Part shown: in pieces, positions 1 through 64,000 of the stretch
Layout of the letters: every line of letters starts with the position of its first letter
Numbering within the stretch: position 1 is the stretch's first letter
Assembly (NCBI GenBank): GCA_963931165.1
Contig: OZ006985.1
Location: 975,900-1,039,899 of the forward strand
Origin: an uncultured Christensenellaceae bacterium
GTDB lineage: Bacteria; Bacillota; Clostridia; Christensenellales; UBA3700
Direction: 5' to 3'
Length of the DNA stretch: 64,000 bases
The notes under the pieces: model-generated
What the model was told of the DNA's origin: nothing
The model's database searches: none
Seen by the model: only the letters and a program-made list of their open reading frames with translations
Program-made: the position numbers and the translations under genes

Positions 1-1
1 T

Positions 2-2086
2 ATGTGGAACGGCGTCGATGCCGCCGCCGGATATCAAATCAAGCTGGTCAAGGACGGCGTGCAGGTATCGGTCGAGCCGCTCGCAAGCAACTTGCGCAGT
101 TTCGGCTACGCATTTGAGGAGGTCGGCGTCTACGAGATCTCCGTCAAGGCGACTGCGGATCCCAATGACGCCACATACAGCGACTCGGCTTACAGTAAAC
201 CTGTCAGGGTGGAAAGACTTGCGGCTCCGACAAGGGCGGCGAGCAACTTCATCGTCAGCGATCCCAATTCGGTCGCAAAGGGCTTCACGGTTGCATTTGT
301 CGGAGTCAACGGAGCGACATCGTATCAGCTTTCTAAAGACGGCGTTCCTGTTGCAAATACCACCGGGAGTACGATCACGGACGGCAACGTCGTATTGAGT
401 GATGTTGCAACCGAACAGCACTACACATACAGATTGCGCAGCATGGGCGGAGTCAGAAATGTATCAGGTACTACATATGTCACTCTGTCGTGTTTGACCG
501 CGGATGCGCTGAGTTTCGACATTACCGTTTCCGCGATGCCCACCGGTTTGACAATGGCGGGATTCAATGCGTCGTGGGATCCTGTTTCGGGCAGCTATTG
601 CGTGTCTTACGGTGGTAATACGATCACCGCAAACAGCGAAACTCTCGATATGTCGACGATTGCGCCCGGTACATACAACGTCGCAGTTTGCGCTCGCGGC
701 AACGGTTCCGATGTGCTTGCATCAAACTACACGGCTCCCATTACGGTGACCAGACTCGATGCTCCGAAGAACATCCGTATCATAGCCAACGACGGCAACG
801 GCAAGTTGACTCATGATCCCGTGACATATGCGACAAGCTATTCCGCCTACATCGGATTGAGCAGCGAGGCGATCGATGAGACAAGTTGGGAGAACATGTA
901 CGATCTTGTGCAGACGAGCGGTACGGATGTCAGTTTGACTGCCAATGCCAATATGTACAACGACGATAAGACGATATACTATATGACCTCGCCTCTGTCC
1001 CCCACGATGAGGTTTGTCAGATTGGCAGCTCCATCGTTTGAAGACGGCGCACTTTCGTCCAATTCTTCTTTGGTTTGGAAACCGAGTGGAAACATCAATA
1101 CGTCCGAATATACGCCGACATACAGCTTGAAGATCAACAATCTCGATCAGACGGTCAGCAACGGAACCAGCCTTTCGCTCGAAGGACTTGATGCGGGCAC
1201 CTATACCATCACCGTCAAGGCGATCGGCAATGAAGTCAAGTATCTTGACAGTGAAGAGTCTTTGGCGATCTCGTTCAGAAAGATCGCCGTTCCGCAAATG
1301 AGCGTGGATAAGGACGGTTATCATTGGTCAAACGATTCCGATGCGGTTTCGTTCACTCTCGAGATAGACGGAGTGCGTGTTGCGGACGCATTGACCGTGG
1401 ACGGCAAAAATTACAGCTATAAGCCGAGATATACGACAAAAGGCGAACATATCGTCAAGTTGACAGCGGTCGGCAACGGCGTCGACACTGTCAGCAGCGA
1501 TCCCTATGTCTATACACAGGTAGCGCAATTCTTGACTATGCCCACGATAGAATACGCATACAGCAGCCCCTATGGCTATGTCGACGGAGGCAGTGTTACC
1601 GTGACCGTAACGTCGCCCGATCAAAACGCGAGCGGATATCTTTATGACGTTTACGGAGCGTCCGAGACTTCGACGCAAAAGACGTTTACCAAGACCATAG
1701 GTGCTCCCGGCACGGTCAATATCAAAGTCAAGACGTTGGGTGGGACAATAGACGATAACGATATCTACTACATCGACTCGGTCTTTACGCAGACGTATTC
1801 GATAGTGCTGCTTTCCGCTCCGAATACAGACGGCTTTAAATTCAACGGCAACGGACAATTCTTGTGGAACACCGTACAAAATGCCAGTGGATACGATTAT
1901 CAGTTGTCTTTTGACGACGGCAAAAGTTGGCAGGCACAGGTCCATGTCGGGGGAAATGCTTCGGACAAGATATCAAATTATGCCGATTACGAGACCATCA
2001 CCATCAAGGTGAGAGCCTCCGGCTCCGGTTCAAATAAGATTTCGTCCGAATGGGTGACGTGGACTTGGGACAACCCAAATAAATGA
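2..2086 (+). CDS. Secreted/cell-surface repeat protein, C-terminal part (5' end lies outside the window); about 7 tandem ~88-aa Ig/FN3-like modules
   Basis: ORF is open to the window edge. Modules begin with W-x-x-V-x-x-A-x-G-Y-like strands (WNGVDAAAGYQI, ASWDPVSGSYCV, FLWNTVQNASGYDY) and are joined by RLAAP/RLDAP/RLAAP/KIAVP/LLSAP linkers. Composition is Thr/Ser/Asn/Gly-rich with no catalytic motif. Confidence 0.6.
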   Translation: MWNGVDAAAGYQIKLVKDGVQVSVEPLASNLRSFGYAFEEVGVYEISVKATADPNDATYSDSAYSKPVRVERLAAPTRAASNFIVSDPNSVAKGFTVAFVGVNGATSYQLSKDGVPVANTTGSTITDGNVVLSDVATEQHYTYRLRSMGGVRNVSGTTYVTLSCLTADALSFDITVSAMPTGLTMAGFNASWDPVSGSYCVSYGGNTITANSETLDMSTIAPGTYNVAVCARGNGSDVLASNYTAPITVTRLDAPKNIRIIANDGNGKLTHDPVTYATSYSAYIGLSSEAIDETSWENMYDLVQTSGTDVSLTANANMYNDDKTIYYMTSPLSPTMRFVRLAAPSFEDGALSSNSSLVWKPSGNINTSEYTPTYSLKINNLDQTVSNGTSLSLEGLDAGTYTITVKAIGNEVKYLDSEESLAISFRKIAVPQMSVDKDGYHWSNDSDAVSFTLEIDGVRVADALTVDGKNYSYKPRYTTKGEHIVKLTAVGNGVDTVSSDPYVYTQVAQFLTMPTIEYAYSSPYGYVDGGSVTVTVTSPDQNASGYLYDVYGASETSTQKTFTKTIGAPGTVNIKVKTLGGTIDDNDIYYIDSVFTQTYSIVLLSAPNTDGFKFNGNGQFLWNTVQNASGYDYQLSFDDGKSWQAQVHVGGNASDKISNYADYETITIKVRASGSGSNKISSEWVTWTWDNPNK

Positions 2087-2104
2087 CCCGGTGGCTGATC
2101 GAAG

Positions 2105-2899
2105 ATGAGTAACTTTGTCAGATTGCTGATAGAATATTGCTTGCAGATGGCGTTCACATTGGGAATAGTGTTTCTGTTCGGCAAGGTGATCGCCCTCTGC
2201 AACGGAGGCTTTTACAACGCGCTCGGTTCAAAGGGAAGAGCTGTGTGTTACGCCACAGGCTTTATCGGGACGCCGATACATGAATCGGCACATGCGCTGA
2301 TGTGCCTTGTTTTCGGCCATAAGATCGTCGAAATCAAATTCTTTCAAATGAATTCGTCGGATGGGACACTTGGCTATGTGTCGCACAGCTACAATCCCAA
2401 GAACCTGTGGCAAAGGCTTGGCAATCTTTTTATAGGTGTTGCGCCGATTTTGGTCGGAGCCGGGGTGCTGTGTCTGCTGCTGTACTTGATGTTGCCCGAA
2501 ATGTTTACGAAAGTGATCGACATATTGATCAATATCGACATAGGAGGCGAGCCAATTGGAGCATTGAAGTCGATCGGCAAATCGTTTGCGGTGATGTTTG
2601 GATATATCGATCATTGGCAGTGGTGGCTCTTTTTGCTTGTCGGTAGCTTTATTGCGTTGCATATGACGCTGAGCGACGCCGACACTAAAGGCGCGTTGAG
2701 CGGAGTAATCTTCTTTTTGATCATTTTTCTTGTCGTTGACGTGCTCTTGATATTGATCAACCCGGCGCTGTTGTCCAAGTTTACCGGTGGCATCTCGGTC
2801 TTCGGCAACTTTATGATTTTCTTCTTTTGCATTTTTTTGGTCATTGCGCTGACTTTGCTGTGTATAGCCAAAATTCTAGCAAAAGTATTGCATTTTTGA
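2105..2899 (+). CDS. Polytopic membrane protein with HExxH motif (peptidase M50B-like / DUF3267-like putative zinc metalloprotease)
   Basis: 264-aa ORF with several hydrophobic helices. Motif PIHESAHALMCLVFGHKIVEIKF resembles the HExxH...G..v.i core of M50B-like proteins. Confidence 0.5.
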   Translation: MSNFVRLLIEYCLQMAFTLGIVFLFGKVIALCNGGFYNALGSKGRAVCYATGFIGTPIHESAHALMCLVFGHKIVEIKFFQMNSSDGTLGYVSHSYNPKNLWQRLGNLFIGVAPILVGAGVLCLLLYLMLPEMFTKVIDILINIDIGGEPIGALKSIGKSFAVMFGYIDHWQWWLFLLVGSFIALHMTLSDADTKGALSGVIFFLIIFLVVDVLLILINPALLSKFTGGISVFGNFMIFFFCIFLVIALTLLCIAKILAKVLHF

Positions 2900-2903
2900 G
2901 GTA

Positions 2904-2940
2904 TACTGCCGCGCGTGTAATGCGTGCGGCAGTATTATTT
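2904..2940 (+). terminator. Rho-independent terminator after the membrane metalloprotease-like gene
   Basis: Stem TACTGCCGC/GCGGCAGTA (2904-2912 / 2926-2934) followed by TTATTT. Confidence 0.6.
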
Positions 2941-3174
2941 GTGTGAGTGGAACGTCAAGTTAAGCGCAATACGTTCTGCAATTCATTTCAAACGATTCAG
3001 CGAGGAATGAAGTTTAGCGTTCTCTTGGGGTTGCTGCTTGTTTTTGTGGTATTTTTGCGCAATAAATGTACTGTAAACCATTAAGCGATTTTGCCGCTTT
3101 TGCCCCTTTTCGGTTGCGCGGGCGGGCGCGTATGTGCTAATATTATACTCAACAGATCTGTTCGAGAGGTTTTT

Positions 3175-5436
3175 ATGATCAAAAAGATGAATCACGGCGT
3201 CTATCTCGTCGACGGCAAGCTGATCGACGGGGCGCAGGCAAAGGCGTACAACTTCACCGAGGACGCGCTTGCGGACGCCTACAAGGGCACGATGGCATAC
3301 TCGGTGCTCGCGGCGCACAATACGACGGGCGAGACCGCAAAGGGCAAGCTGCTGGGCATCAAGTTCGACGCGATGGCGTCGCACGACATCACCTATGTCG
3401 GCATCATTCAGACCGCAAAGGCGAGCGGGCTGCAAAAGTTCCCTCTGCCGTACGTTTTGACCAATTGCCACAACAGTCTCTGCGCTGTCGGCGGCACGAT
3501 CAACGAGGACGACCATGTCTTCGGGCTTTCGGCGGCGAAGAAGTACGGCGGCATCTTCGTGCCCCCGCATCAGGCGGTCATCCACACATATATGCGCGAG
3601 TGCATGAGCGGCTGCGGCAAGATGATCTTGGGCAGCGACAGCCACACCCGTTACGGCGCGCTCGGCACGATGGCGGTCGGCGAGGGCGGACCGGAGCTGG
3701 TCAAACAGCTTTTGAACCGCACTTATGACATCAAGTATCCCGACGTCGTCGCGATCAAATTGACCGGCAAGCCGCGCCACGGCGTAGGTCCGCAGGACGT
3801 CGCTCTCGCGATCATCGGCGCGGTGTTCAAGGACGGCTTTGTCAAGAACAAGGTCATGGAGTTTGTCGGCGACGGCATCAAGAATTTGCCCATCGAGTAC
3901 CGCAACGGCATCGACGTCATGACGACCGAGACGACGTGTTTGTCCAGCATTTGGCGCACGGACGACGACGAGGTCAAGAATTATTACGCGATCCGCGGCA
4001 GAATTGACGACTATCGTCCCATCGCGCCGGCGGCGCTTGCCTATTATGACGCGGCGGTCGAGGTCGACCTGTCAAAGGGCACGCCCAAGATCGCGCTGCC
4101 GTTCCACCCCAGCAACGTCTACGATCTCGAGGAGTTGATCGCAAACCCGTACGACGTGCTTTCCGAGGCGGAAAAGAAGGGCAGGGAGCTGCTCGGCAAT
4201 GACAAGCTCGACTTCTGTCTGACCGACAAGATCAAGGACGGCAAGGTGCATGTCGAACAGGGCATCGTCGCAGGCTGCGCGGGCGGAACATATGACAACA
4301 TCTTCGAGGTCGCGAGCATCATGAAGGGCGCGAGCGTAGGCAACGGTGCATTCACGATGAGCGTCTATCCTTCCAGCACCCCTATCTATTACGATCTGCT
4401 CAAAAAGGGCTGCATCGCCGAGCTCGTCGAGGCGGGCGTCAACGTCAAGACCGCGTTCTGCGGTCCCTGCTTCGGCGCGGGCGACGTCCCCAACAACGGC
4501 GCGCTCAGCATACGTCACACCACGCGTAACTTCGAATCGCGCGAGGGCAGCAAGCCGGGCGGCGGTCAGATCGCGTCGGTCGCGCTTATGGACGCGCGCT
4601 CCATTGCGGCGACTGCGGCGAACGGCGGCGTGCTGACCAGCGCGGCGCAGGTCGACTACGACGACGAGATCGCGCCGTTCGAGTACGACCCCAAGATCTA
4701 TGAGCGCCGCATCTACAACGGCTGGACTAAGCCCGCCGAGAGCGAGCCTCTCCACTACGGTCCCAACATCAAGGATTGGCCCGAGGTCATTCCGCTGACA
4801 GACAATCTGATCGTCAAATTCGCCGCGGTCATCCACGATCCGGTGACGACGACGGACGAGCTGATCCCGTCGGGCGAGACGTCGAGTTATCGCTCCAATC
4901 CGCTCAAACTCGCCGAGTTCGCGCTTTCGCGCAAGGTGCCCGAGTATGTGGGCAGGGCAAAGGCGATCGCCGCGGACGAAAAGGCGCTCGAAAAGGGCGG
5001 CGAACTGTCCGGCGAATATGCGGCGGCGGTCAAGGCGAGCGGGCTCAAACTCGAGGGCAGCGTGTCCATCGGCAGCGGCGTATACGCGATCAAGCCGGGC
5101 GACGGCAGCGCGCGCGAACAGGCGGCGAGCTGTCAACGTGTGCTCGGCGGAGCGTGCAACGTCGCCAAGGAATATGCGACCAAGCGCTATCGCAGCAACC
5201 TGATCAATTGGGGCATGCTCCCCTTCCTTTCGGAAGACGATTTTGCAGACGGCGAGATCGTGATCGTCCCCGGCGTCAAGGCGGCGGTCGCTTCGGGTGC
5301 GACGGAGTTCGCGGCGAAGGCGGTCGCGGACGGCAAGGTGAGAGACATCACTTTGCGTATGGAGCCTCTGACAGAGTCCGAGCGCGAGATAGTGCTTGCG
5401 GGCTGTCTGATCAACTACTACAAGTCGGGCAAGTGA
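3175..5436 (+). CDS. Aconitase-family Fe-S hydro-lyase (putative aconitate hydratase)
   Basis: Start moved to ATG 3175 ([10 protein letters not shown]) behind GAGAGG. Contains [11 protein letters not shown] and [10 protein letters not shown] cluster-ligand motifs. About 750 aa, typical of clostridial aconitases. Confidence 0.75.
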
Positions 5437-5966
5437 CAAAGGCGGAGATACGCGCCGAGATCAAAAGAAGGATCGCGGCGCTGACAAAAGAACAGAGACG
5501 AGAGGCGGCGCATTCCGTCGCGCGCAAACTTGCCGCGTTCGGATGGCATGGCAAGAGGATCATGCTGTACAACGCATTGCCCGACGAGGTCGACTTGACC
5601 GAGGCGGCAAAGTTGCTCGGCGAGGACAACGAGTTGTTTTACCCCGCGGTCGTCGGCGACGACATGTACGCCGTCCCGGAGGGCGCGCTGCACGCGGGCG
5701 CGTTCGGCATCCTCGAACCGCACGGCGCGCATTTGACCGCAAGCGAGGCGGCGCTCGACATCGTCGTCGTTCCGCTGAGGGCGTTCGACGCCGAGTGCAT
5801 GCGCCTCGGCAGAGGCAGGGGATATTACGACCGCTTTTTCCAAGGCGCCGCGCCGTCCAAGGTCGCGGTCGCGTTCGATCAACAGAGGGTGGACTGCGTT
5901 CCGACCGAGGCGCACGATGTGCCCGTGGACGCCGTGGTCACACCGTCGGAGATATATCGCAGATGA
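5433..5966 (+). CDS. 5-formyltetrahydrofolate cyclo-ligase
   Basis: GTG start overlaps the upstream stop (GTGA). Family motif [11 protein letters not shown] and the C-terminal DxxVDxVVTP pattern are present. Confidence 0.75.
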
Positions 5967-6994
5967 GGATCATCGGTGGCAAATTGAGGGGCAGGAAGCT
6001 GATCTCGCCGTCGGGCAGAGAGGTCAGACCCACGTCCGATATGGCAAAGCAGGGCATTTTCAACGTGTTGCAGTTCGACATCGAAGGCAGCCGGTTCGTC
6101 GACCTGTTCAGCGGCAGCGGAGCGATCGGCATCGAGGCGCTCAGCCGCGGCGCGGCGGAAGTCGTCTTTTGCGACAACGGCAGAGAGGGGATCACGCTCA
6201 CCAACGCCAACCTCAAATCGCTCAAAGAACTGAACGGCGCGAACTATCGCCTTGTCGCGCGCGATTGGCGCGACTGTCTGCGTTCGCTGAAAGGCAAGTG
6301 GAACTATATCTTCTGCGACCCGCCGTACGGCAGCGTCGACATCGCCGAGATAGCGGCGGCGGTCGCGCGCGCCGACCTGCTCGAAGAGGACGGCTGTCTC
6401 ATCTTTGAACACGACAGCGACGAAAAGTGCGCCGTGCCCGACGGATTCGAGCTTGCAAAGAGCCGCAAATACGGCAGGATCACGGTCGATTACTTTGTCC
6501 GCGCCGCGAAGATATGCGCGCTCACCGGCAGCTTCGACCCCTTTACGACAGGGCATCGCATGCTCGCCGAAGAGGCGGCGCGGCGATACGGCAAGGTCGT
6601 GGTCGTCGTCGCGATCAACGAAGCAAAACAAGGGCTGTTTTCGCTCAAAGAGAGGGCGGAGATCGCAAAGCTGTCGACAGAGGACATGCCGGACGTCACC
6701 GTGGAGATATGCTCGGGCATGGTCTGGGAGTTCTGCAAGGAGCGCGGCATAAAGACGATAGTGCGCGGCTGGCGCGACGCGGACGATCTCGCGTATGAGC
6801 GCGATATGGCGGACTTCAACCGCGACCACGGAGTGGAGACGGTGCTGATCGAGGCAAAGGACAAGTTCGCGGACATACACTCGCACACGGTGCGCGAATT
6901 GCTCGAAAGAGGCGAAGCCATCGACGGATACGTCGTCCCGGCGGCGGCGCAAAAAATAAAGGACATATACGAACGGACGAGGAGGAAAGTTTGA
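5963..6994 (+). CDS. rsmD-coaD: Fusion protein: 16S rRNA (guanine966-N2)-methyltransferase RsmD + phosphopantetheine adenylyltransferase CoaD
   Basis: ATG 5963 overlaps the upstream stop (ATGA). The N-terminal half has RIIGGxxRGRKL...RPTSDxxKxxIFN...DLFSGSGAIGIEALSRGA...DPPY (RsmD). The C-terminal half has LTGSFDPFTTGH...TIVRGWR (CoaD). There is no stop and no in-frame ATG/GTG/TTG at the junction VDYFVRAAKICALTGSFDP. Confidence 0.8.
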   Translation: MRIIGGKLRGRKLISPSGREVRPTSDMAKQGIFNVLQFDIEGSRFVDLFSGSGAIGIEALSRGAAEVVFCDNGREGITLTNANLKSLKELNGANYRLVARDWRDCLRSLKGKWNYIFCDPPYGSVDIAEIAAAVARADLLEEDGCLIFEHDSDEKCAVPDGFELAKSRKYGRITVDYFVRAAKICALTGSFDPFTTGHRMLAEEAARRYGKVVVVVAINEAKQGLFSLKERAEIAKLSTEDMPDVTVEICSGMVWEFCKERGIKTIVRGWRDADDLAYERDMADFNRDHGVETVLIEAKDKFADIHSHTVRELLERGEAIDGYVVPAAAQKIKDIYERTRRKV

Positions 6995-6995
6995 T

Positions 6996-7469
6996 ATGGA
7001 TATCCAAATAGAGAGAGTTCTCGACAAGCTCGAAGAGGAGATCAGAGGCGGCAAAAAGGCGCTTTTCGGCAACCTGCGCGCGGTCGACGACACCAAGTGT
7101 CTCGAATATATCGCGAGCATCCGCAACCTCTTGCCCAGCTCGATCACCGAGGCGAGAGTCATCCTTCAAGACAAGGACAACATCATCGGCGACGCCCACG
7201 ACAAGGCGCGCGACATCCTCAACAAGGCGCACTCGGAGGCGGAAAGGCTGGTCGCCGAAGACCGCATCGTCGACGAGGCGAGACGCCGCGCGAACGCGAT
7301 CTTGGACGACGCCGAAAGACGTGCGTCGGAGTTGTCCGCGAGCTGTTACCACGGCATCATGGACATGTTCGACAGCGCGGAGACCGACCTGCGCAACGCC
7401 TTGCAAAACATCGACAAGGGCAGACAGGCGCTTTACGACATGACGTCGGGCAGCCGCGGCGACAGGTGA
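6996..7469 (+). CDS. Hypothetical coiled-coil protein (DivIVA / ATPase-subunit-like helical protein)
   Basis: 157-aa ORF starting 1 nt after the coaD stop. Charged heptad-like sequence (EAERLVAEDRIVDEARRRANAILDDAERRA). No specific family recognised. Confidence 0.5.
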   Translation: MDIQIERVLDKLEEEIRGGKKALFGNLRAVDDTKCLEYIASIRNLLPSSITEARVILQDKDNIIGDAHDKARDILNKAHSEAERLVAEDRIVDEARRRANAILDDAERRASELSASCYHGIMDMFDSAETDLRNALQNIDKGRQALYDMTSGSRGDR

Positions 7470-8474
7470 TCAAAGGACAAGCGAAACAAGACATGCGAGC
7501 GAGATCGTGATCGCGGCTTGCGTTGCCTTTGTCAACGCGAAAAAGCCGATACGTATCCCGCAAACCGAACAAAACGACAACGATTGGACGGCGATCGCGA
7601 CGCCGCCGAAAGACAGCATTCCCGCAAGATAGGGGAGTGCTGTCTTTGCTTCAAGCCCGATCTCGGACAGCAGCTTGCAGCCGCGCGTCAGTTCGACGGC
7701 GCCCGCGGCGAGCGAGTTTGCGACGCGAGGGTCTTGTCCGAGGGCGGAGAGCAGCTTTGCGAGCGGAGAGGCGATCGCGCCGAGTATCCCCGTCGAGATC
7801 AGCAGGTCGATCGCGAGCCCGAACACCGCGATATATCCGCCGACCAGCGCGACCGAGAGTATCGAGTCGGTCATCGCGGAGGCGAGCACGTTGTCAGTGC
7901 ACGGCGGCACGAACGCCGCGCGGCGCATTGAAGTCTTGCGGCGGCGGTAGAGCAGTCCGTTGAGGAGCGCGCCCGCGACATGACACGCCAAAAGAGCGTA
8001 TCCGAGGCGCGGACTGCCGAACATCGCCGTCCCGACCGTTCCGACGACGAACAGCGGACCCGACGTCGACGCAAACGAGGAGATGCAACGCGCGTCCGCG
8101 CCGTCTATGACGCCCGCCTTGTAGAGGTCGCCCAAAAGCCGCGCCCCGACCGGATAGCCGGAAAGCAAGCTCATCAGACAGACATATCCGCCTATCGGCG
8201 GCGCGTTGTACAGCAGCGCGACGGGGCGGCGGAACAGGTCGCCTATCGCGCGCGCCGCGCCCAGCGAAGTCAATAATTTTGTAAAGAAGAAATAGGGCAA
8301 AAGCGCGGGCAGTACGCTTTGGACGAACATCCCGAGCGCGGAGTGCACGCTCGCGATACATTGTTTGGGATCGACGGCGAGCGCGATCGTCAGCGCGCAT
8401 ATCAGCGCGTTGACCGCGACGAGTTTGGGGTTGGACGCCAGCGCGCGAAAAAACCGTGTTTTGACCACGGTCAA
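7470..8474 (-). CDS. ylbJ: Sporulation integral membrane protein YlbJ-like
   Basis: Polytopic membrane protein resembling B. subtilis YlbJ (VLPALLPYFFFTKLL..., SGYPVGARL). The start is uncertain: TTG 8474 or GTG 8468 are the only candidates between the upstream gene stop (8507) and the conserved N-terminus. The upstream Arg-rich part of the track ORF is rejected. Confidence 0.6.
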   Translation of the reverse strand: MTVVKTRFFRALASNPKLVAVNALICALTIALAVDPKQCIASVHSALGMFVQSVLPALLPYFFFTKLLTSLGAARAIGDLFRRPVALLYNAPPIGGYVCLMSLLSGYPVGARLLGDLYKAGVIDGADARCISSFASTSGPLFVVGTVGTAMFGSPRLGYALLACHVAGALLNGLLYRRRKTSMRRAAFVPPCTDNVLASAMTDSILSVALVGGYIAVFGLAIDLLISTGILGAIASPLAKLLSALGQDPRVANSLAAGAVELTRGCKLLSEIGLEAKTALPYLAGMLSFGGVAIAVQSLSFCSVCGIRIGFFALTKATQAAITISLACLVSLVL

Positions 8475-8506
8475 GTTTATGCGAAAAAGAAATTTTATAG
8501 AATTGA

Positions 8507-9637
8507 TTACAGAAAACGCGCGTTTTTCGCGAACGGCAGACAGACGGCTTCGAACAGCTCGTCGGCTCGCGCGGTGAGCGAAAAATCGTCGGAAAAAGAC
8601 AACAGGTCGCGCCTCGTCGTGCAGACCGCGGCCCGAATGCCGCCGAGCAGGGAGTCGGCGCTGTCCTTCTTTGCGGCGAGCACATTGACATAGCGCGGAA
8701 CGTCCGCGAGCAGGTCTGCATGAGAGAGCGTATTGCCGATCAGGACGTTGAGAGTCAGCCGTTTGAGCCGCGCCATCGGGTAGCGTTTGACCTTCGCGAG
8801 TTCGAGATAGTCGGACAGACAAGTCGCTTCGGATGCGGCGCGGCGCAGTCTGTCGGACAGCCCTTCGCGGTCGTCGTGAACGCCGCTTTGGGCGTGCGGG
8901 ACAAGGTATTTGATCAGCGCGAACAGTTTCTCGTCTCTTGCGGCGAACGAGGACGAAAAGTCGGCGATCGAACGCGCGACAAAGTCGGGGACGGAGGAGG
9001 AGACATCCTTGCCCGCAAGCGCGTCTTTGCGTACTTGCGACGAGGTCGGGGCGAGGCGTTCGTCAAAGCCGGGGCGTGCGGTCGTGTCATATGAAATTTT
9101 CGTACCCGTGTCGATTATTGCCTTGATATATTCAATGCCGAGCACATTGTTCGGGGCATCGATGACCTGCGCGGCGGCGCGCTCGCGAGCGGTCGAAGCA
9201 CAGGCGTTTGCCGCCGCCGAGAGCGCGGACGGGTAGTTCATCCCCGTCGCCATGAGCTGTGCGACCTCGGCGTTGACGGCGCTCGACGCGAGCAGTTTCG
9301 CCGCGTCTTTCAGAAGGTCGGCGTCGCCGCATTCGCTGCCGAACAGCAGCGTCGTATCCCCGCCGAGCGCGTTTGCGATCGCGACCGCACCGGCGGCGAA
9401 TTGAGGCGCGCCGGTCAATGTGTATTGCGCGGGCAGTTCGAGGACGAGGTCAGCGCCTGCGCGCACCGCGTGGACGGCGCGGGTGTATTTGTCGAGCAGC
9501 GCGAGCTCGCCGCGTTGGACGACGCTTCCGCTCATGATGCAGACGACGGCGTCCGCCCTCTCCCGAGCGAGAGAGAGCAGCCGGGCGTGCCCGTTGTGCA
9601 GAGGATTGAATTCGCAGACGATCGCGGCAAGTTTCAT
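8507..9637 (-). CDS. tmcAL: tRNA(Met) cytidine acetate ligase (YlbM/TmcAL family nucleotidyltransferase)
   Basis: N-terminus [17 protein letters not shown] (HxGH nucleotidyltransferase motif) and length of about 376 aa. Start set at ATG 9637. Confidence 0.75.
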
Positions 9638-9672
9638 TTTTGTTTTCCCTGCGCGCAAGTGCGCCAATCTTT

Positions 9673-9701
9673 TTGACAAATGCGCGCGACGAAGTTATAA
9701 T
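9673..9701 (+). promoter_or_regulatory. Sigma-A type promoter of pta-ackA (TTGACA-N17-TATAAT)
   Basis: Exact consensus hexamers at 9673-9678 and 9696-9701 with a 17-nt spacer, 66 nt upstream of the pta ATG. Confidence 0.65.
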
Positions 9702-9767
9702 GTTATCGTAATCATATTGTACACCAAAACGCCGCGGAAACAAAGCGTTTTGCGGGAAGGAGTAATT

Positions 9768-10763
9768 ATGAACAAAATCATTTCCGGCATCATCGACAAG
9801 GCAAAGACCCTGCGCAAGACCATCGTGCTCGCCGAGGGCGAAGAACCGCGCACCGTCCGCGCCGCCGAGATCATCACCAAAAACGGTATCGCCGACATCA
9901 TCTTGCTCGGCAACAAGGACAAGCTCGCGCAGATGTATCCCGACGTGGATCTGTCGCTGTGCACCGTCGTCGACCCCGCGACCGCGGACATCGAGGACTT
10001 TGCCAATGAGTTCTACGAACTGCGCAAGGCGAAGGGCATGACTCTCGAAGAGGCGAGGGTGCAGATGCGCAAGTATCTCAACTTCGGCGCGATGATGACG
10101 CGCAAGGGCATGGCGGACGGCATGGTCGCCGGCGCGATCAATTCGACCGGCAACGTGCTCCGTTCGGGGCTTCAGATCGTCAAGACAAAGCCGGGCATCA
10201 AGACGGTGTCCAGCTGCTTTATCATGTGCTTTGAGGGCACCTACTACAAGGACAGAGATGTGTTGATCTTCGGCGACTGCGCGGTCAACATCGACCCGAC
10301 CGCCGAACAGCTCGCGGACATCGCGATCTCGTCCGTCGCGTCGGCGAAGTCGCTCGCCGGCATAGACGATCCGCGCGTGGCGATGCTGTCTTTCTCGACT
10401 AAGGGCAGCGCAAAGCATGCCAACGTCGACAAAGTGGTCGAGGCGACCGCTCTCGTCAAACAGCGCGATCCCGGGCTCGCCGTGGACGGCGAACTGCAAC
10501 TCGACGCGGCGATCGTCCCGTCGGTCGCGATGCTCAAAGCGCCCGGCAGCGACGTCGCGGGCAAGGCGAACATCTTGATCTTCCCCGATCTGCAATCGGG
10601 CAACATCGGCTACAAGCTCACGCAGAGGTTCAGCGGCGCGGTCGCGATCGGACCCATCTGCCAGGGCTTTGCCAAGCCGGTCAACGACTTGTCGAGAGGC
10701 TGCACCTCCGACGACATCGTCGCCGTCGTCGCTATGACCGCGGTCCAGGCGTCGCAAGAATAA
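9768..10763 (+). CDS. pta: Phosphate acetyltransferase
   Basis: ATG 9768 behind GGAAGGAG. Full-length similarity to short-form Pta ([15 protein letters not shown]..., [13 protein letters not shown]). Confidence 0.9.
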
Positions 10764-10776
10764 CAAAGAGGCAAAA

Positions 10777-11994
10777 ATGAAAGTATTGGTCATCAACGCG
10801 GGCAGTTCGTCCGTCAAATATCAACTCATCCAAACGGACGACGAGAGCGTCGTCGCCAAGGGCGGCATCGAGCGCATCGGCATCCCCGGTTCCAACCTGT
10901 CGCAGACGGTCGGCGGCAAAAAGTATGAGGTCGCAAAAGACCTTGCCGATCACAACGCGGCGTTCGAGCTCATGCTGAGCTGTCTGACCTCGCCCGACTT
11001 CGGCGGCGCGGTCAAGGACATCTCCGAGATCGAGGCGATCGGTCACCGCGTGCTTCACACAGGCACCGACTTCCACGGTTCGGTCGAAGTGGACACCGAG
11101 GTCGAGAGGCTGCTGCGTGAGAACATCCATCTCGGTCCGCTGCATATGCCCGCCAACATCGCCGGCATCGACGCCTGCATCAAGGCGCTGCCGGGCGTGC
11201 CCAACGTCGCCGTGTTCGACACTGCGTTCCACACGACGATGCCCGACAAGGCGAGCATGTACGCGATCCCCTATGAGGACTACGAGCAGTTCAAGATCAA
11301 GAAGTACGGCTTCCACGGCACTTCGCACAAGTACGTCTCGGGCTGCGCGATCGACTACCTCAAGTCCAAAGGGCTGCCGTGGGACAAGATCGTCACCTGC
11401 CACCTCGGCAACGGTTCGTCGATCACCGCGGTCAAAGACGGCAAGAGCGTCGACACCTCGATGGGAATGACTCCGCTCGAGGGCGTGCCGATGGGCACGC
11501 GCAGCGGCGATATCGACGCGTCCGTCGTCGAGATGCTCTGCTCGTGGAAGGGGATGACCCCTCAACAGGTCGTCACCTATCTCAACAAGCAAAGCGGCTT
11601 CCAAGGCGTCAGCGGCGTCAGCAGCGACAGCCGCAACGTGCTCGAAGCGGCGGAGAAGGGCAACTACCGCGCGCAGCTGGCGATGGACATGTTCACCTAC
11701 CGCGTCAAGAAGTACATCGGTTCCTACGCGGCGGCGATGGGCGGTCTCGACTGCATAGTCATGACGGGCGGCATCGGCGAGAACAGCGGGCCGTTGCGCA
11801 AGGGGATACTCGAAGGCTTGGAGTTCCTCGGCGTAGAGCTCGACGGTGAGGTCAACGCAAATGTGAGACAGCCCAAGTGCATCCACGAGATCAACACCGC
11901 CGATTCGCGAGTGAAGATCCTTGTCATCCCGACCAACGAAGAGCTTGTGATCGCGAGAGAGACGCGCGATGTCGTCACCGCGGCGAAAAGATGA
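10777..11994 (+). CDS. ackA: Acetate kinase
   Basis: MKVLVINAGSSSVKYQL N-terminus, GFHGTSH and GGIGENS motifs; follows pta. Confidence 0.95.
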   Translation: MKVLVINAGSSSVKYQLIQTDDESVVAKGGIERIGIPGSNLSQTVGGKKYEVAKDLADHNAAFELMLSCLTSPDFGGAVKDISEIEAIGHRVLHTGTDFHGSVEVDTEVERLLRENIHLGPLHMPANIAGIDACIKALPGVPNVAVFDTAFHTTMPDKASMYAIPYEDYEQFKIKKYGFHGTSHKYVSGCAIDYLKSKGLPWDKIVTCHLGNGSSITAVKDGKSVDTSMGMTPLEGVPMGTRSGDIDASVVEMLCSWKGMTPQQVVTYLNKQSGFQGVSGVSSDSRNVLEAAEKGNYRAQLAMDMFTYRVKKYIGSYAAAMGGLDCIVMTGGIGENSGPLRKGILEGLEFLGVELDGEVNANVRQPKCIHEINTADSRVKILVIPTNEELVIARETRDVVTAAKR

Positions 11995-12025
11995 ACTTTC
12001 GGGCGCAAAAACCCGTGCAAATCGT

Positions 12026-12054
12026 TTGACAAACGCAAGCAAACCATTTATAAT
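12026..12054 (+). promoter_or_regulatory. Sigma-A type promoter of rpmF (TTGACA-N17-TATAAT)
   Basis: Exact consensus hexamers at 12026-12031 and 12049-12054. Confidence 0.65.
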
Positions 12055-12089
12055 ACGATAGCAACGAGAAAGTAAGGAGGTGTCCGAAC

Positions 12090-12284
12090 ATGGCAGTACC
12101 CAAGGGAAAAACGTCCAAGGCAAGGAAGCACAGCAGGTCGGCTAATTGGAAGCTGAGCGCTCCCGCGATGGTGGAGTGCAGTCATTGCCACGAGCTCAAG
12201 CTCAACCACAGAGTCTGCGACAACTGCGGTTATTACGACGGCAAGCAAGTCGTTACGGTGGATACCGGCGCAAAGAAGAACTGA
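12090..12284 (+). CDS. rpmF: 50S ribosomal protein L32
   Basis: MAVPKGKTSKARK... with CxxC...CxxC zinc ribbon; SD AAGGAGG upstream. Confidence 0.95.
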   Translation: MAVPKGKTSKARKHSRSANWKLSAPAMVECSHCHELKLNHRVCDNCGYYDGKQVVTVDTGAKKN

Positions 12285-12334
12285 GTTTTTGACAGCATCG
12301 GGTACGGCTCGACCGTCCCTGTTGCCGCTGTTTG

Positions 12335-12364
12335 GTCGGCGTGGACAGCGCCGACAATTTTTTA
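12335..12364 (+). terminator. Rho-independent terminator after rpmF
   Basis: Stem GTCGGCG/CGCCGAC followed by AATTTTTTA. Confidence 0.6.
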
Positions 12365-12387
12365 TACGCGTACGCGCGCGTATTCGA

Positions 12388-12416
12388 TTGCAAAAATCCC
12401 GGTGCAAGTTTATAAT
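12388..12416 (+). promoter_or_regulatory. Sigma-A type promoter of plsX (TTGCAA-N17-TATAAT)
   Basis: Hexamers at 12388-12393 and 12411-12416. Confidence 0.6.
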
Positions 12417-12436
12417 AGAGTGGAAGAGGTGAATTC

Positions 12437-13450
12437 ATGATCATTGCACTCGATGTACACGGCGCCGATCGAGGCGTTGAAGTCGCGGTCGGAGGGGCGC
12501 TGCAAGCGCTCGCCGTGTCGAGCGACGTCAAAGTCGTCCTTTGCGGCAGACGTCAGGATGTCGAAGGGGCGCTCGCAGGCAAGCCCTATGACAAGTCGCG
12601 CGTCACGATCCTTGATTGCGGCGAGCCGGTGACCAACAACGATCATCCCGGGATCGTCGTCAGGCGCAAAAAGGACGCGTCCATGTTCCGCGCGCTCGAA
12701 CTCGTCAGGGACGGTGAGGCGGACGCGGCGGTCAGCGCGGGCAACACCGGCGCTCTTTTGGCGGGCGTCAACATCATTTTGAAAAACGTTCCTCACGTCA
12801 AGCGTGCGACCATGGCGAGCGTCGTCACGTCGCTTGACGGCACACCCACACTCATCACCGATATGGGCGCCAATGTCGACTGCGAGCCGCAGCGGCTGAT
12901 GGCGTTTGCGATCATGGGCAGCGTATATATGAACAAAGTGTTCGGCATACGCGCGCCGAGGGTCGCTTTGCTCAACAACGGCTCCGAGCGCGAGAAGGGC
13001 AACAAGCTGGTGCTCGCTACGCGCGATCTGCTCGAGGCGAGCACGCTCAACTATGTCGGCTATGTCGAGCCGACCGAGCTGATGAGCGGCAAGGCGGACG
13101 TCATCGTCACCGACGGCTTTGCCGGCAATATGGCGATCAAGTCGTACGAGGGCATGGCAAAGGCGATGATGTCGGTGATCAAGAGCGGCATCATGGACGG
13201 CGGGATCAAGGCGAAATTGGGCTATCTGCTGCTCAAAGGCGTGTTTAGGCGCGTCAAGCGCACGTTCTCGGCGGACGAGGTCGGCGGAGCGGTGTTTTTG
13301 GGCGCGAACGGGGTCGTCGTCAAGACCCACGGTTCGAGCACGGAGGAGAGCTATTGCAAGAGCATCCTCAATGCGGGCAAACTCGTCGAAAAGGGCGTAG
13401 TCGCCGCGATAGCGGAAGGGATCGCTGATCATGACGGCGACATCGATTGA
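12437..13450 (+). CDS. plsX: Phosphate:acyl-ACP acyltransferase PlsX
   Basis: MIIALDVHGADRG... and SAGNTGALLAG motifs; full length. Confidence 0.9.
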   Translation: MIIALDVHGADRGVEVAVGGALQALAVSSDVKVVLCGRRQDVEGALAGKPYDKSRVTILDCGEPVTNNDHPGIVVRRKKDASMFRALELVRDGEADAAVSAGNTGALLAGVNIILKNVPHVKRATMASVVTSLDGTPTLITDMGANVDCEPQRLMAFAIMGSVYMNKVFGIRAPRVALLNNGSEREKGNKLVLATRDLLEASTLNYVGYVEPTELMSGKADVIVTDGFAGNMAIKSYEGMAKAMMSVIKSGIMDGGIKAKLGYLLLKGVFRRVKRTFSADEVGGAVFLGANGVVVKTHGSSTEESYCKSILNAGKLVEKGVVAAIAEGIADHDGDID

Positions 13451-14066
13451 AAAGAAGATAGGCTACACGTTCAAAGACAAAAAGCTGTTGACCACCGCGT
13501 TGACGCACGGCTCGTACGCTCATCTGCACGGCGGCGACAGCTATGAGAGGATGGAATACCTGGGCGACGCGCTGCTCGACTTCATCGTCGCGGAGGCGCT
13601 GTATCTGCGCTTTCCCAAAGCGGACGAGGGCGAGCTGACCAAGCGGCGCATCGCGCTCGTGTCCGAACAGCCGCTCGCGGCGGCGTCGCGCCGTCTCGGG
13701 TTGGAGAGCGAGGTCAGGGTGCTCGCGCATCACATGGGCAAGGATTCGGTGCTGTCGGACGTCTTCGAGTCGTTGACGGCGGCGATCTATCTCGACGGAG
13801 GGGCGGAACCGGCGCGCAAGTTCGTCTTGGGCGCGCTGTCGGACGTCCCCGCAAGCAGGGAGGAGAGGGACGAAAAGTCCGCTCTTTACGAAGAATACGG
13901 TCAAGAGAGGGTGCGTTTTGTCGAAGAGGGGCGCAAAGGCCCCGCGCACAGACCAAGTTTCACCATGGCGCTGTACATTGACGGACGCCGCGTCGCGCAA
14001 GCCGAAGGCTCGTCCAAAAAGGAAGCCGAAAAGGAGTGCGCAAGACGCTTTTTCGAAAACAGATAA
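13431..14066 (+). CDS. rnc: Ribonuclease III
   Basis: Signature ERMEYLGDALLD plus a C-terminal dsRBD (SSKKEAEKECARR). Overlaps plsX by 20 nt. Confidence 0.9.
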   Translation: MTATSIEKKIGYTFKDKKLLTTALTHGSYAHLHGGDSYERMEYLGDALLDFIVAEALYLRFPKADEGELTKRRIALVSEQPLAAASRRLGLESEVRVLAHHMGKDSVLSDVFESLTAAIYLDGGAEPARKFVLGALSDVPASREERDEKSALYEEYGQERVRFVEEGRKGPAHRPSFTMALYIDGRRVAQAEGSSKKEAEKECARRFFENR

Positions 14067-14074
14067 GGAGAAAT

Positions 14075-17000
14075 ATGAACCTCAAAAAAATCGAAGTATA
14101 CGGATTCAAGTCGTTTGCCGACAGGTTGACGATCGACTTCAACGAAGGGGTCACCGGCATCGTCGGTCCCAACGGCTGCGGCAAGAGCAACGTCGTCGAC
14201 GCGATCCGTTTTGTGCTGGGCGAACAATCGCCCAAAAACCTGCGCGCAGGCAAGATGACGGACGTCATCTTCGGCGGCACGGAGAAAAACCGCAAGTCGC
14301 TGTCCTTCTGCCAAGTCAGCCTTTATATCGACAACACGCAGCGCATCTTCCCCAAAAGTCCGTTTGACGAGGTCATCATCTCGCGTAAATTGTTCAAGTC
14401 GGGGCAGAGCGAGTATTTGCTCAACAACGAGACGGTAAGGCTCAAAGACATCCTCGACCTCATTCGCGACACCGGTGTGGGCAAGGACGGTTACAGCATC
14501 GTCGGACAGGGCAAGATCGACGAGATCATGAACGCCAAGCCCGAGAACAGGCGCGCGATCTTCGAGGACGCGGCGGGAATTTTGACCTACAAGATGCGCC
14601 GCAACGAGACGATCAAAAAGCTCAACAACGCCAACGACAGCATCGAGAAGCTCAAGATCGCGCTCGACGGGCTCGAAAAGCAGCTGGGGCCGCTCGCAAA
14701 ACAGCGCGAGGCGGCGCTCAAATTCCGCGACCTCAAGAGCAGGCTTCTCGTGTTGGAGACGAACGAGTTCCTCGCGCGCTCGGACGGCGGCGAAGAGGAA
14801 AAGCGCAAGCTCGGCGAAGAGATCGCCCGTCTTGCGGTCGAGCAGGAGACGATCGAGCGCGACCTCGCGGCGATCGACGCGGAGTACAATTCAAAGACCG
14901 CCGACAGGCACAACACCGACATCTTGATAGGCAAGATGCGCGACGAATTGACCGAACTTGCGGTCGAGCAGGAGAAGATGCTCGGCAAGGGCAATACGCT
15001 CGGCGAGCGCATCAAGAACTATGAGGAGCGCAAAAAAGAGGAAGAGGCGCGCTCCGTCTCGCTCGAAGGTCAGATCGAGAAGAAAAAGGAAGAACTCGCC
15101 GACCTCATGAACCATCTCGCGATGGCGAACGAGGACAAGGATGAGCTGTCGCGCGAGATCAAGAGCAAAGAGAGCGCTCACGACGCGCTCGTCGCCGAGA
15201 TCACCGCGCGCGAAAACGAGATAGAGGCGGCGAACCGCGCCATGCTCGACGCGATGGCGAGCATAGCCGACATCAAGGCGGACAAGGGCAAGCTGAGCGC
15301 GGAGCGCGAAGGCGCCGAAGCGCGCATTCAAGAGGTGGAAGAGGAGATCGCTTCGCTCGAGAACGCGCTCGACGAACAGCGCGCCGAAAAGGGTAGGCTC
15401 GAGCAGTCCGTCGCCAAAAAGAGCGCGCAATTGGACAAGTTGAAGCGCAACAAGGACGAGGTCGCCCACGAGGTCGCAAAACTCGACCTGAACATCAACG
15501 ACAAGCGCAGACGCATCAATATGCTCGAACAGAACATCGCCGCGATGGACAGCAGGTCGAAGGCGGTCTACGAGTTGGGCTTTGCGCCGGGATGCAAGCT
15601 GGTGAGCGCGGCGAGGAGCGTGCCTGCGGTCGCATCCAAGATCATGGGACTGATCTGCGACATCATCGCGGTGCCCGAGCAATACGGCGAGGCGATCGCC
15701 GCGGCGCTGGGCGGCGCGCTGTACAACGTGGTCACGCGCGATCCGGCAGACACCAAGGTATTGATAGATTTCATGCGCGCACGCGGGCTGGGGCGCGCGA
15801 CGTTCCACCCGTTGACGACGTGCAAGGCGGCTGAGCTGAGCGCCTATCAGACGGCGGTCTTGAACGAGAGAGGCTGTCTCGGGGTCGCGAGCCGCCTGAT
15901 CAAGTACGACTCCAAGTACGCGAACGTGATCAGCAGTCTTTTGGGCAGGACGGTCATTGTCGACACCTACGACAACGCGGTCGCGATCAACCGCAAGTAT
16001 CCCAACCTCGTGAGGATGATCACGCTGGGCGGCGAGATGTTCGCGACGACGGGCGCGATCACGGGCGGATCTGCCGCGGCGGGCGCGAATCGTCTCAAAT
16101 CGGAGAGCGACATCGCCAAGGCGAACGAAGAGGTCAAGCAAAAGAAGCAGGAAAAGGAATCGCTCGAGCGCATGCTCAAAAGCGATCTCAACGATCTGAG
16201 AGAATACAAAGCGCAGCTTGACGAATACGAGTCGGACGTCAAGGCGGCGGAAGTCGCGTTCGCGAAAGAGAACGAGCGGCTCAAAAACATCGCCGCGAAG
16301 ATAGACGAACTGACCGCCTCGATCGACAACAACAAGTCCGTCATCGAGATCTTGAAGGGCAAGATCAAGGCGATCGATCTCAATTTGGGCGAGATCGACA
16401 AGAGCGAGAGCGACGTTTCGGGCGCGCGTTCGCAGGCGGACGACGCGGCGGCGAAGCATCGCGAGCAATTTGAAGAAAAGAAGAGGACGCGCGACAGATA
16501 TGCGGACGAGCTGTCCGGCTTGCGCGTCGAACTTGCGACCGCGGAGTCCAACATCCAAAAGGTGCAGGAGAACGTCGACCGCGTCAAGGGCGAGTTGGAC
16601 GAGCTCAAAGCGTCGCTTGCCGAGTGCAAGGCAAAGATCGACAGCATCGTCGACGGGCTTGAAAAGGCAAAGCGCGGCGCAGAGGACGTGTCCGTCGCCG
16701 ACGTATACAAGCCCAAGTTGGAGAGGCTCAGGAAGGACATAAGTTCCGCCGAGCAATATCGTTTGACGATCGACGACGTCATCGCCAAGCTGACGGCGCG
16801 CAAGGACGTCATTCAGACCAAGGCGGTCAAGGTCGGTTCGGACAAGGCGAAAAAGGAGTCCGCGCTCGAGCGCATCGACGACGCGATCAACACGCTGCTC
16901 GAGAGGCTGAGCGAGGAGTATATGATCCACAGCTACGAAGAGGCGGCGGCGCATCGCGTGCCCGACTTCGACCGCGAGGCTGCGGCGGGAGAGATCACCC

Positions 17001-17650
17001 GTCTGAAGCGCGAAAAGACCGCTCTCGGCAACGTCAACTTGGATTCCATCCAAGATTACGACACGGTCAGCGTTGAGTACGAGAGCCAGAAGAAGGAGTA
17101 CGACGACCTGATAGCCGCGCGCGCCGACTTCGAGAAGATCATCAACGATCTGTCCAACCAAATGCTCTATCAATTCAACACCGAGTTCGCCAAGATCCAG
17201 GACAACTTCCAAGAGATCTTCAAGGAACTGTTCGGCGGCGGCACCGGCAAGCTGGAGCTCGAGGTCCCCGAGGACGGGGATATGCTCGAGGCGGGCGTCG
17301 AGATCTACGCTCAGCCGCCGGGCAAATTGCTCAAGAGCATGTCGCTGCTGTCGGGCGGCGAAAAGGCGCTGACCGCGATCGCGATCCTGTTCGCGATATT
17401 GCGTCTGCGTCCGATGCCGTTCGTCATCCTCGACGAGACCGAGGCGGCGCTCGACGACACCAACGTCGAGGTGTTCGCTCGGTATCTGCACAAGTTCAGC
17501 AGCACAACTCAATTCATCGTCGTCACACACCGCAAGCCGACGATGGAGCTCGCCGACAGACTGTACGGCGTGACGATGCAGGAGAAGGGTGTGTCGACGG
17601 TGGTCAGCGTCACCTTGTCCGAGGCGGTCAAGCACAGTTCAAACGATTGA
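14075..17650 (+). CDS. smc: Chromosome segregation protein SMC
   Basis: ATG 14075 behind AAGGAG. Walker A GPNGCGKSN, long coiled coils, hinge region, LSGGEKALTAIA signature, Walker B FVILDE. Confidence 0.95.
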   Translation: MNLKKIEVYGFKSFADRLTIDFNEGVTGIVGPNGCGKSNVVDAIRFVLGEQSPKNLRAGKMTDVIFGGTEKNRKSLSFCQVSLYIDNTQRIFPKSPFDEVIISRKLFKSGQSEYLLNNETVRLKDILDLIRDTGVGKDGYSIVGQGKIDEIMNAKPENRRAIFEDAAGILTYKMRRNETIKKLNNANDSIEKLKIALDGLEKQLGPLAKQREAALKFRDLKSRLLVLETNEFLARSDGGEEEKRKLGEEIARLAVEQETIERDLAAIDAEYNSKTADRHNTDILIGKMRDELTELAVEQEKMLGKGNTLGERIKNYEERKKEEEARSVSLEGQIEKKKEELADLMNHLAMANEDKDELSREIKSKESAHDALVAEITARENEIEAANRAMLDAMASIADIKADKGKLSAEREGAEARIQEVEEEIASLENALDEQRAEKGRLEQSVAKKSAQLDKLKRNKDEVAHEVAKLDLNINDKRRRINMLEQNIAAMDSRSKAVYELGFAPGCKLVSAARSVPAVASKIMGLICDIIAVPEQYGEAIAAALGGALYNVVTRDPADTKVLIDFMRARGLGRATFHPLTTCKAAELSAYQTAVLNERGCLGVASRLIKYDSKYANVISSLLGRTVIVDTYDNAVAINRKYPNLVRMITLGGEMFATTGAITGGSAAAGANRLKSESDIAKANEEVKQKKQEKESLERMLKSDLNDLREYKAQLDEYESDVKAAEVAFAKENERLKNIAAKIDELTASIDNNKSVIEILKGKIKAIDLNLGEIDKSESDVSGARSQADDAAAKHREQFEEKKRTRDRYADELSGLRVELATAESNIQKVQENVDRVKGELDELKASLAECKAKIDSIVDGLEKAKRGAEDVSVADVYKPKLERLRKDISSAEQYRLTIDDVIAKLTARKDVIQTKAVKVGSDKAKKESALERIDDAINTLLERLSEEYMIHSYEEAAAHRVPDFDREAAAGEITRLKREKTALGNVNLDSIQDYDTVSVEYESQKKEYDDLIAARADFEKIINDLSNQMLYQFNTEFAKIQDNFQEIFKELFGGGTGKLELEVPEDGDMLEAGVEIYAQPPGKLLKSMSLLSGGEKALTAIAILFAILRLRPMPFVILDETEAALDDTNVEVFARYLHKFSSTTQFIVVTHRKPTMELADRLYGVTMQEKGVSTVVSVTLSEAVKHSSND

Positions 17651-17657
17651 GGTGAAA

Positions 17658-18554
17658 ATGGGCATATTTTCAAAGATAGCGCAAGCGCTCAAAAAGACAA
17701 AGGAGAACTTTTCCAAAAAGATGTACGCGCTGTTTGCGGGGCGTGCGCTCGACGACGATTTCTATGACGAGCTTGAGGCGATCCTGATCGGCGCGGACGT
17801 CGGCGTGACGGCTGCGGAGCAGATCATCGAGGATTTCCGCGACGCGTGCTATCGCGAAAAGATCAAGACGCCCGAGCAGGGCAGAGACCTGCTCAAACGC
17901 ATCATGACCGACGCGATAGACTATGAGATCGCGCCTTACGAGTATCCGCTGGTCATCCTTGTCGCCGGGGTCAACGGCGTGGGCAAGACCACCGCGTTGG
18001 GCAAGCTCGCCAAATACTTCACGACCAAGGGCAAGTCTGTTGTGATGGCGGCGGCGGACACCTTCCGCGCGGCGGCGGCGGAGCAGCTCGAGGTCTGGGG
18101 CGAGCGCGCGGGCGTGCGCGTGATACGTCACGAAGAGGGCAGCGACCCGGCGGCGGTCGTATACGACGCGATCGCGTCGGCGAAGGCGAAGAACACAGAC
18201 GTCGTGTTGATCGACACCGCAGGAAGGCTGCAAAACAAGAAGAATTTGATGAACGAACTCGCCAAGATCAACAAGGTCGTCGGCAGGGAATATCCCGACT
18301 GCGACTACCGCACCTACATCGTCATCGACGCGACGACGGGGCAGAACGCGCTGTCGCAAGTCGAGGCGTTTGACGAGATCATCGACATGGACGGCATCAT
18401 CCTCAACAAGCTGGACGGCACCGCAAAGGGCGGGGTCGTGTTCGCGATCTCGGCGGAGCGCGAGCTGCCCGTAGTGTTCGTCGGCGTGGGCGAGGGCATC
18501 GACGATCTCGAGGACTTCGACGCGGGGGCGTTCATCGACGCTTTGTTTGAATAA
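17658..18554 (+). CDS. ftsY: Signal recognition particle receptor FtsY
   Basis: ATG 17658. Motifs GVNGVGKTT, DTAGR and LNKLDGTAKGG. Confidence 0.95.
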   Translation: MGIFSKIAQALKKTKENFSKKMYALFAGRALDDDFYDELEAILIGADVGVTAAEQIIEDFRDACYREKIKTPEQGRDLLKRIMTDAIDYEIAPYEYPLVILVAGVNGVGKTTALGKLAKYFTTKGKSVVMAAADTFRAAAAEQLEVWGERAGVRVIRHEEGSDPAAVVYDAIASAKAKNTDVVLIDTAGRLQNKKNLMNELAKINKVVGREYPDCDYRTYIVIDATTGQNALSQVEAFDEIIDMDGIILNKLDGTAKGGVVFAISAERELPVVFVGVGEGIDDLEDFDAGAFIDALFE

Positions 18555-18575
18555 TGCACACAGGGAGGAAAAATT

Positions 18576-19436
18576 ATGGACAGAGCAAGCGACAGGTTCG
18601 CACTGGCGGACGGCAACTTCATCCCGTGTCTCGGCTTCGGGACCTACTTGATCGACGACCCGATTGTCGCCTATCGCAGCGTGGCGGACGCGCTCGAGCT
18701 GGGCTATCGCCACATCGACACCGCGGCGATCTACCGCAACGAAGAGAGCGTCGGCAAGGCGGTCAGGGACAGCGGTTTGGCGCGCGGCGACATCTTCGTC
18801 ACGTCAAAGGTGTGGGCGAGCGAACACGGCTATGACCGCGCCTCCCGCGCGATAGACGCGTCGCTCAAACGCCTCGGTTTGGACTATATGGACATGTGCC
18901 TCATCCATTGGCCCGCCAACGCCAAGAATTACAGCGATTGGCAGGCGGTCAACGCCGACACCTGGCGCGCGCTCGAACAGGCGAAGGCGGACGGCAAGGT
19001 CAAGACGATCGGCGTCAGCAACTTCCTCGTGTCCCACCTTGCCAGCTTGCAGGACAATTGCCGCATCATGCCCGCGGTCGATCAGATCGAGTATCACCCC
19101 GGACTGCTTCAGCCCGAGACGGTCGCGTTTTGCAAGAGCAACAACATCTTGGTCGAGGCGTGGAGCCCGATCGGCAGAGCGAGGCTCTTGGACGACCCGA
19201 CGCTCAACTCGATCGCGCACAAGCACGGTAAGTCGGTCGCGCAAGTGTGCGTCAAGTTCGCGCTGTCGCAAGGGGTGCTGCCTCTGCCCAAGAGCACGCA
19301 CAGAGCGCGCATGGCGGAGAACGCCGACATCTTCGACTTCGAGCTGGATTGGTCGGACATCGGCGACATCGAGGGGATGGAAGAGGGCAAGCGATACGGC
19401 TCTCATCCCGACGAACAGGATTTTTGCGCAGAGTGA
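18576..19436 (+). CDS. Aldo/keto reductase (2,5-diketo-D-gluconate reductase-like)
   Basis: LGFGTY..., GYRHIDTAAIYRNE and IGVSNF motifs; SD GGGAGG. Confidence 0.85.
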   Translation: MDRASDRFALADGNFIPCLGFGTYLIDDPIVAYRSVADALELGYRHIDTAAIYRNEESVGKAVRDSGLARGDIFVTSKVWASEHGYDRASRAIDASLKRLGLDYMDMCLIHWPANAKNYSDWQAVNADTWRALEQAKADGKVKTIGVSNFLVSHLASLQDNCRIMPAVDQIEYHPGLLQPETVAFCKSNNILVEAWSPIGRARLLDDPTLNSIAHKHGKSVAQVCVKFALSQGVLPLPKSTHRARMAENADIFDFELDWSDIGDIEGMEEGKRYGSHPDEQDFCAE

Positions 19437-19441
19437 AACTC

Positions 19442-19470
19442 TCGCCGTCCGAAAGGGCGGCGAATTTTTA
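19442..19470 (+). terminator. Rho-independent terminator after the AKR gene
   Basis: 9-bp stem TCGCCGTCC/GGGCGGCGA with a GAAA loop, then ATTTTTA. Confidence 0.65.
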
Positions 19471-19477
19471 CGCGACA

Positions 19478-19510
19478 ATTGTAAACCAATGCGCGAAATA
19501 AGTTTACAAT
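19478..19510 (+). promoter_or_regulatory. BirA-type biotin operator (inverted repeat ATTGTAAAC-N15-GTTTACAAT)
   Basis: Perfect 9-bp inverted repeat with a 15-nt spacer that overlaps the -35 of the bioY promoter. The architecture matches Firmicute BirA operators as I recall them. Confidence 0.6.
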
Positions 19511-19531
19511 GTCTCTTTTCTATGCTATAAT
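19503..19531 (+). promoter_or_regulatory. bioY promoter (TTTACA-N17-TATAAT); the -10 ends 6 nt before the ATG (leaderless geometry)
   Basis: Hexamers at 19503-19508 and 19526-19531. No Shine-Dalgarno sequence lies between the -10 and ATG 19538. Confidence 0.6.
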
Positions 19532-19537
19532 GTTGCC

Positions 19538-20620
19538 ATGAAAGAGACTGCTTTGAGGCGGACAAAGTTGATCGCATTGATCGCGCTGTTTGCGGCGCTG
19601 GCGGCTGTCGGGGCGTTTGTCAAGATCCCGATCGGCACGGTGCCGGTGACGCTGCAATTCGCGTTTTGCAATTTGGCGATGTTGCTGCTCGGGTGGAAGT
19701 GGGGGACGGTGAGCATCGCCGTCTATCTCGTCTTGGGGCTGGTCGGCGTGCCCATCTTTACTTTGGGCGGAGGGCTCGGCTATGTTTTGCAGCCGACGTT
19801 CGGCTACCTGCTCGGGTTCGCGCTCGGCTGTCTTGCCGGAGGGGCGGTCTGTTCGCGCGGCGTCAACGGCTTTGCGCGCCGCCTTTGCGGCAGCCTTGTC
19901 AACCTTGTCATCGTCTATACGGTCGGGGTGCTCTACCTCGGCTTGATCATGAAGTTTCACTTGGGGAAGGACGTCGACGTCGCGCACATCGTCGTCGCCT
20001 ACGGGCTTGTGTTCTTGCCCACGGACGCGCTTTGGGCGGCGCTGGGCGCGCTTGCCGCGCCGCGCATTTTGCCCTACGTTTGGGGGCGCGACTCCGCCGA
20101 GGTCAAACGCCTCGACCCCGTCGACGGCTACATTCGCCGCATAGCTTCGGGCGGCGCTTTGAACGAGATGGAATTGCGCAGGTTGAGGTATGTCCGCCTG
20201 CCGCGGTTGTGCGACGCGGCGCGCCGTTTGCAATGCGCAGCGCAAGCGAAGAGATGTCAAACGGAGCAAAGCGACGTCTCGTCAAATGTGCCTTTAACGG
20301 ACACGGGCACCGAAAAATCACTTGCGCAGAGCAAGGGCGACGACTGCTTGACGCCCGTCGTCATTGCTCCGAAAGAGAAGTTCAAAGACTGCGTCCGCAG
20401 CCTTGCCGCCGTGGCGCGCTCTGGCGCAACTTGCGTCGTCATCGGCGTCGCCCAAGAGGATGGCAAGGGCGGCTCGCCTCACGACTTGCGCCGCCTCATC
20501 GCGACCGCGCGCTTTGCGCTGCCGCTTGCTCATATCGCAGTGCGAGGGATTTGCGACCGTGCCCTCTTGCGCTGCGGCGCGGACGAGGTCGGCTGCGGCG
20601 GCGCGAGCGTGAAAATTTGA
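19538..20620 (+). CDS. bioY: Biotin transporter BioY (ECF S-component) fused to a ~170-aa C-terminal extension resembling a degenerate N-terminal fragment of biotin synthase BioB
   Basis: Residues 1-185 are typical BioY (VPVTLQFAFCNLAMLLLGWKWG, GYLLGF). There is no stop until 20620. The extension shows a BioB-like pattern (GATCVVIGVAQEDG, LAHIAVRGICDRALLRCGADEVG) but lacks the CxxxCxxC motif. Confidence 0.65.
   Translation: MKETALRRTKLIALIALFAALAAVGAFVKIPIGTVPVTLQFAFCNLAMLLLGWKWGTVSIAVYLVLGLVGVPIFTLGGGLGYVLQPTFGYLLGFALGCLAGGAVCSRGVNGFARRLCGSLVNLVIVYTVGVLYLGLIMKFHLGKDVDVAHIVVAYGLVFLPTDALWAALGALAAPRILPYVWGRDSAEVKRLDPVDGYIRRIASGGALNEMELRRLRYVRLPRLCDAARRLQCAAQAKRCQTEQSDVSSNVPLTDTGTEKSLAQSKGDDCLTPVVIAPKEKFKDCVRSLAAVARSGATCVVIGVAQEDGKGGSPHDLRRLIATARFALPLAHIAVRGICDRALLRCGADEVGCGGASVKI
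20301..20320 (+). repeat. Copy A of recurrent motif ACACGGGCAC(C)GAAAAATCA
   Basis: Read directly. See copies at 29860-29876 (-), 32602-32620 (+) and 52884-52902 (+). Confidence 0.6.
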
Positions 20621-20756
20621 ATTTTTCACTCAAAACCACGGGATTTTGTCCACATTTGATACTTTTTGCCCAAAAGGCTTGAAATTGTCGCCGATAGATA
20701 GTATCATAATACATATAATGTCATTGGGCGGCGCGCGCCGTCCGAGGAGAGAAGGT

Positions 20757-21635
20757 ATGCAAAGAGTTAGGAAGGCGGTCATCCCCGCCGCCGGATTCGG
20801 TACGAGATTTTTGCCGGCGACAAAGGCGCTCCCCAAAGAGATGCTCCCCATCGTCGACACCCCCACGCTGCAATACGTCGTCGAAGAGGCGGTCGCCAGC
20901 GGCGTCACCGAGATCCTCATCATCTTGGGCAAAAACAAAAAGTGCATCGAGGACCACTTCGACATCGCCGTCGAGCTGGAACAGATCCTCGAAAGACAGG
21001 GCAAAAAAGACTATCTCAAAATGATCCGCGACATCGCCGACATGGCGCACATCCACTACGTCCGCCAAAAGGAGATGAACGGGTCGGGCAGGGCTGTGCT
21101 CGAAGCCGAGGCGTTCATCGCCGGCGAACCCTTTGCGGTCATGTTCGGCGACGACATCGTCTACAACCCCCAAAAACCATGCCTTGCGCAATTGATCGAC
21201 GCGTTCGAGAACACCGGCAAGTGCATCCTGGGCTGCCAGGAAGTCCCCGAAAAGGAGACCTTCAAATACGGCATCGTCAAGCCCGGCGCGGTCAAGGGCA
21301 GATATTCCGAGGTCAAACAGATCGTCGAAAAACCCGCTCCCGGCACCGCCCCCTCGCGTCTCGCCAGCATCGGCAGATATGTGTTCACCGCCGACATCTT
21401 CGACCTCATCAAGCAGTCCAAACCATCCAAGGGCGGCGAGGTCTACCTCACCGACGCGATCGAGATGATGGCGGCTTCGACGGGCGTCTATGCCTACAAC
21501 TTCGAGGGCAGACGCTACGACGTCGGCGACAAGCAGGGCTTCCTCGAGGCGACGATCGAGTATGCGCTGCGCGATAAAGCGCTCAAAGACGGGCTTGCCG
21601 ACTATCTCAAGAAGCTGGCCCCCACGCTTGATTGA
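20757..21635 (+). CDS. galU: UTP--glucose-1-phosphate uridylyltransferase
   Basis: ATG 20757 behind GAGGAGAGAAGG. N-terminus KAVIPAAGFGTRFLPATKALPKEMLPIVD. Confidence 0.9.
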   Translation: MQRVRKAVIPAAGFGTRFLPATKALPKEMLPIVDTPTLQYVVEEAVASGVTEILIILGKNKKCIEDHFDIAVELEQILERQGKKDYLKMIRDIADMAHIHYVRQKEMNGSGRAVLEAEAFIAGEPFAVMFGDDIVYNPQKPCLAQLIDAFENTGKCILGCQEVPEKETFKYGIVKPGAVKGRYSEVKQIVEKPAPGTAPSRLASIGRYVFTADIFDLIKQSKPSKGGEVYLTDAIEMMAASTGVYAYNFEGRRYDVGDKQGFLEATIEYALRDKALKDGLADYLKKLAPTLD

Positions 21636-21644
21636 CAAATTGGC

Positions 21645-21673
21645 AAAATTCGCGGCACATGTCGCGAATTTTT
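21645..21673 (+). terminator. Rho-independent terminator after galU
   Basis: Stem AAAATTCGCG/CGCGAATTTT with an 8-nt loop, T-rich tail. Confidence 0.6.
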
Positions 21674-21692
21674 GCGCTCCGAACGGGTGAAT

Positions 21693-22397
21693 ATGCAATT
21701 CGGTACAAAGAGACTCAAATATCTGTATTTTGCGATCAAACTCGCCGTCATCGCCGTCATCGGCGCGGCGATGAGCTATTGCGCGCACCTCGTCTTTTGG
21801 CGCATGCTGGGCGGACAAGCCTCGATCGGCGTGCTGTCAGCGTTCGTCGGCGGCGTCTGCGGAGCGGTGCTGCTCGCCGCGGCGGTTTTTGCGCTCCTCT
21901 GGCTGGCGGAGAGAAAAAAGGACGTCCCCAAGCCGAGCATTGCCGAGGCGGAGGCGCTGTTTTGCGTCAAGACGTGCGTCCCTCTCGCCGCAGGGAGAGA
22001 GGTCGACGAGATCGCCAAAGAGGGCGACGCCGGCGGCGTATTGTGTCTGCAATCGACATTGTTGATCGCGACCGCCGTCCAATTCCTCGCGCTGATCGTC
22101 AAGACGTCTTTGACCGCGACGACGTGGGTGTCGCTCGCGCTCGCGGTGCTGCTCGCGATCACGATCATTGTCGGGCAGGCAAAGCGCGTCAAGCAACCGC
22201 CGCTCGACGCAGACGCGCTCGTGCGCAAACTCGCCGAGTACCGCGCGCTCAACCCCAAACCGCCCAAGGGCAAAAAGGGCGGCGACGGGCAGTCCGCGCC
22301 CGAAGAGCCGCGCGAAACTTCGCGGCAACGCGGAGAAGAAGTCCCCTCGGATGAAGCCGCGAGCGACGGCGATGAAGAGAGCGAAAACAGCCTTTGA
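21693..22397 (+). CDS. Hypothetical membrane protein with an acidic C-terminal tail
   Basis: About 4 hydrophobic helices followed by a Lys/Glu/Asp-rich tail (EEVPSDEAASDGDEESENSL). Start placed after the galU terminator. No family recognised. Confidence 0.45.
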   Translation: MQFGTKRLKYLYFAIKLAVIAVIGAAMSYCAHLVFWRMLGGQASIGVLSAFVGGVCGAVLLAAAVFALLWLAERKKDVPKPSIAEAEALFCVKTCVPLAAGREVDEIAKEGDAGGVLCLQSTLLIATAVQFLALIVKTSLTATTWVSLALAVLLAITIIVGQAKRVKQPPLDADALVRKLAEYRALNPKPPKGKKGGDGQSAPEEPRETSRQRGEEVPSDEAASDGDEESENSL

Positions 22398-22416
22398 AAT
22401 TAGCTTGAATTTTTGC

Positions 22417-22445
22417 TTGACTAATAATATATTTGTGAGTATAAT
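22417..22445 (+). promoter_or_regulatory. Sigma-A type promoter of rpmE (TTGACT-N17-TATAAT)
   Basis: Hexamers at 22417-22422 and 22440-22445. Confidence 0.6.
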
Positions 22446-22478
22446 GGTTGTTGCATAAATAAAGGAGAGGTGAACGAC

Positions 22479-22682
22479 ATGAAAGAGAGCATTCAGCCCC
22501 AATATCACGACGTCGTCGTCCAGTGCAGCTGCGGAGCCAAATTCGTCTGCGGCACGACCAAGGATACCGACGTGATCAAAGTCGAAGTTTGCAACAAGTG
22601 CCATCCCTTCTATACCGGCAAGCAAAAGCTGGTGGATACGGGCGGCAGGGTCGATAAGTTCAAGAAGCGTTACGGCATGTGA
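22479..22682 (+). CDS. rpmE: 50S ribosomal protein L31
   Basis: ATG 22479, 8 nt after AAAGGAGAGG. Contains the CxC...[13 protein letters not shown] motif. Confidence 0.95.
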
Positions 22683-22688
22683 GCTACG

Positions 22689-22722
22689 ATGGTGCAAGAG
22701 CTTATCTTGCACCATATTTTTT
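22689..22722 (+). terminator. Rho-independent terminator after rpmE
   Basis: Perfect 11-bp stem ATGGTGCAAGA/TCTTGCACCAT followed by ATTTTTT. Confidence 0.75.
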
Positions 22723-22733
22723 AAGGAGACGCA

Positions 22734-24020
22734 ATGGCGAGAAAGAGATGTACTTCGATAGGCGGTCAAGCGGTCATCGAGGGCGTCATGATGCGCGGCA
22801 CGCGCAGTATGGCGACCGCAGTCCGCGACGAAAAGGGCAACATCGTCGTCGAAAGCAAGTATATCAAACCCACAAAGGACAAGAATTTTCTGTTCCGAAC
22901 CCCGTTTTTGCGCGGGATCTTCAACTTCGTCGGGACGATGTTCATGGGCGTGGGTACGCTTTTGCGCTCGGGCGAAGTCTTTGACGGCGAAACTCAGCCG
23001 AGCAAGGTCGAAAAGTGGTTCGCCAAGACCTTCAAGGTCGATGTTTTCAGCGTGGTGATGGCGTTCGCGGTCGTCGTGGGCGTCGCGCTGTCGTTGCTTT
23101 TGTTTTATTTTCTGCCCCAACTCGCGGTCACCGGCATCGCCGCCCTGTTCAAGATCGACACCGACGCCAACATAGGCGTTCAGATCGGCATGAACTTGCT
23201 CGAAGGCGCGATCCGTATGCTCATCTTCGTCGCATATATCGCCGCGACCGCGCTGATGAAGGACGTGCGCCGCACCTATATGTACCACGGCGCCGAGCAC
23301 AAGACCATCAGCTGCTATGAGCACGGGCTCGAATTGACCGTCGAGAATGCGCGCACGATGTCCACGATCCACGACCGCTGCGGCACGACGTTCATGTTTT
23401 TGACGATGGTCATCAGCGTGCTCGTGTTTTCGCTGACCGGCTGGTCCGATCAACTGTGGCTGCGCCTGCTGCTCAGGCTCGCGCTCATCCCCATTGTCGC
23501 CGGCATCAGCTATGAAGTGCTCAAATTCCTCGCCAAGTTCGACAACAAGCTCGTCCGCGTCATCAAGGCGCCCGGGCTCGCGCTCCAAAAATTGACCACT
23601 CGTCAGCCGAGCGATGACATGCTCGAGGTCGCGATCGCCGCGTTCAAGACGGTGCAGGCGATGGACGAAGACCCCAATTTGCCCGAATTGCGCTTTGACA
23701 CCAAGCTGCTCGCGCACAAGGTGCAAAAGCAGGTCGTCGAAGCGTGCGGCGGAGACGAGGCAAAGGCGAAAGAGATCATGTGCGCGGTGCTCGCCGTCTC
23801 GCCCGAAGAGCTGGAGCACGTCAGCCACATCAAGCACTCCAAGGCGGAACTCATGCTCATGATCGCCAAGGGCGAAGCTGACCTTGAAACGGAACGCGAA
23901 AAGGCGCTCGCCGCAAAGGCGGAAGAGGAGAGGCAGCTCGCCGCGTCCGAGACCGCCGAAGAGACGGAGCAGCCGCAAGACGAGTGCGACGAAAAGACGG
24001 ACGGAGAAGAGGGCGAGTGA
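22734..24020 (+). CDS. DUF1385 (YqhQ-like) membrane protein with an extended acidic C-terminus
   Basis: IGGQAVIEGVMMRG... and YHGAEHKTI motifs. The position upstream of prmC/prfA is typical for this family. About 110 extra residues at the C-terminus. Confidence 0.8.
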   Translation: MARKRCTSIGGQAVIEGVMMRGTRSMATAVRDEKGNIVVESKYIKPTKDKNFLFRTPFLRGIFNFVGTMFMGVGTLLRSGEVFDGETQPSKVEKWFAKTFKVDVFSVVMAFAVVVGVALSLLLFYFLPQLAVTGIAALFKIDTDANIGVQIGMNLLEGAIRMLIFVAYIAATALMKDVRRTYMYHGAEHKTISCYEHGLELTVENARTMSTIHDRCGTTFMFLTMVISVLVFSLTGWSDQLWLRLLLRLALIPIVAGISYEVLKFLAKFDNKLVRVIKAPGLALQKLTTRQPSDDMLEVAIAAFKTVQAMDEDPNLPELRFDTKLLAHKVQKQVVEACGGDEAKAKEIMCAVLAVSPEELEHVSHIKHSKAELMLMIAKGEADLETEREKALAAKAEEERQLAASETAEETEQPQDECDEKTDGEEGE

Positions 24021-24835
24021 TCGCGCTCAAAGAGATCTTGAAACAAGTCGATTCGCTGCTCGCCGGCACAAACGCCGACGGCAGCGAACGCGAATGGATA
24101 GCCTGCGAGGCGCTCGGGATCAAGCGCGGAGCGCTGCCGCTCGTGCGCGAGGTGAGCGAGGAACAGGCGAAAAAGATGATAGACTACGCGCGTGAGCGCG
24201 CGACCGGCAGACCGCTGTGGCAAGTGTTCGGCTACGCCGAGTTTTGCGGCATGAGGATTGAGGTCGGCGAAGGGGTGCTCTGTCCGCGTCCCGAGACGGA
24301 AGAGCTCGTAGAGCGGGCGGCGGCGTATTGCTGCCCCGGGGTGAAGGCGCTCGACATGTGCACCGGCAGCGGATGCATCGCGATCGCGCTTGCTAAGACG
24401 GGCGCGGATGTGACCGCGAGCGACATCTCCGAGCGCGCGCTCGAAATCGCGGCGCGCAACGCCGAGGCGAACGGCGCAAAAGTGCGCTTTTTGCTGTCCG
24501 ACATTTGGGAGAACATAAACGGCAGGTTTGACGTGATCGTCTCCAATCCGCCATATATCCCGACCGAACAGATCGCGTCGCTCGACCGCGAGGTGCGCGA
24601 CTTTGAGCCGCATTGCGCTTTGGACGGCGGAGAGGACGGCTTGAAATTCTATCGAGAGATAGCGAAGGGGCTCGCCGCTCACCTCGAAGAGGGCGGCATA
24701 TTGCTCGTCGAGATGGGCGAGGAGCAGGGCGAAGCGCTCAAAGCGATGTTCGCGCCGTTCGGCGAGGTGAAGATCGTCAAGGATATCGAGGGCAGGGACA
24801 GGATCGCGGCGGTGAGAATATGTGGGAAAAATTGA
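24017..24835 (+). CDS. prmC: Peptide chain release factor N5-glutamine methyltransferase
   Basis: GTG 24017 overlaps the upstream stop (GTGA). Motifs [12 protein letters not shown] and VSNPPYIP. Confidence 0.85.
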
Positions 24836-25884
24836 AAAAACTCAAAGACAGGTTCGACGAATTGACCCGGCAGCTGTCCGATCCCGACGTGATCGCGGAC
24901 ACCGTCCGCTGGCAGAGCGTCGTCAAAGAGCGTTCGTCGCTCGAGAGCGCGGTCGCGCTTTACGACGAATGGCTCGAATGCGACAAGTCGGAGCGCGAGT
25001 GCCGCGAGATCATCGAGGACGGCTCGGACAAGGAGATGTGTGCGCTCGCCCGCGAGGAGCTGACCTCGGTCGAGGCGCGCAAAGAAAAGCTGGAAGAAGA
25101 GCTCAAATTCGAGCTTTTGCCCAAGGATCCCGACGACGACAAAAACGTCATCATGGAGTTCCGCGCCGGCGCCGGCGGCGAGGAGGCGAGCCTGTTCGCG
25201 GCGGTGCTGTTGAGGATGTACACGCGCTTTGCCGAGCGCATGCGCTGGAAGGTCAAACAGATCGAACTCAACGCGACCGACCTCGGCGGAGTCAAAGAGG
25301 CGGTGATCGGCATCAGCGGCAAGGGCGCGTACAGCAAGCTCAAATACGAGAGCGGCGTGCACCGCGTTCAGCGCGTGCCCGAGACGGAGTCGCAGGGGCG
25401 CATCCACACCTCGACCGCGACCGTCGCGGTCATGCCCGAGATGGACGACGTCGACGTCAAGATCGACGAGCGCGACCTCAAAATAGATACCTACCGCAGC
25501 GGCGGAGCGGGCGGACAATATGTCAACAAGACGGAGTCGGCGATCCGCATCACGCATTTGCCGACCGGCATAGTCGTCACTTGCCAGGACGAAAAGTCGC
25601 AGGCAAAAAACCGCGAGAGCGCGATGAAGGTGCTCAAAGCGCGCGTGTACGACCATTTCAAGAACAAGGCGGAGAGCGAATACGCCGCAGGGCGCAGGTC
25701 GCTGATCGGCACCGGAGACCGCTCGGAGCGCATCCGCACCTACAACTATCCGCAGGGCAGGGTGACCGACCACCGCATCAACCGCACGCAATACGACCTC
25801 GAGGACTTCCTCGACGGCGATCTGTTCGAGATGACGGACGCGCTGGCGCTTGCGGACAAGAACGCGCTGCTCGCGCAGCAATGA
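24820..25884 (+). CDS. prfA: Peptide chain release factor 1
   Basis: ATG 24820. PxT-type domain, [21 protein letters not shown] (GGQ motif). Overlaps prmC by 16 nt. Confidence 0.95.
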
Positions 25885-25911
25885 AAACAAACCTTTTTTG
25901 AGAGGCAGGAT

Positions 25912-27303
25912 ATGATCAAGTACAGCAACGAAAAGAACCTCTTGCTCGAGAGCAATTGGAAGCCCTTTTTGCAGGACGTGGACAAGCCCAACCTGTTCCG
26001 CGACCTGTTCGAGTACGACAGCGTGCCAAAGGTCGCTTTCAACTTCCGTCAGACTCCGATGGATATGCCCGACGAAATTTGGATCACCGACACCACGTTC
26101 CGCGACGGACAGCAGTCGACGTCGCCGTTCACCGTCGAGCAGATCGTCGAACTGTACAAGCTGCTCCACAAGCTGGGCGGCCCCAAGGGCATAATCAGAC
26201 AGAGCGAGTTCTTCCTCTATACCGAAAAGGACCGCAAGGCGGTCGAGAAGTGCATGGAGCTTGGGTACGACTTCCCGCAGGTCACAAGCTGGATCAGAGC
26301 CAACGAAAAGGACTTCGAGCTCGTCAAACAGATGGGCATCAAGGAGACGGGCATCCTCGTCAGCTGCTCCGACTATCACATCTTCAAAAAGATGAATCTC
26401 ACGCGTAGTCAGGCGAAGGAAAAATATTTGGCGATAGTCAAGGCGGCGCTCGACAGAGGCATCGTCCCGCGCTGCCACTTCGAGGACATCACCCGCGCCG
26501 ACTTCTACGGCTTCGTCGCGCCGTTCGCGTACGAGCTGATGAAGCTGCGTCAAGAGAGCGGCATCGACGTCAAGATCAGGGCGTGCGACACCTTGGGCTA
26601 CGGCATCAGCTATCCCGGCGTCACGCTGCCGCGCAGCGTCCCGGGCATCATCAGCGGCCTCAAATACTACGCCGAGGTCCCCAGCGAACTGCTCGAATGG
26701 CACGGTCACAACGACTTTTACAAGGTGGTCACCAACGCTACGACCGCATGGCTGTACGGCTGTTCGTCCGTCAACTGCTCGATGCTCGGCATCGGCGAGA
26801 GGACGGGCAACTGTCCGCTCGAAGCGATGGCGATCGAGTATGCGTCGCTCAAAGGCACGGACGACGGCATGGACTTCACCGTCATCACCGACATCGCCAG
26901 ATACTTTGAGGACTCGCTCGGCTACATCATTCCGCCGCAGACGCCGTTCGTCGGCAAGTCGTTCAACACGACTCGCGCCGGCGTGCACGCGGACGGGCTG
27001 CTCAAAGACCAGGAGATCTACAACATCTTCAACACCGAAAAATTGCTCAAAAAGCCGCCGCTCGTCTCCGTCGACGCGCACAGCGGGCTTGCCGGCATCG
27101 CGTATTGGATGAACGCGTTCTACGCGCTTCCCGACTCGCACAAGGTGGACAAGCACGACCCCATCGTCGTCGCGGTCAAGGAGAGAGTGGACAGAGAATA
27201 CGAGGACGGACGCACGACCTATATGGGCGACGACGAGCTCGATCAGATCATCATGGCGCTCGATCCCGAGATGCACAAAAAGCTGGTCGTCAAGTCGTAT
27301 TGA
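25912..27303 (+). CDS. Homocitrate/isopropylmalate synthase-family aldolase (HMGL-like), probable Re-citrate synthase
   Basis: ITDTTFRDGQQS motif and a TIM-barrel HMGL-like pattern (HGHNDF). About 460 aa with no LeuA regulatory domain. Confidence 0.55.
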   Translation: MIKYSNEKNLLLESNWKPFLQDVDKPNLFRDLFEYDSVPKVAFNFRQTPMDMPDEIWITDTTFRDGQQSTSPFTVEQIVELYKLLHKLGGPKGIIRQSEFFLYTEKDRKAVEKCMELGYDFPQVTSWIRANEKDFELVKQMGIKETGILVSCSDYHIFKKMNLTRSQAKEKYLAIVKAALDRGIVPRCHFEDITRADFYGFVAPFAYELMKLRQESGIDVKIRACDTLGYGISYPGVTLPRSVPGIISGLKYYAEVPSELLEWHGHNDFYKVVTNATTAWLYGCSSVNCSMLGIGERTGNCPLEAMAIEYASLKGTDDGMDFTVITDIARYFEDSLGYIIPPQTPFVGKSFNTTRAGVHADGLLKDQEIYNIFNTEKLLKKPPLVSVDAHSGLAGIAYWMNAFYALPDSHKVDKHDPIVVAVKERVDREYEDGRTTYMGDDELDQIIMALDPEMHKKLVVKSY

Positions 27304-27389
27304 AAAAAATAGCATAAATTTGCAAAACCCTATTGAAAAGGGCGCCGATATAATGTAAAATAGAAGTATAAAGATATCGGAGGTAAATT

Positions 27390-27800
27390 ATGCTTACACT
27401 CATCTGCGGGGCGAAAGGCTCCGGAAAGACCAGCCGTATCATCGACAAGGCCAACAAAGACGTCAACGCCGCAAAGGGCGATTGCATCTATGTCAGCGAC
27501 ACCGAGAGATACATGTACGACTTGGACCGCAACGTCAAACTCGTCGACGTCGGACAGTACGGCATAGACGGCGACGCGTTCGGCCCGTTCGTGTTCGGCG
27601 TTATGGCAGGCAGGAGCGACCTCACAAATCTGTACATAGACGGAGTGAGCCGCATCACCGGCAAGTCTCCCGCGGACCTCGAGGGCTTCTATACCAAGCT
27701 CGCCGAGATCGCCGAGAGGGACTCGATCGCGGTGGTTGCGACGGTCAGCGCCGCGGCGGACGACTTGCCCGACTACTTGATGAAGTACAAGATCATCTGA
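27390..27800 (+). CDS. Small (136-aa) P-loop NTPase of unknown function
   Basis: SD GGAGG upstream. Walker A ICGAKGSGKTS at residues 5-15 and a Walker-B-like NLYIDG. No further domain. Confidence 0.55.
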   Translation: MLTLICGAKGSGKTSRIIDKANKDVNAAKGDCIYVSDTERYMYDLDRNVKLVDVGQYGIDGDAFGPFVFGVMAGRSDLTNLYIDGVSRITGKSPADLEGFYTKLAEIAERDSIAVVATVSAAADDLPDYLMKYKII

Positions 27801-27816
27801 TCCGAAAGGAGATTTT

Positions 27817-29325
27817 ATGAAATATACCAGCACTCGCGACGCTTCCGTCGCGATAGACAGCGCGCAGGCGATCGTCAACGGGCTGTCTCCCGACGGGGGA
27901 CTCTATGTCCCCCAATCTTTTCCGGGGCTCAGCCGCGCCGACTTCGACGAACTGTGCGGCATGGATTACCCCGAGAGGGCGGCAAAGGTCATGTCGCTCT
28001 ATCTCACCGACTTCACCTATGAAGAACTGCTGAGCTATACGCGCAAAGCATACGCGCGCTTTTACGGCGATCCCTGTCCGCTCGTGCGTGTGGACGAGGG
28101 GCTGTATGTGCTCGAACTTTGGCACGGTCCGACCTGCGCGTTCAAGGATATGGCGCTGACCATGCTGCCGCATCTTCTGACCGCCGCGCGCCGCAAGGTG
28201 GGCGAAAAGGATAAGTCGCTGATCATGGTCGCGACGTCGGGCGACACCGGCAAGGCGGCGCTCGAGGGCTTCCGCGACGTCGAGGGGACGGACATCATCG
28301 TATTCTATCCGACGGGCGGCGTCTCCGACATGCAAAAGCGGCAGATGATGACCCAAGAGGGCGAAAACGTCTGCGTCTGTGCGATCGAGGGCAACTTCGA
28401 CGACACTCAAAGCGCGGTCAAGAACATCTTTGCGGACAAGGATATGGGCGCGAAATTGCACGAGCGCGGCTTCAAACTGTGCTCCGCCAACAGCATCAAT
28501 TGGGGCAGACTGGTGCCGCAGATCGCCTACTATATCTCCGCATATTGCGACCTTCTGAACGAGGGCAAGGTCGAGTTCGGCGACAAGGTCGACTTCTGCG
28601 TCCCCAGCGGCAATTTCGGCAACATCCTCGCCGCGTATTACGCGATGAAGATGGGGCTTCCCGTCAACAAGCTGATCTGCGCGTCCAACGTCAACAACGT
28701 GCTCACCGACTTTTTCACGACGGGCAAGTACGACATCGAACGTGAGTTCCACAAGACGATCAGTCCCTCGATGGACATCTTGATCTCGTCCAATCTCGAG
28801 CGTCTCTTGTTTGAGATCAGCGACCGCAACGCGTCCCTCATCGCAGAGCGCATGGACGCGCTCAAAAAGAAGGGGAGCTATTCCGTCACCAAGGCGGAGC
28901 TCAACCGCATGCGCGCGCTGTTCGAGGTCGGCTATGCGGACGACGACGCGACAAAGAGCGCGATCGACGCGGCGATGGATCTGTACGGCTATCTGATGGA
29001 TACGCACACCGCCGTCGCCTACAACGTGTGGTGCGAATACAACAACGCCTGCCCCGAGGACGAGTGCCCGGCGATCATTGTTTCGACCGCCAATGCGTTC
29101 AAGTTCTCCGGCGACGTGCTGACCGCTTTGACCGGCGGCAGGAAGGACGCCGACGCGTTCGAGGATTGCAAAAAACTGTCCGCGTTCTCCGGCGCCGAGA
29201 TCCCCGAGCCGATCGCCGCGCTCAAAGACAAAAAGATACGCTTTGACGAGGTCATTGACAAGGCTGCGATCGCAGGCAAGGTGTTGGAGTTCGCCGACGT
29301 CTTGGCGGCAAAGGACAAAGCCTGA
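27817..29325 (+). CDS. thrC: Threonine synthase (long form)
   Basis: MKYTSTRD... N-terminus, PTCAFKDMA (PLP lysine) and SGNFGN motifs. Confidence 0.9.
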   Translation: MKYTSTRDASVAIDSAQAIVNGLSPDGGLYVPQSFPGLSRADFDELCGMDYPERAAKVMSLYLTDFTYEELLSYTRKAYARFYGDPCPLVRVDEGLYVLELWHGPTCAFKDMALTMLPHLLTAARRKVGEKDKSLIMVATSGDTGKAALEGFRDVEGTDIIVFYPTGGVSDMQKRQMMTQEGENVCVCAIEGNFDDTQSAVKNIFADKDMGAKLHERGFKLCSANSINWGRLVPQIAYYISAYCDLLNEGKVEFGDKVDFCVPSGNFGNILAAYYAMKMGLPVNKLICASNVNNVLTDFFTTGKYDIEREFHKTISPSMDILISSNLERLLFEISDRNASLIAERMDALKKKGSYSVTKAELNRMRALFEVGYADDDATKSAIDAAMDLYGYLMDTHTAVAYNVWCEYNNACPEDECPAIIVSTANAFKFSGDVLTALTGGRKDADAFEDCKKLSAFSGAEIPEPIAALKDKKIRFDEVIDKAAIAGKVLEFADVLAAKDKA

Positions 29326-29344
29326 GCAAAAGCTGCGAAATGCG

Positions 29345-29371
29345 CCGCGCTCCGCAGGGGCGCGGTTTTTC
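29345..29371 (+). terminator. Rho-independent terminator after thrC
   Basis: GC-rich stem CCGCGCTCC/GGGGCGCGG followed by TTTTTC. Confidence 0.65.
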
Positions 29372-29392
29372 GTGCCAAAAGTTTCGATAGTG

Positions 29393-29421
29393 TTGCGACG
29401 GAGAGCAAATCGTGCTAAAAT
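29393..29421 (+). promoter_or_regulatory. Promoter of the sulfatase operon (TTGCGA-N17-TAAAAT with TG extension)
   Basis: Hexamers at 29393-29398 and 29416-29421, with TGC just upstream of the -10. Confidence 0.5.
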
Positions 29422-29449
29422 GTAGTCAGTACGAAGAGAGGAGAAAATT

Positions 29450-31495
29450 ATGAAAGACGACAAAATGCGCGACGACGCGCCGCGCTCGGGCAGAGCGCAA
29501 GCCGTCAAGGCGGCGATCGCCGACGACGTGACAGGCTTTGTCTTGCTGTGCGTAGACGCGGTGTTTTCGCTTGTGCTTCTCGCGAGCGGTTTCAACTTTT
29601 TGGCGCTTCCGGCGCTGGTGCTTGCGCTTGTCGACGCGCTCGCGATGTTCGTGCGCGCGCTCAAGGGGCGCGATATAGGCGTCTTTTTGTTTGCGGCGTT
29701 CTTTGCCGTCTATGCAAGCATATTTTTGTACTTTCTCATATGGGGCGCGGACAGCTTCGGCAGACGGCTGTGGTGGAACCTCGTGCTGTGCTTTTTCCCG
29801 GTCGCGCTGACCGCATCGATCCTTGTCGTAAAGAAGTTTTCGGCGGAACGCATTGCGAAATTTTTCGTGCCCGTGTTGATAATACTCGTGTTTGCGACAT
29901 CGCTCGTCTATGCGATGTTCATGAGTTTGCGCGCGCGTCCGACCGTCGAGAGGATGTGGGACGGGCATGACGCCTATCTCGATTCCGTCTCCGCCCGCCG
30001 CAAGGGCTCGCCCAACGTGCTCGTGATATTGATGGACGATATGGCGTATGCCGACATCTCGGCGTACAGCTACAAGTATGCCGAACAGCCGTCGACGATC
30101 GACACCCCCAACATCGATTCCATTGCCGAAAACGGCGTGATGATGGACAACTTCTACGCGGCGTCGCCTGTGTGTTCGCCGTCGCGGTTTTCCATGCTGA
30201 CGGGCAGATACTCGTCGCGCGGCTATCTCGACAACGTCGTCTTCCCGACCGTCGTTGACAGCGATCCGTGGTCGCCGACGCACTTTTTCGGTCCCTATCA
30301 ATTCTTGAACAACGTCGACGGCATCTTGGGAGATGAGATCACGTTTGCCGAGGTGTTGCAGGCGTCGGGTTACGACACCTATCTGATCGGCAAGTGGAAC
30401 CTCGGCGACTACGGCGAATATCTTCCGACAGAGCAGGGCTTCGACTACTTTTACGGCAGCTATTACGTCAACGATATGACCCCCTACAATTGGGTGCGCG
30501 ACACGGGAGAGGGCTATCCCGGCGGCGCGTCGCACGAAGAGGTGAGGACGCATGCCGAAAATCTCGATCAATCGATGTCGACGGGGATGTTCACCGACGA
30601 GTTGCTGTCCTCGATCGAGGGTTCGGTCAAAAGCGGCAACGCGTTTTGCACCGTCTACGCGACGCCGTGGCCGCACTATCCGATATTCTCGAACAACAAC
30701 GGCAACGGGCAGGGCGACACGTCCGACGACAGCTATATCGATTGCATCGAGGAGTTCGACCGCGAGCTGGGCAGGGTGCTCGACTATCTGCGCGCGACGC
30801 CCGACGAGGTCAACGACGGTACGCTGTATGACAACACGGTCGTCATCTTCACGTCGGACAACGGACCGGGGCGCGAGGGCGCGGCGGGCGCGCTGCGCGG
30901 GCGCAAGAATACGACTTTCGAAGGCGGGATGAAAGTGCCCCTTCTCGTCAGCTATCCGGCAGGCGGCATCGGCGGCAACGCCGAGTTGCAGAGCACGCTC
31001 GATGTCACCTATTCGGACGGCACGGAAAGACGGTTGACTACGACGCGCGTGCAGTCTTCGTCGATGATGTTCGACCTGTTCACGACGATCTTGTCGCTTT
31101 GCGGAGTGACGGACGGGGAGGGCGATGTCATGCTGCCGACCGACCGCGTGATCGACGGCGTCGACATGTCGGCGCTGTGGAGAGGCGAGCTCGATCCCGA
31201 CGCGCCGATGCACGAGGCGCTCTACTATCAAAAGAAGGGCAAGGTGCAGGCGGTGCAGCTGATAGGCGTGGAGCTGGACGGGCAGAGGTACGACTTCAAG
31301 TACTTCGACCGCGTTCAGTCCGAAAATTCCGCGTTCTTCGATCAATACTACAACAACTACCTGTTCAACCTCGACCTCGATCCGATCGAGGGCTACAACA
31401 TCTCGATGAAATATCCCGATATCGCGGCTCGGCTTGCCGACGCGCTCGACGCCTTCCGCGCCGAAATGCGAACAAATCGCAGAGGGATAAAGTAG
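29450..31495 (+). CDS. Membrane-anchored Cys-type sulfatase (about 5 N-terminal TM helices + formylglycine-dependent sulfatase domain)
   Basis: N-terminal 170 aa is hydrophobic. The sulfatase domain has VLVILMDDM and the FGly signature SPVCSPSRFSMLTGRY (C-x-P-x-R). Confidence 0.85.
   Translation: MKDDKMRDDAPRSGRAQAVKAAIADDVTGFVLLCVDAVFSLVLLASGFNFLALPALVLALVDALAMFVRALKGRDIGVFLFAAFFAVYASIFLYFLIWGADSFGRRLWWNLVLCFFPVALTASILVVKKFSAERIAKFFVPVLIILVFATSLVYAMFMSLRARPTVERMWDGHDAYLDSVSARRKGSPNVLVILMDDMAYADISAYSYKYAEQPSTIDTPNIDSIAENGVMMDNFYAASPVCSPSRFSMLTGRYSSRGYLDNVVFPTVVDSDPWSPTHFFGPYQFLNNVDGILGDEITFAEVLQASGYDTYLIGKWNLGDYGEYLPTEQGFDYFYGSYYVNDMTPYNWVRDTGEGYPGGASHEEVRTHAENLDQSMSTGMFTDELLSSIEGSVKSGNAFCTVYATPWPHYPIFSNNNGNGQGDTSDDSYIDCIEEFDRELGRVLDYLRATPDEVNDGTLYDNTVVIFTSDNGPGREGAAGALRGRKNTTFEGGMKVPLLVSYPAGGIGGNAELQSTLDVTYSDGTERRLTTTRVQSSSMMFDLFTTILSLCGVTDGEGDVMLPTDRVIDGVDMSALWRGELDPDAPMHEALYYQKKGKVQAVQLIGVELDGQRYDFKYFDRVQSENSAFFDQYYNNYLFNLDLDPIEGYNISMKYPDIAARLADALDAFRAEMRTNRRGIK
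29860..29876 (-). repeat. Copy D of the recurrent motif (ACACGGGCACGAAAAAT on the minus strand)
   Basis: Plus strand reads ATTTTTCGTGCCCGTGT inside the sulfatase TM region. This is an exact 17-mer match to the copy at 32602-32618. Confidence 0.6.
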
Positions 31496-31518
31496 TTCGG
31501 CGCGCAAGGAGACATGAT

Positions 31519-32595
31519 TTGAGAGCGGTTTCGGTGATGTTCAAACCTTCGTCGTCGCTGTGCAACATGCGATGCGAATATTGTTTTTACCACTCGCTGT
31601 CGGCTTTGCGCGAGCTGCCTTTTCGCGGCATGATGAGCGAGCGGACGCTGAGCGCCGCCCTCGGTAAGATCTTCGACTATGCGGACGGCGGACCCGTCTC
31701 GCTGTCGTTTCAGGGCGGAGAGCCGCTGTTGTCGGGCAAAGACTTCTTTCGCGCGGCGGCGCGGCTGATCGCCGAACTCAACGTCAAGCGTTCGCCGGTG
31801 TCCGTCGGAGTGCAGACCAATGGTACATTGATAGACGACGAGTGGTGCGACATATTCTCGGAGAACAAGTGGCTCGTCGGACTGTCGCTGGACGGCGATG
31901 AAAAGGCGAACGCCTACCGCGTGGACAGGGACGGCGCGCCGACTTTTGACAAAGCTTATGCGGCGGCAAAGCTGTTGCAGGAGCGCGGCGTCGACTTCAA
32001 TATATTGTGCGTGCTCACGCGTCCCGTCGCCGAAAATATCGAGCGAATTTATGATTTTTACAGGCGTAATCGCTTCCGCTTTCTGCAATTCATCCCCGTG
32101 CTCAAACCGCTCAAAGGCGGCGTAGAAGACGACGGCATGTATTTGACCGGCGAAATTTACGGCAAGTATTTGCGCAAGCTGTTCGACCTCTATATGCGCG
32201 ATATGATGAGGGGAGAATACACCTCGATCAGGCAGATGGACAACTTTGTCGCTCTCGCCAACTTCCGCCGCGCCGAACAGTGCGGTATGACGGGCGGTTG
32301 CGCGCGCCAATTTGTGATCGAGGGGGACGGCGCGGTCTACCCGTGCGACTTCTATTGTCTCGACGAGTATTGCCTCGGCAACATCAACGACTCTAGCCTC
32401 GATCGGCTCGCCGCTCACCCCGTCGCCGTGCGCTTTGTCGAGGAGTCGCGCAACTATCCCGACAAGTGCAAACGCTGCCGCTGGTTTTGCATGTGCATGG
32501 GCGGCTGCAAGCGAGAGCGTATCGATCTGGACAAGTGCGCCGCCTATGACGAATTCTTCGCCTACGCAGTGCCGCATATGCGCAGAATGAGCTGA
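31519..32595 (+). CDS. Anaerobic sulfatase-maturating enzyme (radical SAM, SPASM domain)
   Basis: TTG 31519 lies 6 nt after AAGGAGA; ATG 31537 is the alternative start. CNMRCEYCFY radical-SAM motif plus C-terminal Cys clusters (CxxxxxCxxxC, CKRCRWFCMCMGGC). Sits directly downstream of the sulfatase. Confidence 0.85.
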   Translation: MRAVSVMFKPSSSLCNMRCEYCFYHSLSALRELPFRGMMSERTLSAALGKIFDYADGGPVSLSFQGGEPLLSGKDFFRAAARLIAELNVKRSPVSVGVQTNGTLIDDEWCDIFSENKWLVGLSLDGDEKANAYRVDRDGAPTFDKAYAAAKLLQERGVDFNILCVLTRPVAENIERIYDFYRRNRFRFLQFIPVLKPLKGGVEDDGMYLTGEIYGKYLRKLFDLYMRDMMRGEYTSIRQMDNFVALANFRRAEQCGMTGGCARQFVIEGDGAVYPCDFYCLDEYCLGNINDSSLDRLAAHPVAVRFVEESRNYPDKCKRCRWFCMCMGGCKRERIDLDKCAAYDEFFAYAVPHMRRMS

Positions 32596-32601
32596 TAACG
32601 C

Positions 32602-32620
32602 ACACGGGCACGAAAAATCG
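32602..32620 (+). repeat. Copy B of the recurrent motif ACACGGGCACGAAAAATCG
   Basis: Begins 7 nt after the anSME stop codon and lies upstream of the bidirectional terminator. Confidence 0.6.
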
Positions 32621-32632
32621 TAAACAAAAAAA

Positions 32633-32656
32633 GAGGAACGGCAAAAGCCGTTCCTC
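32633..32656. terminator. Bidirectional terminator between anSME (+) and the flavodiiron gene (-)
   Basis: Perfect 10-bp stem GAGGAACGGC/GCCGTTCCTC with an AAAA loop, A-run upstream and T-rich downstream. Confidence 0.7.
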
Positions 32657-32672
32657 GTGCGTTTCAGGAGTT

Positions 32673-33878
32673 TCAGGCGATGCTTTGCGCGAGCATTGCG
32701 CCGAGTTCGAACGCCTTGGCGAGTTCCGCTTCGCTCGGGACGAAGCACGCTTTGAGTCCTTCGCCGACGACGTTGAGCTTGAGTGCGGTCAGGCGCGCGA
32801 CGAGCGCAGGCACCGCTTCGCCGCTCCAGCCGTAGGAGCCGAACACCGCGACCGGGCGCTTCTTGATGTTGATCGCGTCGATCGAGGCGATCAAATTCCA
32901 CACCGGCGGCACCGCGTCGGCGTTGAGCGTCGGCGAGCCGATCGCAAAGGCGTTGCTGCCGTTGAGTTCGGCGGCGAGCGTCGCGAGGTCGAAGTCGATG
33001 ATGTTGTAGGTCTTGCATTCCGCCGAAGGCAGCACGGAAAGCACGCCGTCGCGTATCTTTGCGGCGAGTGCGGCGGTGCAGCCGTACGCCGAGCAATAAA
33101 ACACCGGCACGCGCTTGACCGCGCTCTTGACGGGGGCGCTCCACTCGTGGTATTTTTGGATCGCATAGTCGAGTTGACCCGCCTTGGTCAGCACGGGGCC
33201 GTGGCTGTTGCAGACATACTTGATGTCGAGCGCGGAGATCTTTGCAAGTCCTGCGAGCACAAACGGCTTGAACGGACCGAAGATCGCGTCGTAGTAGTCC
33301 TTGAACGCGCTGCGATAGTCGTCGAGGTTGCGCACCTTGGCGTCGAACATCGGAGCGAACGAGTAGTGCGCGCCGAGGAAATCGCACGGGAAGAGGGTCT
33401 TCTCTTCGGGGCAATAGGTCATCATCGTGTCGGGCCAATGCAGCAGCGGCGCGACGATGAATTTGAGCGTGAGTCCGCCGAGGTCGAGCGTTTCGCCCTC
33501 CTTGACGACGCGCACGTTGAGGTCGGCGCGGTTGGTGATGTTTTTGAGATAGTTCGCCGCGACCGCGGTGCAGACGATCTGCGCGTTCGGGCACACGCCG
33601 AGCAGAGCGGCGAGTGCGCCCGAGTGGTCGGGCTCGGTGTGGTTGACGACGATGTAGTCAATGCTTGCGGGGTCGGCGACCTCGGCGATGTTCGCCTTGT
33701 ACTCGTCAAAGAATTCCGCATGGCTCGTCTCGACGAGAGCGGTCTTTGTCGCGCCCTTGACGAGGAAAGAGTTGTAACTTGTACCGAAACGAGTCGGCAT
33801 CACGATGTCGAAGATCTCGAGGTCGGGATTTTGAACTCCGACGCTGAACACGTTGTCTGTGATCTTGATGGCAGCCAT
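32673..33878 (-). CDS. Flavodiiron protein (FprA-type O2/NO reductase: metallo-beta-lactamase-like + flavodoxin domains)
   Basis: ATG 33878 behind GGAGGG. HTEPDHSG di-iron motif and a C-terminal flavodoxin-like domain. Confidence 0.9.
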   Translation of the reverse strand: MAAIKITDNVFSVGVQNPDLEIFDIVMPTRFGTSYNSFLVKGATKTALVETSHAEFFDEYKANIAEVADPASIDYIVVNHTEPDHSGALAALLGVCPNAQIVCTAVAANYLKNITNRADLNVRVVKEGETLDLGGLTLKFIVAPLLHWPDTMMTYCPEEKTLFPCDFLGAHYSFAPMFDAKVRNLDDYRSAFKDYYDAIFGPFKPFVLAGLAKISALDIKYVCNSHGPVLTKAGQLDYAIQKYHEWSAPVKSAVKRVPVFYCSAYGCTAALAAKIRDGVLSVLPSAECKTYNIIDFDLATLAAELNGSNAFAIGSPTLNADAVPPVWNLIASIDAINIKKRPVAVFGSYGWSGEAVPALVARLTALKLNVVGEGLKACFVPSEAELAKAFELGAMLAQSIA

Positions 33879-33905
33879 ATGTCCCTCCGAAAAGTTTTCG
33901 TCTAT

Positions 33906-33933
33906 ATTATAACACAAAAATGCCGCCGTGCAA
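33906..33933 (-). promoter_or_regulatory. Promoter of the flavodiiron gene (TTGCAC-N16-TGtTATAAT)
   Basis: On the minus strand: -35 at 33933-33928 and extended -10 ending at 33906. It partly overlaps the upstream terminator stem. Confidence 0.5.
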
Positions 33934-33950
33934 AACGTTTGCACGGCGGC
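33914..33950 (-). terminator. Rho-independent terminator of the small glycyl-radical-motif gene
   Basis: 13-bp stem GCCGCCGTGCAAA/TTTGCACGGCGGC followed on the minus strand by ATTTTTGT. Confidence 0.75.
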
Positions 33951-33962
33951 AATCCGATTGAA

Positions 33963-34229
33963 TCAAACTCCGTGCTTTACGCGGTCTCTCTCTTCGGCGC
34001 GCTTGGCGTCGTTGAAGCGGTCGAGGGTGCCGACGAGATAGCCGGTGATGCGGCGGATGCGCTCAAACGGCTGGGGCGAGAATTGGTACTTGAGGTCGAC
34101 AAAGTCGCCGTCCAAGGTCACATCCATCGCGATGATGCTCTTGCCGGGGTACTTCTTGCGGCCGTATGCGATATAGGCGTCGATCTCCTTTTGATCGATT
34201 GTCCCGTTTTGAACTGTTACGTCAATCAT
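33963..34229 (-). CDS. 88-aa stand-alone protein carrying an NrdD-type (class III ribonucleotide reductase) C-terminal glycyl-radical motif
   Basis: ATG 34229 lies 7 nt after GGAGG, and the gene has its own terminator. The C-terminus FERIRRITGYLVGTLDRFNDAKRAEERDRVKHGV parallels the NrdD end (RRTCGYLG...FNxGKxxE...RVKH as I recall it). Confidence 0.65.
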   Translation of the reverse strand: MIDVTVQNGTIDQKEIDAYIAYGRKKYPGKSIIAMDVTLDGDFVDLKYQFSPQPFERIRRITGYLVGTLDRFNDAKRAEERDRVKHGV

Positions 34230-34308
34230 GATGTTACCTCCCGAAAGCGCGTTCAAACGCTTTACTTATTTGCAAAACTAATATATCATATTATTGACGC
34301 AGGTATCT

Positions 34309-34322
34309 GTTGCAAATGCAAC
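34309..34322. promoter_or_regulatory. 14-bp palindrome GTTGC-N4-GCAAC (Crp/Fnr-type 5-4-5 architecture) in the divergent intergenic region
   Basis: Perfect inverted repeat, 16 nt upstream of the crp/fnr ATG. It is centred about 42 nt upstream of a predicted minus-strand start downstream of the TATATT -10 box at 34285-34280. Confidence 0.4.
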
Positions 34323-34337
34323 AAAACGGAGAAAAAA

Positions 34338-34991
34338 ATGGATTTTTCGCAAATCGAGTTGTTTGACGGCATAAGCGCGGCGTCGTGTACGGACATGCTG
34401 GTGTGTTTCGGCGCGGAGTTCGATTCGTTCCGCACCGGCGAGGTCGTGTGCGACTATTCGGACGACCCCAAGCGGCGCGTGGGGATCATGCGCACGGGCA
34501 GGGCGTCGATGATCCGCATAGACGAGAGCGGCAACGAGACGCTGCTCGAAGAGGTCGAGGAGGGCGATATATTCGGCGAGGTGCTGTGTTTCGGCGACGG
34601 CGGCGACTATGTCAAACTCATATGCGACGAAGACTGCGACGTTGTCTTTCTCAAATACGATCAGATCACCAAGCGGTGCGAAAAGGCGTGCGAGCACCAC
34701 AGCCGCCTCGTCGCCAATCTGTTCGAGCTGATGGCAAAAAAGACGCTGTCGCTCGGCGAGAGGATACAATTGCTGTCGAGGCGCACGACGCGAGAGAAGC
34801 TGATGTACTATTTCCGTCTCGAGAGCGCGCGCAGGGGCGGCGAGTTCACGCTGCCGATGTCGCACACGCGGCTCGCCGAGTATCTGTGCGTCGACCGCAG
34901 TGCGATGGTCAGGGAATTGAAGCGGCTGACGGACGACGGCTTGGTGCGCGTCGACGGCAAGAAGATAAGGTTGACGCAAGCGGAATTTTGA
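34338..34991 (+). CDS. Crp/Fnr family transcriptional regulator
   Basis: ATG 34338. cNMP-binding-like beta-roll (GDIFGE) and C-terminal HTH (HTRLAEYLCVDRSAMVRELKRL). Cys pairs CDEDC and CEKAC lie between the domains. Confidence 0.85.
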   Translation: MDFSQIELFDGISAASCTDMLVCFGAEFDSFRTGEVVCDYSDDPKRRVGIMRTGRASMIRIDESGNETLLEEVEEGDIFGEVLCFGDGGDYVKLICDEDCDVVFLKYDQITKRCEKACEHHSRLVANLFELMAKKTLSLGERIQLLSRRTTREKLMYYFRLESARRGGEFTLPMSHTRLAEYLCVDRSAMVRELKRLTDDGLVRVDGKKIRLTQAEF

Positions 34992-35012
34992 ATACATGTC
35001 GCCAAAACAATG

Positions 35013-35044
35013 CAAAAGGGAACGCCGATCGGCGTTCCCTTTTG
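35013..35044. terminator. Bidirectional terminator between crp/fnr (+) and the protease gene (-)
   Basis: 14-bp stem CAAAAGGGAACGCC/GGCGTTCCCTTTTG with a GATC loop. Confidence 0.75.
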
Positions 35045-35069
35045 CTTGGGAGAGAATTATGAAAAAGTA

Positions 35070-36377
35070 TTATAGATCGGTCAGCTCGGTGACTGCGAAC
35101 TCGGCGCTGTCTGCCGTGCCGCCGCGGGTATAGTTGATGCGGATGGTGTCGCCTTCGCGGGCTTTGAGCAAGAATTCGGTCGCGTTGAACACGCGTTCGA
35201 TCGTGCAGCTTTCGACGACTTCGCCGCCGCGGATGAGGTCGATCGAGGTCAGTATGTCGCCGGTTTGGAGCACGCCCTCGCAGACGCTGCCGGAGTTGAT
35301 GCCGGAGACGGCGACGGTCTCGACGGTGCGGATCTCGCCGCTTTCGGAGTCGTAGACGGTCGTGGTCTCGCCGTTGTTGCTCAGCGTCACGCCCAGCACG
35401 AATTTGGATCCGCCCGTCTCGATGACGTTGTCGGCGATGTTGACCGCGATGATCGCGGGGATCGCATAGCAGATGTTGTCGACGTCGGACTCGCTGCTCT
35501 TGGCGTTGGCGATGCCGATCAGCTCGCCGCGGGCGTTGAACACGCCGCCGCCCGAATTGCCGCTGTTGAGCGCGGTGTCGGTGCGGAACACGCGCACTCT
35601 CGACGTCTGCATGTTGCCGAGCACGTTGGTGTATATATATTCTGATTGAGTGGAGACAATGCCTTGCGTGACCGAAAATTGCATCTCTTCGGGGGTGCCG
35701 ACTGCGATGCAGATCTCGCCGAGCTGCGGGGTGCCGGTGTCGACCTTCGCCGCCTCGGTGAGGTCGCTGTCGGCGAACACTTCGCCCGTCGCTTCAAGGA
35801 TGGCGATGTCATAATCGGACGAGCCGCCGAGGAAGCGCGCCGCGATCGCGTCGTCTCCGGAATATCTGTTGTAGATATAGACGTGGATGTCCGAAGCGAT
35901 GCCGCGCGAATATTGGTCGTAGACGACGTGGTAGTTGGTGATGATGTAGGCGGTCTCGCCGTCGAGCTTGTAGATGACGCCCGAACCGAGCGAGGACGAG
36001 AAGCGCGAGCTTGCGGTGATCGCGACGCCCGACTTGATGACCTTGCCGGCGATGTTCTCGAAGCCCTGCGTGTACTCAAAGTCGAGATAGGCGTCGAGGA
36101 AGTCGTCCATTGTCGCTCCCGGATGGGTCTCGGCATATGCGTCGAACAGGTCTTGAACGGTGATCGTCGAATCTTCGCCGTCCGAGCCGTCTGCGCCGTC
36201 CGAACCGTCGCTGCCTTTGAGCGATTCCAGCCACTCCGCCTCTGTGCCTTCAAAGCCGTTGTCCACGGCGATCTGGTACGCCGATTTGCCGTCTTGTGCG
36301 CAGCCTGCGAAACAGACGAGGGTGAGAGCGCATACGAGCGTGAGTGTGATCGCGGCAAGCAATCTTTTGGATCTCAT
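35070..36377 (-). CDS. Lipoprotein trypsin-like serine protease (S1C/HtrA-like) with an N-terminal tail-fibre-like motif and a short (G-x-D)5 stretch
   Basis: Lipobox LVCFAGC. Catalytic His/Asp/Ser contexts NYHVV, DIAIL, GNSGGG. C-terminal PDZ-like region. N-terminal SAYQIAVDNGFEGTEAEWLESLKGSDGSDGADGSDGED. Confidence 0.8.
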   Translation of the reverse strand: MRSKRLLAAITLTLVCALTLVCFAGCAQDGKSAYQIAVDNGFEGTEAEWLESLKGSDGSDGADGSDGEDSTITVQDLFDAYAETHPGATMDDFLDAYLDFEYTQGFENIAGKVIKSGVAITASSRFSSSLGSGVIYKLDGETAYIITNYHVVYDQYSRGIASDIHVYIYNRYSGDDAIAARFLGGSSDYDIAILEATGEVFADSDLTEAAKVDTGTPQLGEICIAVGTPEEMQFSVTQGIVSTQSEYIYTNVLGNMQTSRVRVFRTDTALNSGNSGGGVFNARGELIGIANAKSSESDVDNICYAIPAIIAVNIADNVIETGGSKFVLGVTLSNNGETTTVYDSESGEIRTVETVAVSGINSGSVCEGVLQTGDILTSIDLIRGGEVVESCTIERVFNATEFLLKAREGDTIRINYTRGGTADSAEFAVTELTDL

Positions 36378-36526
36378 ACATTTCCTCCCGGCGACGGTGC
36401 TGTCCGTGCCTTACGGTGACATAATACTCCGTTCGAGTGAAAGTATAATGAAAACGCGCGAAAAACAAAAAATATTTTTCGGCGGAGGAGAGTAGAGCGC
36501 GGATTTTGCATTTTGAGGGCAAACGA

Positions 36527-36555
36527 TTGCATATTGAGAGAAGGTTTGATATAAT
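36527..36555 (+). promoter_or_regulatory. Promoter of the PEPCK gene (TTGCAT-N17-TATAAT)
   Basis: Hexamers at 36527-36532 and 36550-36555; leaves a ~75-nt 5' UTR. Confidence 0.55.
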
Positions 36556-36633
36556 ATTAACGATTTCGGCGAAATGCCGAACGCGCCACGCGCGCACAAT
36601 GATACGGAAATACAATTTTAAGGAGATCATAAC

Positions 36634-38412
36634 ATGAAAGAGTTGACTTCCAACAAGCAAGTGCTCGACTTCGTGGAGCAGACTCGCAGACGCTGCCGTC
36701 CCGACAACGTCGTTTGGATCGACGGTTCTCAGGAACTGTACGACAAGCTGACCGCCGAGGCTATCTCGACCGGCGAGATGATCAAGCTCAACGAGGATCT
36801 GCTTCCCGGCTGCCTTCTCCACCGCACCAAGGAGAACGACGTCGCCCGCGTAGAGAACAGGACTTTCATCTGCTCCCGCAAGGAAGAGGACTGCGGCCCG
36901 ACCAACAATTGGTGGGAACCGTCCAAGGCGTATGAGACGCTGTACGGCATCCTCGACGGCGCGTACGAGGGCAGGACGATGTACGTCATCCCGTTCTCGA
37001 TGGGTCCGGTCGGCGGCAGACTGTCCAAGATCGGCATTGAGATCACCGACAGCATCTATGTCGTCCTCAACATGAGGATCATGACCCGCGTCGGCAAGAA
37101 CGTGCTCGACGCTCTCGGCGACAGCAACGACTTCGTCCGCGGCACCCACGCCAAGTGCGACGTCGATCCCGAGAAGAGATACATTTGCCAATTCCCCGAG
37201 GACAACGCGATCATCTCTGTCAACAGCGCATACGGCGGCAACGTGCTTTTGGGCAAAAAGTGCTTTGCTCTGCGCATAGCTTCCTATCAGGGCAAGAACG
37301 AGAACTGGATGGCTGAGCACATGCTCATCCTCGGCATCGAGAAGCCCAACAAGGAGACCGTTTACATGGCGGCGGCGTTCCCGTCCGCTTGCGGCAAGAC
37401 CAACCTCGCGATGCTCATTCCGCCGGAAGGCTATCGCAAGAACGGCTACAAGGTCTACACCGTAGGCGACGACATCGCTTGGATCAGAAAGGGCCCCGAC
37501 GGCAGACTGTATGCGATCAACCCCGAGAACGGCTTCTTCGGCGTCGCTCCCGGCACCAACGCCAAGTCCAACCCCAACGCGCTTGCGGCGACCAAGAAGA
37601 ACACCATCTTCACCAACGTCTGCCACAATCTCGAGAACAACACCGTTTGGTGGGAAGGTCTTGACAAGAATCCGCCCGAGAACGCGATCGACTGGAAGGG
37701 CAATCCCTGGAACGGCAAGACTTCGACCGAGAAGGGCGCTCACCCGAACAGCCGCTTCACCGCGCCGGCGATCAACTGCCCCTGCATCAGCCCCGAGTTC
37801 GAGAACGGCAACGGCGTGCCCATCAGCGCTTTCATCTTCGGCGGCAGAAGGGCGAAGACAGCTCCGCTCGTCTATCAGGCTAAGGATTGGGACAACGGCG
37901 TGTTCGTCGGCTCGATCATGGCTTCCGAGACCACCGCGGCGGCTGCCGGCAAGACCGGCGTCGTCAGAAGAGACCCGATGGCAATGCTCCCGTTCTGCGG
38001 CTACAACATGGGCGACTATTGGCAGCATTGGCTCGACATGGGCGCTTCGGTCGATGCGGACAAACAGCCCAAGTTCTTCAACGTCAACTGGTTCAGGACG
38101 GACGATGAGGGTCACTTCATCTGGCCGGGCTTCGGCGACAACATGAGAGTGCTCGACTGGATGCTCAAGCGCATCGAGGGCACCGTCGACGCGGTCGAGA
38201 CTCCGATCGGTCTCGTCCCCAAGGCTGAGGACATCAACATCGAAGGGCTCGACGACATCACCGTCGACACCGTCAAGGGTCTGTTGCAGATCGACAAGGA
38301 CAATTGGCGCGAAGAAGTCAAGGGCATCAAAGAATTTTATGCCAAGTTCGGCGACAAGCTCCCCAAGGAGTTGGCGAAGCAGGTCGAAGAGCTCGAGTCC
38401 AAGCTCGCTTGA
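36634..38412 (+). CDS. pck: Phosphoenolpyruvate carboxykinase (GTP)
   Basis: Full-length match to GTP-PEPCK (FPSACGKTN kinase-1a motif, WMAEHMLILG, NWFRTDDEGHFIWPGFGDN). Confidence 0.9.
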   Translation: MKELTSNKQVLDFVEQTRRRCRPDNVVWIDGSQELYDKLTAEAISTGEMIKLNEDLLPGCLLHRTKENDVARVENRTFICSRKEEDCGPTNNWWEPSKAYETLYGILDGAYEGRTMYVIPFSMGPVGGRLSKIGIEITDSIYVVLNMRIMTRVGKNVLDALGDSNDFVRGTHAKCDVDPEKRYICQFPEDNAIISVNSAYGGNVLLGKKCFALRIASYQGKNENWMAEHMLILGIEKPNKETVYMAAAFPSACGKTNLAMLIPPEGYRKNGYKVYTVGDDIAWIRKGPDGRLYAINPENGFFGVAPGTNAKSNPNALAATKKNTIFTNVCHNLENNTVWWEGLDKNPPENAIDWKGNPWNGKTSTEKGAHPNSRFTAPAINCPCISPEFENGNGVPISAFIFGGRRAKTAPLVYQAKDWDNGVFVGSIMASETTAAAAGKTGVVRRDPMAMLPFCGYNMGDYWQHWLDMGASVDADKQPKFFNVNWFRTDDEGHFIWPGFGDNMRVLDWMLKRIEGTVDAVETPIGLVPKAEDINIEGLDDITVDTVKGLLQIDKDNWREEVKGIKEFYAKFGDKLPKELAKQVEELESKLA

Positions 38413-38427
38413 CGCGACAAGACGATC

Positions 38428-38456
38428 AAACGGGAGGCGTTTGCCTCCCGTTTTTT
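38428..38456 (+). terminator. Rho-independent terminator after pck
   Basis: Stem AAACGGGAGGC/GCCTCCCGTTT followed by a T-run. Confidence 0.8.
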
Positions 38457-38558
38457 GCTGCGTTCGTACGGGACGCGCCGCCCGAACGCTTCGCGCGCGG
38501 AAGTCGCGCGCGTCATGTAAATTGTTTGTAAAAGATTTGTTTTACGCCGCCGCCGCCA

Positions 38559-38587
38559 TTTACAAAAGGCGAAAAGTGTTATATATT
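38559..38587 (+). promoter_or_regulatory. Promoter of the MMPL gene (TTTACA-N17-TATATT); the -10 ends 6 nt before the ATG (leaderless geometry)
   Basis: Hexamers at 38559-38564 and 38582-38587. There is no SD before ATG 38594. Confidence 0.5.
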
Positions 38588-38593
38588 TGAAGT

Positions 38594-40987
38594 ATGAAAA
38601 AGTTTGCGGCGTTCATAGTCAAATATCGACTCATCATCTTGGGGCTCATCCTGCTGGCGACCATCGCGTGTACTTTCGCGATGTTCTATGTCAACGTCAA
38701 TTCGGACATTTTGTCCTATCTGCCCGACGGCATGGAGATGACCGAAGGGCTTGACTTCATGCAGGAAAACTTCAATATGCAGGGCGACGCGATCATAGGC
38801 ATCAGAGGAGAGGGGTTGACCTATGAGTGGATGCAGCAATACACATCTGACCTCGCGGCAAAGTATTCGGTGGGCGACGACCCGGTGATCAAGCCGGGCG
38901 GCGTCATTTGGTACGGCATGATCAAGGAAATGGCGAGCGTCGACGACGGCGGAATGGGCTCGATGATCGACGGGCTTATCAAGGACTATGGTCTCACTTT
39001 CGAAAAGTTGATGGAGATCGCCCAAAGCATGGCGGAAAATCCCGAGATCGAGCAGATGTTCCACCCCGACGATCAGACCTATTTGATCATGTTGCAGCTG
39101 TCCGCGCCCAGCTCGTCCGACGAGGCTATGGACCTTTTGGACCACATCGAAAAGACCGTCACGGATGCCGGCTACGACGTCGCGCTCGGCGGCAGCAGCC
39201 AGATCACGCGCGACGTGTTCCAAAGCACGATCGGCGAGATCCCCAAATATCTCGTTGTCGGCATCTTGGTGATGTTCATCATATTGCTGTTGACGACGAC
39301 ATCGTTGATGGAGCCGATCATCTTCATGCTGACGCTCGGCGTGTCCATCATGGTCAATATGGGCACCAACATCATCTTGCCCAGCGTCAGCGTCATCACG
39401 TTCGCCGCGTCGTCCATCTTGCAGCTTGCGCTGTCGATGGACTATGCGATCTTCCTGATGCACCAATACGAACTCGAAAAGCAGTCGACGCTCGACAACC
39501 GTCTTGCGATGCAAAAGGCGATCCCCAAGACCTTCTCGACGATCGCCGCGTCGGCGCTGACGACGGTGGGCGGCTTCCTCGCGCTGTTCTTCATGAAGTT
39601 CGAGATCGGCGCAGACCTCGGGCTCGTGCTTGCAAAGGGCGTCGCGCTCAGTTTGCTCACGGTCATCTTTTTGCAGCCCAGCCTCATGCTGCTGTTCGAC
39701 AAGGCGAGAGAGAAGACAAAGCACCGCATCCTCGTCCCCAAATTCAAGACGACCAGCGGCTTTGCGGTCACCTATCGCAAGACGCTCGTCGTGATCGCGC
39801 TCATCTTGCTGATCCCGGTCGCGGTGTTGCAGGGCAAGGTGGAGCTGTCCTACATCAAGTTCACCGACGAAAACCCCAACCCCACGCAGGTGGAGCAGGT
39901 CGTCGACTCGATGAGCAACTCGGTCATTGTCATAGTGCCGACGGACACGGACGGCGACGGCGTGAACGACTATGACAGGCAATACGCGTTCATCGAGGAC
40001 GTCAAGGGCATGGATCACGACGTCACGGCTATGATGGGCTTGTTCACAATGATCCCCGAGGACGGCACGGGCATCATAGATATGGCGATCGACCTCAACG
40101 ATCCCGATTCCGAGTTCGCCAAGAAGATCGAAGATCTCTTGAAAATGGCGGAGGATTTTGGACCTGCCATGGGCATCGACATCGACGAGATGAAGGGCAT
40201 GCTCGACACCGCGAAGAACATGATAGGCGGCTTTGTCAACAACGGCTATACGATGTATACGATCATGATCGACTGCGAGGCGGAGTCTGCCGAGGCGGAG
40301 GCGGCGCTTGCGGACATACACGCGATACTCGGCGACTATTTCGGCGAAGATTACTATTTGACGGGCATGTCGCAGGCGGTCGAGGACCTCAAAGAGATCA
40401 CTCCCACCGACTTCAACATCGTGACGATCGTGTCCGTATTGATCATCTTGGTCGTGCTGTTGTTTACGCTGCGCTCGTTCAAGATGTCGGCGATCATCAT
40501 TGCGGTCATCGAGTTCGGCATCTTCCTCAACCTGACTTTGTGTTACATCGTCGGGCAGCAGATCAACTTCATGGCGTACATCATATTGAGTTCGATACAG
40601 CTCGGCGCAACGGTCGACTATGCGATCTTGTTCACAGTCAAGTACAAGAACTATCTCGGCGCTTTGCCGGCGAGACAGGCGGCGTACAAGGGCTTGACCG
40701 AGAGTGGTGTGTCGATCTTGACGTCCGTCGCGATCCTTGCCGGGTGCTGTCTGTCGGTTTCGCTGATCACCAGCAACCGCATCGTGTCCGAGATCACGAT
40801 GCTCATCGCGCGCGGCGCGATCATCAGCGGCATATTGGTGCTCGTGTTGCTGCCGGCGCTGCTGATCATGTTCACGGGCAATCAAAAGCTCAAGGGCGCG
40901 CGCATACGCAAGCGGCAGCGCAAGCTCTTCCGAAAGGAGACCGACCCCGACGAGGGCAAGGAAGAGATCAACGCTCAACAGGTTTGA
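38594..40987 (+). CDS. MMPL/RND-superfamily membrane transporter
   Basis: 797 aa with two blocks of about 6 TM helices, each preceded by a large soluble loop, arranged as in MMPL/YdfJ-type exporters. Confidence 0.75.
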   Translation: MKKFAAFIVKYRLIILGLILLATIACTFAMFYVNVNSDILSYLPDGMEMTEGLDFMQENFNMQGDAIIGIRGEGLTYEWMQQYTSDLAAKYSVGDDPVIKPGGVIWYGMIKEMASVDDGGMGSMIDGLIKDYGLTFEKLMEIAQSMAENPEIEQMFHPDDQTYLIMLQLSAPSSSDEAMDLLDHIEKTVTDAGYDVALGGSSQITRDVFQSTIGEIPKYLVVGILVMFIILLLTTTSLMEPIIFMLTLGVSIMVNMGTNIILPSVSVITFAASSILQLALSMDYAIFLMHQYELEKQSTLDNRLAMQKAIPKTFSTIAASALTTVGGFLALFFMKFEIGADLGLVLAKGVALSLLTVIFLQPSLMLLFDKAREKTKHRILVPKFKTTSGFAVTYRKTLVVIALILLIPVAVLQGKVELSYIKFTDENPNPTQVEQVVDSMSNSVIVIVPTDTDGDGVNDYDRQYAFIEDVKGMDHDVTAMMGLFTMIPEDGTGIIDMAIDLNDPDSEFAKKIEDLLKMAEDFGPAMGIDIDEMKGMLDTAKNMIGGFVNNGYTMYTIMIDCEAESAEAEAALADIHAILGDYFGEDYYLTGMSQAVEDLKEITPTDFNIVTIVSVLIILVVLLFTLRSFKMSAIIIAVIEFGIFLNLTLCYIVGQQINFMAYIILSSIQLGATVDYAILFTVKYKNYLGALPARQAAYKGLTESGVSILTSVAILAGCCLSVSLITSNRIVSEITMLIARGAIISGILVLVLLPALLIMFTGNQKLKGARIRKRQRKLFRKETDPDEGKEEINAQQV

Positions 40988-41001
40988 AACAGGTCAAAAA
41001 A

Positions 41002-41033
41002 GACCGCCGCAGATCGCGGCGGTCATATTTTTT
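41002..41033. terminator. Bidirectional terminator between the MMPL gene (+) and the acyltransferase gene (-)
   Basis: Stem GACCGCCGC/GCGGCGGTC flanked by an A-run and a T-run. Confidence 0.75.
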
Positions 41034-41041
41034 GCTTTTTG

Positions 41042-42028
41042 CTAAGTTCGATCTTCGTCTTTTGCGGCGGCGGCTTGAAGGAGCGGCTCTTCCTGCGCTT
41101 CGTTGGGGTCGTAAACGCCTCTCTCTCGGTCGAACGCAAGCCCGACAGTCTCGGCGCTGACCTTGCAGGCAAGCTCCGTCTCGACGGGCATCGTCGCGTA
41201 ATTCGACGGATCGATGTCATAGATGAGCGGATCGTCGACCTTGTAAAATTCGCGGTATTTGCGGATGTACATCTCCATTGCTCGGCGGTGCAGGTCGTTT
41301 TCGCGCTCCTTGAGCGGCAGCGACTTGTCGGGATACAGCGCCGGCATCACGAACAGGGTCACCTTGTAGGACGCCTTGAACAGCTTGCGAATGCCTGTCG
41401 GCTTGGAGTAGCAGAAGAACATCGGGACGACCGGCACGTCGTACTTGACCGCATAGTGGAACGAGCCCTTTTTGAACGGGCGCGGCTTGCGGAAGTTCAT
41501 CCACATCGATTGTTCGGGGTAGAAGTGGATGATGCGCTTGTCGGCGAGCAACTCTTTGAACGCGGCGTTGAGGTTGCGCATGCCCGAAAGGCAATTTTCG
41601 GGAGGGAGCGGAAGTACGCCGCCCGAGCGGAGCATAAGCCCGGCAAAGCCCGACTTGCTGTTGAAGTCGCCTACGGTCAGATAGTAACGCTTGCGCAGAC
41701 CGATCGCCTGACGCATCATCAAATTGTCGAGATAGTTGACGTGGTTCGAGATCGAGAAGCAGCCGGTTTCCTTGACCGCGTCGAAGTTCTCGCGTCCGAC
41801 GATCTTGCAGCCGAACAGCAACGAGTTGACGAGCGGACCCAGCCCGAGCATCAAGCCGCGAATGCAGCCGCTGAGGATGCGAAAGGACAGCTTGCGATTG
41901 ATATAGACATAGTCGCCGTCGACCTTGATGGTATGGTCATAGTTGTAGGGAGTGACGTCCTTGTTGAACTCGCCTTTTTTTTCGAGTTCCGCATAGGTTT
42001 CGTCGTACTTGGTGATCGCCATTTCCAC
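41042..42028 (-). CDS. Lysophospholipid / 1-acyl-sn-glycerol-3-phosphate acyltransferase family protein
   Basis: HxxxxD acyltransferase motif (ISNHVNYLDNL) and a FPEQS-type block. Confidence 0.7.
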   Translation of the reverse strand: MEMAITKYDETYAELEKKGEFNKDVTPYNYDHTIKVDGDYVYINRKLSFRILSGCIRGLMLGLGPLVNSLLFGCKIVGRENFDAVKETGCFSISNHVNYLDNLMMRQAIGLRKRYYLTVGDFNSKSGFAGLMLRSGGVLPLPPENCLSGMRNLNAAFKELLADKRIIHFYPEQSMWMNFRKPRPFKKGSFHYAVKYDVPVVPMFFCYSKPTGIRKLFKASYKVTLFVMPALYPDKSLPLKERENDLHRRAMEMYIRKYREFYKVDDPLIYDIDPSNYATMPVETELACKVSAETVGLAFDRERGVYDPNEAQEEPLLQAAAAKDEDRT

Positions 42029-42092
42029 CTCATGCGCGGCTATGTCGCCGCGAGAATATTATTTTCGGTCATTGCCGAATTATGCTATTTTC

Positions 42093-42121
42093 ATTATATA
42101 TTATCCATAATATGCTGTCAA
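42093..42121 (-). promoter_or_regulatory. Promoter of the acyltransferase gene (TTGACA-N17-TATAAT on the minus strand)
   Basis: Exact consensus: -35 is the complement of 42116-42121 and -10 the complement of 42093-42098. Confidence 0.6.
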
Positions 42122-42203
42122 GGCAAAATCTCGGCGGCTTTTTTTATCGGACAATTGTTGAAAAATATGTACGATATGCCGCGCGTTCGGCGCCATTTGA
42201 TAC

Positions 42204-42237
42204 GCAAAAAGCTCCCCCGTCGAGCGGACGGGGGAGC
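42204..42237 (-). terminator. Rho-independent terminator after serA
   Basis: 11-bp stem GCTCCCCCGTC/GACGGGGGAGC with a T-run on the minus strand. Confidence 0.75.
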
Positions 42238-42251
42238 GAAGGTGCGATGTG

Positions 42252-43412
42252 TCAATCGAACACTCTGACGCTGTAGAAGCCGTCTTGGGCGCACATGCGC
42301 GCGACGGTGTCTTCGTCGATCTTCGCGTCGATGTCCAGCAGCATATATCCCACTTCGCCGCGCGACGCGGAGACGAGGTTGGAGATGTTGATGCCGGCTT
42401 CGGAGATGAACGAAGTCGCGGTGGCGATCATGTTCGCGACGTTCCTGTGCAAGATGGTCACGCGGCACGCGGTCGTGCGCGGAGCCTTCGCCGCGGGGTA
42501 GTTGACGCTGTTGACGACGTTGCCGTTCTCGAGGTAGTCCTTGAGCTGTTTTGCCGCCATCACCGCGCAATTGTCTTCCGCTTCTGGCGTGGACGCGCCG
42601 AGATGGGGAAGGGTGACGATGTTGTCGTAGCCCAGCAACTCGGGCTTGGGAAGGTCGGTGATGTATCTGCCGACCTTGCCGTTCTTGACCGCTTCGACGA
42701 TGTCGGCGTTGTTGACGAGCTCGCCTCTCGCGCAATTGACGATGACGACGCCGGTCTTCATCGAGTCGATGCTTTCGGCGTTGACTATGTTCTTGGTCTG
42801 CGGTGTCGCGGGGACGTGCAGGGTGATGAAGTCGCTCTTTGCGAAGAGTTCGGTGACGTCGGTGATGTGCTCGACGTGCTTGTCGAGGAGCAGTGCGCCG
42901 TCCACGCTGAGGTAGGGGTCATAGCCGAGGACGTGCATGCCCAGCTCGACCGCCGCGTTGGCGACGAGTCTGCCGATCGCGCCAAGTCCGATGACGCCCA
43001 GCGTCTTGCCGGCGATCTCGCAGCCTATGAACGCCTTCTTGCCCTTTTCGACCTGCTTGTCGACGTCGTCGCCTTTGAGCGATTGCACCCAATTGATGCC
43101 TTGGACGATCTTGCGGCCGCCGAGGATGAGGCAGCACAGCACCAATTCTTTGACGGCGTTGGCGTTGGCGCCGGGGGTGTTGAACACGCAAATGCCCTTT
43201 TGGGTCATCTTGTCGATGGGGATGTTGTTGACTCCTGCGCCGGCTCTCGCGACCGCCTTGACGGAAGCGGGGACTTCATAGTCGTGCATATTGAAGCTGC
43301 GCAAAATGATCGCGTCGGGGGAGGCGCACTCGGAGGAGACGACATAGTCGTCGGTGCCGAGCACGCCGGTGACTTTGGGGCTGATCTCGTTGAGTTTGAG
43401 GATCTCGTACAT
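42252..43412 (-). CDS. serA: D-3-phosphoglycerate dehydrogenase (with C-terminal ACT domain)
   Basis: ATG 43412 behind GAGGTG. NAD-binding GLGAIGRLVA, catalytic RGxxV...H pattern, ACT-like tail. Confidence 0.85.
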   Translation of the reverse strand: MYEILKLNEISPKVTGVLGTDDYVVSSECASPDAIILRSFNMHDYEVPASVKAVARAGAGVNNIPIDKMTQKGICVFNTPGANANAVKELVLCCLILGGRKIVQGINWVQSLKGDDVDKQVEKGKKAFIGCEIAGKTLGVIGLGAIGRLVANAAVELGMHVLGYDPYLSVDGALLLDKHVEHITDVTELFAKSDFITLHVPATPQTKNIVNAESIDSMKTGVVIVNCARGELVNNADIVEAVKNGKVGRYITDLPKPELLGYDNIVTLPHLGASTPEAEDNCAVMAAKQLKDYLENGNVVNSVNYPAAKAPRTTACRVTILHRNVANMIATATSFISEAGINISNLVSASRGEVGYMLLDIDAKIDEDTVARMCAQDGFYSVRVFD

Positions 43413-43420
43413 AATGCACC

Positions 43421-44497
43421 TCAATTGGAGTGTTCGAGCTCGAACTTTTTCATGAACTCGATGAGTTTCTTGACGCCTTCGACGGGCATCGCGTTGTAGA
43501 TGGACGCTCTCATGCCGCCGACCAGCTTGTGACCTTTGATGGAGACGAGCCCGCCAGCTTCCGCCTCTTTGACGAATTGAGCGTCGAGGTCCTTGTCGCC
43601 GGTGACGAAGGGGACGTTCATGAACGAGCGGTCTTCGCGGACGACGTAGTTCTTGTACAATTTGCTGTTGTCGATGAAGTCGTACAGCAAGCCCGCCTTA
43701 TACTCGTTGATCTTTTGCATCTCGGCGACGCCGCCCAACTTTTTGAGGTGGCGCAGGTTGAGCATCGCCATATAGATGGAGAAGCAGGGCGGAGTGTTGT
43801 AGAGGCTGTCCGCGTCCGCTTGGGTCTTCCATTTGAGCATGGTGGGGCAGCCCTTCATACCGTCGCCGATCAAGTCCTCGCGGACGATGACGATGGTCAC
43901 GCCTGCGGGGGCGACGTTCTTTTGCGCGCCGGCATACAGCACGCCGTACTTGGAGACGTCCATGACCTCGGAGAGGATGTTGGACGACACGTCTGCGACC
44001 AACACGCCGCTCTTGGGTGTGGGGAGGGTGGCGTAGCGCGTGCCGAAGATGGTGTTGTTTTGGGTGATGTAGAGGTAGTCTACGCCGTCGCGCAGGTCGA
44101 GTTCTTTGGGAATGTAGGAGTATGCCTTGTCCTCGGACGACGCGGCGAGATGGATGTCGCCGTATTGCAGCGCGGCTTTGTACGCCTTTTTGGCGAAGTT
44201 GCCGGTGACGACATAGTCGGCTTTGCCCGATCCTGTCAGCAAGTTGAGGGGGATCGCATCGAATTGCTGTGAAGCGCCGCCCTGAACGAGCAAGATCTTG
44301 TAGTTGTCGGGGACGTTCATCAATTCGCGCAAGAGGGCGAGGCACTCTTGGTGGATCGCGTCATACCATTTGGAGCGGTGGCTCATCTCGGTCACGCTCA
44401 TGCCGCAGCCTTCGTAGTCGACAAAGTCTGCCTGAGCCTGTTGCAACACTTCGAGAGGAAGCATCGACGGGCCTGCGGAAAAGTTGTAAACTCTCAT
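43421..44497 (-). CDS. serC: Phosphoserine aminotransferase
   Basis: MRVYNFSAGPSMLP N-terminus; full-length class V aminotransferase pattern. Confidence 0.9.
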   Translation of the reverse strand: MRVYNFSAGPSMLPLEVLQQAQADFVDYEGCGMSVTEMSHRSKWYDAIHQECLALLRELMNVPDNYKILLVQGGASQQFDAIPLNLLTGSGKADYVVTGNFAKKAYKAALQYGDIHLAASSEDKAYSYIPKELDLRDGVDYLYITQNNTIFGTRYATLPTPKSGVLVADVSSNILSEVMDVSKYGVLYAGAQKNVAPAGVTIVIVREDLIGDGMKGCPTMLKWKTQADADSLYNTPPCFSIYMAMLNLRHLKKLGGVAEMQKINEYKAGLLYDFIDNSKLYKNYVVREDRSFMNVPFVTGDKDLDAQFVKEAEAGGLVSIKGHKLVGGMRASIYNAMPVEGVKKLIEFMKKFELEHSN

Positions 44498-44526
44498 AAT
44501 GTACTCCTAAATAAAAGTGTATCAAC

Positions 44527-44555
44527 ATTATAACTCACGCGCGCGCAAAAGGCAA
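44527..44555 (-). promoter_or_regulatory. Promoter of serC-serA (TTGCCT-N17-TATAAT on the minus strand)
   Basis: -10 is the complement of 44527-44532 and -35 the complement of 44550-44555. Confidence 0.55.
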
Positions 44556-44610
44556 CCCTTTGGCGCGCGATTGCGAATATTTTAACGAACGGCGCAATAA
44601 ATTGTAAATT

Positions 44611-45363
44611 GTGAAAGCGGTAATTCTCGCAGGCGGCAGGGGGAGCAGGCTGCGCCCGTTGACGGACGTCGTCCCCAAGCCGATGATCGAAGTGCACGGC
44701 AAGCCGGTGATGCAATATGTCGTCGAGGGGCTTGTCGCGGCAAAGATAACGGACATCGCGGTCGCGTTGTGCTATCTGCCCGAGGCTGTCGAGGGCTATT
44801 TCGGCGACGGGAGCGCGCTGGGCGCGCGCATGCGCTATTTTGTCGAGAGCGCGCCTCTCGGCACCGCCGGGGCGGTCAAGGCGGCGGAGGAGTTCTTGGA
44901 CGAGCCGTTTGTCGTCGCGAGCGCGGACGCGTTCACCGATATGGACTTTTCGGCGCTGTGCGAACGTCATATCAGCGGAGGCTTGCCCGTGACGATCGCC
45001 GTCGCAAAGGCGGATGACGTCTCTCAATTGGGCGCGGTGAAGGTGAGCGGCGGCAAGGTCGTCGCCTTGACCGAAAAGAGCGGAGTCAAAGAGAGCGGAC
45101 TTGTCAGCATGGGGATCTATTGTCTCGATCCGTCCGTGCTGTCGCTCATTCCGCCGGGGCAAAAGTATGACTTTGCCAAAGACCTTTTTCCGCGCCTTTT
45201 GGGCAAGATGGGCGCCCATTTGACCGATTGCAGATGGTGCGACGTCGGCACTCCGCAATCGTTGGCTCAAGCGAGCGCGGCGCCGCTCTCAAAAAATGGG
45301 AAATTGTTTTTTGCCCAGAGGTTTGACACGCCGAACATGGAGAGAATGAAAAATTACAAATAA
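44611..45363 (+). CDS. Sugar-phosphate nucleotidyltransferase (NTP_transferase family)
   Basis: GTG start. N-terminus MKAVILAGGRGSRLRPLTDVVPKPM is the classic G-rich loop. Confidence 0.75.
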   Translation: MKAVILAGGRGSRLRPLTDVVPKPMIEVHGKPVMQYVVEGLVAAKITDIAVALCYLPEAVEGYFGDGSALGARMRYFVESAPLGTAGAVKAAEEFLDEPFVVASADAFTDMDFSALCERHISGGLPVTIAVAKADDVSQLGAVKVSGGKVVALTEKSGVKESGLVSMGIYCLDPSVLSLIPPGQKYDFAKDLFPRLLGKMGAHLTDCRWCDVGTPQSLAQASAAPLSKNGKLFFAQRFDTPNMERMKNYK

Positions 45364-45463
45364 CGCATAAAGGGAGGTACAAAAGAAAGACAAACAAGAC
45401 ATCTATCTGACAAATTGCTGTGATACCGACCTCGGAGATCATCTAATTATCGGCGGTGAAACG

Positions 45464-45500
45464 AACGAAAAGCGAGAGCAAATGCCCTCGCTTTTCGTTT
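45464..45500 (+). terminator. Hairpin terminator downstream of the nucleotidyltransferase gene
   Basis: Perfect 13-bp stem AACGAAAAGCGAG/CTCGCTTTTCGTT with a 10-nt loop and a T-rich 3' arm. Confidence 0.55.
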
Positions 45501-45578
45501 GCGGTTTCGCGCCGGGTTTGTCGCTGCCGTTCATCTTTGCGCGGCGCATGCGGCTTGCCTTGCAAAAGGATAAAAAAA

Positions 45579-45607
45579 TTGACATCCGCGGTAATAATAT
45601 ATATAAT
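45579..45607 (+). promoter_or_regulatory. Sigma-A type promoter of the rnj operon (TTGACA-N17-TATAAT)
   Basis: Exact consensus hexamers at 45579-45584 and 45602-45607 with an A-tract upstream. Confidence 0.65.
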
Positions 45608-45645
45608 ATATCTTGAATAAGTATATGCGCGCAAGCGGAGGACAA

Positions 45646-47313
45646 ATGTCAAGAAGAAACAACAAACAGCTCAAAGTCGTCTTTTTGGGCGGAGTGGGGG
45701 AGATAGGCAAGAACATGACCGCGATCGAGTATGGCGACAACATCCTCATCGTCGATTGCGGCGGAATGTTCGCGACATACGAGACGCCGGGCGTCGATTT
45801 GATCACGCCGGACTTTTCTTACATCGACGAAAACGCCGACAAGGTCAAGGGCGTCGTGCTCACGCACGGCCACGAGGACCACATCGGCGGCTTGCCCTAT
45901 TTGGTCAAGGACAGGCTGGACAAGGTCAAGATCTACGGCAGCGACCTCACTCTCGCCCTTGTCAAGCACAAGTTCAAAGAACACGGCATCGATTCGCCCA
46001 AGTTCGTCCCCGTCAAGGGCGGCGAAACACGCACGATAGGGTGTTTTGAGGTGGAGTTCGTCACCGTCACGCACAGCATCTCGGGCGCGTATGCGATCGC
46101 GGTGCGCACGCCTGTCGGGGTGATCTTTCTCACCGGCGACTTCAAGGTGGACTACACGCCGATCGACGGCGAGAGCATAGACCTGCCGCGACTCGCGCAG
46201 ATCGGCGACGAGGGCGTCAAGCTGATGCTGGGCGAGTCGACCAACATCGAGCGCGAAGGCTTTACGATGTCCGAACGCAAGGTCGGCGAGACGATCGAAC
46301 GCATCGTCGAGAGCAACGCCGACAGCAGAATCATCATCGCCACGTTCGCGTCCAACGTCAACCGCATCCAGCAGATCATCAACATCTGCCAAAAGTACCG
46401 CCGCAAGGTCGCGTTCAACGGCAGAAGCATGAAGAACATCAGCGAGATCGCCGTAAAGCTGGGCATCATGAAGGCGGATAACGGCACGATCGTCGACATC
46501 GAGGACATTCGCAAGTTCGCGCCCGGGGAGCTTTGCATCATCACGACGGGGTCTCAGGGCGAGCCCATGAGCGCGCTGACGCGCATGGCGTCCGGCGACG
46601 ACAAGGTCGCGATCGGTCCCAAAGACCTCATCGTCATCTCGTCCTCGCCCATTCCCGGCAACGAGAAGTTGATCTACACCGTCATCAACAACCTCTACCG
46701 CCGCGGCGCAAGGGTGATGTACGGCTCGCTCGCCGAGCTGCACGTCTCCGGGCACGCGTGCAAGGAAGAGCTCAAATTGATGCTGCGATTGATCAGACCG
46801 CAATTCTTCATCCCCGTGCACGGCGAATACCGCCACCTCAAACAGCACGAGGAGTTGGCGGTAAGATTGGGCATACCGCAATCGAACATCGCGATCCCCG
46901 AGATCGGCGCGGTGTTCGAACTCAAACCGCGTTCGCTCGTCCGCCGCGACAACGTCAACGCCGGCAACATCTACGTCGACGGGCTCAACGACGTCGACGA
47001 CCTCGTCTTGCAAGACCGCCAGCAGCTCAGCCGCGACGGCATGGTCGTCGTGCTGGTCACGATGGGCTTGGAGACCAAGTCCGCGATCGCGCCGCCCGAG
47101 GTCATCACGCGCGGCATCACGATCGGCGAGGACTTCATCGAGCCGATCAGGGACGTCGTCGCCGAGGCGATCGACAAGGTCAACTATCGCGGCGCGAGGG
47201 ACAGAGGACGTCTCAAAGCGTCGATACGCCGTCAAGTGATCAAGTATGTCGCCAACAAGCTCAAGCAAAAGCCGATGGTGCTGCCCATCATCACCGAGGT
47301 GGACAATGCCTGA
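45646..47313 (+). CDS. rnj: Ribonuclease J
   Basis: ATG 45646, 5 nt after GGAGG. Beta-CASP metallo-beta-lactamase motifs (LTHGHEDHIGG). Confidence 0.9.
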   Translation: MSRRNNKQLKVVFLGGVGEIGKNMTAIEYGDNILIVDCGGMFATYETPGVDLITPDFSYIDENADKVKGVVLTHGHEDHIGGLPYLVKDRLDKVKIYGSDLTLALVKHKFKEHGIDSPKFVPVKGGETRTIGCFEVEFVTVTHSISGAYAIAVRTPVGVIFLTGDFKVDYTPIDGESIDLPRLAQIGDEGVKLMLGESTNIEREGFTMSERKVGETIERIVESNADSRIIIATFASNVNRIQQIINICQKYRRKVAFNGRSMKNISEIAVKLGIMKADNGTIVDIEDIRKFAPGELCIITTGSQGEPMSALTRMASGDDKVAIGPKDLIVISSSPIPGNEKLIYTVINNLYRRGARVMYGSLAELHVSGHACKEELKLMLRLIRPQFFIPVHGEYRHLKQHEELAVRLGIPQSNIAIPEIGAVFELKPRSLVRRDNVNAGNIYVDGLNDVDDLVLQDRQQLSRDGMVVVLVTMGLETKSAIAPPEVITRGITIGEDFIEPIRDVVAEAIDKVNYRGARDRGRLKASIRRQVIKYVANKLKQKPMVLPIITEVDNA

Positions 47314-47899
47314 GTTCGTGCCCGACGCGCGCGCAGAGGCGCTGCGCGAAAAGTACGGCTTTGACATCATTCCGCGCGACGGGCTCGAGGTCTTGATCGA
47401 GGCTGCCGTTGCCGCTCCGCGCAAGCGCATCTTGGAGATAGGCACGTCGGTGGGCTATTCGGCGCTGTGTCTCGCGACCGCGACAGGCGCGCACGTCGAC
47501 ACCGTCGAAAGGGACGAAAGCAAGCTGGACGTCGCGGAAAAATTGTGGGCGGATTGCGGCGCTTCGAACAGCATAACCGCCCATCTCGGCGACGCCGAAC
47601 GCGTCGTTCCCGAGTTGGTCAAACGCCGCAAATACGACTTCGTATTCATCGACGCGGCAAAGAGCAAATATTGCGGCTATCTCGACGCGATATATGACTT
47701 TATCGACACGGGCACCGTAATTGTCGCCGACGACGTCAACTTTTTGGGGCTGGTGAAAGGGGACGAATATCCCCCTCACAAACACCGCACGATCGTCACC
47801 GGGATGAGACGATTCGTGCGCGCGATCACCGACGCGTCGCGCTTTGAATGCACGATGAGCGACGTCGGCGGAGGTATTGCCGTATGCACAAAGATATGA
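47306..47899 (+). CDS. trmR: SAM-dependent O-methyltransferase, YrrM/TrmR-like (tRNA 5-hydroxyuridine methyltransferase)
   Basis: ATG 47306 overlaps the rnj stop. Contains EIGTSVGYSAL SAM motif and FIDAAK. Followed by a U32 peptidase gene, as in B. subtilis yrrM-yrrN/O. Confidence 0.65.
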   Translation: MPEFVPDARAEALREKYGFDIIPRDGLEVLIEAAVAAPRKRILEIGTSVGYSALCLATATGAHVDTVERDESKLDVAEKLWADCGASNSITAHLGDAERVVPELVKRRKYDFVFIDAAKSKYCGYLDAIYDFIDTGTVIVADDVNFLGLVKGDEYPPHKHRTIVTGMRRFVRAITDASRFECTMSDVGGGIAVCTKI

Positions 47900-49122
47900 G
47901 CCGCGTAGAGCTGCTCGCGCCTGCGGGCGACATGTCCAAACTCGTCACCGCGTTCCATTTCGGAGCGGACGCCGTCTATGTCGGCGGCAGCGATTTCGGG
48001 CTGAGGGCAGGCGCGGCAAATTTCGGGGCAAAGGAGATGCCCGAGGCTGTCGCATACGCGCATGAGCGCGGCAAAAAATTGTACACCGCGGTCAATGTGT
48101 TCGCCCGCAACGCCGACTTTGGCGCGCTTGCCGATCACTTCCGCTTTCTGAGTGAGTGCGGCGTCGACGCGGCGATCGTCACCGACCTCGGCGCGATCGA
48201 GCTGTGCCGCAAGGTCGCGCCGGCGCTCGACATACACGTCTCCACGCAGGCGAACGTCACCAACAAGTACGCCGCAAAGGTCTATGCCGATATGGGCGCA
48301 AAGAGGGTCGTTCTCGCTCGCGAGACGCGCCTCGACGAGATCGCGGAGATCTGCGACCTGCTCGGCGACGACGTCGAGATCGAGGCTTTCGTTCACGGCG
48401 CGATGTGCGTGTCGTACAGCGGCAGATGCCTGCTGTCCGCGGCGATGAGCGGCAGGAGCGCCAACCGCGGCAACTGCGCCCAGCCGTGCCGCTGGAACTT
48501 CGAGTTGACCGAGGCGGGCAGAGGCGGCGCGCACTATCCGGTGTTCGAGGACGGCAGGGGCACCTACATCCTCAACAGCGGCGACCTCAACATGATCCGC
48601 CATCTGCGCGAACTCGCGGACGCAGGAGTGAAGTCGTTCAAGATAGAGGGGCGGATGAAGTCGCAATACTACGTCGCGTCGACCGTGTCGGCATATCGCC
48701 GCGCTATGGACGGCTTTGCAGCGGACGACGATTTCGTGCCCGGCGAGGACATCATCGGAGAGCTCGAACAGACCGCGCACCGCGCGTACACGACGGGATT
48801 CTATTTCGGCGCGGAGGGCGCGAAGGTCAGCGGCGACGTCAATCAGACGGAGGGCGAAAGCGAATTTGTCGCGCTCGTTCTCGGCTATGACGAGACCTCG
48901 GGCAGAGCGCTCGTCGAACAGCGCAACGCCTTTGCCGAGGGCGACACGCTTCAATTGCTTGCCGCCGACGAGGCGGTCAACGGCGCGGCGGTCGAGGTGC
49001 GCGACCTGCGCGACGAAGAGGGCGCGCCCGTGCAAAGGGCGAAGCTCGTCCAACAACATTTGACAATGCCCGTGCCCTGCCGCATGCAGGCGTACGACAT
49101 ATTGAGGAGAAAGAAGGTATGA
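47896..49122 (+). CDS. trhP: Peptidase U32 family protein (TrhP-like tRNA U34 hydroxylation factor)
   Basis: ATGA overlap with trmR. N-terminus ELLAPAGD...AVYVGG and the U32 signature region (E-x-F-x-HGA-x-C-x-S-x-SGRC). Confidence 0.7.
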   Translation: MSRVELLAPAGDMSKLVTAFHFGADAVYVGGSDFGLRAGAANFGAKEMPEAVAYAHERGKKLYTAVNVFARNADFGALADHFRFLSECGVDAAIVTDLGAIELCRKVAPALDIHVSTQANVTNKYAAKVYADMGAKRVVLARETRLDEIAEICDLLGDDVEIEAFVHGAMCVSYSGRCLLSAAMSGRSANRGNCAQPCRWNFELTEAGRGGAHYPVFEDGRGTYILNSGDLNMIRHLRELADAGVKSFKIEGRMKSQYYVASTVSAYRRAMDGFAADDDFVPGEDIIGELEQTAHRAYTTGFYFGAEGAKVSGDVNQTEGESEFVALVLGYDETSGRALVEQRNAFAEGDTLQLLAADEAVNGAAVEVRDLRDEEGAPVQRAKLVQQHLTMPVPCRMQAYDILRRKKV

Positions 49123-50351
49123 ACACGGACAAAAAGACGATCGTCATCCTCTATTCGAAAGGGTTTTACGACACGGTAGCGCTCGATCTGACCGCGCGCC
49201 TTCGCCGCGACTATCCCGACTGCGAAGTCATCGCGATCGACGAGGACAAGTACAGCAACGCGTTTTCGTCGCGCTTTACGCGCTGTCTCTACATCGCGAC
49301 CGCACGCGTCGCGCCGTGGCTCAACAGGCTGGCCGTGGCGATCCGCAACAAGCTCGTCCGTCAAAAGATAGACAAGACGGTCGCGCCGTACAGCGCGGCG
49401 GTCAAGGCACAAAACCCCGACTCTTTCGCCGTAAAGACGAGGATACGCTTCCGCAAGGTGGACAACATCCTCACGCGGTTCGATCCCGACATCGTCCTCT
49501 GCTTCACGCCCAAGGCGCACAACAAGGCGATCGAGGCGAAACAGCGCCTCGGCATGAAGGAGACCGCCGTCTACGCGGTCATCACCGACTATGCGCTCAA
49601 CAAGGCGTACATCAACTATCAATCGGACGGCTACTTGGTGCAGAACGACAATGTCAGGGGAGAGCTGCTCGCAAACAACGTCGTCGAGGGCAAGATCCAC
49701 GTCGTCGGTATGCCGTTCGACAGCGCGCGCGTGCTCGAATACGACCGCGAAGAGGTCGCCGAGGCGATGGGTATAGACACGTCCGTCCCGACCGTCACGT
49801 TGGACGGCGGCAGATACGGCGTCGCGACGCTCAAAGACGCGTTCGCCGCACTCGCCGACTACTGCGACAGGCTCAACCTCGTCGTGCTCACCGGCGGCAG
49901 CAAGACCATTCTCGACTTTGTCAAGTCGTACGTCAAGTCCAAGGGCATCGACAAGAACGTCTATGTCGTCGAAGAGGTCACCGACATGTGGAAGATCTAT
50001 GACATCACCGACGTGCTCGTCACCGCGCCGACGATCGTCACGATCTATGAGGCGTGCGTCAAAAATATCCCGTGCGTGTTGATCAAACCGATAAATGTGC
50101 ATGACGCCGAGAATGCGGAATACATCGCCGCCGGGCAGCTTGCGCAGCGCGGAGTCAAGGACGAACAGCTGGTCACCGCGGTGCTCGGCTTCCTCAACAA
50201 CAACATGCTCAAACAGGAGTATCTCTACAATCAACGCAAATTTTACGACAGGGCGGCGATGGGCGCGATGTGCAAGCTGATCCACGACGGAGCGGCGTCG
50301 ATATATGCGCTCAAACATCCCGCGATCGAACAGACGGAGGACGAACAATGA
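49119..50351 (+). CDS. Glycosyltransferase, MGDG-synthase/UgtP-like (GT28-type diacylglycerol glycosyltransferase)
   Basis: ATGA overlap with the upstream gene. Two-Rossmann layout with FTPKAHN... and VVLTGG... blocks. This is a family-level call only. Confidence 0.5.
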   Translation: MNTDKKTIVILYSKGFYDTVALDLTARLRRDYPDCEVIAIDEDKYSNAFSSRFTRCLYIATARVAPWLNRLAVAIRNKLVRQKIDKTVAPYSAAVKAQNPDSFAVKTRIRFRKVDNILTRFDPDIVLCFTPKAHNKAIEAKQRLGMKETAVYAVITDYALNKAYINYQSDGYLVQNDNVRGELLANNVVEGKIHVVGMPFDSARVLEYDREEVAEAMGIDTSVPTVTLDGGRYGVATLKDAFAALADYCDRLNLVVLTGGSKTILDFVKSYVKSKGIDKNVYVVEEVTDMWKIYDITDVLVTAPTIVTIYEACVKNIPCVLIKPINVHDAENAEYIAAGQLAQRGVKDEQLVTAVLGFLNNNMLKQEYLYNQRKFYDRAAMGAMCKLIHDGAASIYALKHPAIEQTEDEQ

Positions 50352-50842
50352 AGGCGATCATCAAGCTCAAAGACGGCTCGCAAATGACTGCGGAGCTGTA
50401 TGAGGATGTCGCGCCGATCTCGGTGCGCAACTTTGTCAAGTTGGCAAAGAGCGGCTTTTACGACGGGCTGATCTTTCACCGCGTCATCCCCGGATTTATG
50501 ATCCAGGGCGGCGGCATGTACGAGGATCTGCGCCCCAAAAAAGCGGACTGCATCAAGGGCGAGTTCGCCGCCAACGGCGTGAACAATCCCGTCAAGCACA
50601 CCTTGGGCGTGCTGTCGATGGCGCGCGCGATGGACCCCGACAGCGGGAGTTCGCAATTTTTCGTCTGCGTCGAGGATTGTCCGCATTTGGACGGCGCGTA
50701 TGCGGCGTTCGGCAAGCTGTGCGACAAGGCGAGCGAGGACGTCGCGGTCGCGATCTCCAATGTGCGCACGACGCGCCGCGGTTGGTTCGACGACGTGCCC
50801 GCGAGCCCCGTCGTCATCGATACGATCGAGATAGAGGACTAA
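50348..50842 (+). CDS. ppiB: Peptidyl-prolyl cis-trans isomerase (cyclophilin type)
   Basis: ATGA overlap. Motifs FHRVIPGFMIQGG and SQFFV. Confidence 0.9.
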   Translation: MKAIIKLKDGSQMTAELYEDVAPISVRNFVKLAKSGFYDGLIFHRVIPGFMIQGGGMYEDLRPKKADCIKGEFAANGVNNPVKHTLGVLSMARAMDPDSGSSQFFVCVEDCPHLDGAYAAFGKLCDKASEDVAVAISNVRTTRRGWFDDVPASPVVIDTIEIED

Positions 50843-50856
50843 AAAACAGTCGTTTT

Positions 50857-50895
50857 GCGGCATACTACCGGTATGGAGTATGCCGCCGTTTTTTT
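50857..50895 (+). terminator. Rho-independent terminator after ppiB
   Basis: 10-bp stem GCGGCATACT/AGTATGCCGC followed by CGTTTTTTT. Confidence 0.75.
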
Positions 50896-50923
50896 GCTCT
50901 TTTCGCATTTGGTATATTGCGCT

Positions 50924-51466
50924 ATGCGCGGGATCGCGCAGGGCAGACTGCCGCGTTCCGCCGCGCCGGCGGCGGCGCTCGCGCTGTCCATGTGCGTGCC
51001 GGCGGGCAGGGTATGCGCGTCCTTTTTCGTCGCGGCGGCGGTCGGGATATGCGAGTCGGCTGCTTCGCGTTCGGTCATCGCGCTTCTCGATGCTGCGGCG
51101 TGCGGGTGCGTGTTCGCGCTTGCCGGAGAGGCGGCGTTCGGCTATTCGTCGCTCGCCGCGCTCTCGCTGTCGCTCGTCTTGTCCGCGGCGTTCGCAACGA
51201 GGGGCGCCGACATCGTCTGCGGCGTGACCATAGGCAGCGTTATCGCGGACATGTATTCGCTTTTTGCGTCGAAGAGCGGCTTTTTGCGCTGTACGGCGAT
51301 GGGGATGCACACCGCGTACTATTTGATTTTTGCGGCGGTCGCCGCGGCGATCTTCGACTCGATCGCTCGCGCCCGACGCCCGTCGCAGACGCTCGAACTT
51401 ACGGATTTTTGCTCCTCTCCCGCGCGTGCGGGCGGGGCGCTCTTGCCCGGTCGCGTACGCGTGTGA
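50924..51466 (+). CDS. Hypothetical Ala/Leu-rich membrane protein
   Basis: The start of the track ORF (50855) lies inside the ppiB terminator, so the start is moved to ATG 50924, 5 nt after an extended -10 (TGgTATATT, 50910-50918). The protein is hydrophobic and no family is recognised. Confidence 0.4.
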   Translation: MRGIAQGRLPRSAAPAAALALSMCVPAGRVCASFFVAAAVGICESAASRSVIALLDAAACGCVFALAGEAAFGYSSLAALSLSLVLSAAFATRGADIVCGVTIGSVIADMYSLFASKSGFLRCTAMGMHTAYYLIFAAVAAAIFDSIARARRPSQTLELTDFCSSPARAGGALLPGRVRV

Positions 51467-51499
51467 AGGCGCGCCTGCGCGTTTTGTGGTGTTTATCGC

Positions 51500-51528
51500 T
51501 TTACTTTGTGAGCGGAATAATGTATAAT
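51500..51528 (+). promoter_or_regulatory. Promoter of der (TTTACT-N17-TATAAT)
   Basis: Hexamers at 51500-51505 and 51523-51528. Confidence 0.55.
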
Positions 51529-51548
51529 TGCGGTGCAAAGGAGGACAT

Positions 51549-52874
51549 ATGAACGCAAGACCGCTCGTCGCCGTCGTCGGCAGACCCAATGTGGGCAAGT
51601 CGACCCTGTTCAACAAGCTTGTAGGCAAGCGCGTCTCCATCGTCGAGGACGTGGAGGGCGTGACCCGCGACAGGCTCTATTGCGATACCGATTGGTGCGG
51701 CAAGGCGTTCACGCTGATCGACACCGGCGGTCTCGACGTGCGCAGCGACGACGAGATGCTCTCGCACATCCGCGAACAGGCGAAGGTCGCGGTCGACGTC
51801 GCCGACTGCATATTGTTCGTCGTCGACGGCAGGGCGGGCGTGACCTCCAACGACCGCGAGGTAGCGTCGTTTTTGCGCCGCAGCGGCAAGCCTATCGTGC
51901 TCGCCGTCAACAAGCTGGACAACAACGAGGTCGACAAGACCTACGATTTTTACGAGCTGGGCATAGGCGAGCCTTTCGCCGTCTCCGCCGTTCAAGGCAA
52001 GGGGCTCGGGGATCTGCTCGACGCGGTGACCGAACATCTGCCGGAGTTCGACGGCGAGGGGGAAGACGACGTGCTCGACATCGCGATCGTCGGCAAGCCC
52101 AACGCCGGCAAGTCCTCTTTGACCAACAAGATCTTGGGTTACGACCGCGTGATCGTCAGCAACATCGCCGGCACGACGCGCGACGCGATCGACACTCCGT
52201 TCGAGAGGGACGGGGTCAGATACAATCTCATAGACACCGCCGGCATTCGCAAGAAGTCGAGCGTGGACAGGGGCGTGGAGCAATACAGCGTGTTGCGCGC
52301 GCTCGCCGCAGTCAGGCGCGCGGACGTGGTCTTCGTCGTCATCGACAGCGCGGACGGGGTGACCGAGCAGGATGTCAAGATCTGCGGCTACGTCCACGAG
52401 CAGGGCAAGCCGTCCGTAATCGTGATGAACAAGTGGGACGCGGTCGAAAAGGATACGCACACCTCCGCGATCATGACCAAACAGCTGGCGGCACAGCTCA
52501 AATTCATGGACTATTTCGTCGCCGTCTACGTCTCGGCGATGACCGGACAGAGGGTGGAGAAGCTGCTCGCCGAGGCGCGCAACGTCTACGAACAGGCGAG
52601 CCGCCGCGTCACCACGTCCGTGCTCAACGACGTCGTGCGCGACGCGATCCTCGCGGTCGAGCCGCCGTCGGACAACGGCAGGAGACTCAAGGTGCTGTAC
52701 GCGACGCAAAGCGACGTATGTCCGCCGACGTTCGTCTTCTTCGTCAATGACGAAAAGCTGGTGCATTTCAGCTATCGCAGGTATTTGGAGAACTCGCTCC
52801 GCAAGGCGTTCGAGTTCCGCGGCACGCCGATAAGATTGGTGTTCCGCAACCGCCGCGACGACTTCGCAGAATAG
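51549..52874 (+). CDS. der: Ribosome-associated GTPase Der/EngA (tandem GTPase domains + KH-like domain)
   Basis: ATG 51549 behind AAAGGAGG. Two G1 motifs, GRPNVGKST and GKPNAGKSS. Confidence 0.95.
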   Translation: MNARPLVAVVGRPNVGKSTLFNKLVGKRVSIVEDVEGVTRDRLYCDTDWCGKAFTLIDTGGLDVRSDDEMLSHIREQAKVAVDVADCILFVVDGRAGVTSNDREVASFLRRSGKPIVLAVNKLDNNEVDKTYDFYELGIGEPFAVSAVQGKGLGDLLDAVTEHLPEFDGEGEDDVLDIAIVGKPNAGKSSLTNKILGYDRVIVSNIAGTTRDAIDTPFERDGVRYNLIDTAGIRKKSSVDRGVEQYSVLRALAAVRRADVVFVVIDSADGVTEQDVKICGYVHEQGKPSVIVMNKWDAVEKDTHTSAIMTKQLAAQLKFMDYFVAVYVSAMTGQRVEKLLAEARNVYEQASRRVTTSVLNDVVRDAILAVEPPSDNGRRLKVLYATQSDVCPPTFVFFVNDEKLVHFSYRRYLENSLRKAFEFRGTPIRLVFRNRRDDFAE

Positions 52875-52883
52875 CGAACATCG

Positions 52884-52902
52884 ACACGGGCACGCAAAAT
52901 CA
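52884..52902 (+). repeat. Copy C of the recurrent motif ACACGGGCACGCAAAATCA
   Basis: Begins 10 nt after the der stop codon, in the der/aminotransferase spacer. Confidence 0.6.
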
Positions 52903-52931
52903 CAGATAAAAGTTTTGTCAGGAGATAAAAT

Positions 52932-54200
52932 ATGAAGTACGCAGAACTCACCAAAGAACAGCTTGAGGCGTTGCACGAGACTCATCTCAAAGAGTACGAA
53001 GAAGTTGCCGCCAAGGGCTACAAGGTCGACATCGCGCGCGGCAAGCCCTGCTTTGAGCAGGCTCAGATCGCGTTCGGCATGCTCGAAGAGCCGCGTCCGG
53101 AAGAATTCCCCAAGTCCGTCTTCAACTACGGCGGTCTTGAGGGCGTCCCCGAGATGCGCAAGTTGTTCGCCGAGATCCTCGGGCTCGACCCCTCCGAGGT
53201 CTTTGTCGGCGGCAACAGCTCGCTCAATTTGATGTACGACACCATCCAGAGGGGTATGCAGTTCGGCTTCGGCGGCTGCGAGCCGTGGGGCAAGTCCAAG
53301 ATCAAGTTCATCTGTCCCGTTCCGGGGTATGACCGCCATTTCGCGATCACCGAGCACTTCGGCATCGAGATGATCAACGTGCCGTTGACCGGCGAAGGAC
53401 CCAATATGGATCTGGTCGAGAACTATGTCGCGAACGACCCGTCGATCAAGGGCATTTGGTGTGTGCCCAAGTATTCCAACCCGACCGGAGAGATCTATTC
53501 CGACCGCGTCGTCGAAAGGCTCGCGACGATGCCCGTCGCCGCCAAGGACTTCCGCATCTTCTGGGACAACGCCTATTGCGTGCACGAGCTGACCGACACT
53601 CCGGGCAAGCTCGCCAACATCATGGCATATGCGAAGAAGGCGGGCACACAAGACCGCGTGTTCGAATTCTCTTCGACGTCCAAGATCACCTTTGCGGGCG
53701 GCGGCGTCGCGTGCATGGGCATGAGCGAGGCGAATCTCAAAGAGGCGCTGTCGCACATCGCATTCCAGACGATCGGCTACGACAAGATCAATCAATACAG
53801 ACATTTCGTCTATCTCAGGTCCCCCGAGCACATCGCCGAGATCATGGACAAACAGCGCGCTATCATCGCGCCCAAGTTCAGGGCGATCGTCGACGCACTC
53901 GAGCGCAGCTTCGGCGACGACTGCGACATCGCAAAGTGGACGGATCCCAAGGGCGGCTACTTCATCAGTCTCGACGTGCTTGACGGCTGCGCGCGCGAAG
54001 TTGCGAAGCTCTGCAAGGCGGCGGGGCTGACGCTGACATGCGCAGGCGCTACCTATCCGTACGGCAGGGACGACGCCGACCGCAATCTGCGCATCGCGCC
54101 GACATTCACCAATGCCGACGATCTGCCGGCGGCGATCGAGATCTTGATCGCCAGCGTCAAGTTGGCTTGCACCGCAAAGCTCGCGGAGGAGAAGAAATGA
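52932..54200 (+). CDS. PLP-dependent aminotransferase (class I/II fold)
   Basis: NPTG block and SSTSKITFAGGG (PLP-lysine context). 422 aa. Confidence 0.7.
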   Translation: MKYAELTKEQLEALHETHLKEYEEVAAKGYKVDIARGKPCFEQAQIAFGMLEEPRPEEFPKSVFNYGGLEGVPEMRKLFAEILGLDPSEVFVGGNSSLNLMYDTIQRGMQFGFGGCEPWGKSKIKFICPVPGYDRHFAITEHFGIEMINVPLTGEGPNMDLVENYVANDPSIKGIWCVPKYSNPTGEIYSDRVVERLATMPVAAKDFRIFWDNAYCVHELTDTPGKLANIMAYAKKAGTQDRVFEFSSTSKITFAGGGVACMGMSEANLKEALSHIAFQTIGYDKINQYRHFVYLRSPEHIAEIMDKQRAIIAPKFRAIVDALERSFGDDCDIAKWTDPKGGYFISLDVLDGCAREVAKLCKAAGLTLTCAGATYPYGRDDADRNLRIAPTFTNADDLPAAIEILIASVKLACTAKLAEEKK

Positions 54201-54742
54201 GGCTGCTCGTCGCGTCCGACATCCACGGCTCGGCGTTTTGGACGCGCCGTCTGCTGCAGGTCGCCGAAGAGGAAAAGGCCGACCAGATCGCGCTGCTCGG
54301 CGACGTGTTCTATCACGGTCCGCGCAATCCGCTGCCGGACGAGTACGCACCGCTCGAGGTCGCGAAGATGCTCGATACGGTCAAGGACAGGCTGATCGTC
54401 GTCAAGGGCAATTGCGACAGCGAAGTCGACGCGATGGTCGCGCCGTTCGAGTTCGTCGACATCGCGCAGATCTATGCGGACGGCGTCAAAATGACGCTTA
54501 CGCACGGGCATGTGTTCAACAAGGACGCGCTGCCCAAGAACGCCGGCGACGTGCTGTTGTACGGACACTTCCATACGGGGTTTGCATTCAAAAAGGACGG
54601 GATGGTCATCGCCAATCCCGGTTCGGTGTCTCTGCCCAAAGAGGGCACCGCTCACAGCTACATCATCATCGAAAACGGTGAGGTCCTGCTCAAAGATCTC
54701 AAGGACCGCCGCATAATAGAGAAAGAGGTCGCAAAACAATGA
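54197..54742 (+). CDS. YfcE/MJ0936-family metallophosphoesterase
   Basis: ATGA overlap. Motifs SDIHG, LGDVFYHG, GNCD, THGH and GHFH. Confidence 0.8.
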   Translation: MRLLVASDIHGSAFWTRRLLQVAEEEKADQIALLGDVFYHGPRNPLPDEYAPLEVAKMLDTVKDRLIVVKGNCDSEVDAMVAPFEFVDIAQIYADGVKMTLTHGHVFNKDALPKNAGDVLLYGHFHTGFAFKKDGMVIANPGSVSLPKEGTAHSYIIIENGEVLLKDLKDRRIIEKEVAKQ

Positions 54743-56193
54743 AGATTTTCGATACAAGAGTTCAAGAGCTCAAATACGACGTGCTCCGCGAGGTCATCAA
54801 GGCGGCGGACAAAGGGGACATGAGCAACATCTACATCGACATCCCCAAACTCATTTCGCCGGGACCCAAGCCGACGATGCGCTGCTGCATCTACAAGGAA
54901 CGCGCGATCGTCCAAGAGCGCATCAAGATGGCGCTCGGCGGCGACAAGAGCAATCCCAACAGCGTCGAGGTCATCGACGCGGCGTGCGACGCATGCCCGA
55001 TCGAGGGTATGTACATCACGCCGGCGTGCCGAGGCTGCATCGTTCACAAGTGTCAGCGCGCCTGCCCCAAGAACGCGATCACGATCGTCAACAACAAGCC
55101 GGTCATCGACAAGGAGAAATGCGTCGAGTGCGGCAGATGCGCCAAGGCTTGCCCGTACAGCGCGATCATCGAACAGCGCAGACCGTGCGTCCGCAGCTGC
55201 AAGGTGGGAGCGATCAAGATGGACGAGAACAAGAAGGCGGTCATCGACAACGACAAGTGCGTCTCCTGCGGCGCATGCGTCTATCAATGCCCGTTCGGCG
55301 CGATCGTCGACAAGTCGTTCATCATGGACGCGCTCGACATCATGAAGAAGTCCGAGAACAACACCAAGTATCACGTCTATGCGATCGTCGCTCCGTCCAT
55401 CGCGAGCCAATTCACCGGCGTGCCGCTCCCCAAGGTCGCGAGCGGGTTGAAGATGCTCGGCTTTTATGACATCGCCGAGGCGGCGATGGGCGCGGACGTC
55501 ACCCTTTGGCACGAGGCGAAGGAGTTCAAGGAGAGGGGCATTTTGACCACTTCCTGCTGTCCGTCGTTCGTGATGTTCATCGAGAAGAACTTCCCCGAAT
55601 TGACCAAGTACATCTCGTCGTCCGTCTCGCCGATGGTCGAAACGGCGTTCATCATCAAGCGCGAGGATCCGACCGCGAAGTGCATCTTCATCGGACCTTG
55701 CACCAGCAAGAAACTCGAGTATCGCATGCCCAAGACAAAGGGCGGCATCGACTGCGTGCTGTCGTTCGAGGAGTTGCAGGCGTTCTTCGACGCGCGCGAT
55801 ATCGATCTTCAATCGCTCGAAGATTGCCCGATCGACGAGGCGTCCTATTACGGCCGCATCTTCGCCAAGTCGGGCGGCATAACACAGGGCGTCGTCAACG
55901 TCGCGAAGTCGATGGGCGTGGACAATCTCAAACCCATCTCGATGAGCGGTCTCGAAGAGTGCAAGATCAATTTGCTCAAACTCAAATTGGGCAGAGCGGC
56001 GGAGAACTTCTTCGAGGGCATGGCGTGCGAGGGCGGCTGCCTCAACGGCGCGCTCAGCCTGCACCACGAGCAGCGCTGCGTCGTCGACATCGACAAATAC
56101 GGCAACGCCGCGTCCAACAAGGACATCGAAAGCAGCGTCAAGAGATACGAACACAGTCTCGAGGCGGGCAAAGACAACGGCGTAAATCTGTGA
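54739..56193 (+). CDS. [FeFe]-hydrogenase-family protein (monomeric, N-terminal Cys-rich + 2x[4Fe-4S] ferredoxin domain; group-B-like)
   Basis: ATGA overlap. H-cluster motifs TSCCPSF, GPCTSKKLE and MACEGGCLNG. Ferredoxin motifs CVECGRCAKACP and CVSCGACVYQCP. Confidence 0.8.
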   Translation: MKIFDTRVQELKYDVLREVIKAADKGDMSNIYIDIPKLISPGPKPTMRCCIYKERAIVQERIKMALGGDKSNPNSVEVIDAACDACPIEGMYITPACRGCIVHKCQRACPKNAITIVNNKPVIDKEKCVECGRCAKACPYSAIIEQRRPCVRSCKVGAIKMDENKKAVIDNDKCVSCGACVYQCPFGAIVDKSFIMDALDIMKKSENNTKYHVYAIVAPSIASQFTGVPLPKVASGLKMLGFYDIAEAAMGADVTLWHEAKEFKERGILTTSCCPSFVMFIEKNFPELTKYISSSVSPMVETAFIIKREDPTAKCIFIGPCTSKKLEYRMPKTKGGIDCVLSFEELQAFFDARDIDLQSLEDCPIDEASYYGRIFAKSGGITQGVVNVAKSMGVDNLKPISMSGLEECKINLLKLKLGRAAENFFEGMACEGGCLNGALSLHHEQRCVVDIDKYGNAASNKDIESSVKRYEHSLEAGKDNGVNL

Positions 56194-56254
56194 CAAGACA
56201 TCGCCTCGCCGAGTCCGTTTCCGGGCTCGGCGGGGCTCAACTGCGGAGAGAGAA

Positions 56255-56506
56255 ATGACAGAATACACTTTTGACACACAATTGCTCATCGACGGAGAGG
56301 AACTCGACGCCGACGAGATCAAGGCGTACATCGAGACGCACATCAAGGGCGATTGCCTGCTCGTCGTCGGCGACGACGAGTTGATCAAGATCCACTACCA
56401 CACGGACACGCCGTGGAAGGTGCTGGAATATTGTTCCGATCTCGGCGACATATACGACGTCGTCGTCGAGAACATGGTGCGGCAGGAGAACGGGCTCAAA
56501 GGCTGA
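56255..56506 (+). CDS. 83-aa stand-alone domain resembling the C-terminal domain of DAK2-fusion protein YloV/FakA
   Basis: SD GGAGAGAG. GDCLLVVGDDELIKIHYHTDTPWKVLEYCSDLGDIYDVVVENMVRQ parallels the YloV C-terminus (GDSLxVV.D..xxKVHVHT..P....Y....G.L....I.NM..Q, from memory). Confidence 0.55.
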   Translation: MTEYTFDTQLLIDGEELDADEIKAYIETHIKGDCLLVVGDDELIKIHYHTDTPWKVLEYCSDLGDIYDVVVENMVRQENGLKG

Positions 56507-56517
56507 ATCCAAGCGGC

Positions 56518-56552
56518 AAAACGGCGGCTTCGCGAAGGCGGAGCCGTTTTTT
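56518..56552 (+). terminator. Rho-independent terminator after the hydrogenase / small-domain genes
   Basis: Long imperfect stem AAAACGGC...GCCGTTTT followed by TTG. Confidence 0.65.
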
Positions 56553-56577
56553 GTTGCCGCAATATCCGTCCGCTCCG

Positions 56578-56608
56578 GCATATTCGCGGCGGCGGCGAAT
56601 ATCATATA
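56578..56608 (+). promoter_or_regulatory. Candidate mother-cell (sigma-E-like) promoter of spoIVA
   Basis: GCATATT (56578-56584) and CATATA-TC (56603-56610) resemble the kmATATT / CATACA-T sigma-E elements as I recall them. The spacer length is not verified against the consensus. Confidence 0.3.
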
Positions 56609-56632
56609 TCGAACAAAGCCCCGGAGGTAACC

Positions 56633-58111
56633 ATGCAGCAATTCGATTTATACAAGGACATCGCCGAGAGGACGGGCGGCGACATCTATATAGGAGTGGT
56701 CGGACCCGTGAGGACGGGCAAGTCGACCTTCATCAAGAAGTTTGCCGAACTTGCGCTCATCGCCAACATCGAGGACGAACATCGCCGCAAACGCGTCACG
56801 GACGAGCTGCCGCAATCGGCGGACGGAAAGGCGGTCATGACCACTCAGCCCAAGTTCGTCCCCGACGGCGGCGAGACGATCGATCTCGGCGACGGCAAAA
56901 AGGCGAACGTCAGGCTGATCGACTGCGTCGGATATATGATCCCGTCTGCGGCGTCGGCGGACGGCGACGGCAAGACGCGGATGGTCGATACGCCGTGGAG
57001 CGAAGAAAAGATGCCCTTTGACGAGGCGGCGGAGACGGGTACGCGCAAGGTGATCCGCGATCACTCGACGATCGGGATCTTGGTGACCAGCGACGGAAGC
57101 GTCACCGACGCGCCGCGCGCCGAATATGTCGACGCCGAACGCCGCGTGGCGGCGGAACTCGCCGCGATAGGCAAGCCGTACGTCATCGTGCTCAACACGC
57201 GTCACGAACGCGACGCCGAGACCAAAAAGCTCGCCGAGGCGATGCGCGGCGTCTACAACGTGCCTGTCATCGTCCAAAACGTCGCGCATATGGACAGAGA
57301 CGCGCTCGTCGCGATCATCGAGTGCGTGCTCGGCGCGTTCCCGATCGAATCGGTCGGAGCGAAGCTGCCCGATTGGCTGAGGGCGCTGCCCGCGGACGAT
57401 CCGATCATTGCCGACATCACTGCGCGCGTCGCCGGATATGCGGCAAAGGCGAACGTGATGGCGGATTACGGCGTCTTTTCGTCCATGTTCGACGACAGCG
57501 GCGACATAGAAAAGCTGTCGGGCATAGAGGCGGACTACGCAAAGGGAAGGATAGTGCTCGACGTGTGCCCCAAAAAGGACTTGTTCTACCGCGTGCTGTC
57601 GCGCCAATGCGGAGTGGACATAGGCGACGAATTCAAGCTGGTCGGTGCGATCCGCGAGATGAGCGAGGCGAAGCGCCGTTACGACAAGCTCGCCGCGGCG
57701 ATCGAGGACGCTGACAACTACGGCTACGGCGTGACCGCGCCCGAACTCGAAGATATGGAGTTTGAGCGTCCCGAGATCATCCACAAGGGCTCGCGGTTCG
57801 GGATCAAGATGAGGGCGAGCGCGCCGTCATACCACATTCTCAAAGTCGACGTCGAGACAGAGGTCAATCCCATTCTCGGCACCGAGGCGCAGGACGAGGA
57901 CATGGTCAAGGATTGGCTGGACACGTTCGGGGACGACACCGAGGGGATATGGCAGACCAACATGCTCGGCAAGTCGCTCAATGTGCTTGCGCGCGACGGC
58001 TTGACCGGCAAGCTGTCGTCGATGCCCGAAGAGGCGAGAGCGAAGCTGCGCAAGACAGTGACGCGAATCGTCAACGAAGGCAGGGGCGGAGTGCTGTGCA
58101 TACTGCTGTGA
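56633..58111 (+). CDS. spoIVA: Stage IV sporulation protein A (spore coat basement-layer ATPase)
   Basis: N-terminus DIYIGVVGPVRTGKSTFIKKF (Walker A) and full 492-aa colinearity with SpoIVA. Confidence 0.95.
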   Translation: MQQFDLYKDIAERTGGDIYIGVVGPVRTGKSTFIKKFAELALIANIEDEHRRKRVTDELPQSADGKAVMTTQPKFVPDGGETIDLGDGKKANVRLIDCVGYMIPSAASADGDGKTRMVDTPWSEEKMPFDEAAETGTRKVIRDHSTIGILVTSDGSVTDAPRAEYVDAERRVAAELAAIGKPYVIVLNTRHERDAETKKLAEAMRGVYNVPVIVQNVAHMDRDALVAIIECVLGAFPIESVGAKLPDWLRALPADDPIIADITARVAGYAAKANVMADYGVFSSMFDDSGDIEKLSGIEADYAKGRIVLDVCPKKDLFYRVLSRQCGVDIGDEFKLVGAIREMSEAKRRYDKLAAAIEDADNYGYGVTAPELEDMEFERPEIIHKGSRFGIKMRASAPSYHILKVDVETEVNPILGTEAQDEDMVKDWLDTFGDDTEGIWQTNMLGKSLNVLARDGLTGKLSSMPEEARAKLRKTVTRIVNEGRGGVLCILL

Positions 58112-58132
58112 TCGCGGTACTGTTATCGGCAT

Positions 58133-58168
58133 AAATAATTGATACTAATCGAAAATAATTGATACTAA
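58133..58168. repeat. Tandem direct repeat AAATAATTGATACTAA x2 with a 20-nt period
   Basis: Exact 16-mers at 58133-58148 and 58153-58168. They form an AT-rich island between the spoIVA stop and its terminator. Confidence 0.85.
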
Positions 58169-58172
58169 CAAT

Positions 58173-58203
58173 GCGGCGGAGCGATAAACTCCGCCGCGTT
58201 TTG
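58173..58203 (+). terminator. Rho-independent terminator after spoIVA
   Basis: Stem GCGGCGGAG/CTCCGCCGC followed by GTTTTG. Confidence 0.7.
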
Positions 58204-58292
58204 CGCGCGTAACACAACGCTTAACGCGCGCATATCATGATATCGGGCGCGGGTTACATCATCGTCCTTTGGGACAAAGAGGAGGTGAGGTG

Positions 58293-58427
58293 ATGTATTT
58301 CGGTTACAATTTCGAGGCATATATGCTGCCGTGCGGCAGTCCGCCGTGCTGCAACATTTCGACCCGCGCCTGTAATTGCGCGGGAGTGTTTCCCTATTGG
58401 TTCAACCCCTGCGGTTGGTATGTTTGA
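58293..58427 (+). CDS. 44-aa cysteine- and aromatic-rich micro-protein (not in the ORF track)
   Basis: Strong SD AAAGAGGAGGTGAGG precedes the ATG. Translation is MYFGYNFEAYMLPCGSPPCCNISTRACNCAGVFPYWFNPCGWYV (6 Cys, 11 aromatic residues). The stop lies 3 nt before a strong hairpin. Confidence 0.55.
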   Translation: MYFGYNFEAYMLPCGSPPCCNISTRACNCAGVFPYWFNPCGWYV

Positions 58428-58430
58428 ACA

Positions 58431-58462
58431 AAGAAGGACGCGCCGTCTGACGCGTCCTTCTT
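58431..58462. terminator. Bidirectional terminator shared by the two convergent micro-protein genes
   Basis: Perfect 12-bp stem AAGAAGGACGCG/CGCGTCCTTCTT with an 8-nt loop. Confidence 0.75.
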
Positions 58463-58636
58463 TCAATTGCTTTGTCCCGGGCAGACGCTCTGACCTATGT
58501 CGGCTGCGCGGCAGCCGAGACAGTTGGCGAACGACAGACAGCAGAAGATCAGCGACAGCGGATCGCACGAGTTGGTCTGACCGCCGCCGTTGTTGTTCAT
58601 CGCGAGCAGCAGCAACAACAGAAAGTTGGAATTCAT
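58463..58636 (-). CDS. 57-aa cysteine-rich micro-protein with a hydrophobic N-terminal segment
   Basis: Internal ATG 58636 lies 5 nt after GGAGG. Translation is MNSNFLLLLLLAMNNNGGGQTNSCDPLSLIFCCLSFANCLGCRAADIGQSVCPGQSN (6 Cys). The stop abuts the shared hairpin. Confidence 0.5.
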   Translation of the reverse strand: MNSNFLLLLLLAMNNNGGGQTNSCDPLSLIFCCLSFANCLGCRAADIGQSVCPGQSN

Positions 58637-58743
58637 CTTATCCTCCAAAATAGCTAAATTTCGACGCAACACGCGGCGAAGCGCGGCATTGATCGCTATA
58701 TAATATGCTCATATGACGGCGCGTATGCGCCAAGGAGCAGACC

Positions 58744-59094
58744 ATGACAATGTATCGAGAATGTTTGACCGTGGACGAGAGGGGCGAGCGCAGCATTTTG
58801 GAGAATATGCCCCCGAGCCGCTCTCTTTGCGGCATAGCGCGATTTTTTGCGGTATTTTCGGACGAGACGCGGCTCAAGATCTTGTCCGCGCTGTCGATGA
58901 AAGATCTCTGCGTTGCAGACCTTTGCTTTTTTCTGGCTAGCGAGCAGAGCACGGTGTCCCATCAGCTGCGCTTGCTCAAAGACGCAGGCATCGTCGCGTC
59001 GCGCAAAGCGGGGCGGCTGACGCTCTACACGATCGTCGACCCGTACGTTTCCGAGGTGATGCTGACCGGGGCGAGGCGGTTGCGGCGCAGATAG
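58744..59094 (+). CDS. ArsR/SmtB family transcriptional regulator
   Basis: SD AAGGAG. Winged-helix pattern FAVFSDETRLKILSAL...DLCVADL...STVSHQLRLLKDAGIV. Confidence 0.85.
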   Translation: MTMYRECLTVDERGERSILENMPPSRSLCGIARFFAVFSDETRLKILSALSMKDLCVADLCFFLASEQSTVSHQLRLLKDAGIVASRKAGRLTLYTIVDPYVSEVMLTGARRLRRR

Positions 59095-59101
59095 CTTGCG
59101 C

Positions 59102-59130
59102 TTGCAAAACGCGCGCGATTGTGGTATCAT
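59102..59130 (+). promoter_or_regulatory. uvrC promoter (TTGCAA-N17-TATCAT with TG extension); the -10 ends 6 nt before the ATG (leaderless geometry)
   Basis: Hexamers at 59102-59107 and 59125-59130, TG at 59122-59123. No SD before ATG 59137. Confidence 0.5.
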
Positions 59131-59136
59131 TTCGGT

Positions 59137-60960
59137 ATGGACATAGCGTCGATACTCAAAGATTTGCCGCACAGCAGCGGCGTCTATATCATGTACGGAG
59201 CGAGCGGACAGATCTTGTACGTCGGCAAGGCGAAAGATCTGTTCAAGCGCGTGCATCAATATTTCGGCAACAAGGCAAACCGCACCGAAAAGGTGCTCAA
59301 ACTTGTCGCCAAGGTCGACGACATCAGATACATCATCACGCGGAGCGAAGTCGAGGCGCTCGTGCTCGAGAACAATCTCATCAAAAAGCACAAGCCGCCC
59401 TACAACATTTTGCTCAAAGACGACAAGAGCTATCCCTTTGTCAAGATCGACGTCAAGGCGGACTTCCCGCGCGTCGAGGTCGTGCGCAAACTGAAGAGCG
59501 ACGGGTCAAAATATTTCGGTCCGTACATGATCGGCATCACGGCGAAGGAGATCACCGACCTCATCAACAGCGCGTTTTGTCTGCGCGACTGCAAGCTGGA
59601 CATGAAGCGCATCCCGGCGGGGCACCGTCCGTGCCTCAACTATCACATCAAGCGCTGCTACGCGCCCTGCGCCGGCAAGATAACCAAAGAGGAGTACGGC
59701 GCGATCATCAAAGAGGTGATAGCCTTTCTGTCCGGCAACGACAAGTCGGTCGCCAAGCTGCTGACCGACAAGATGAACGAGGCGGCGGAGAGTGAAGAAT
59801 ACGAGCTTGCGCTCAATTACAGGCAAAAATTGCAGGTGCTCGACAAGCTTGTCCGCAGGCAGGTCGGCGCGCTTCCCAAAGATTTCGACCTCGACGTGTT
59901 CGCGATCGAGAGCAACGGGCTCAACACCGTCATCGCGCTGTTGTTTGTCCGCGCAGGCAAGGTGGTCGGCGGCGACAAATTCGTCGTCAACGATTACGGC
60001 TTGAGCGACGCGATCACTTTGTCCAATTTTGTGATGCGCTTTTATGACGGCGACGTGCTCGCGCCCGACGAGGCGGTGCTGTCCGTTGACATTGAGGACG
60101 CGGACGTCTTGCAGCAATATCTGTCCGAAAAATTCGGCAAAAAGATCAACGTCATCACCCCTCGCCAGGGCGTGAGGCGGCAGCTGTGCGACATGGCGTC
60201 GTCCAACGCGCGCGACTATCTCGAAAAGTCGCTTTCGATCAAGGAGAGGCAGGACAACATGACGATCGGCGCGGTGATGCAATTGGCGGAATATCTGCAT
60301 CTCGAACGCATGCCGGCGCGCATGGAGTGCTATGACATCTCGCACATCAGCGGCACCAACAAAGTCGCGTCGATGGTCGTGTTCACCAACGGCGAACCCG
60401 ACAAGGCGGCATATCGCAAATTTCGCATCAAGACCGTCGAGGGCAACGACGATTTCGCCTCTTTGCAGGAGACGCTGACAAGGCGGCTGACCGAGCTCAA
60501 AGAGGGCAGCGAGGACGACAGCCTCGGCGCGCGTCCCGACCTCATCGTCATCGACGGAGGCAAGGGACAGCTGTCTTCGGTCATGGAGATCGTGACCGCG
60601 CTCGGCGTCACCGACATCCCGTTCATCAGCCTCGCCAAGCGCGAAGAGGAAGTGTTTTTGCCCGGGCAAAGCGAGCCGGTCATTTTGCCGCGAAACAGCT
60701 ATGCGCTCAAACTTTTGCAACGCATACGCGACGAGGCGCACCGATTTGCGATCACGTTCCACCGCCAATTGCGCAAGAAGTCGCAGACTGTCAGCGAATT
60801 GCTGTCCGTCCCCGGCGTGGGCGAGGGCAGGGTCAAAGCACTCTACAAGCATTTCGGCACGGTCGCCGCGATCAAGAGCGCGAGCGTCGAACAGCTCGCC
60901 GCGGTCAAAGGGATGAACTTGCCGGCGGCGCAGGCGGTGTATAAGCATTTTCATCCGTGA
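59137..60960 (+). CDS. uvrC: Excinuclease ABC subunit C
   Basis: GIY-YIG N-terminus (SGVYIMY...ILYVGKAKDL), UVR domain, endonuclease domain and C-terminal (HhH)2. Confidence 0.95.
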   Translation: MDIASILKDLPHSSGVYIMYGASGQILYVGKAKDLFKRVHQYFGNKANRTEKVLKLVAKVDDIRYIITRSEVEALVLENNLIKKHKPPYNILLKDDKSYPFVKIDVKADFPRVEVVRKLKSDGSKYFGPYMIGITAKEITDLINSAFCLRDCKLDMKRIPAGHRPCLNYHIKRCYAPCAGKITKEEYGAIIKEVIAFLSGNDKSVAKLLTDKMNEAAESEEYELALNYRQKLQVLDKLVRRQVGALPKDFDLDVFAIESNGLNTVIALLFVRAGKVVGGDKFVVNDYGLSDAITLSNFVMRFYDGDVLAPDEAVLSVDIEDADVLQQYLSEKFGKKINVITPRQGVRRQLCDMASSNARDYLEKSLSIKERQDNMTIGAVMQLAEYLHLERMPARMECYDISHISGTNKVASMVVFTNGEPDKAAYRKFRIKTVEGNDDFASLQETLTRRLTELKEGSEDDSLGARPDLIVIDGGKGQLSSVMEIVTALGVTDIPFISLAKREEEVFLPGQSEPVILPRNSYALKLLQRIRDEAHRFAITFHRQLRKKSQTVSELLSVPGVGEGRVKALYKHFGTVAAIKSASVEQLAAVKGMNLPAAQAVYKHFHP

Positions 60961-61139
60961 CGACAGCCGACGCTTTGCCTGTTCCGTTTGCGTTGCAAAC
61001 CGAATATGCGAGGTCAAACGAGGCGATCACGAGGCATATGTTCGTAAATATCGCAAAAAAGTCTGCGCGCATCTCTTGACAAAAATTACACGAAACTTAA
61101 ATGAAAAATGCGTTTTTGCGAACAAAATGCATTTTTTGT

Positions 61140-61168
61140 TTGACACGTCGCGCGCGTTATGCTAATAT
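61140..61168 (+). promoter_or_regulatory. Promoter of rplU-prp-rpmA (TTGACA-N17-TAATAT)
   Basis: Hexamers at 61140-61145 and 61163-61168, with an AT-rich UP-like region upstream. Confidence 0.65.
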
Positions 61169-61174
61169 ATACGT

Positions 61175-61249
61175 CGAGCCGCATGAGAAGGGTCTCAAGT
61201 TTGCTTTGCAACACCCGAGTCAGCGAGACTGGAAAGAGGAGGTAAATCA
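61175..61249 (+). promoter_or_regulatory. Putative ribosomal-protein L21 leader (5' UTR of rplU)
   Basis: About 75-nt structured leader (GGGTCTC...GAGAC and GGGT...ACCC pairings) in the position where Firmicutes carry the L21 leader motif. Identity is not verified. Confidence 0.35.
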
Positions 61250-61555
61250 ATGTACGCAATCGTTACCAGCGGCGGCAAGCAGTACAAGGTCGAAAAGGAC
61301 CAGATCGTGAAGGTCGAAAAGCTTGACGCGAACGTCGGAGACAAGGTCGAACTTCCCGTCGTCATGCTGTGCGATGAGGGCAACGTGGTCATTGGCGCAG
61401 ACGCAGCCAAGGCGAGCGTTGTTGCCGAAGTCGTCGCGCAAGACAAGGCGAAGAAGATCATCGTCTTCAAGTACAAGGCGAAGAAGAACGAGCGCAAGCG
61501 TCAGGGCCACAGACAGCCGTACACCGCGCTCAAGATCGCCGAGATCAAGGCATAA
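61250..61555 (+). CDS. rplU: 50S ribosomal protein L21
   Basis: MYAIVTSGGKQYKV N-terminus. Confidence 0.95.
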   Translation: MYAIVTSGGKQYKVEKDQIVKVEKLDANVGDKVELPVVMLCDEGNVVIGADAAKASVVAEVVAQDKAKKIIVFKYKAKKNERKRQGHRQPYTALKIAEIKA

Positions 61556-61881
61556 TGACACACGTTGTCGTCACAAGACGCAACAACAGAATAGTTTCGG
61601 TCGAGTGCACAGGCCACACCGGGTACGGAGAGCAGGGCGAAGACATCGTCTGCGCGGCGCTCTCGTCGATCGTCCAGACGGCGGCGCTCGGGTTGCTTCA
61701 AGTGGTCGGGGTCAAGCTCGACTACCGCACGGACGAGAGGGGATACCTCAAAATGGCGCTCCCCGACGACCTTGACGAAAAGGTCCGTCACGACTGCGAC
61801 ATCGTCCTCGAGACAATGCTCTTGGGGGTCGCGGATCTCAACCAAGGCTATTCGGACTTCATCGAATTGGAGGTAAAATAA
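61555..61881 (+). CDS. prp: Ribosomal-processing cysteine protease Prp (YsxB family)
   Basis: Lies between rplU and rpm[19 protein letters not shown] motif (His/Cys dyad). Confidence 0.9.
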
Positions 61882-61882
61882 G

Positions 61883-62164
61883 ATGTTCATCAATATACAG
61901 CTTTTCGCGCACAAGAAAGGCGGCGGCTCCACCCGTAACGGCAGAGACTCCGAGGCGAAGCGTCTCGGCGTCAAGAGGTCGGACGGTCAATTTGTCACCG
62001 CAGGCAGCATCCTTGTCAGACAGAGAGGCACCAAGTTCCACGACGGCAACAACGTCGGCAAGGGCGGTGACGACACTCTCTATGCGCTGATCGACGGCGT
62101 CGTCAAGTTCGAGCGCAAGGGCAAGGACAAGAAGCAAGTGAGCGTTTACGCAAAGGCGGAGTAA
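61883..62164 (+). CDS. rpmA: 50S ribosomal protein L27 with a cleavable N-terminal extension
   Basis: [23 protein letters not shown]: a 9-residue Prp-cleaved propeptide followed by the conserved L27 core. Confidence 0.95.
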
Positions 62165-62182
62165 GTTCACGCAAACAAATCG

Positions 62183-62207
62183 AGGAGCGGTCATCCGCTC
62201 CTTTTTT
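62183..62207 (+). terminator. Rho-independent terminator after rpmA
   Basis: Stem AGGAGCGG/CCGCTCCT followed by TTTTTAT. Confidence 0.75.
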
Positions 62208-62215
62208 ATGCTCAA

Positions 62216-62259
62216 AGCAAAAAATATCGCCGCTCCGATCGGAGCGGCGATTGCATTTT
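62216..62259 (-). terminator. Terminator after the beta-galactosidase gene (minus strand; possibly bidirectional)
   Basis: 11-bp stem ATCGCCGCTCC/GGAGCGGCGAT with a GATC loop, flanked by an A-run and a T-run. Confidence 0.7.
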
Positions 62260-62265
62260 GTCGCG

Positions 62266-64000
62266 TCAGGCGTTGAATTTGAGAGTGAAGTCCAACGTGT
62301 GGATCTTGCCGGGCAAGATGTCGTATTGCGGCTTTGTGCACGCCATCGCCGGGGTGTCGCCGCCGACGCCGCGCTGTTTGCCGTCCACGCAGACGGTGAG
62401 CGCGTTTTCTCTTCCGAGTTCGTGCAGATGCTGTGCGTTTTGCAACATCTCATAGGTGTAGGGGTGGACGGTCATCTCGAACGGCTTGCCGACCGCGCGG
62501 AGCGTCACTCCCTCTTTGTCGCCGACCGAGGCGTATCTCACGCCGGTGTGGTTGCCGTTCTCTTGGGGGTAGAGGTAGTCGTGGATCATCTCTTCCGCCT
62601 TGCCCGACCAAACGCCGAGTTCCGCACCCGTCGCGCGGTCGCAATAATTCTCGTGCGGACCTTTGCCGTACAGCGACACGCCGTCGATGCCCTCGGCGAG
62701 ACGGAAGGTGAAGCCGTAGCGTTCCATGCTGCACTTGACGTTCAGCGACATCGCGAGACGGACGGAGCCGTCGCCCGAGAAGGTGTAGGTGGTCTTGAGA
62801 TGTTTGGTGTGCGGCATCGACCAGCAGATCTCCGCGGTGACGACGCCGTCGTTCTCAAAGACGTTGACGCTCTTTGCGCGCAGTCTCTTTTGAGCGCGGA
62901 TGCCCTTGTCCTTGCCCATGAACAGCGTGGAGATGATGCTCGGCACTTGGGGCAGAGCGTCGTTGTCGATCGTCGCGCGAGCGAAGTTGGGGCGTATCGG
63001 CGCGGAGAGCAATTCTTTGCCGCCGGCGACCGCCGAGGTGATGTAGCCGTTGCTGCCGAGCGAATAGGAGACGTCGCCCGCAGTGATCGTCCAGCCGCCG
63101 CTGACCGAGGTGCATTGAACGCCTTTTGTAAACACGGGCGCCGAAAAATCGAACGGCTTGACGACGAATTGACCCGTCGCTGCGACGTGCCCCGCCTTGG
63201 CGTAGGGCATGTCCTTTGTCGTCAGCAGACGGACGTTGAGGACGACCTCTTTCCCGTCAGGGAAGTCGCACTTTTCGGGGAGCGGCACTTGCGCCTTCTC
63301 GCCGGGAGCGCACTTGACGACGCTCGTCTTGCTTGCCAATTCCTCACCTTCGGCGACATAGGAGACGACCGTCTCATATTCGTCGAGGTCGGTGAAGTTG
63401 TGCCGGTTGGTGACGGTCAATTTGCCGTCTTCATACTCAAAGCCCGCCTTCGCGTATTGATACTTGACTTCATACAGCGCCGGGTTGGGGGAGCGGTCGC
63501 CGCGGACGATGCCGTTGAACGCAAACCTGCCTGCATTGGGCTTGTCGCCGAAGTCGCCGCCGTACAGCCACGCGTCCTTGCCGTCGATCTCGCGGTGGAT
63601 TGCCTGGTCGGCGAAGTCCCAGATGAAGCCGCCGGCGAGGCGGTCGTATTTGCGGAACATGTCCCAATAGTCGGAGAAGTCGCCGAGAGCGTTGCCCATG
63701 CAATGCGCATATTCGCATTGTATGAAGGGCAGGTCGCGGTACATGTCGGGCGTGTATTTGCTGCCGAGCGGCGACCAGAGCGCAAGGCAGTGGCGCATCG
63801 GCTTGTTCTCGCCGATGATCGGCATCTTTTCGACGTGGGAATACATCTCGCTCAGCACGTCGCCGACCTTGCCCGATTGGTCGGGCTCGTAGTGGATGAA
63901 GCGCGAAGTGTCGCGCGCCAAGACCGCCTCGCGCATGACGAAGAAGTCTTTGCCGAAGCCCGCCTCGTTGCCCAGCGACCAGCTGATGATGCAGGGGTGG
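62266..64000 (-). CDS. lacZ: Beta-galactosidase (GH2, LacZ-type), C-terminal ~577 aa; the 5' end lies outside the window
   Basis: The reading frame continues to the window edge through HPCIISWSLGNEAGFG (GH2 acid/base region). Also has the YAHCMGN nucleophile region and a C-terminal Bgal small-chain-like domain. Confidence 0.85.
   Translation of the reverse strand, partial: HPCIISWSLGNEAGFGKDFFVMREAVLARDTSRFIHYEPDQSGKVGDVLSEMYSHVEKMPIIGENKPMRHCLALWSPLGSKYTPDMYRDLPFIQCEYAHCMGNALGDFSDYWDMFRKYDRLAGGFIWDFADQAIHREIDGKDAWLYGGDFGDKPNAGRFAFNGIVRGDRSPNPALYEVKYQYAKAGFEYEDGKLTVTNRHNFTDLDEYETVVSYVAEGEELASKTSVVKCAPGEKAQVPLPEKCDFPDGKEVVLNVRLLTTKDMPYAKAGHVAATGQFVVKPFDFSAPVFTKGVQCTSVSGGWTITAGDVSYSLGSNGYITSAVAGGKELLSAPIRPNFARATIDNDALPQVPSIISTLFMGKDKGIRAQKRLRAKSVNVFENDGVVTAEICWSMPHTKHLKTTYTFSGDGSVRLAMSLNVKCSMERYGFTFRLAEGIDGVSLYGKGPHENYCDRATGAELGVWSGKAEEMIHDYLYPQENGNHTGVRYASVGDKEGVTLRAVGKPFEMTVHPYTYEMLQNAQHLHELGRENALTVCVDGKQRGVGGDTPAMACTKPQYDILPGKIHTLDFTLKFNA

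What the first reader, a model, noticed from the sequence alone, without database searches (positions are those of the whole stretch)
33963..34229. Stand-alone 88-aa protein with the NrdD glycyl-radical motif: a possible spare-part radical domain for class III RNR
This is a well-signalled monocistronic gene. It has GGAGG 7 nt upstream of its ATG, its own 13-bp-stem terminator and its own intergenic promoter region. Its last ~32 residues (FERIRRITGYLVGTLDRFNDAKRAEERDRVKHGV) closely follow the extreme C-terminus of anaerobic ribonucleotide reductase NrdD as I remember it (…IRRTCGYLG…FNxGKxxE…RVKH), where the Gly of GYL carries the radical.

The catalytic barrel, the ATP-cone and the Zn-ribbon cysteines are all absent. 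There is no nrdD-like sequence on either side, so it does not look like a gene fragment. The only analogous system I know is GrcA/YfiD, which replaces the oxygen-cleaved glycyl-radical domain of pyruvate formate-lyase. I am not aware of a described equivalent for NrdD.

The neighbourhood fits an oxygen-damage role: a flavodiiron O2/NO reductase lies immediately downstream and a divergent Crp/Fnr regulator immediately upstream.
Basis: partly seen in the sequence, partly recalled or inferred. Interest (0 to 1): 0.7.

Follow-up and report, generated by a model that had tools for sequence, protein, structure and literature searches.

The report
Stand-alone radical domain for anaerobic RNR
This 88-residue protein carries only the radical-bearing tail of the anaerobic ribonucleotide reductase NrdD and belongs to a large undescribed family tied to that enzyme, most likely an extra, replaceable radical part of a kind so far known only for pyruvate formate-lyase.

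Summary
Window 33963-34229 (minus strand) is a monocistronic gene for an 88-aa protein. Only its last ~34 residues match NrdD, and they match its extreme C-terminal glycyl-radical segment.

It is not a remnant. At least 582 species genomes and at least 576 viral contigs encode the same 87-97-aa protein, with an invariant FxRIRRITGYLVGT...DRVKH block.

Three lines tie it to class III RNR:
- It lies between nrdD and nrdG in one bacterial MAG and in 14 distinct phage contigs.
- 35 of 80 species have a correctly spaced pair of NrdR boxes upstream, about 370-fold over background.
- Its radical block tracks that of the co-resident NrdD through many synonymous changes.

The family occurs in two settings. 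In the phage operons NrdD lacks the radical segment, so the small protein is the only carrier. In Ruminococcus the small gene lies 150 kb from an intact nrdD-nrdG on the same contig, so it is an extra copy.

The window gene is of the second type. A divergent Crp/Fnr regulator and a conserved palindrome at about -41.5 control it, and it sits beside a flavodiiron gene.

The spare-part reading is the best-supported one but is unproven. I could not reach this organism's own nrdD. I found no prior description.

The parts
33963..34229 (-). CDS of the 88-aa stand-alone glycyl-radical-domain protein
   Evidence: ORF and translation. The exact protein is P0001 of Candidatus Ornithoclostridium faecigallinarum, seen on 779 contigs. 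Family alignments start at this ATG, not at the upstream TTG at 34256.
34074..34229 (-). N-terminal domain (residues 1-52), family-specific beta-alpha-beta-beta fold
   Evidence: AF2 pLDDT 80-87; strand 3-7, helix 13-26, strands 32-40 and 43-50. No significant fold match in the PDB. phmmer of residues 1-53 against 1.84 billion representatives gives 77 hits, nearly all 40-120-aa proteins and none of NrdD length or architecture. It does not align to NrdD.
33972..34067 (-). Glycyl-radical block (residues 55-86, FERIRRITGYLVGTLDRFNDAKRAEERDRVKH); predicted radical Gly63 at 34041-34043
   Evidence: Pfam, NCBIfam and PDB matches to the NrdD C-terminus. Invariant or nearly invariant across 81 species. 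tblastn of a Firmicute NrdD hits only here, 87.5% identity over 32 aa. Low pLDDT (~50) when modelled alone.
34237..34241 (-). Ribosome-binding site GGAGG, 7 nt before the ATG
   Evidence: Read directly from the sequence.
33911..33951 (-). Intrinsic terminator of the small gene (14-bp stem, 3-nt loop, T-run)
   Evidence: -30.6 kcal/mol, z = -5.1.
34308..34323 (.). Perfect palindrome TGTTGCAAATGCAACA (TGTTG-N6-CAACA), predicted binding site of the divergent Crp/Fnr regulator
   Evidence: Only perfect copy in the window, chance expectation 0.22. The same palindrome occurs in every lineage that has the divergent Crp gene and in none with NrdR boxes.
34280..34288 (-). Predicted extended -10 (TG-n-TATATT) of the small gene; places the palindrome centre at about -41.5
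   Evidence: Conserved spacing from palindrome to TATGATA(C/T)A(A/T)T in 8 of 8 loci and in L001-L006, L009 and L010. No transcription start was measured.
34338..34991 (+). Divergent Crp/Fnr-family regulator (217 aa) with conserved Cys23, Cys113, Cys117 and His120
   Evidence: Pfam cNMP_binding + HTH_Crp_2. 39% identical to the orthologue beside the small gene in a Ruminococcus-type locus. Conserved RC-x3-C-x2-H motif in the alignment. No specific NCBIfam family.
32673..33878 (-). Flavodiiron protein (FprA type, 401 aa) immediately downstream, with its own promoter
   Evidence: Pfam Lactamase_B + ODP + Flavodoxin_1. Resembles flavorubredoxin below the cut-off. Promoter-like site at 33934..33906. 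Rubrerythrin takes this position in the Ruminococcus lineages.

Best explanation
The gene encodes a free-standing glycyl-radical domain for the anaerobic (class III) ribonucleotide reductase.

Proposed mechanism:
1. The activase NrdG recognises the RRITGYLVGT loop, which is the same in NrdD, and abstracts a hydrogen from Gly63.
2. The radical loop then inserts in trans into the barrel of NrdD next to the catalytic cysteine, and the C-terminal helix lies on the NrdD surface.
3. The small folded N-terminal domain takes the place of the Zn ribbon that tethers the loop in NrdD.

In this organism the protein is most likely an extra copy of the radical domain. It would serve an NrdD whose own domain has been lost, for example by oxygen cleavage at the radical glycine. 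This is the role GrcA/YfiD plays for pyruvate formate-lyase.

Expression is predicted to depend on the divergently encoded Crp/Fnr-type regulator binding TGTTGCA-N2-TGCAACA at about -41.5.

What is shown:
- homology of the radical block;
- family conservation;
- operon and NrdR-regulon links to RNR;
- coexistence with intact NrdD in relatives;
- phage operons in which an NrdD with no radical segment is paired with this family, so that trans action there follows if those enzymes are active.

What is inferred: activation by NrdG, docking, the repair role and the regulator's signal.
For: 1. The radical block is homologous to the NrdD C-terminus only and is invariant in 81 species.

2. In MAG locus L036 the order is nrdD-small gene-nrdG-nrdR, with NrdG and NrdR above the NCBIfam cut-offs. 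That NrdD is complete. The two radical blocks are 32/32 identical in protein, with 9 synonymous and 0 non-synonymous differences.

3. Pairs of NrdR boxes at the canonical 31-32-bp start-to-start spacing lie upstream of the small gene in 35 of 80 species. Background is 7 pairs in 1.18 Mb. The site definition comes from PMC13584703. A perfect box precedes nrdD in L036.

4. On contig JAFRXL010000043.1 the small gene (with Crp, palindrome and rubrerythrin) lies at ~44 kb, and an intact 772-aa nrdD plus nrdG at ~197 kb. Their radical blocks are 30/34 identical, with 17 synonymous against 4 non-synonymous codon differences. R. flavefaciens ATCC 19208 shows the same by matching scaffold length. All 120 closest Ruminococcus NrdDs are intact.

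5. In that genome nrdD carries NrdR boxes while the small gene carries the Crp palindrome, so the two are regulated differently.

6. In all 14 distinct phage contigs with the operon (13 in the first viral scan, one more in the second), NrdD stops after the Zn ribbon and the small protein is the only carrier of the motif. If those enzymes are active, the domain works in trans.

7. The NrdD radical domain is a mobile rigid body that leaves the barrel (PMC11226230). The block is disordered when modelled alone.

8. The Crp-small gene-rubrerythrin/flavodiiron module and its promoter geometry are conserved between Christensenellaceae and Ruminococcus.
Against: - No experiment exists.
- nrdD and nrdG of this organism were not found in the window and could not be reached elsewhere, so an NrdD without its radical domain is not excluded here.
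- Outside L036, every operon with the small gene or a mini version beside nrdD has an NrdD lacking the domain. The family clearly can be an obligate subunit.
- Neighbourhoods are mostly unconserved. Rubrerythrin follows in 7 of 74 loci and Crp precedes in 6 of 75 by Pfam.
- The signal sensed by the regulator is unknown. An Fnr-like oxygen-labile activator would switch the gene off in air, not on.
- No docking model could be computed.
Confidence: 0.6

Rival explanations
1. Obligate radical subunit of a split enzyme. In this organism NrdD lacks its own glycyl-radical segment and the 88-aa protein is the only radical carrier, as in the phage operons. The gene has simply moved away from nrdD.
For: In 14 of 14 distinct phage contigs with the operon, NrdD ends after the Zn ribbon and the same family supplies the motif. 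A separate 46-67-aa mini family does the same in three bacterial lineages. NrdR co-regulation fits a true subunit. The cognate NrdD of the window organism is unseen.
Against: The split-operon proteins form one clade with a D[KR]WN signature. The window protein and L036 lie outside it. Genomes with the same Crp-palindrome module have an intact NrdD on the same contig. 79 of 80 bacterial loci have no nrdD within 10 kb of the small gene, which is unusual for an obligate subunit. A Christensenellales NrdD fragment has an intact domain ending ...RAEERDRVKHGV, like the window protein.
Confidence: 0.15
2. Regulator or decoy. The protein mimics the NrdD radical loop in order to bind NrdG or the NrdD barrel, and so titrates or tunes RNR activation. 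It might, for example, hold a radical in reserve or block activation under stress, without supporting catalysis.
For: Its loop is identical to the NrdG substrate. It belongs to the NrdR regulon. It is regulated separately from nrdDG in Ruminococcus. GrcA is itself reported to act on full-length PflB, to judge from the title of a cited paper (Kammel and Sawers 2022, listed).
Against: In phage split enzymes the family must be catalytically competent, because no other radical glycine is encoded in the operon. The whole 32-residue block is invariant, including the C-terminal helix that packs on NrdD. That is more than a decoy for NrdG would need.
Confidence: 0.12
3. Non-functional remnant of a disrupted nrdD, or a chance ORF.
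For: The homology covers only the last 34 residues of NrdD.
Against: There is no nrdD-like sequence on either flank. The gene has its own RBS, terminator and promoter elements. At least 582 species and at least 576 viral contigs keep the same length and domain order. The N-domain is conserved and confidently folded. Synonymous differences far outnumber non-synonymous ones against the co-resident NrdD.
Confidence: 0.01
4. Radical donor for an enzyme other than NrdD, for example another glycyl radical enzyme or a neighbouring gene product.
For: Neighbourhoods vary. A radical SAM/SPASM gene lies 1.3 kb away in the window. SAM synthetase follows the small gene in 4 of 74 loci.
Against: The neighbouring radical SAM enzyme is paired with a sulfatase, the arrangement typical of a sulfatase maturase. 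The block matches NrdD and not the PFL-type Gly_radical family. NrdR boxes and nrdD-nrdG operons point specifically to RNR.
Confidence: 0.03

Closest known systems
GrcA/YfiD, the autonomous glycyl radical cofactor of E. coli (spare part for pyruvate formate-lyase)
   Same: A small stand-alone protein whose C-terminal part copies the radical domain of a large glycyl radical enzyme encoded elsewhere in the same genome. It is presumed to be activated by that enzyme's activase and to replace the oxygen-cleaved domain (PMC13450708 and PMC8683613).
   Different: No detectable sequence relationship: no Pfam Gly_radical or GrcA hit. It derives from NrdD, not PFL. Its N-terminal part is a folded domain and the radical block is the flexible part, whereas in YfiD the N-terminus is disordered and the C-terminus structured. 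Most members are under NrdR control. No biochemistry exists.
Bacteriophage T4 Y06I (phage-encoded YfiD homologue)
   Same: A phage-borne copy of a stand-alone radical domain. Here at least 576 IMG/VR stretches encode the family, and some copies lie alone between tail and lysis genes of a prophage-like contig.
   Different: Y06I serves PFL. In 14 phage contigs the protein here is part of an nrdD-nrdG operon whose NrdD lacks the domain.
C-terminal glycyl radical domain of NrdD (Pfam PF13597, last ~60 residues; P. copri NrdD residues 676-739)
   Same: The Gly loop and C-terminal helix are homologous and nearly identical to those of the co-resident NrdD.
   Different: It lacks the Zn(Cys)4 ribbon, and indeed any Cys, as well as the catalytic barrel and ATP-cone. 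An unrelated beta-alpha-beta-beta domain precedes the loop.
Split class II RNR NrdJa/NrdJb of Pseudomonas aeruginosa, and class I RNR with its separate radical subunit
   Same: An RNR built from two polypeptides. In class I the radical is generated on a separate subunit (PMC9669993).
   Different: A class III enzyme with the glycyl radical on a separate polypeptide was not found in the literature searched. The window gene is unlinked to nrdD and probably redundant with it.

Membership tests
GrcA/YfiD autonomous glycyl radical cofactor (Pfam PF01228 Gly_radical) | Sequence homology to the PFL-type glycyl radical domain | tested here: not met
   hmmscan against Pfam at E up to 10 returns only NRDD and a spurious hit. 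NCBIfam returns only NrdD models.
GrcA/YfiD autonomous glycyl radical cofactor (Pfam PF01228 Gly_radical) | Small stand-alone protein duplicating the radical loop of a large glycyl radical enzyme that is itself complete in the same genome | tested here: inconclusive
   Met in relatives: same contig in Ruminococcus sp. RGIG2886, same operon in L036. The window organism's own NrdD was not retrievable.
GrcA/YfiD autonomous glycyl radical cofactor (Pfam PF01228 Gly_radical) | Radical installed by the parent enzyme's activase; restores activity to the oxygen-cleaved enzyme | not testable with these tools
   Needs EPR and activity assays.
NrdD, class III RNR catalytic subunit (PF13597, TIGR02487) | Ten-stranded alpha/beta barrel with the catalytic cysteine loop | tested here: not met
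   Only profile positions 532-562 of 562 match. NCBIfam scores of 30-46 bits fall far below cut-offs of 326-764.
NrdD, class III RNR catalytic subunit (PF13597, TIGR02487) | C-terminal radical glycine in an RxxGY motif followed by the ...RVKH helix | tested here: met
   RRITGYLVGT...DRVKH aligns to 8p23 residues 707-738 and is invariant in the family.
NrdD, class III RNR catalytic subunit (PF13597, TIGR02487) | Zn(Cys)4 ribbon directly before the glycine loop | tested here: not met
   The protein contains no cysteine. Residues 1-52 do not align to NrdD.
NrdR regulon | Two 16-bp NrdR boxes (C4, A6, A8, T9, T11, G13) separated by 15-16 bp in the promoter | tested here: not met
   There is none within 200 nt upstream in the window or in its own species. 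The feature is met in 35 of 80 other species.
Radical subunit of a split class III RNR (type defined here from phage operons) | Adjacent nrdD that ends after the Zn ribbon, plus membership of the D[KR]WN clade | tested here: not met
   No nrdD in the 64 kb. The window protein has DRFN and falls outside the split clade.
Class II Crp/Fnr-activated promoter | Regulator palindrome centred near -41.5 and no good -35 element | tested here: inconclusive
   The geometry fits in all palindrome-bearing loci checked, and no sigma-70 -35/-10 pair was found for the gene. No transcription start or binding data exist.

The most novel reading that the evidence does not exclude
Gut Clostridia and their phages carry an independently evolved spare-part system for the anaerobic ribonucleotide reductase. 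A free glycyl-radical domain protein is charged by NrdG and plugs into NrdD in trans. In bacteria it acts as a replaceable extra copy; in phages it is the sole radical subunit of a two-piece class III RNR. This would be the first spare part for any glycyl radical enzyme other than pyruvate formate-lyase, and the first class III RNR with the radical on a separate polypeptide.
Probability: 0.55. Interest if true: 0.85.

Novelty: new variant of a known kind. Interest (0 to 1): 0.8.

Why it matters
Reviews of glycyl radical enzymes state that spare-part proteins are known only for formate lyases, and that it is undetermined whether others exist (PMC13450708, June 2026; PMC8683613). This family is a concrete, widespread candidate for the enzyme that makes DNA precursors in strict anaerobes.

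It comes with natural controls. Phage enzymes that appear to depend on the trans arrangement sit alongside bacterial genomes where it is redundant. The question is therefore directly testable with NrdG, SAM and EPR.

It would explain how gut anaerobes with only a class III RNR recover DNA synthesis after transient oxygen exposure without resynthesising a 770-residue enzyme. It also adds a new member to the NrdR regulon.

About 90-aa proteins currently labelled 'anaerobic ribonucleoside-triphosphate reductase' or 'hypothetical' could then be annotated correctly.

Tried and rejected
- **Looking for nrdD/nrdG in the window.** tblastn with E. coli and Firmicute queries found nothing.
- **Fishing the organism's own NrdD with a Zn-ribbon + radical-block peptide.** With the 50-aa chimera, contig-end fragments and mini proteins filled the top 120. 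The Christensenellales NrdG route was judged too unlikely to reach the right species and was not run.
- **Second viral scan with the L036 protein.** It gave no further 'intact NrdD + small gene' operon.
- **77-85-aa 'MKESGIGYG...Zn ribbon...' proteins (P0238 type).** I considered these a third family. The P0238 places examined were contig-end fragments plus one frameshifted nrdD, and the others start at the same internal Met, so I rejected the idea.
- **Second palindrome match at 19128.** It lies inside an aldo-keto-reductase-like coding region and is a chance match.
- **My regular expression was wrong.** The printed tails, not the count, show that all 120 NrdDs are intact.
- **Literature searches for small, truncated or split NrdD.** Nothing relevant was returned. 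Subscription-only papers are not covered.

Full report
**1. The observation**

- GGAGG lies 7 nt before the ATG.
- A 14-bp-stem terminator with a T-run follows the stop (z = -5.1).
- The downstream flavodiiron gene has its own TTTGCA-17-TGnTATAAT promoter overlapping that terminator. The small gene is therefore monocistronic.

Pfam NRDD matches above its gathering score (30.8 against 26.2 bits, E = 1.7e-7), but only residues 54-86, against the last 31 positions of the 562-position profile. NCBIfam NrdD models and the solved Prevotella copri NrdD (8p23, residues 707-738) match the same stretch. A profile comparison with a complete NrdD aligns residues 51-88 and nothing else.

The protein has no cysteine, hence no Zn ribbon. 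tblastn with E. coli and Firmicute NrdD and NrdG finds no other nrdD- or nrdG-like sequence in the 64 kb. The divergent Crp/Fnr gene and the flavodiiron gene are as described.

**2. It is a family, not a remnant**

The exact protein belongs to Candidatus Ornithoclostridium faecigallinarum (Christensenellaceae) and was seen on 779 contigs.
- The protein search was saturated by 87-97-aa relatives, all unnamed or mislabelled as the reductase itself.
- At least 582 species-representative genomes and at least 576 IMG/VR stretches encode it.

Across 81 species the block F-x-R-I-R-R-I-T-G-Y-L-V-G-T-x-D-R-F-N-x-A-K-x-A-E-x-x-D-R-V-K-H is invariant or nearly so. The N-terminal 52 residues are moderately conserved (E15, Y19, D40, G41, V44, Y48).

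AlphaFold2 folds residues 1-52 confidently (pLDDT 80-87) as beta-alpha-beta-beta and leaves the radical block at pLDDT ~50. The fold has no significant PDB match. A full-library phmmer with residues 1-53 finds only 77 clusters, nearly all short proteins, with none of NrdD length or architecture. Pfam, NCBIfam and PHROGs hold no dedicated model.

**3. Link to class III RNR**

*(a) Operons.* In the bacterial MAG locus L036 the order is nrdD (779 aa, complete), small gene (94 aa), nrdG, nrdR. NrdG and NrdR pass their NCBIfam cut-offs. A perfect NrdR box lies 52 nt before nrdD. The two radical blocks are 32/32 identical in protein but differ at 9 of 96 bases, all synonymous.

*(b) Regulon.* The published NrdR site is two 16-bp boxes with conserved C4, A6, A8, T9, T11 and G13, separated by 15-16 bp or 26-27 bp (PMC13584703).
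- By this definition, 35 of 80 species have a box pair in the 200 nt upstream of the small gene.
- The spacing histogram peaks at 31 bp (22 loci) and 32 bp (12 loci).
- The rest of the 1.18 Mb of locus DNA holds 7 such pairs. That is roughly a 370-fold enrichment.

*(c) Co-variation.* Lineage-specific residues of the block (positions 56, 74, 75) follow those of the co-resident NrdD.

**4. Two settings for the family**

*Sole carrier in phages.* In the first viral scan, 13 of 80 contigs carry nrdD-small gene-nrdG. In all 13 the NrdD ORF stops after the Zn ribbon (for example ...CPCCGRTEHITITEKVRRIK*) and has no R-x-x-G-Y motif. The small gene follows with a TAATG overlap or after inserted phage genes. 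The second scan added one further contig of this kind (L200) and re-found one. There the small protein is the only radical carrier, so these are split class III enzymes. These proteins form one clade with a D[KR]WN signature.

*Extra copy in bacteria.* The last protein search, seeded with a Ruminococcus-type NrdD, returned 120 NrdDs of 747-817 aa (most 772-779), all with an intact radical domain.
- P0329 lies on NCBI contig JAFRXL010000043.1 at ~197 kb, followed by nrdG. This is the same 210,659-bp contig that carries the small gene at ~44 kb, with its divergent Crp gene, palindrome and rubrerythrin (L019).
- P0352 has a longest contig of 495,395 bp. That is the length of the R. flavefaciens ATCC 19208 scaffold holding the small gene (L035).
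- The NrdD and small-protein blocks are 30/34 and 32/34 identical, with 17 and 15 synonymous against 4 and 2 non-synonymous codon differences. The second pair uses nrdD DNA from another sample that encodes the identical protein. The divergence is old and the peptide is held under strong constraint.
- In that genome nrdD has NrdR boxes, while the small gene has the Crp palindrome.

The window protein and L036 lie outside the split clade.

**5. The window's own regulatory type**

The palindrome TGTTGCAAATGCAACA (34308-34323) is the only perfect copy in the window. The same TGTTGCA-N2-TGCAACA occurs in every lineage with the divergent Crp gene:
- the window species;
- two related lineages;
- seven Ruminococcus-type loci.

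It occurs in no locus with an NrdR pair.

A conserved TG-n-TA(C/T)A(A/T)T element follows at a fixed distance. This puts the palindrome centre at -40.5 or -41.5, the geometry of class II Crp/Fnr activation. No transcription start was measured. The site also lies 15 nt before the regulator's own ATG.

The regulators are orthologous (39% identity between window and L009). They share Cys23, an R-C-x3-C-x2-H motif and His120, which suggests a metal or cluster sensor. This is inference.

Downstream, the window lineage has a flavodiiron gene and the Ruminococcus lineages have rubrerythrin. An oxygen-related context therefore recurs across two orders. It covers only about a tenth of the species sampled.

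**6. Mechanism**

The best-supported reading is a trans-acting radical domain. NrdG charges Gly63, and the loop enters the NrdD barrel.

Feasibility rests on two points. If the phage split enzymes are active, the domain must work in trans there. And cryo-EM and HDX data show that the NrdD radical domain is a mobile rigid body that leaves the barrel (PMC11226230).

The window-type gene coexists with intact NrdD in the relatives that share its module and is regulated apart from nrdDG. An extra, conditionally expressed copy, analogous to GrcA, is therefore more likely than an obligate subunit. Oxygen-dependent cleavage of NrdD at the radical glycine is established knowledge that I did not re-verify in a paper here.

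**7. Comparison with what is known, and novelty**

- A survey of RNR insertions and extensions places the radical domain at the C-terminus of class III enzymes, and my term search of it turned up no class III enzyme with that domain on a separate polypeptide (PMC9669993).
- Searches for small, truncated or split NrdD found nothing.

The protein fails the sequence test for GrcA membership but matches the concept. I rate it a new variant of a known kind.

**8. Limits**

No experiment exists. This organism's nrdD and nrdG were not seen. The regulator's signal and direction of control are unknown. No docking model was obtained. The literature search covers open-access papers and bioRxiv only.

Noticed in passing
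L095 2648-5733; L097 2-1329; L099 1629-4649 (also L096, L098, L100): A second, distinct family of 46-67-aa mini proteins: Met, a variable leader, then GxGVGFERIRRITGYLVGTLDRFNDAKRAEERDRVKHG. At least 25 clusters exist at 90% identity. In three lineages the mini gene lies between nrdD and nrdG. The NrdD in each ends after the Zn ribbon with a conserved alternative tail and no radical motif, so these are bacterial split class III RNRs.
   Followed up: partly
L128, L132, L134, L138, L139, L140, L144, L148, L150, L151, L152, L168, L171, L195, L200: IMG/VR contigs with nrdD (no radical segment)-small gene-nrdG. L195 is the same contig as L168, so these loci represent 14 distinct contigs. Some NrdD tails end ...VRRIK*, which looks like a relic of FERIRRIT. 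L144 has an endolysin-like gene inserted between nrdD and the small gene.
   Followed up: partly
L161 5959-6234 (similar: L142, L149, L156-L166, L169): A group of ~47-55-kb low-GC viral contigs carries the small gene alone. In L161 it sits between tail genes and holin/endolysin with an anti-repressor nearby, the usual moron position of temperate phages. No nrdD or nrdG lies within 6 kb. This suggests a phage-supplied radical domain for the host NrdD.
   Followed up: partly
L092 2926-5237: An nrdD with a frameshift about 50 nt before the MKESGIGYG segment. Gene callers therefore report a 692-aa and a 78-aa product. The 77-85-aa 'Zn ribbon + radical block' entries examined (P0238) are contig-end fragments or this frameshift, and the similar entries start at the same internal Met, so they are not treated as a family.
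   Followed up: yes
window 34338-34991 and orthologues in L005, L009, L013, L017, L031, L035, L041: The divergent Crp/Fnr regulators share Cys23, an R-C-x3-C-x2-H motif (residues 112-120) and no specific NCBIfam family. They may form an uncharacterised metal- or cluster-based sensor subfamily that binds TGTTGCA-N2-TGCAACA.
   Followed up: partly
Immediately downstream of the small gene in 4 of 74 species loci (alignment A2): S-adenosylmethionine synthetase follows the small gene in 4 loci. This could relate to the SAM demand of NrdG or could be chance.
   Followed up: no
P0191 (236 aa): One relative carries an extra ~130-residue N-terminal extension in front of the complete small-protein sequence. 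Other long 'relatives' (P0044, P0121, P0142, P0148, P0180) look like frameshifts or chimeric assemblies.
   Followed up: no
window 29450-32595 (+): A sulfatase (681 aa) is followed by a radical SAM/SPASM enzyme (352 aa), the arrangement typical of an anaerobic sulfatase maturase. The pair lies just beyond the flavodiiron gene and is unrelated to the finding.
   Followed up: no
L005 10709-14267: In the closest sister lineage (small protein 75% identical), a type II-A CRISPR-Cas locus (Cas9, Cas1, Cas2, Csn2) replaces the sulfatase/maturase genes downstream of the flavodiiron gene.
   Followed up: no

Follow-up and report, generated by a model that had tools for sequence, protein, structure and literature searches.

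Spore surface layers decide the persistence and transmission of gut anaerobes. To our knowledge, the components of these layers have been worked out in only a few cultured model species, and hardly any have been described in the mostly uncultured Christensenellales. CotY and CotZ of the Bacillus subtilis crust and ExsY and CotY of the exosporium of the B. cereus group are cysteine-rich outer-layer proteins made late in the mother cell; CotY, CotZ and ExsY self-assemble and become cross-linked by disulfides, and CotY and CotZ are folded proteins of ~150-160 aa that form ordered arrays. B. subtilis also produces mother-cell proteins of fewer than 60 aa, SpoVM and CmpA, which are helical and act with SpoIVA and are not cysteine-rich. 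Small cysteine-rich proteins are found in a different setting in Synechococcus, where the gene for the ArsR/SmtB repressor (smtB) is divergent from that for a 56-aa cysteine-rich metallothionein (smtA). Bacterial metallothioneins (SmtA/BmtA, PF02069) have ~9 cysteines plus histidine ligands and adopt a zinc-finger-like fold. In Clostridioides difficile, CdeC and CdeM are cysteine-rich morphogenetic proteins of the exosporium whose localisation and function have been demonstrated (PMC6101409). CdeC (405 aa) and CdeM (161 aa, unique to C. difficile) are sigma-K-driven, monocistronic and taxonomically restricted, with ~9% Cys and with NPC and CNCC motifs (PMC6101409).

We analysed a 64-kb stretch of DNA, referred to as the window, from a chicken-gut Clostridia relative whose own relatives are Candidatus Ornithoclostridium, Christensenellales; all loci used for comparison likewise come from uncultured MAGs. 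An initial annotation of the window had drawn attention to two convergent cysteine-rich micro-protein ORFs next to spoIVA, read them as a matched pair and proposed a role in the outer spore layers. The reading that we tentatively favour is that these are two independent genes, not homologous to each other, that the mother cell most probably expresses both during sporulation, and that their products are probably part of the proteinaceous spore envelope.

Two convergent genes next to spoIVA

The neighbours of the ORF pair are spoIVA (56633-58111, + strand), which encodes the coat basement-layer ATPase (it matches TIGR02836 with 582.8 bits and has each of the three Pfam SpoIVA domains), an ArsR/SmtB-family HTH regulator gene (58744-59094, + strand) and uvrC. 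The pair is present as first described: the plus ORF (58293-58427) encodes 44 aa and the minus ORF (58636-58463, - strand) encodes 57 aa from its ATG, and each is preceded by the strong Shine-Dalgarno sequence claimed for it, AGGAGG at 58280-58285 (+), 7 nt before the ATG, and GGAGGA at 58646-58641 (-). At every related locus both ORFs are uninterrupted and the Shine-Dalgarno site and start position are retained, and in other assemblies gene callers predict each of the two. Values of dN/dS are 0.18-0.35 for the plus ORF and 0.02-0.22 for the minus ORF, compared with 0.03-0.16 for spoIVA. Both ORFs are genuine genes under selection. That they might be chance open frames in a non-coding spacer, as their shortness and lack of a known family match would allow, is barely conceivable and already refuted: frames, starts and Shine-Dalgarno sites are kept at 59-77% protein identity, indels occur in multiples of three only, dN/dS is far below 1, and the core motif is kept in homologs down to 40% identity. 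Intact frames in relatives and dN/dS well below 1 thus sustain the gene calls of the initial annotation. We also rejected an RNA gene because the region is not covered by any Rfam family; the ORF region gave sub-threshold chance matches only at E<=1 (STnc320 on the hairpin described below scored 25.6 bits, its gathering score being 50), and the whole window gave nothing at gathering thresholds and no tRNAs. A scan of viral contigs returned no relatives of either peptide family, and exhaustive and profile searches with the families returned micro-protein relatives only. Judged by sequence, the plus and minus ORFs belong to two unrelated new families.

The matched pair had been thought to share one six-cysteine framework and, with it, a common disulfide or metal-binding fold. 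Each peptide does have six cysteines, but the spacing in the plus peptide (C-x4-CC-x6-C-x-C-x10-C) differs at every gap from that in the minus peptide (C-x7-CC-x5-C-x2-C-x9-C, no His). Nor is the framework conserved in relatives, as four of the six cysteines are conserved across the whole minus-ORF family and the same number across the plus-ORF family once its distant relatives are counted. Alignment of the two family profiles with hhalign gave a probability of 0.8% over 7 aligned columns, indicating no relationship, and the families have different phyletic distributions, evolutionary rates and sets of conserved cysteines, so that the matched-pair interpretation does not stand. Like cysteine counts do not imply common ancestry.

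Between the convergent ORFs lies a bidirectional terminator-like hairpin (58430-58463) with an 8-nt loop; its stem, first given as 12 bp, has 13 pairs. Folding energies of -21.6 and -26.0 kcal/mol were obtained for the plus and minus strands (z-scores -4.8 and -6.4, respectively), and none of 200 shuffled sequences folds as well. In Ca. O. excrementipullorum (L001/L012) the ORFs are ~400 bp apart and the hairpin is not common to both; the common hairpin is compact packing only. This arrangement bears on whether the minus ORF might be a membrane-active type I toxin-like peptide with the convergent plus-strand transcript as its antisense regulator, acting via the common terminator. The minus peptide is indeed small and hydrophobic and convergent transcripts would overlap at the hairpin, but such a function is extremely doubtful given that most lineages carry the minus ORF without any plus-ORF relative, that the two are widely separated in L001/L012, that purifying selection also acts on the protein encoded by the plus ORF, and that pairing with an ArsR-type gene is atypical of toxin-antitoxin systems.

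The plus-strand gene and its upstream elements

The plus peptide, MYFGYNFEAYMLPCGSPPCCNISTRACNCAGVFPYWFNPCGWYV, belongs to a new family with the core C..S...C......C......PYxxNPCGWY and, as initially pointed out, is one quarter aromatic (11 of 44 residues are Tyr, Phe or Trp). Its ORF is intact across all Ornithoclostridium loci at 59-100% identity, and the spacing of its Shine-Dalgarno site is unchanged in all relatives, including L010, which has a GTG start. In the L010 comparison, dN is 0.29 for the plus ORF against 0.011 for spoIVA, a ~25-fold difference. Longer relatives of 83-89 aa, Cys/Gly-rich and with 16-19 cysteines, occupy the slot after spoIVA in L021, L030 and L031 and share CCNNSTRSCNC and PYYVNPCGWY. 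The plus-ORF HMM gave the L021 relative only 3.9 bits, a low score that we attribute to composition bias; we accepted homology on the basis of the exact PYYVNPCGWY, the same slot and orientation, and a bridging L030 sequence that contains CCNNSTRSCNC. The slot after spoIVA is kept by the family in two lineages, and among the lineages searched the gene is confined to two neighbouring ones. Pfam and NCBIfam gave no match for the plus peptide, chance matches only were obtained for the long relatives at Pfam E<=1, and neither P0020 nor the long relatives could be placed in a family in the Pfam/NCBIfam scans. AlphaFold gave no confident fold for the plus-ORF family (pLDDT 45). Separately, a metagenome match (L018) was judged spurious, with 52% identity over 21 residues and one cysteine in the matched stretch.

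The region between spoIVA and the plus ORF contains a tandem AT-rich element (58134-58167, + strand) consisting of two copies of AATAATTGATACTA 20 bp apart, which are the only copies in the window at <=2 mismatches (expected 0.12). The tandem element is conserved at all Ornithoclostridium loci, and in L021, L030 and L031 the genes of the long relatives are preceded by a similar AATAATTGATAATA repeat. It is followed by a GC-rich terminator-like hairpin after spoIVA (58173-58197, + strand; 10-pair stem with 8 GC pairs), which is conserved in L002 and L003. The plus ORF has its own Shine-Dalgarno site and its own terminator.

Sigma-E and sigma-K elements, for which the initial annotation had proposed a search, yielded candidate promoters at both genes, assigned in each case from short motifs. 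That of the plus ORF is a motif match of the sigma-K type, AC-N17-CATATCATG (58212-58239, + strand), and it fits the published sigma-K rule of an AC -35 element and a shared CATA -10 element (PMC3789822). On both strands of the 64-kb window, ACN17CATANNNTR has its sole match at this position. The AC and CATA elements and the 17-nt spacer (AC-N17-CATAnnnT[AG]) are kept in eight of nine lineages despite differing spacer sequences.

Several features, namely the conserved sigma-K-type promoter motif, the slot after spoIVA, the long Cys/Gly-rich relatives, the fast evolution and the narrow range, make a role in a spore layer the best reading for the plus ORF, and to this extent the original proposal holds. 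By analogy, we infer that its product is a late mother-cell, CdeC/CdeM-like spore-surface protein. The plus ORF would then be a late gene, read from a sigma-K-type promoter and encoding a fast-evolving peptide rich in cysteines and aromatic residues; members of its family in sister lineages have long Cys/Gly tails. The peptide would be added to the outer coat or exosporium, where it would become cross-linked via its cysteines, and possibly its tyrosines, as described for CdeC/CdeM and CotY/CotZ.

The minus-strand gene and the divergent ArsR-type gene

The minus ORF likewise represents a new family, whose core is PN[SC]CDPLSL..CC[LM].F..C[LV]G. Members of the wider family, whose distant relatives were found by exhaustive HMMER and profile searches, are 53-71 aa long, and a GGAGG-type Shine-Dalgarno site is kept in all lineages. 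Conservation is high from end to end and not just in a core region. The N-terminus consists of a hydrophobic Leu run followed by a Gly-rich segment, and in the AlphaFold model, which is of low confidence (pLDDT 58), residues 3-14 and 26-47 form two helices. The peptide has no family in Pfam or NCBIfam at E<=10, and an HMMER match to a 1951-aa repeat protein (P0011) was judged spurious. A lipoprotein or signal-peptide reading was rejected by inspection, as the N-terminal region is not basic and Cys24 is not preceded by a lipobox. In the favoured reading, the product of the minus ORF would be a hydrophobic micro-protein of two helices that is older, evolves slowly and has four cysteines common to the whole family.

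The hydrophobic run and the Gly-rich segment behind it are also what might be expected if one or both peptides were exported or modified, whether as a bacteriocin, a RiPP precursor, a pheromone or an SdpC/SdpR-type cannibalism toxin, with the maturation and export genes elsewhere in the genome. Small size, cysteine content, the fast evolution of the plus ORF and a weak SdpR-like score of the ArsR partner (42 bits against a cutoff of 100) could be accommodated as well. We nevertheless consider export or modification very unlikely. At least four contexts contain no radical-SAM or lanthionine enzyme, peptidase-ABC exporter or immunity gene, and neither SCIFF nor any other RiPP-precursor family in NCBIfam was matched at E<=10; the N-terminus has neither positive charge nor lipobox and is therefore not a typical signal peptide, and the minus ORF is highly conserved over its whole length rather than in a core only. 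We thus agree with the initial annotation, which had noted that no modifying enzyme or transporter is adjacent, as holds at the locus, and had thought a RiPP or secreted role unlikely; no maturase or exporter occurs in the contexts examined.

The divergent partner of the minus ORF is an ArsR/SmtB-family gene (NF033788, 77.6 bits, cutoff 55; PF01022, 53.4 bits, cutoff 22), and the nearest solved structure to its product is SmtB (1r1t, E 5e-14). The head-to-head arrangement of the two genes recurs in at least four different neighbourhoods, of which three lack spoIVA, and the pairing is retained with or without spoIVA or uvrC nearby; in three of the four contexts no sporulation gene lies close to the minus ORF, which speaks against the favoured reading. 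Members of its family are also present in several further lineages (one being Ca. Caccalectryoclostridium) that have no plus-ORF relative at the locus. The minus ORF is the constant partner of the ArsR-type regulator rather than of spoIVA. The regulator itself does not have a complete conserved metal-sensing site, be it alpha-5 D/H/H/E or an alpha-3/alpha-3N Cys cluster. The alpha-5 His ligands of SmtB are missing (DHH aligns to DPY, with His opposite Tyr). The alpha-3 CVxD cysteine is kept everywhere, and in Ornithoclostridium the regulator carries two more, one also in alpha-3 and one at the N-terminus, an arrangement known from alpha-3N sites; these extra cysteines are lost in L021, L024 and L028, so metal sensing is not family-wide.

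In the control region of the two genes we identified a candidate sigma-E-type promoter of the minus ORF by motif match, GCATACG-N14-CATATTATA (58699-58728, - strand). The pattern ATA-N16-CATANNNT has two matches in the window including this site (expected 0.22). All of the 13 loci that we examined have its -10 block, CATATT[AG]TA. The -35 element, [GT]CATAxx at N14, is shared by the lineages of Ornithoclostridium and L021/L030/L031; L019, L022 and L028 come close to it, and in L024 and L032 it is weak or absent. The region upstream of spoIVA, which served as an internal sigma-E-type control in the same genomes, has an identical GCATAww -35. The sequence CATATTAT has been termed the canonical mother-cell -10 box (PMC3789822). 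Two further copies of this octamer in the window both lie in ordinary intergenic promoters, and it is therefore not a specific sporulation marker. The control region also contains an invariant 23-nt block, TCGCTATATAATATGCTCATATG (58693-58715), identical in five of five aligned Ornithoclostridium loci while its flanks diverge, that reads as CATATTATA on the minus-ORF strand and as TATAAT, a sigma-A-type -10, on the arsR strand and includes a short palindrome, ATATG-CT-CATAT. Read along the arsR strand, the conserved block gives TA[TC]AAT and so could instead be the sigma-A -10 of arsR or an operator; the block may be a promoter, an operator or both. An inverted-repeat search for an ArsR operator in ten intergenic regions found nothing consistent across lineages.

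These data allow a different view of the minus ORF, as a stress-response micro-protein and not a spore protein. An ArsR/SmtB sensor of a thiophilic metal, a metalloid or thiol/redox state would derepress the divergent cysteine-rich peptide, which would buffer or handle the stress at the membrane in an smtB-smtA-like logic; the adjacency to spoIVA would be accidental, which would not prevent the plus ORF from encoding a coat protein. Of all context features, only the divergent ArsR pairing is conserved in every lineage, and SmtB, the nearest solved relative of the regulator, is encoded divergently from the small cysteine-rich smtA. The universal alpha-3 CVxD cysteine, the two additional cysteines in Ornithoclostridium, the sigma-A TATAAT on the arsR strand of the conserved block and the four cysteines conserved across the minus-ORF family are all consistent with a sensor and its target. 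The missing alpha-5 His ligands and the loss of the extra regulator cysteines in L021, L024 and L028 argue against it, however, as do the lack of a metallothionein match (PF02069, Pfam at E<=10) in a peptide whose hydrophobic Leu run is unlike metallothioneins and the fact that no efflux pump or reductase is ever adjacent in the contexts examined. The CAT-extended -10 block and ATA-type -35 also fit a mother-cell promoter better. On balance we regard a stress-response function as a serious but somewhat unlikely alternative.

Under the favoured reading of expression in the mother cell, the minus-ORF gene and the ArsR/SmtB-type repressor gene form a fixed head-to-head module in which the ArsR protein would bind the common conserved control block and gate transcription of the micro-protein from the sigma-E-like mother-cell promoter. 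A more far-reaching proposal, which we think unlikely, is that the regulator and the minus ORF form an unrecognised developmental checkpoint of the Christensenellales, with a sigma-E-type promoter gated by an ArsR/SmtB-like thiol/metal sensor. Synthesis of the hydrophobic cysteine-containing micro-protein, which would insert at the surface of the forespore close to the basement layer of SpoIVA, would then be linked to the mother cell's redox or metal state, and the plus-strand peptide would serve as a genus-specific outer-layer cross-linker.

Comparison with known systems

The conserved module of an ArsR/SmtB-type regulator and a micro-protein is a layout that annotation pipelines have largely missed or labelled 'hypothetical', and both micro-proteins are concrete targets for small-protein-aware spore proteomics. 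With respect to gene layout only, the module resembles smtB-smtA, as an SmtB-like HTH gene is head-to-head with a cysteine-rich ORF of ~57 aa across a control region of ~100 bp. However, the minus peptide, with its 4-6 cysteines, a hydrophobic N-terminus rich in Leu and not a single His, is not a metallothionein, the regulator is without the alpha-5 zinc site, and the promoter looks to be of the mother-cell type and not vegetative. Like SpoVM and CmpA, the minus ORF product is shorter than 60 aa, helical by prediction and probably made in the mother cell, and its gene adjoins spoIVA in this genome, but it has no sequence similarity to either protein and its adjacency to spoIVA is not conserved.

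Both peptides share a high cysteine content with CotY, CotZ and ExsY but are far smaller than CotY and CotZ and have no confident predicted fold, and neither matches the CotZ Pfam model (Spore-coat_CotZ; hmmscan against Pfam-A, E<=10). CdeC and CdeM are the proteins to which we liken the plus family, by features and not by homology. The plus family is much shorter (44-89 aa against 405 and 161 aa) and has a signature of its own, PYxxNPCGWY, and its spore localisation and function are ones that we infer. The likeness may include a monocistronic gene with a sigma-K-type promoter, for which the plus ORF has a candidate motif and a terminator of its own. It extends to a cysteine content of ~9% in CdeC/CdeM compared with 14% in the plus ORF (6 in 44 aa) and ~19-21% in its long relatives; to the low-complexity NPC, CNC/CNCC and N/G runs ending in C, which have counterparts in the NPC, CNC and CGNCGC of the plus-family relatives; and to the lack of a recognisable domain together with a very narrow taxonomic range. 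The plus ORF thus defines a new, very small and fast-evolving cysteine-rich family with a conserved promoter architecture of putative late mother-cell type, a candidate building block of the outer layer that, set beside CdeC and CdeM, illustrates how short such candidate proteins can be.

Two conserved micro-genes between spoIVA and arsR

The source genome of the window belongs to Candidatus Ornithoclostridium (Christensenellales; chicken-gut MAGs), and we find the two convergent ORFs as the initial annotation described them: a plus ORF of 44 aa (58293-58427, +) and a minus ORF of 57 aa (58636-58463, -), each preceded by a strong Shine-Dalgarno sequence and each encoding six cysteines with the proposed spacing. 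Aromatic residues do make up 25% of the plus peptide. The neighbors are spoIVA (56633-58111; TIGR02836, 583 bits), uvrC and, divergent from the minus ORF, an ArsR/SmtB-family regulator gene (arsR, 58744-59094, +); no Rfam family accounts for the micro-ORF region. The convergent hairpin was recovered as a 13-pair structure between the ORFs (58430-58463), stable on both strands (-21.6 and -26.0 kcal/mol; z-scores -4.8 and -6.4). Outside this finding, immediately 5' of spoIVA and 3' of a Fe-hydrogenase-like gene, there is an 83-aa ORF with a FakA-like middle domain (56255-56506) that gene calls include in all relatives.

Related loci, which represent five or more species-level lineages, share the order spoIVA, plus ORF, minus ORF, arsR, uvrC. 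In every one of these loci each ORF keeps an open frame, its Shine-Dalgarno site and its start position, with GTG replacing the plus-ORF ATG in locus L010. Nei-Gojobori dN/dS was 0.02-0.22 for the minus ORF and 0.18-0.35 for the plus ORF, alongside 0.05-0.15 for arsR and 0.03-0.16 for spoIVA. Given these intact elements and low ratios, none of the observations that the initial annotation had named as counting against it, such as loss of the reading frames in relatives, was encountered, and by comparative sequence analysis both ORFs are real protein-coding genes. Chance ORFs, a RiPP or bacteriocin, and a toxin-antitoxin pair are all unlikely readings because both ORFs are under purifying selection, maturase or exporter genes were found in none of the genomic contexts examined, and neither peptide is present on viral contigs. 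One related record (P0003, ENA contig, 78 aa) is a minus-ORF variant in which a frameshift alters the C-terminus: Cys52 is lost and translation would continue across the terminator region. Either an assembly error or a natural pseudogene-like allele may explain it.

Two families with separate histories

The idea of a homologous pair did not survive profile-profile comparison of the two families (0.8% probability); judged by their sequences, the ORFs are not homologous. Their phyletic distributions differ and their evolutionary tempo is sharply different: compared with L010, SpoIVA and the minus peptide are each 98% identical versus about 72% for the plus peptide, and dN is 0.29 for the plus ORF versus 0.011 for spoIVA. 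L010 (6213-6341) and L015 (5001-5120) represent Ca. O. faecigallinarum, whose GTG-initiated plus ORF differs in its nine N-terminal residues (MYLYSQYGY in place of MYFGYNFEAY), a striking and localized burst of divergence. In Ca. O. excrementipullorum (L001 6178-6578, and L012), about 400 bp separate the micro-ORFs versus 35 bp in the window, so the hairpin common to both ORFs in the window reflects only compact packing; there, no terminator is common to the two, and the plus ORF, with eight cysteines, has its own terminator hairpin.

Within Ornithoclostridium, plus ORFs conserve six cysteines, LPC.SP.CCN.STR.C.C and a C-terminal PY..NPCGWY, and their aromatic N-terminus is freely variable. 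In a sister lineage (L021, L030, L031) the slot after spoIVA is occupied, in the same orientation, by longer ORFs (83-89 aa, 16-19 cysteines), whose extra parts are an N-terminus rich in Cys, Gly and Asn, a short hydrophobic segment and a tail of the CGNCGC type. L030, which has both CCNNSTRSCNC and PYYVNPCGWY, bridges the short and long forms. Because HMMER under-scores the long relatives owing to composition bias, their homology rests on exact motifs and common position; four cysteines and PYxxNPCGWY are invariant across the whole family. No plus-ORF relatives were found at loci of more distant lineages or on viral contigs, and no curated model matches.

Exhaustive HMMER followed by a profile search recovered minus-ORF relatives 53-71 aa long, the most divergent at 40% identity; one, from Ca. 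Caccalectryoclostridium, carries no annotation beyond 'hypothetical protein'. The core PN[SC]CDPLSL..CC[LM].F..C[LV]G follows a Leu-rich N-terminus and an N/G/C-rich linker. Of the six cysteines, C24, C33, C39 and C52 alone are conserved, and several members have other residues at Cys42 and at the first position of the CC pair. AlphaFold predicts, with low confidence, two helices (residues 3-14 and 26-47). Genomic context is the decisive evidence. In L019/L020, L024-L027 and L032/L033 the gene stands head-to-head with an ArsR-type gene, and a DUF5685/DnaJ-TPR/trpS cluster replaces spoIVA on the other flank; L022/L023 have an amylase gene between arsR and uvrC, and L028/L029 lack both uvrC and spoIVA. 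These changing neighbors show that the conserved unit is ArsR plus micro-protein; spoIVA adjacency is lineage-specific. Where spoIVA is not adjacent (L019, L022, L024, L032; about 6200-8400), the module adjoins a conserved cluster of a 183-251 aa hypothetical protein, a DnaJ-domain/TPR protein, DUF5685 and trpS.

Candidate promoters and the arsR control region

The octamer CATATTAT has been termed 'a canonical -10 box for mother cell sigma factors' (PMC3789822). It is not specific alone, since its two other window copies, both intergenic, lie in ordinary promoters. One (42107-42114, -) falls within the spacer of a classic sigma-A promoter (TTGACA-17-TATAAT) 5' of an acyltransferase-like ORF (42028-41042), and the other (34287-34294, +) is 5' of an unannotated open frame with its ATG at 34339. 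The sigma-K-type pattern AC-N17-CATAnnnT[AG], candidate promoter of the plus ORF (58212-58239), occurs once in the 64-kb window and precedes the family in 8 of 9 lineages with unrelated spacer sequences. Directly 3' of the spoIVA stop codon, the tandem AT-rich element AATAATTGATACTA (two copies 20 bp apart, 58134-58167) has no other copies in the window and recurs in every Ornithoclostridium locus; a similar repeat, AATAATTGATAATA, precedes the long relatives in L021, L030 and L031. The element may bind a regulator of the plus-ORF promoter.

All lineages carry CATATT[AG]TA 5' of the minus-ORF gene (sigma-E-type candidate, 58699-58728 in the window). Ornithoclostridium and the L021 group also have [GT]CATAxx 14 nt further upstream; three other lineages come close to this -35-like element, and two match it only weakly. 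As an internal control, spoIVA of the same genomes has GCATAww at -35, and in the L021 and L031 lineages a clean N14-CATAGTTTA -10. The conserved minus-ORF candidate -10 block also reads TA[TC]AAT on the arsR strand. In Ornithoclostridium it forms part of an invariant 23-nt block, TCGCTATATAATATGCTCATATG (58693-58715), identical in five diverged loci, in which TATAAT on the arsR strand overlaps CATATTATA on the micro-ORF strand and which holds a short ATATG-CT-CATAT palindrome; this segment may also be an ArsR operator, although inverted-repeat searches of ten intergenic regions defined none. Between the block and the arsR Shine-Dalgarno site lies a GC-rich palindrome, GGCGCGTATGCGCC (58718-58731), which overlaps the proposed sigma-E-like -35. 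Relatives keep a palindrome of different sequence there (L011 GCGCATATGCGC, L006 GGCGCGAATACGCGCC), pointing to either an operator or a 5' UTR hairpin of arsR.

Proposed roles and known counterparts

The best-supported reading is of two unrelated mother-cell micro-proteins, with function resting entirely on inference. The minus ORF, under a mother-cell-type promoter, would be the conserved target-like partner of the ArsR-type regulator. Its main rival reading is a stress module with no sporulation link, in an smtB/smtA-like layout. The regulator is a bona fide ArsR/SmtB member whose closest solved structure is SmtB. It is without zinc ligands at alpha-5, and the cysteines that could form an alpha-3/alpha-3N site vary across the family. 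In the mother-cell reading, the plus ORF would be an outer-layer protein of the CdeC/CdeM type.

Both families are undescribed, with no matching curated model and 'hypothetical protein' where named at all, and their hosts are uncultured. The most original element is the module of ArsR and micro-protein, for its mother-cell-type promoter. The kinds that they most resemble are well known: Cys-rich proteins of the spore surface, and a regulator whose small Cys-rich target is divergent from it. Both CdeC and CdeM are Cys-rich and taxonomically restricted, with sigma-K-driven, monocistronic genes, NPC and CNCC motifs and no known domain (PMC6101409); the plus ORF, with its candidate sigma-K-type promoter, is like them in every respect that could be tested, save size and sequence.
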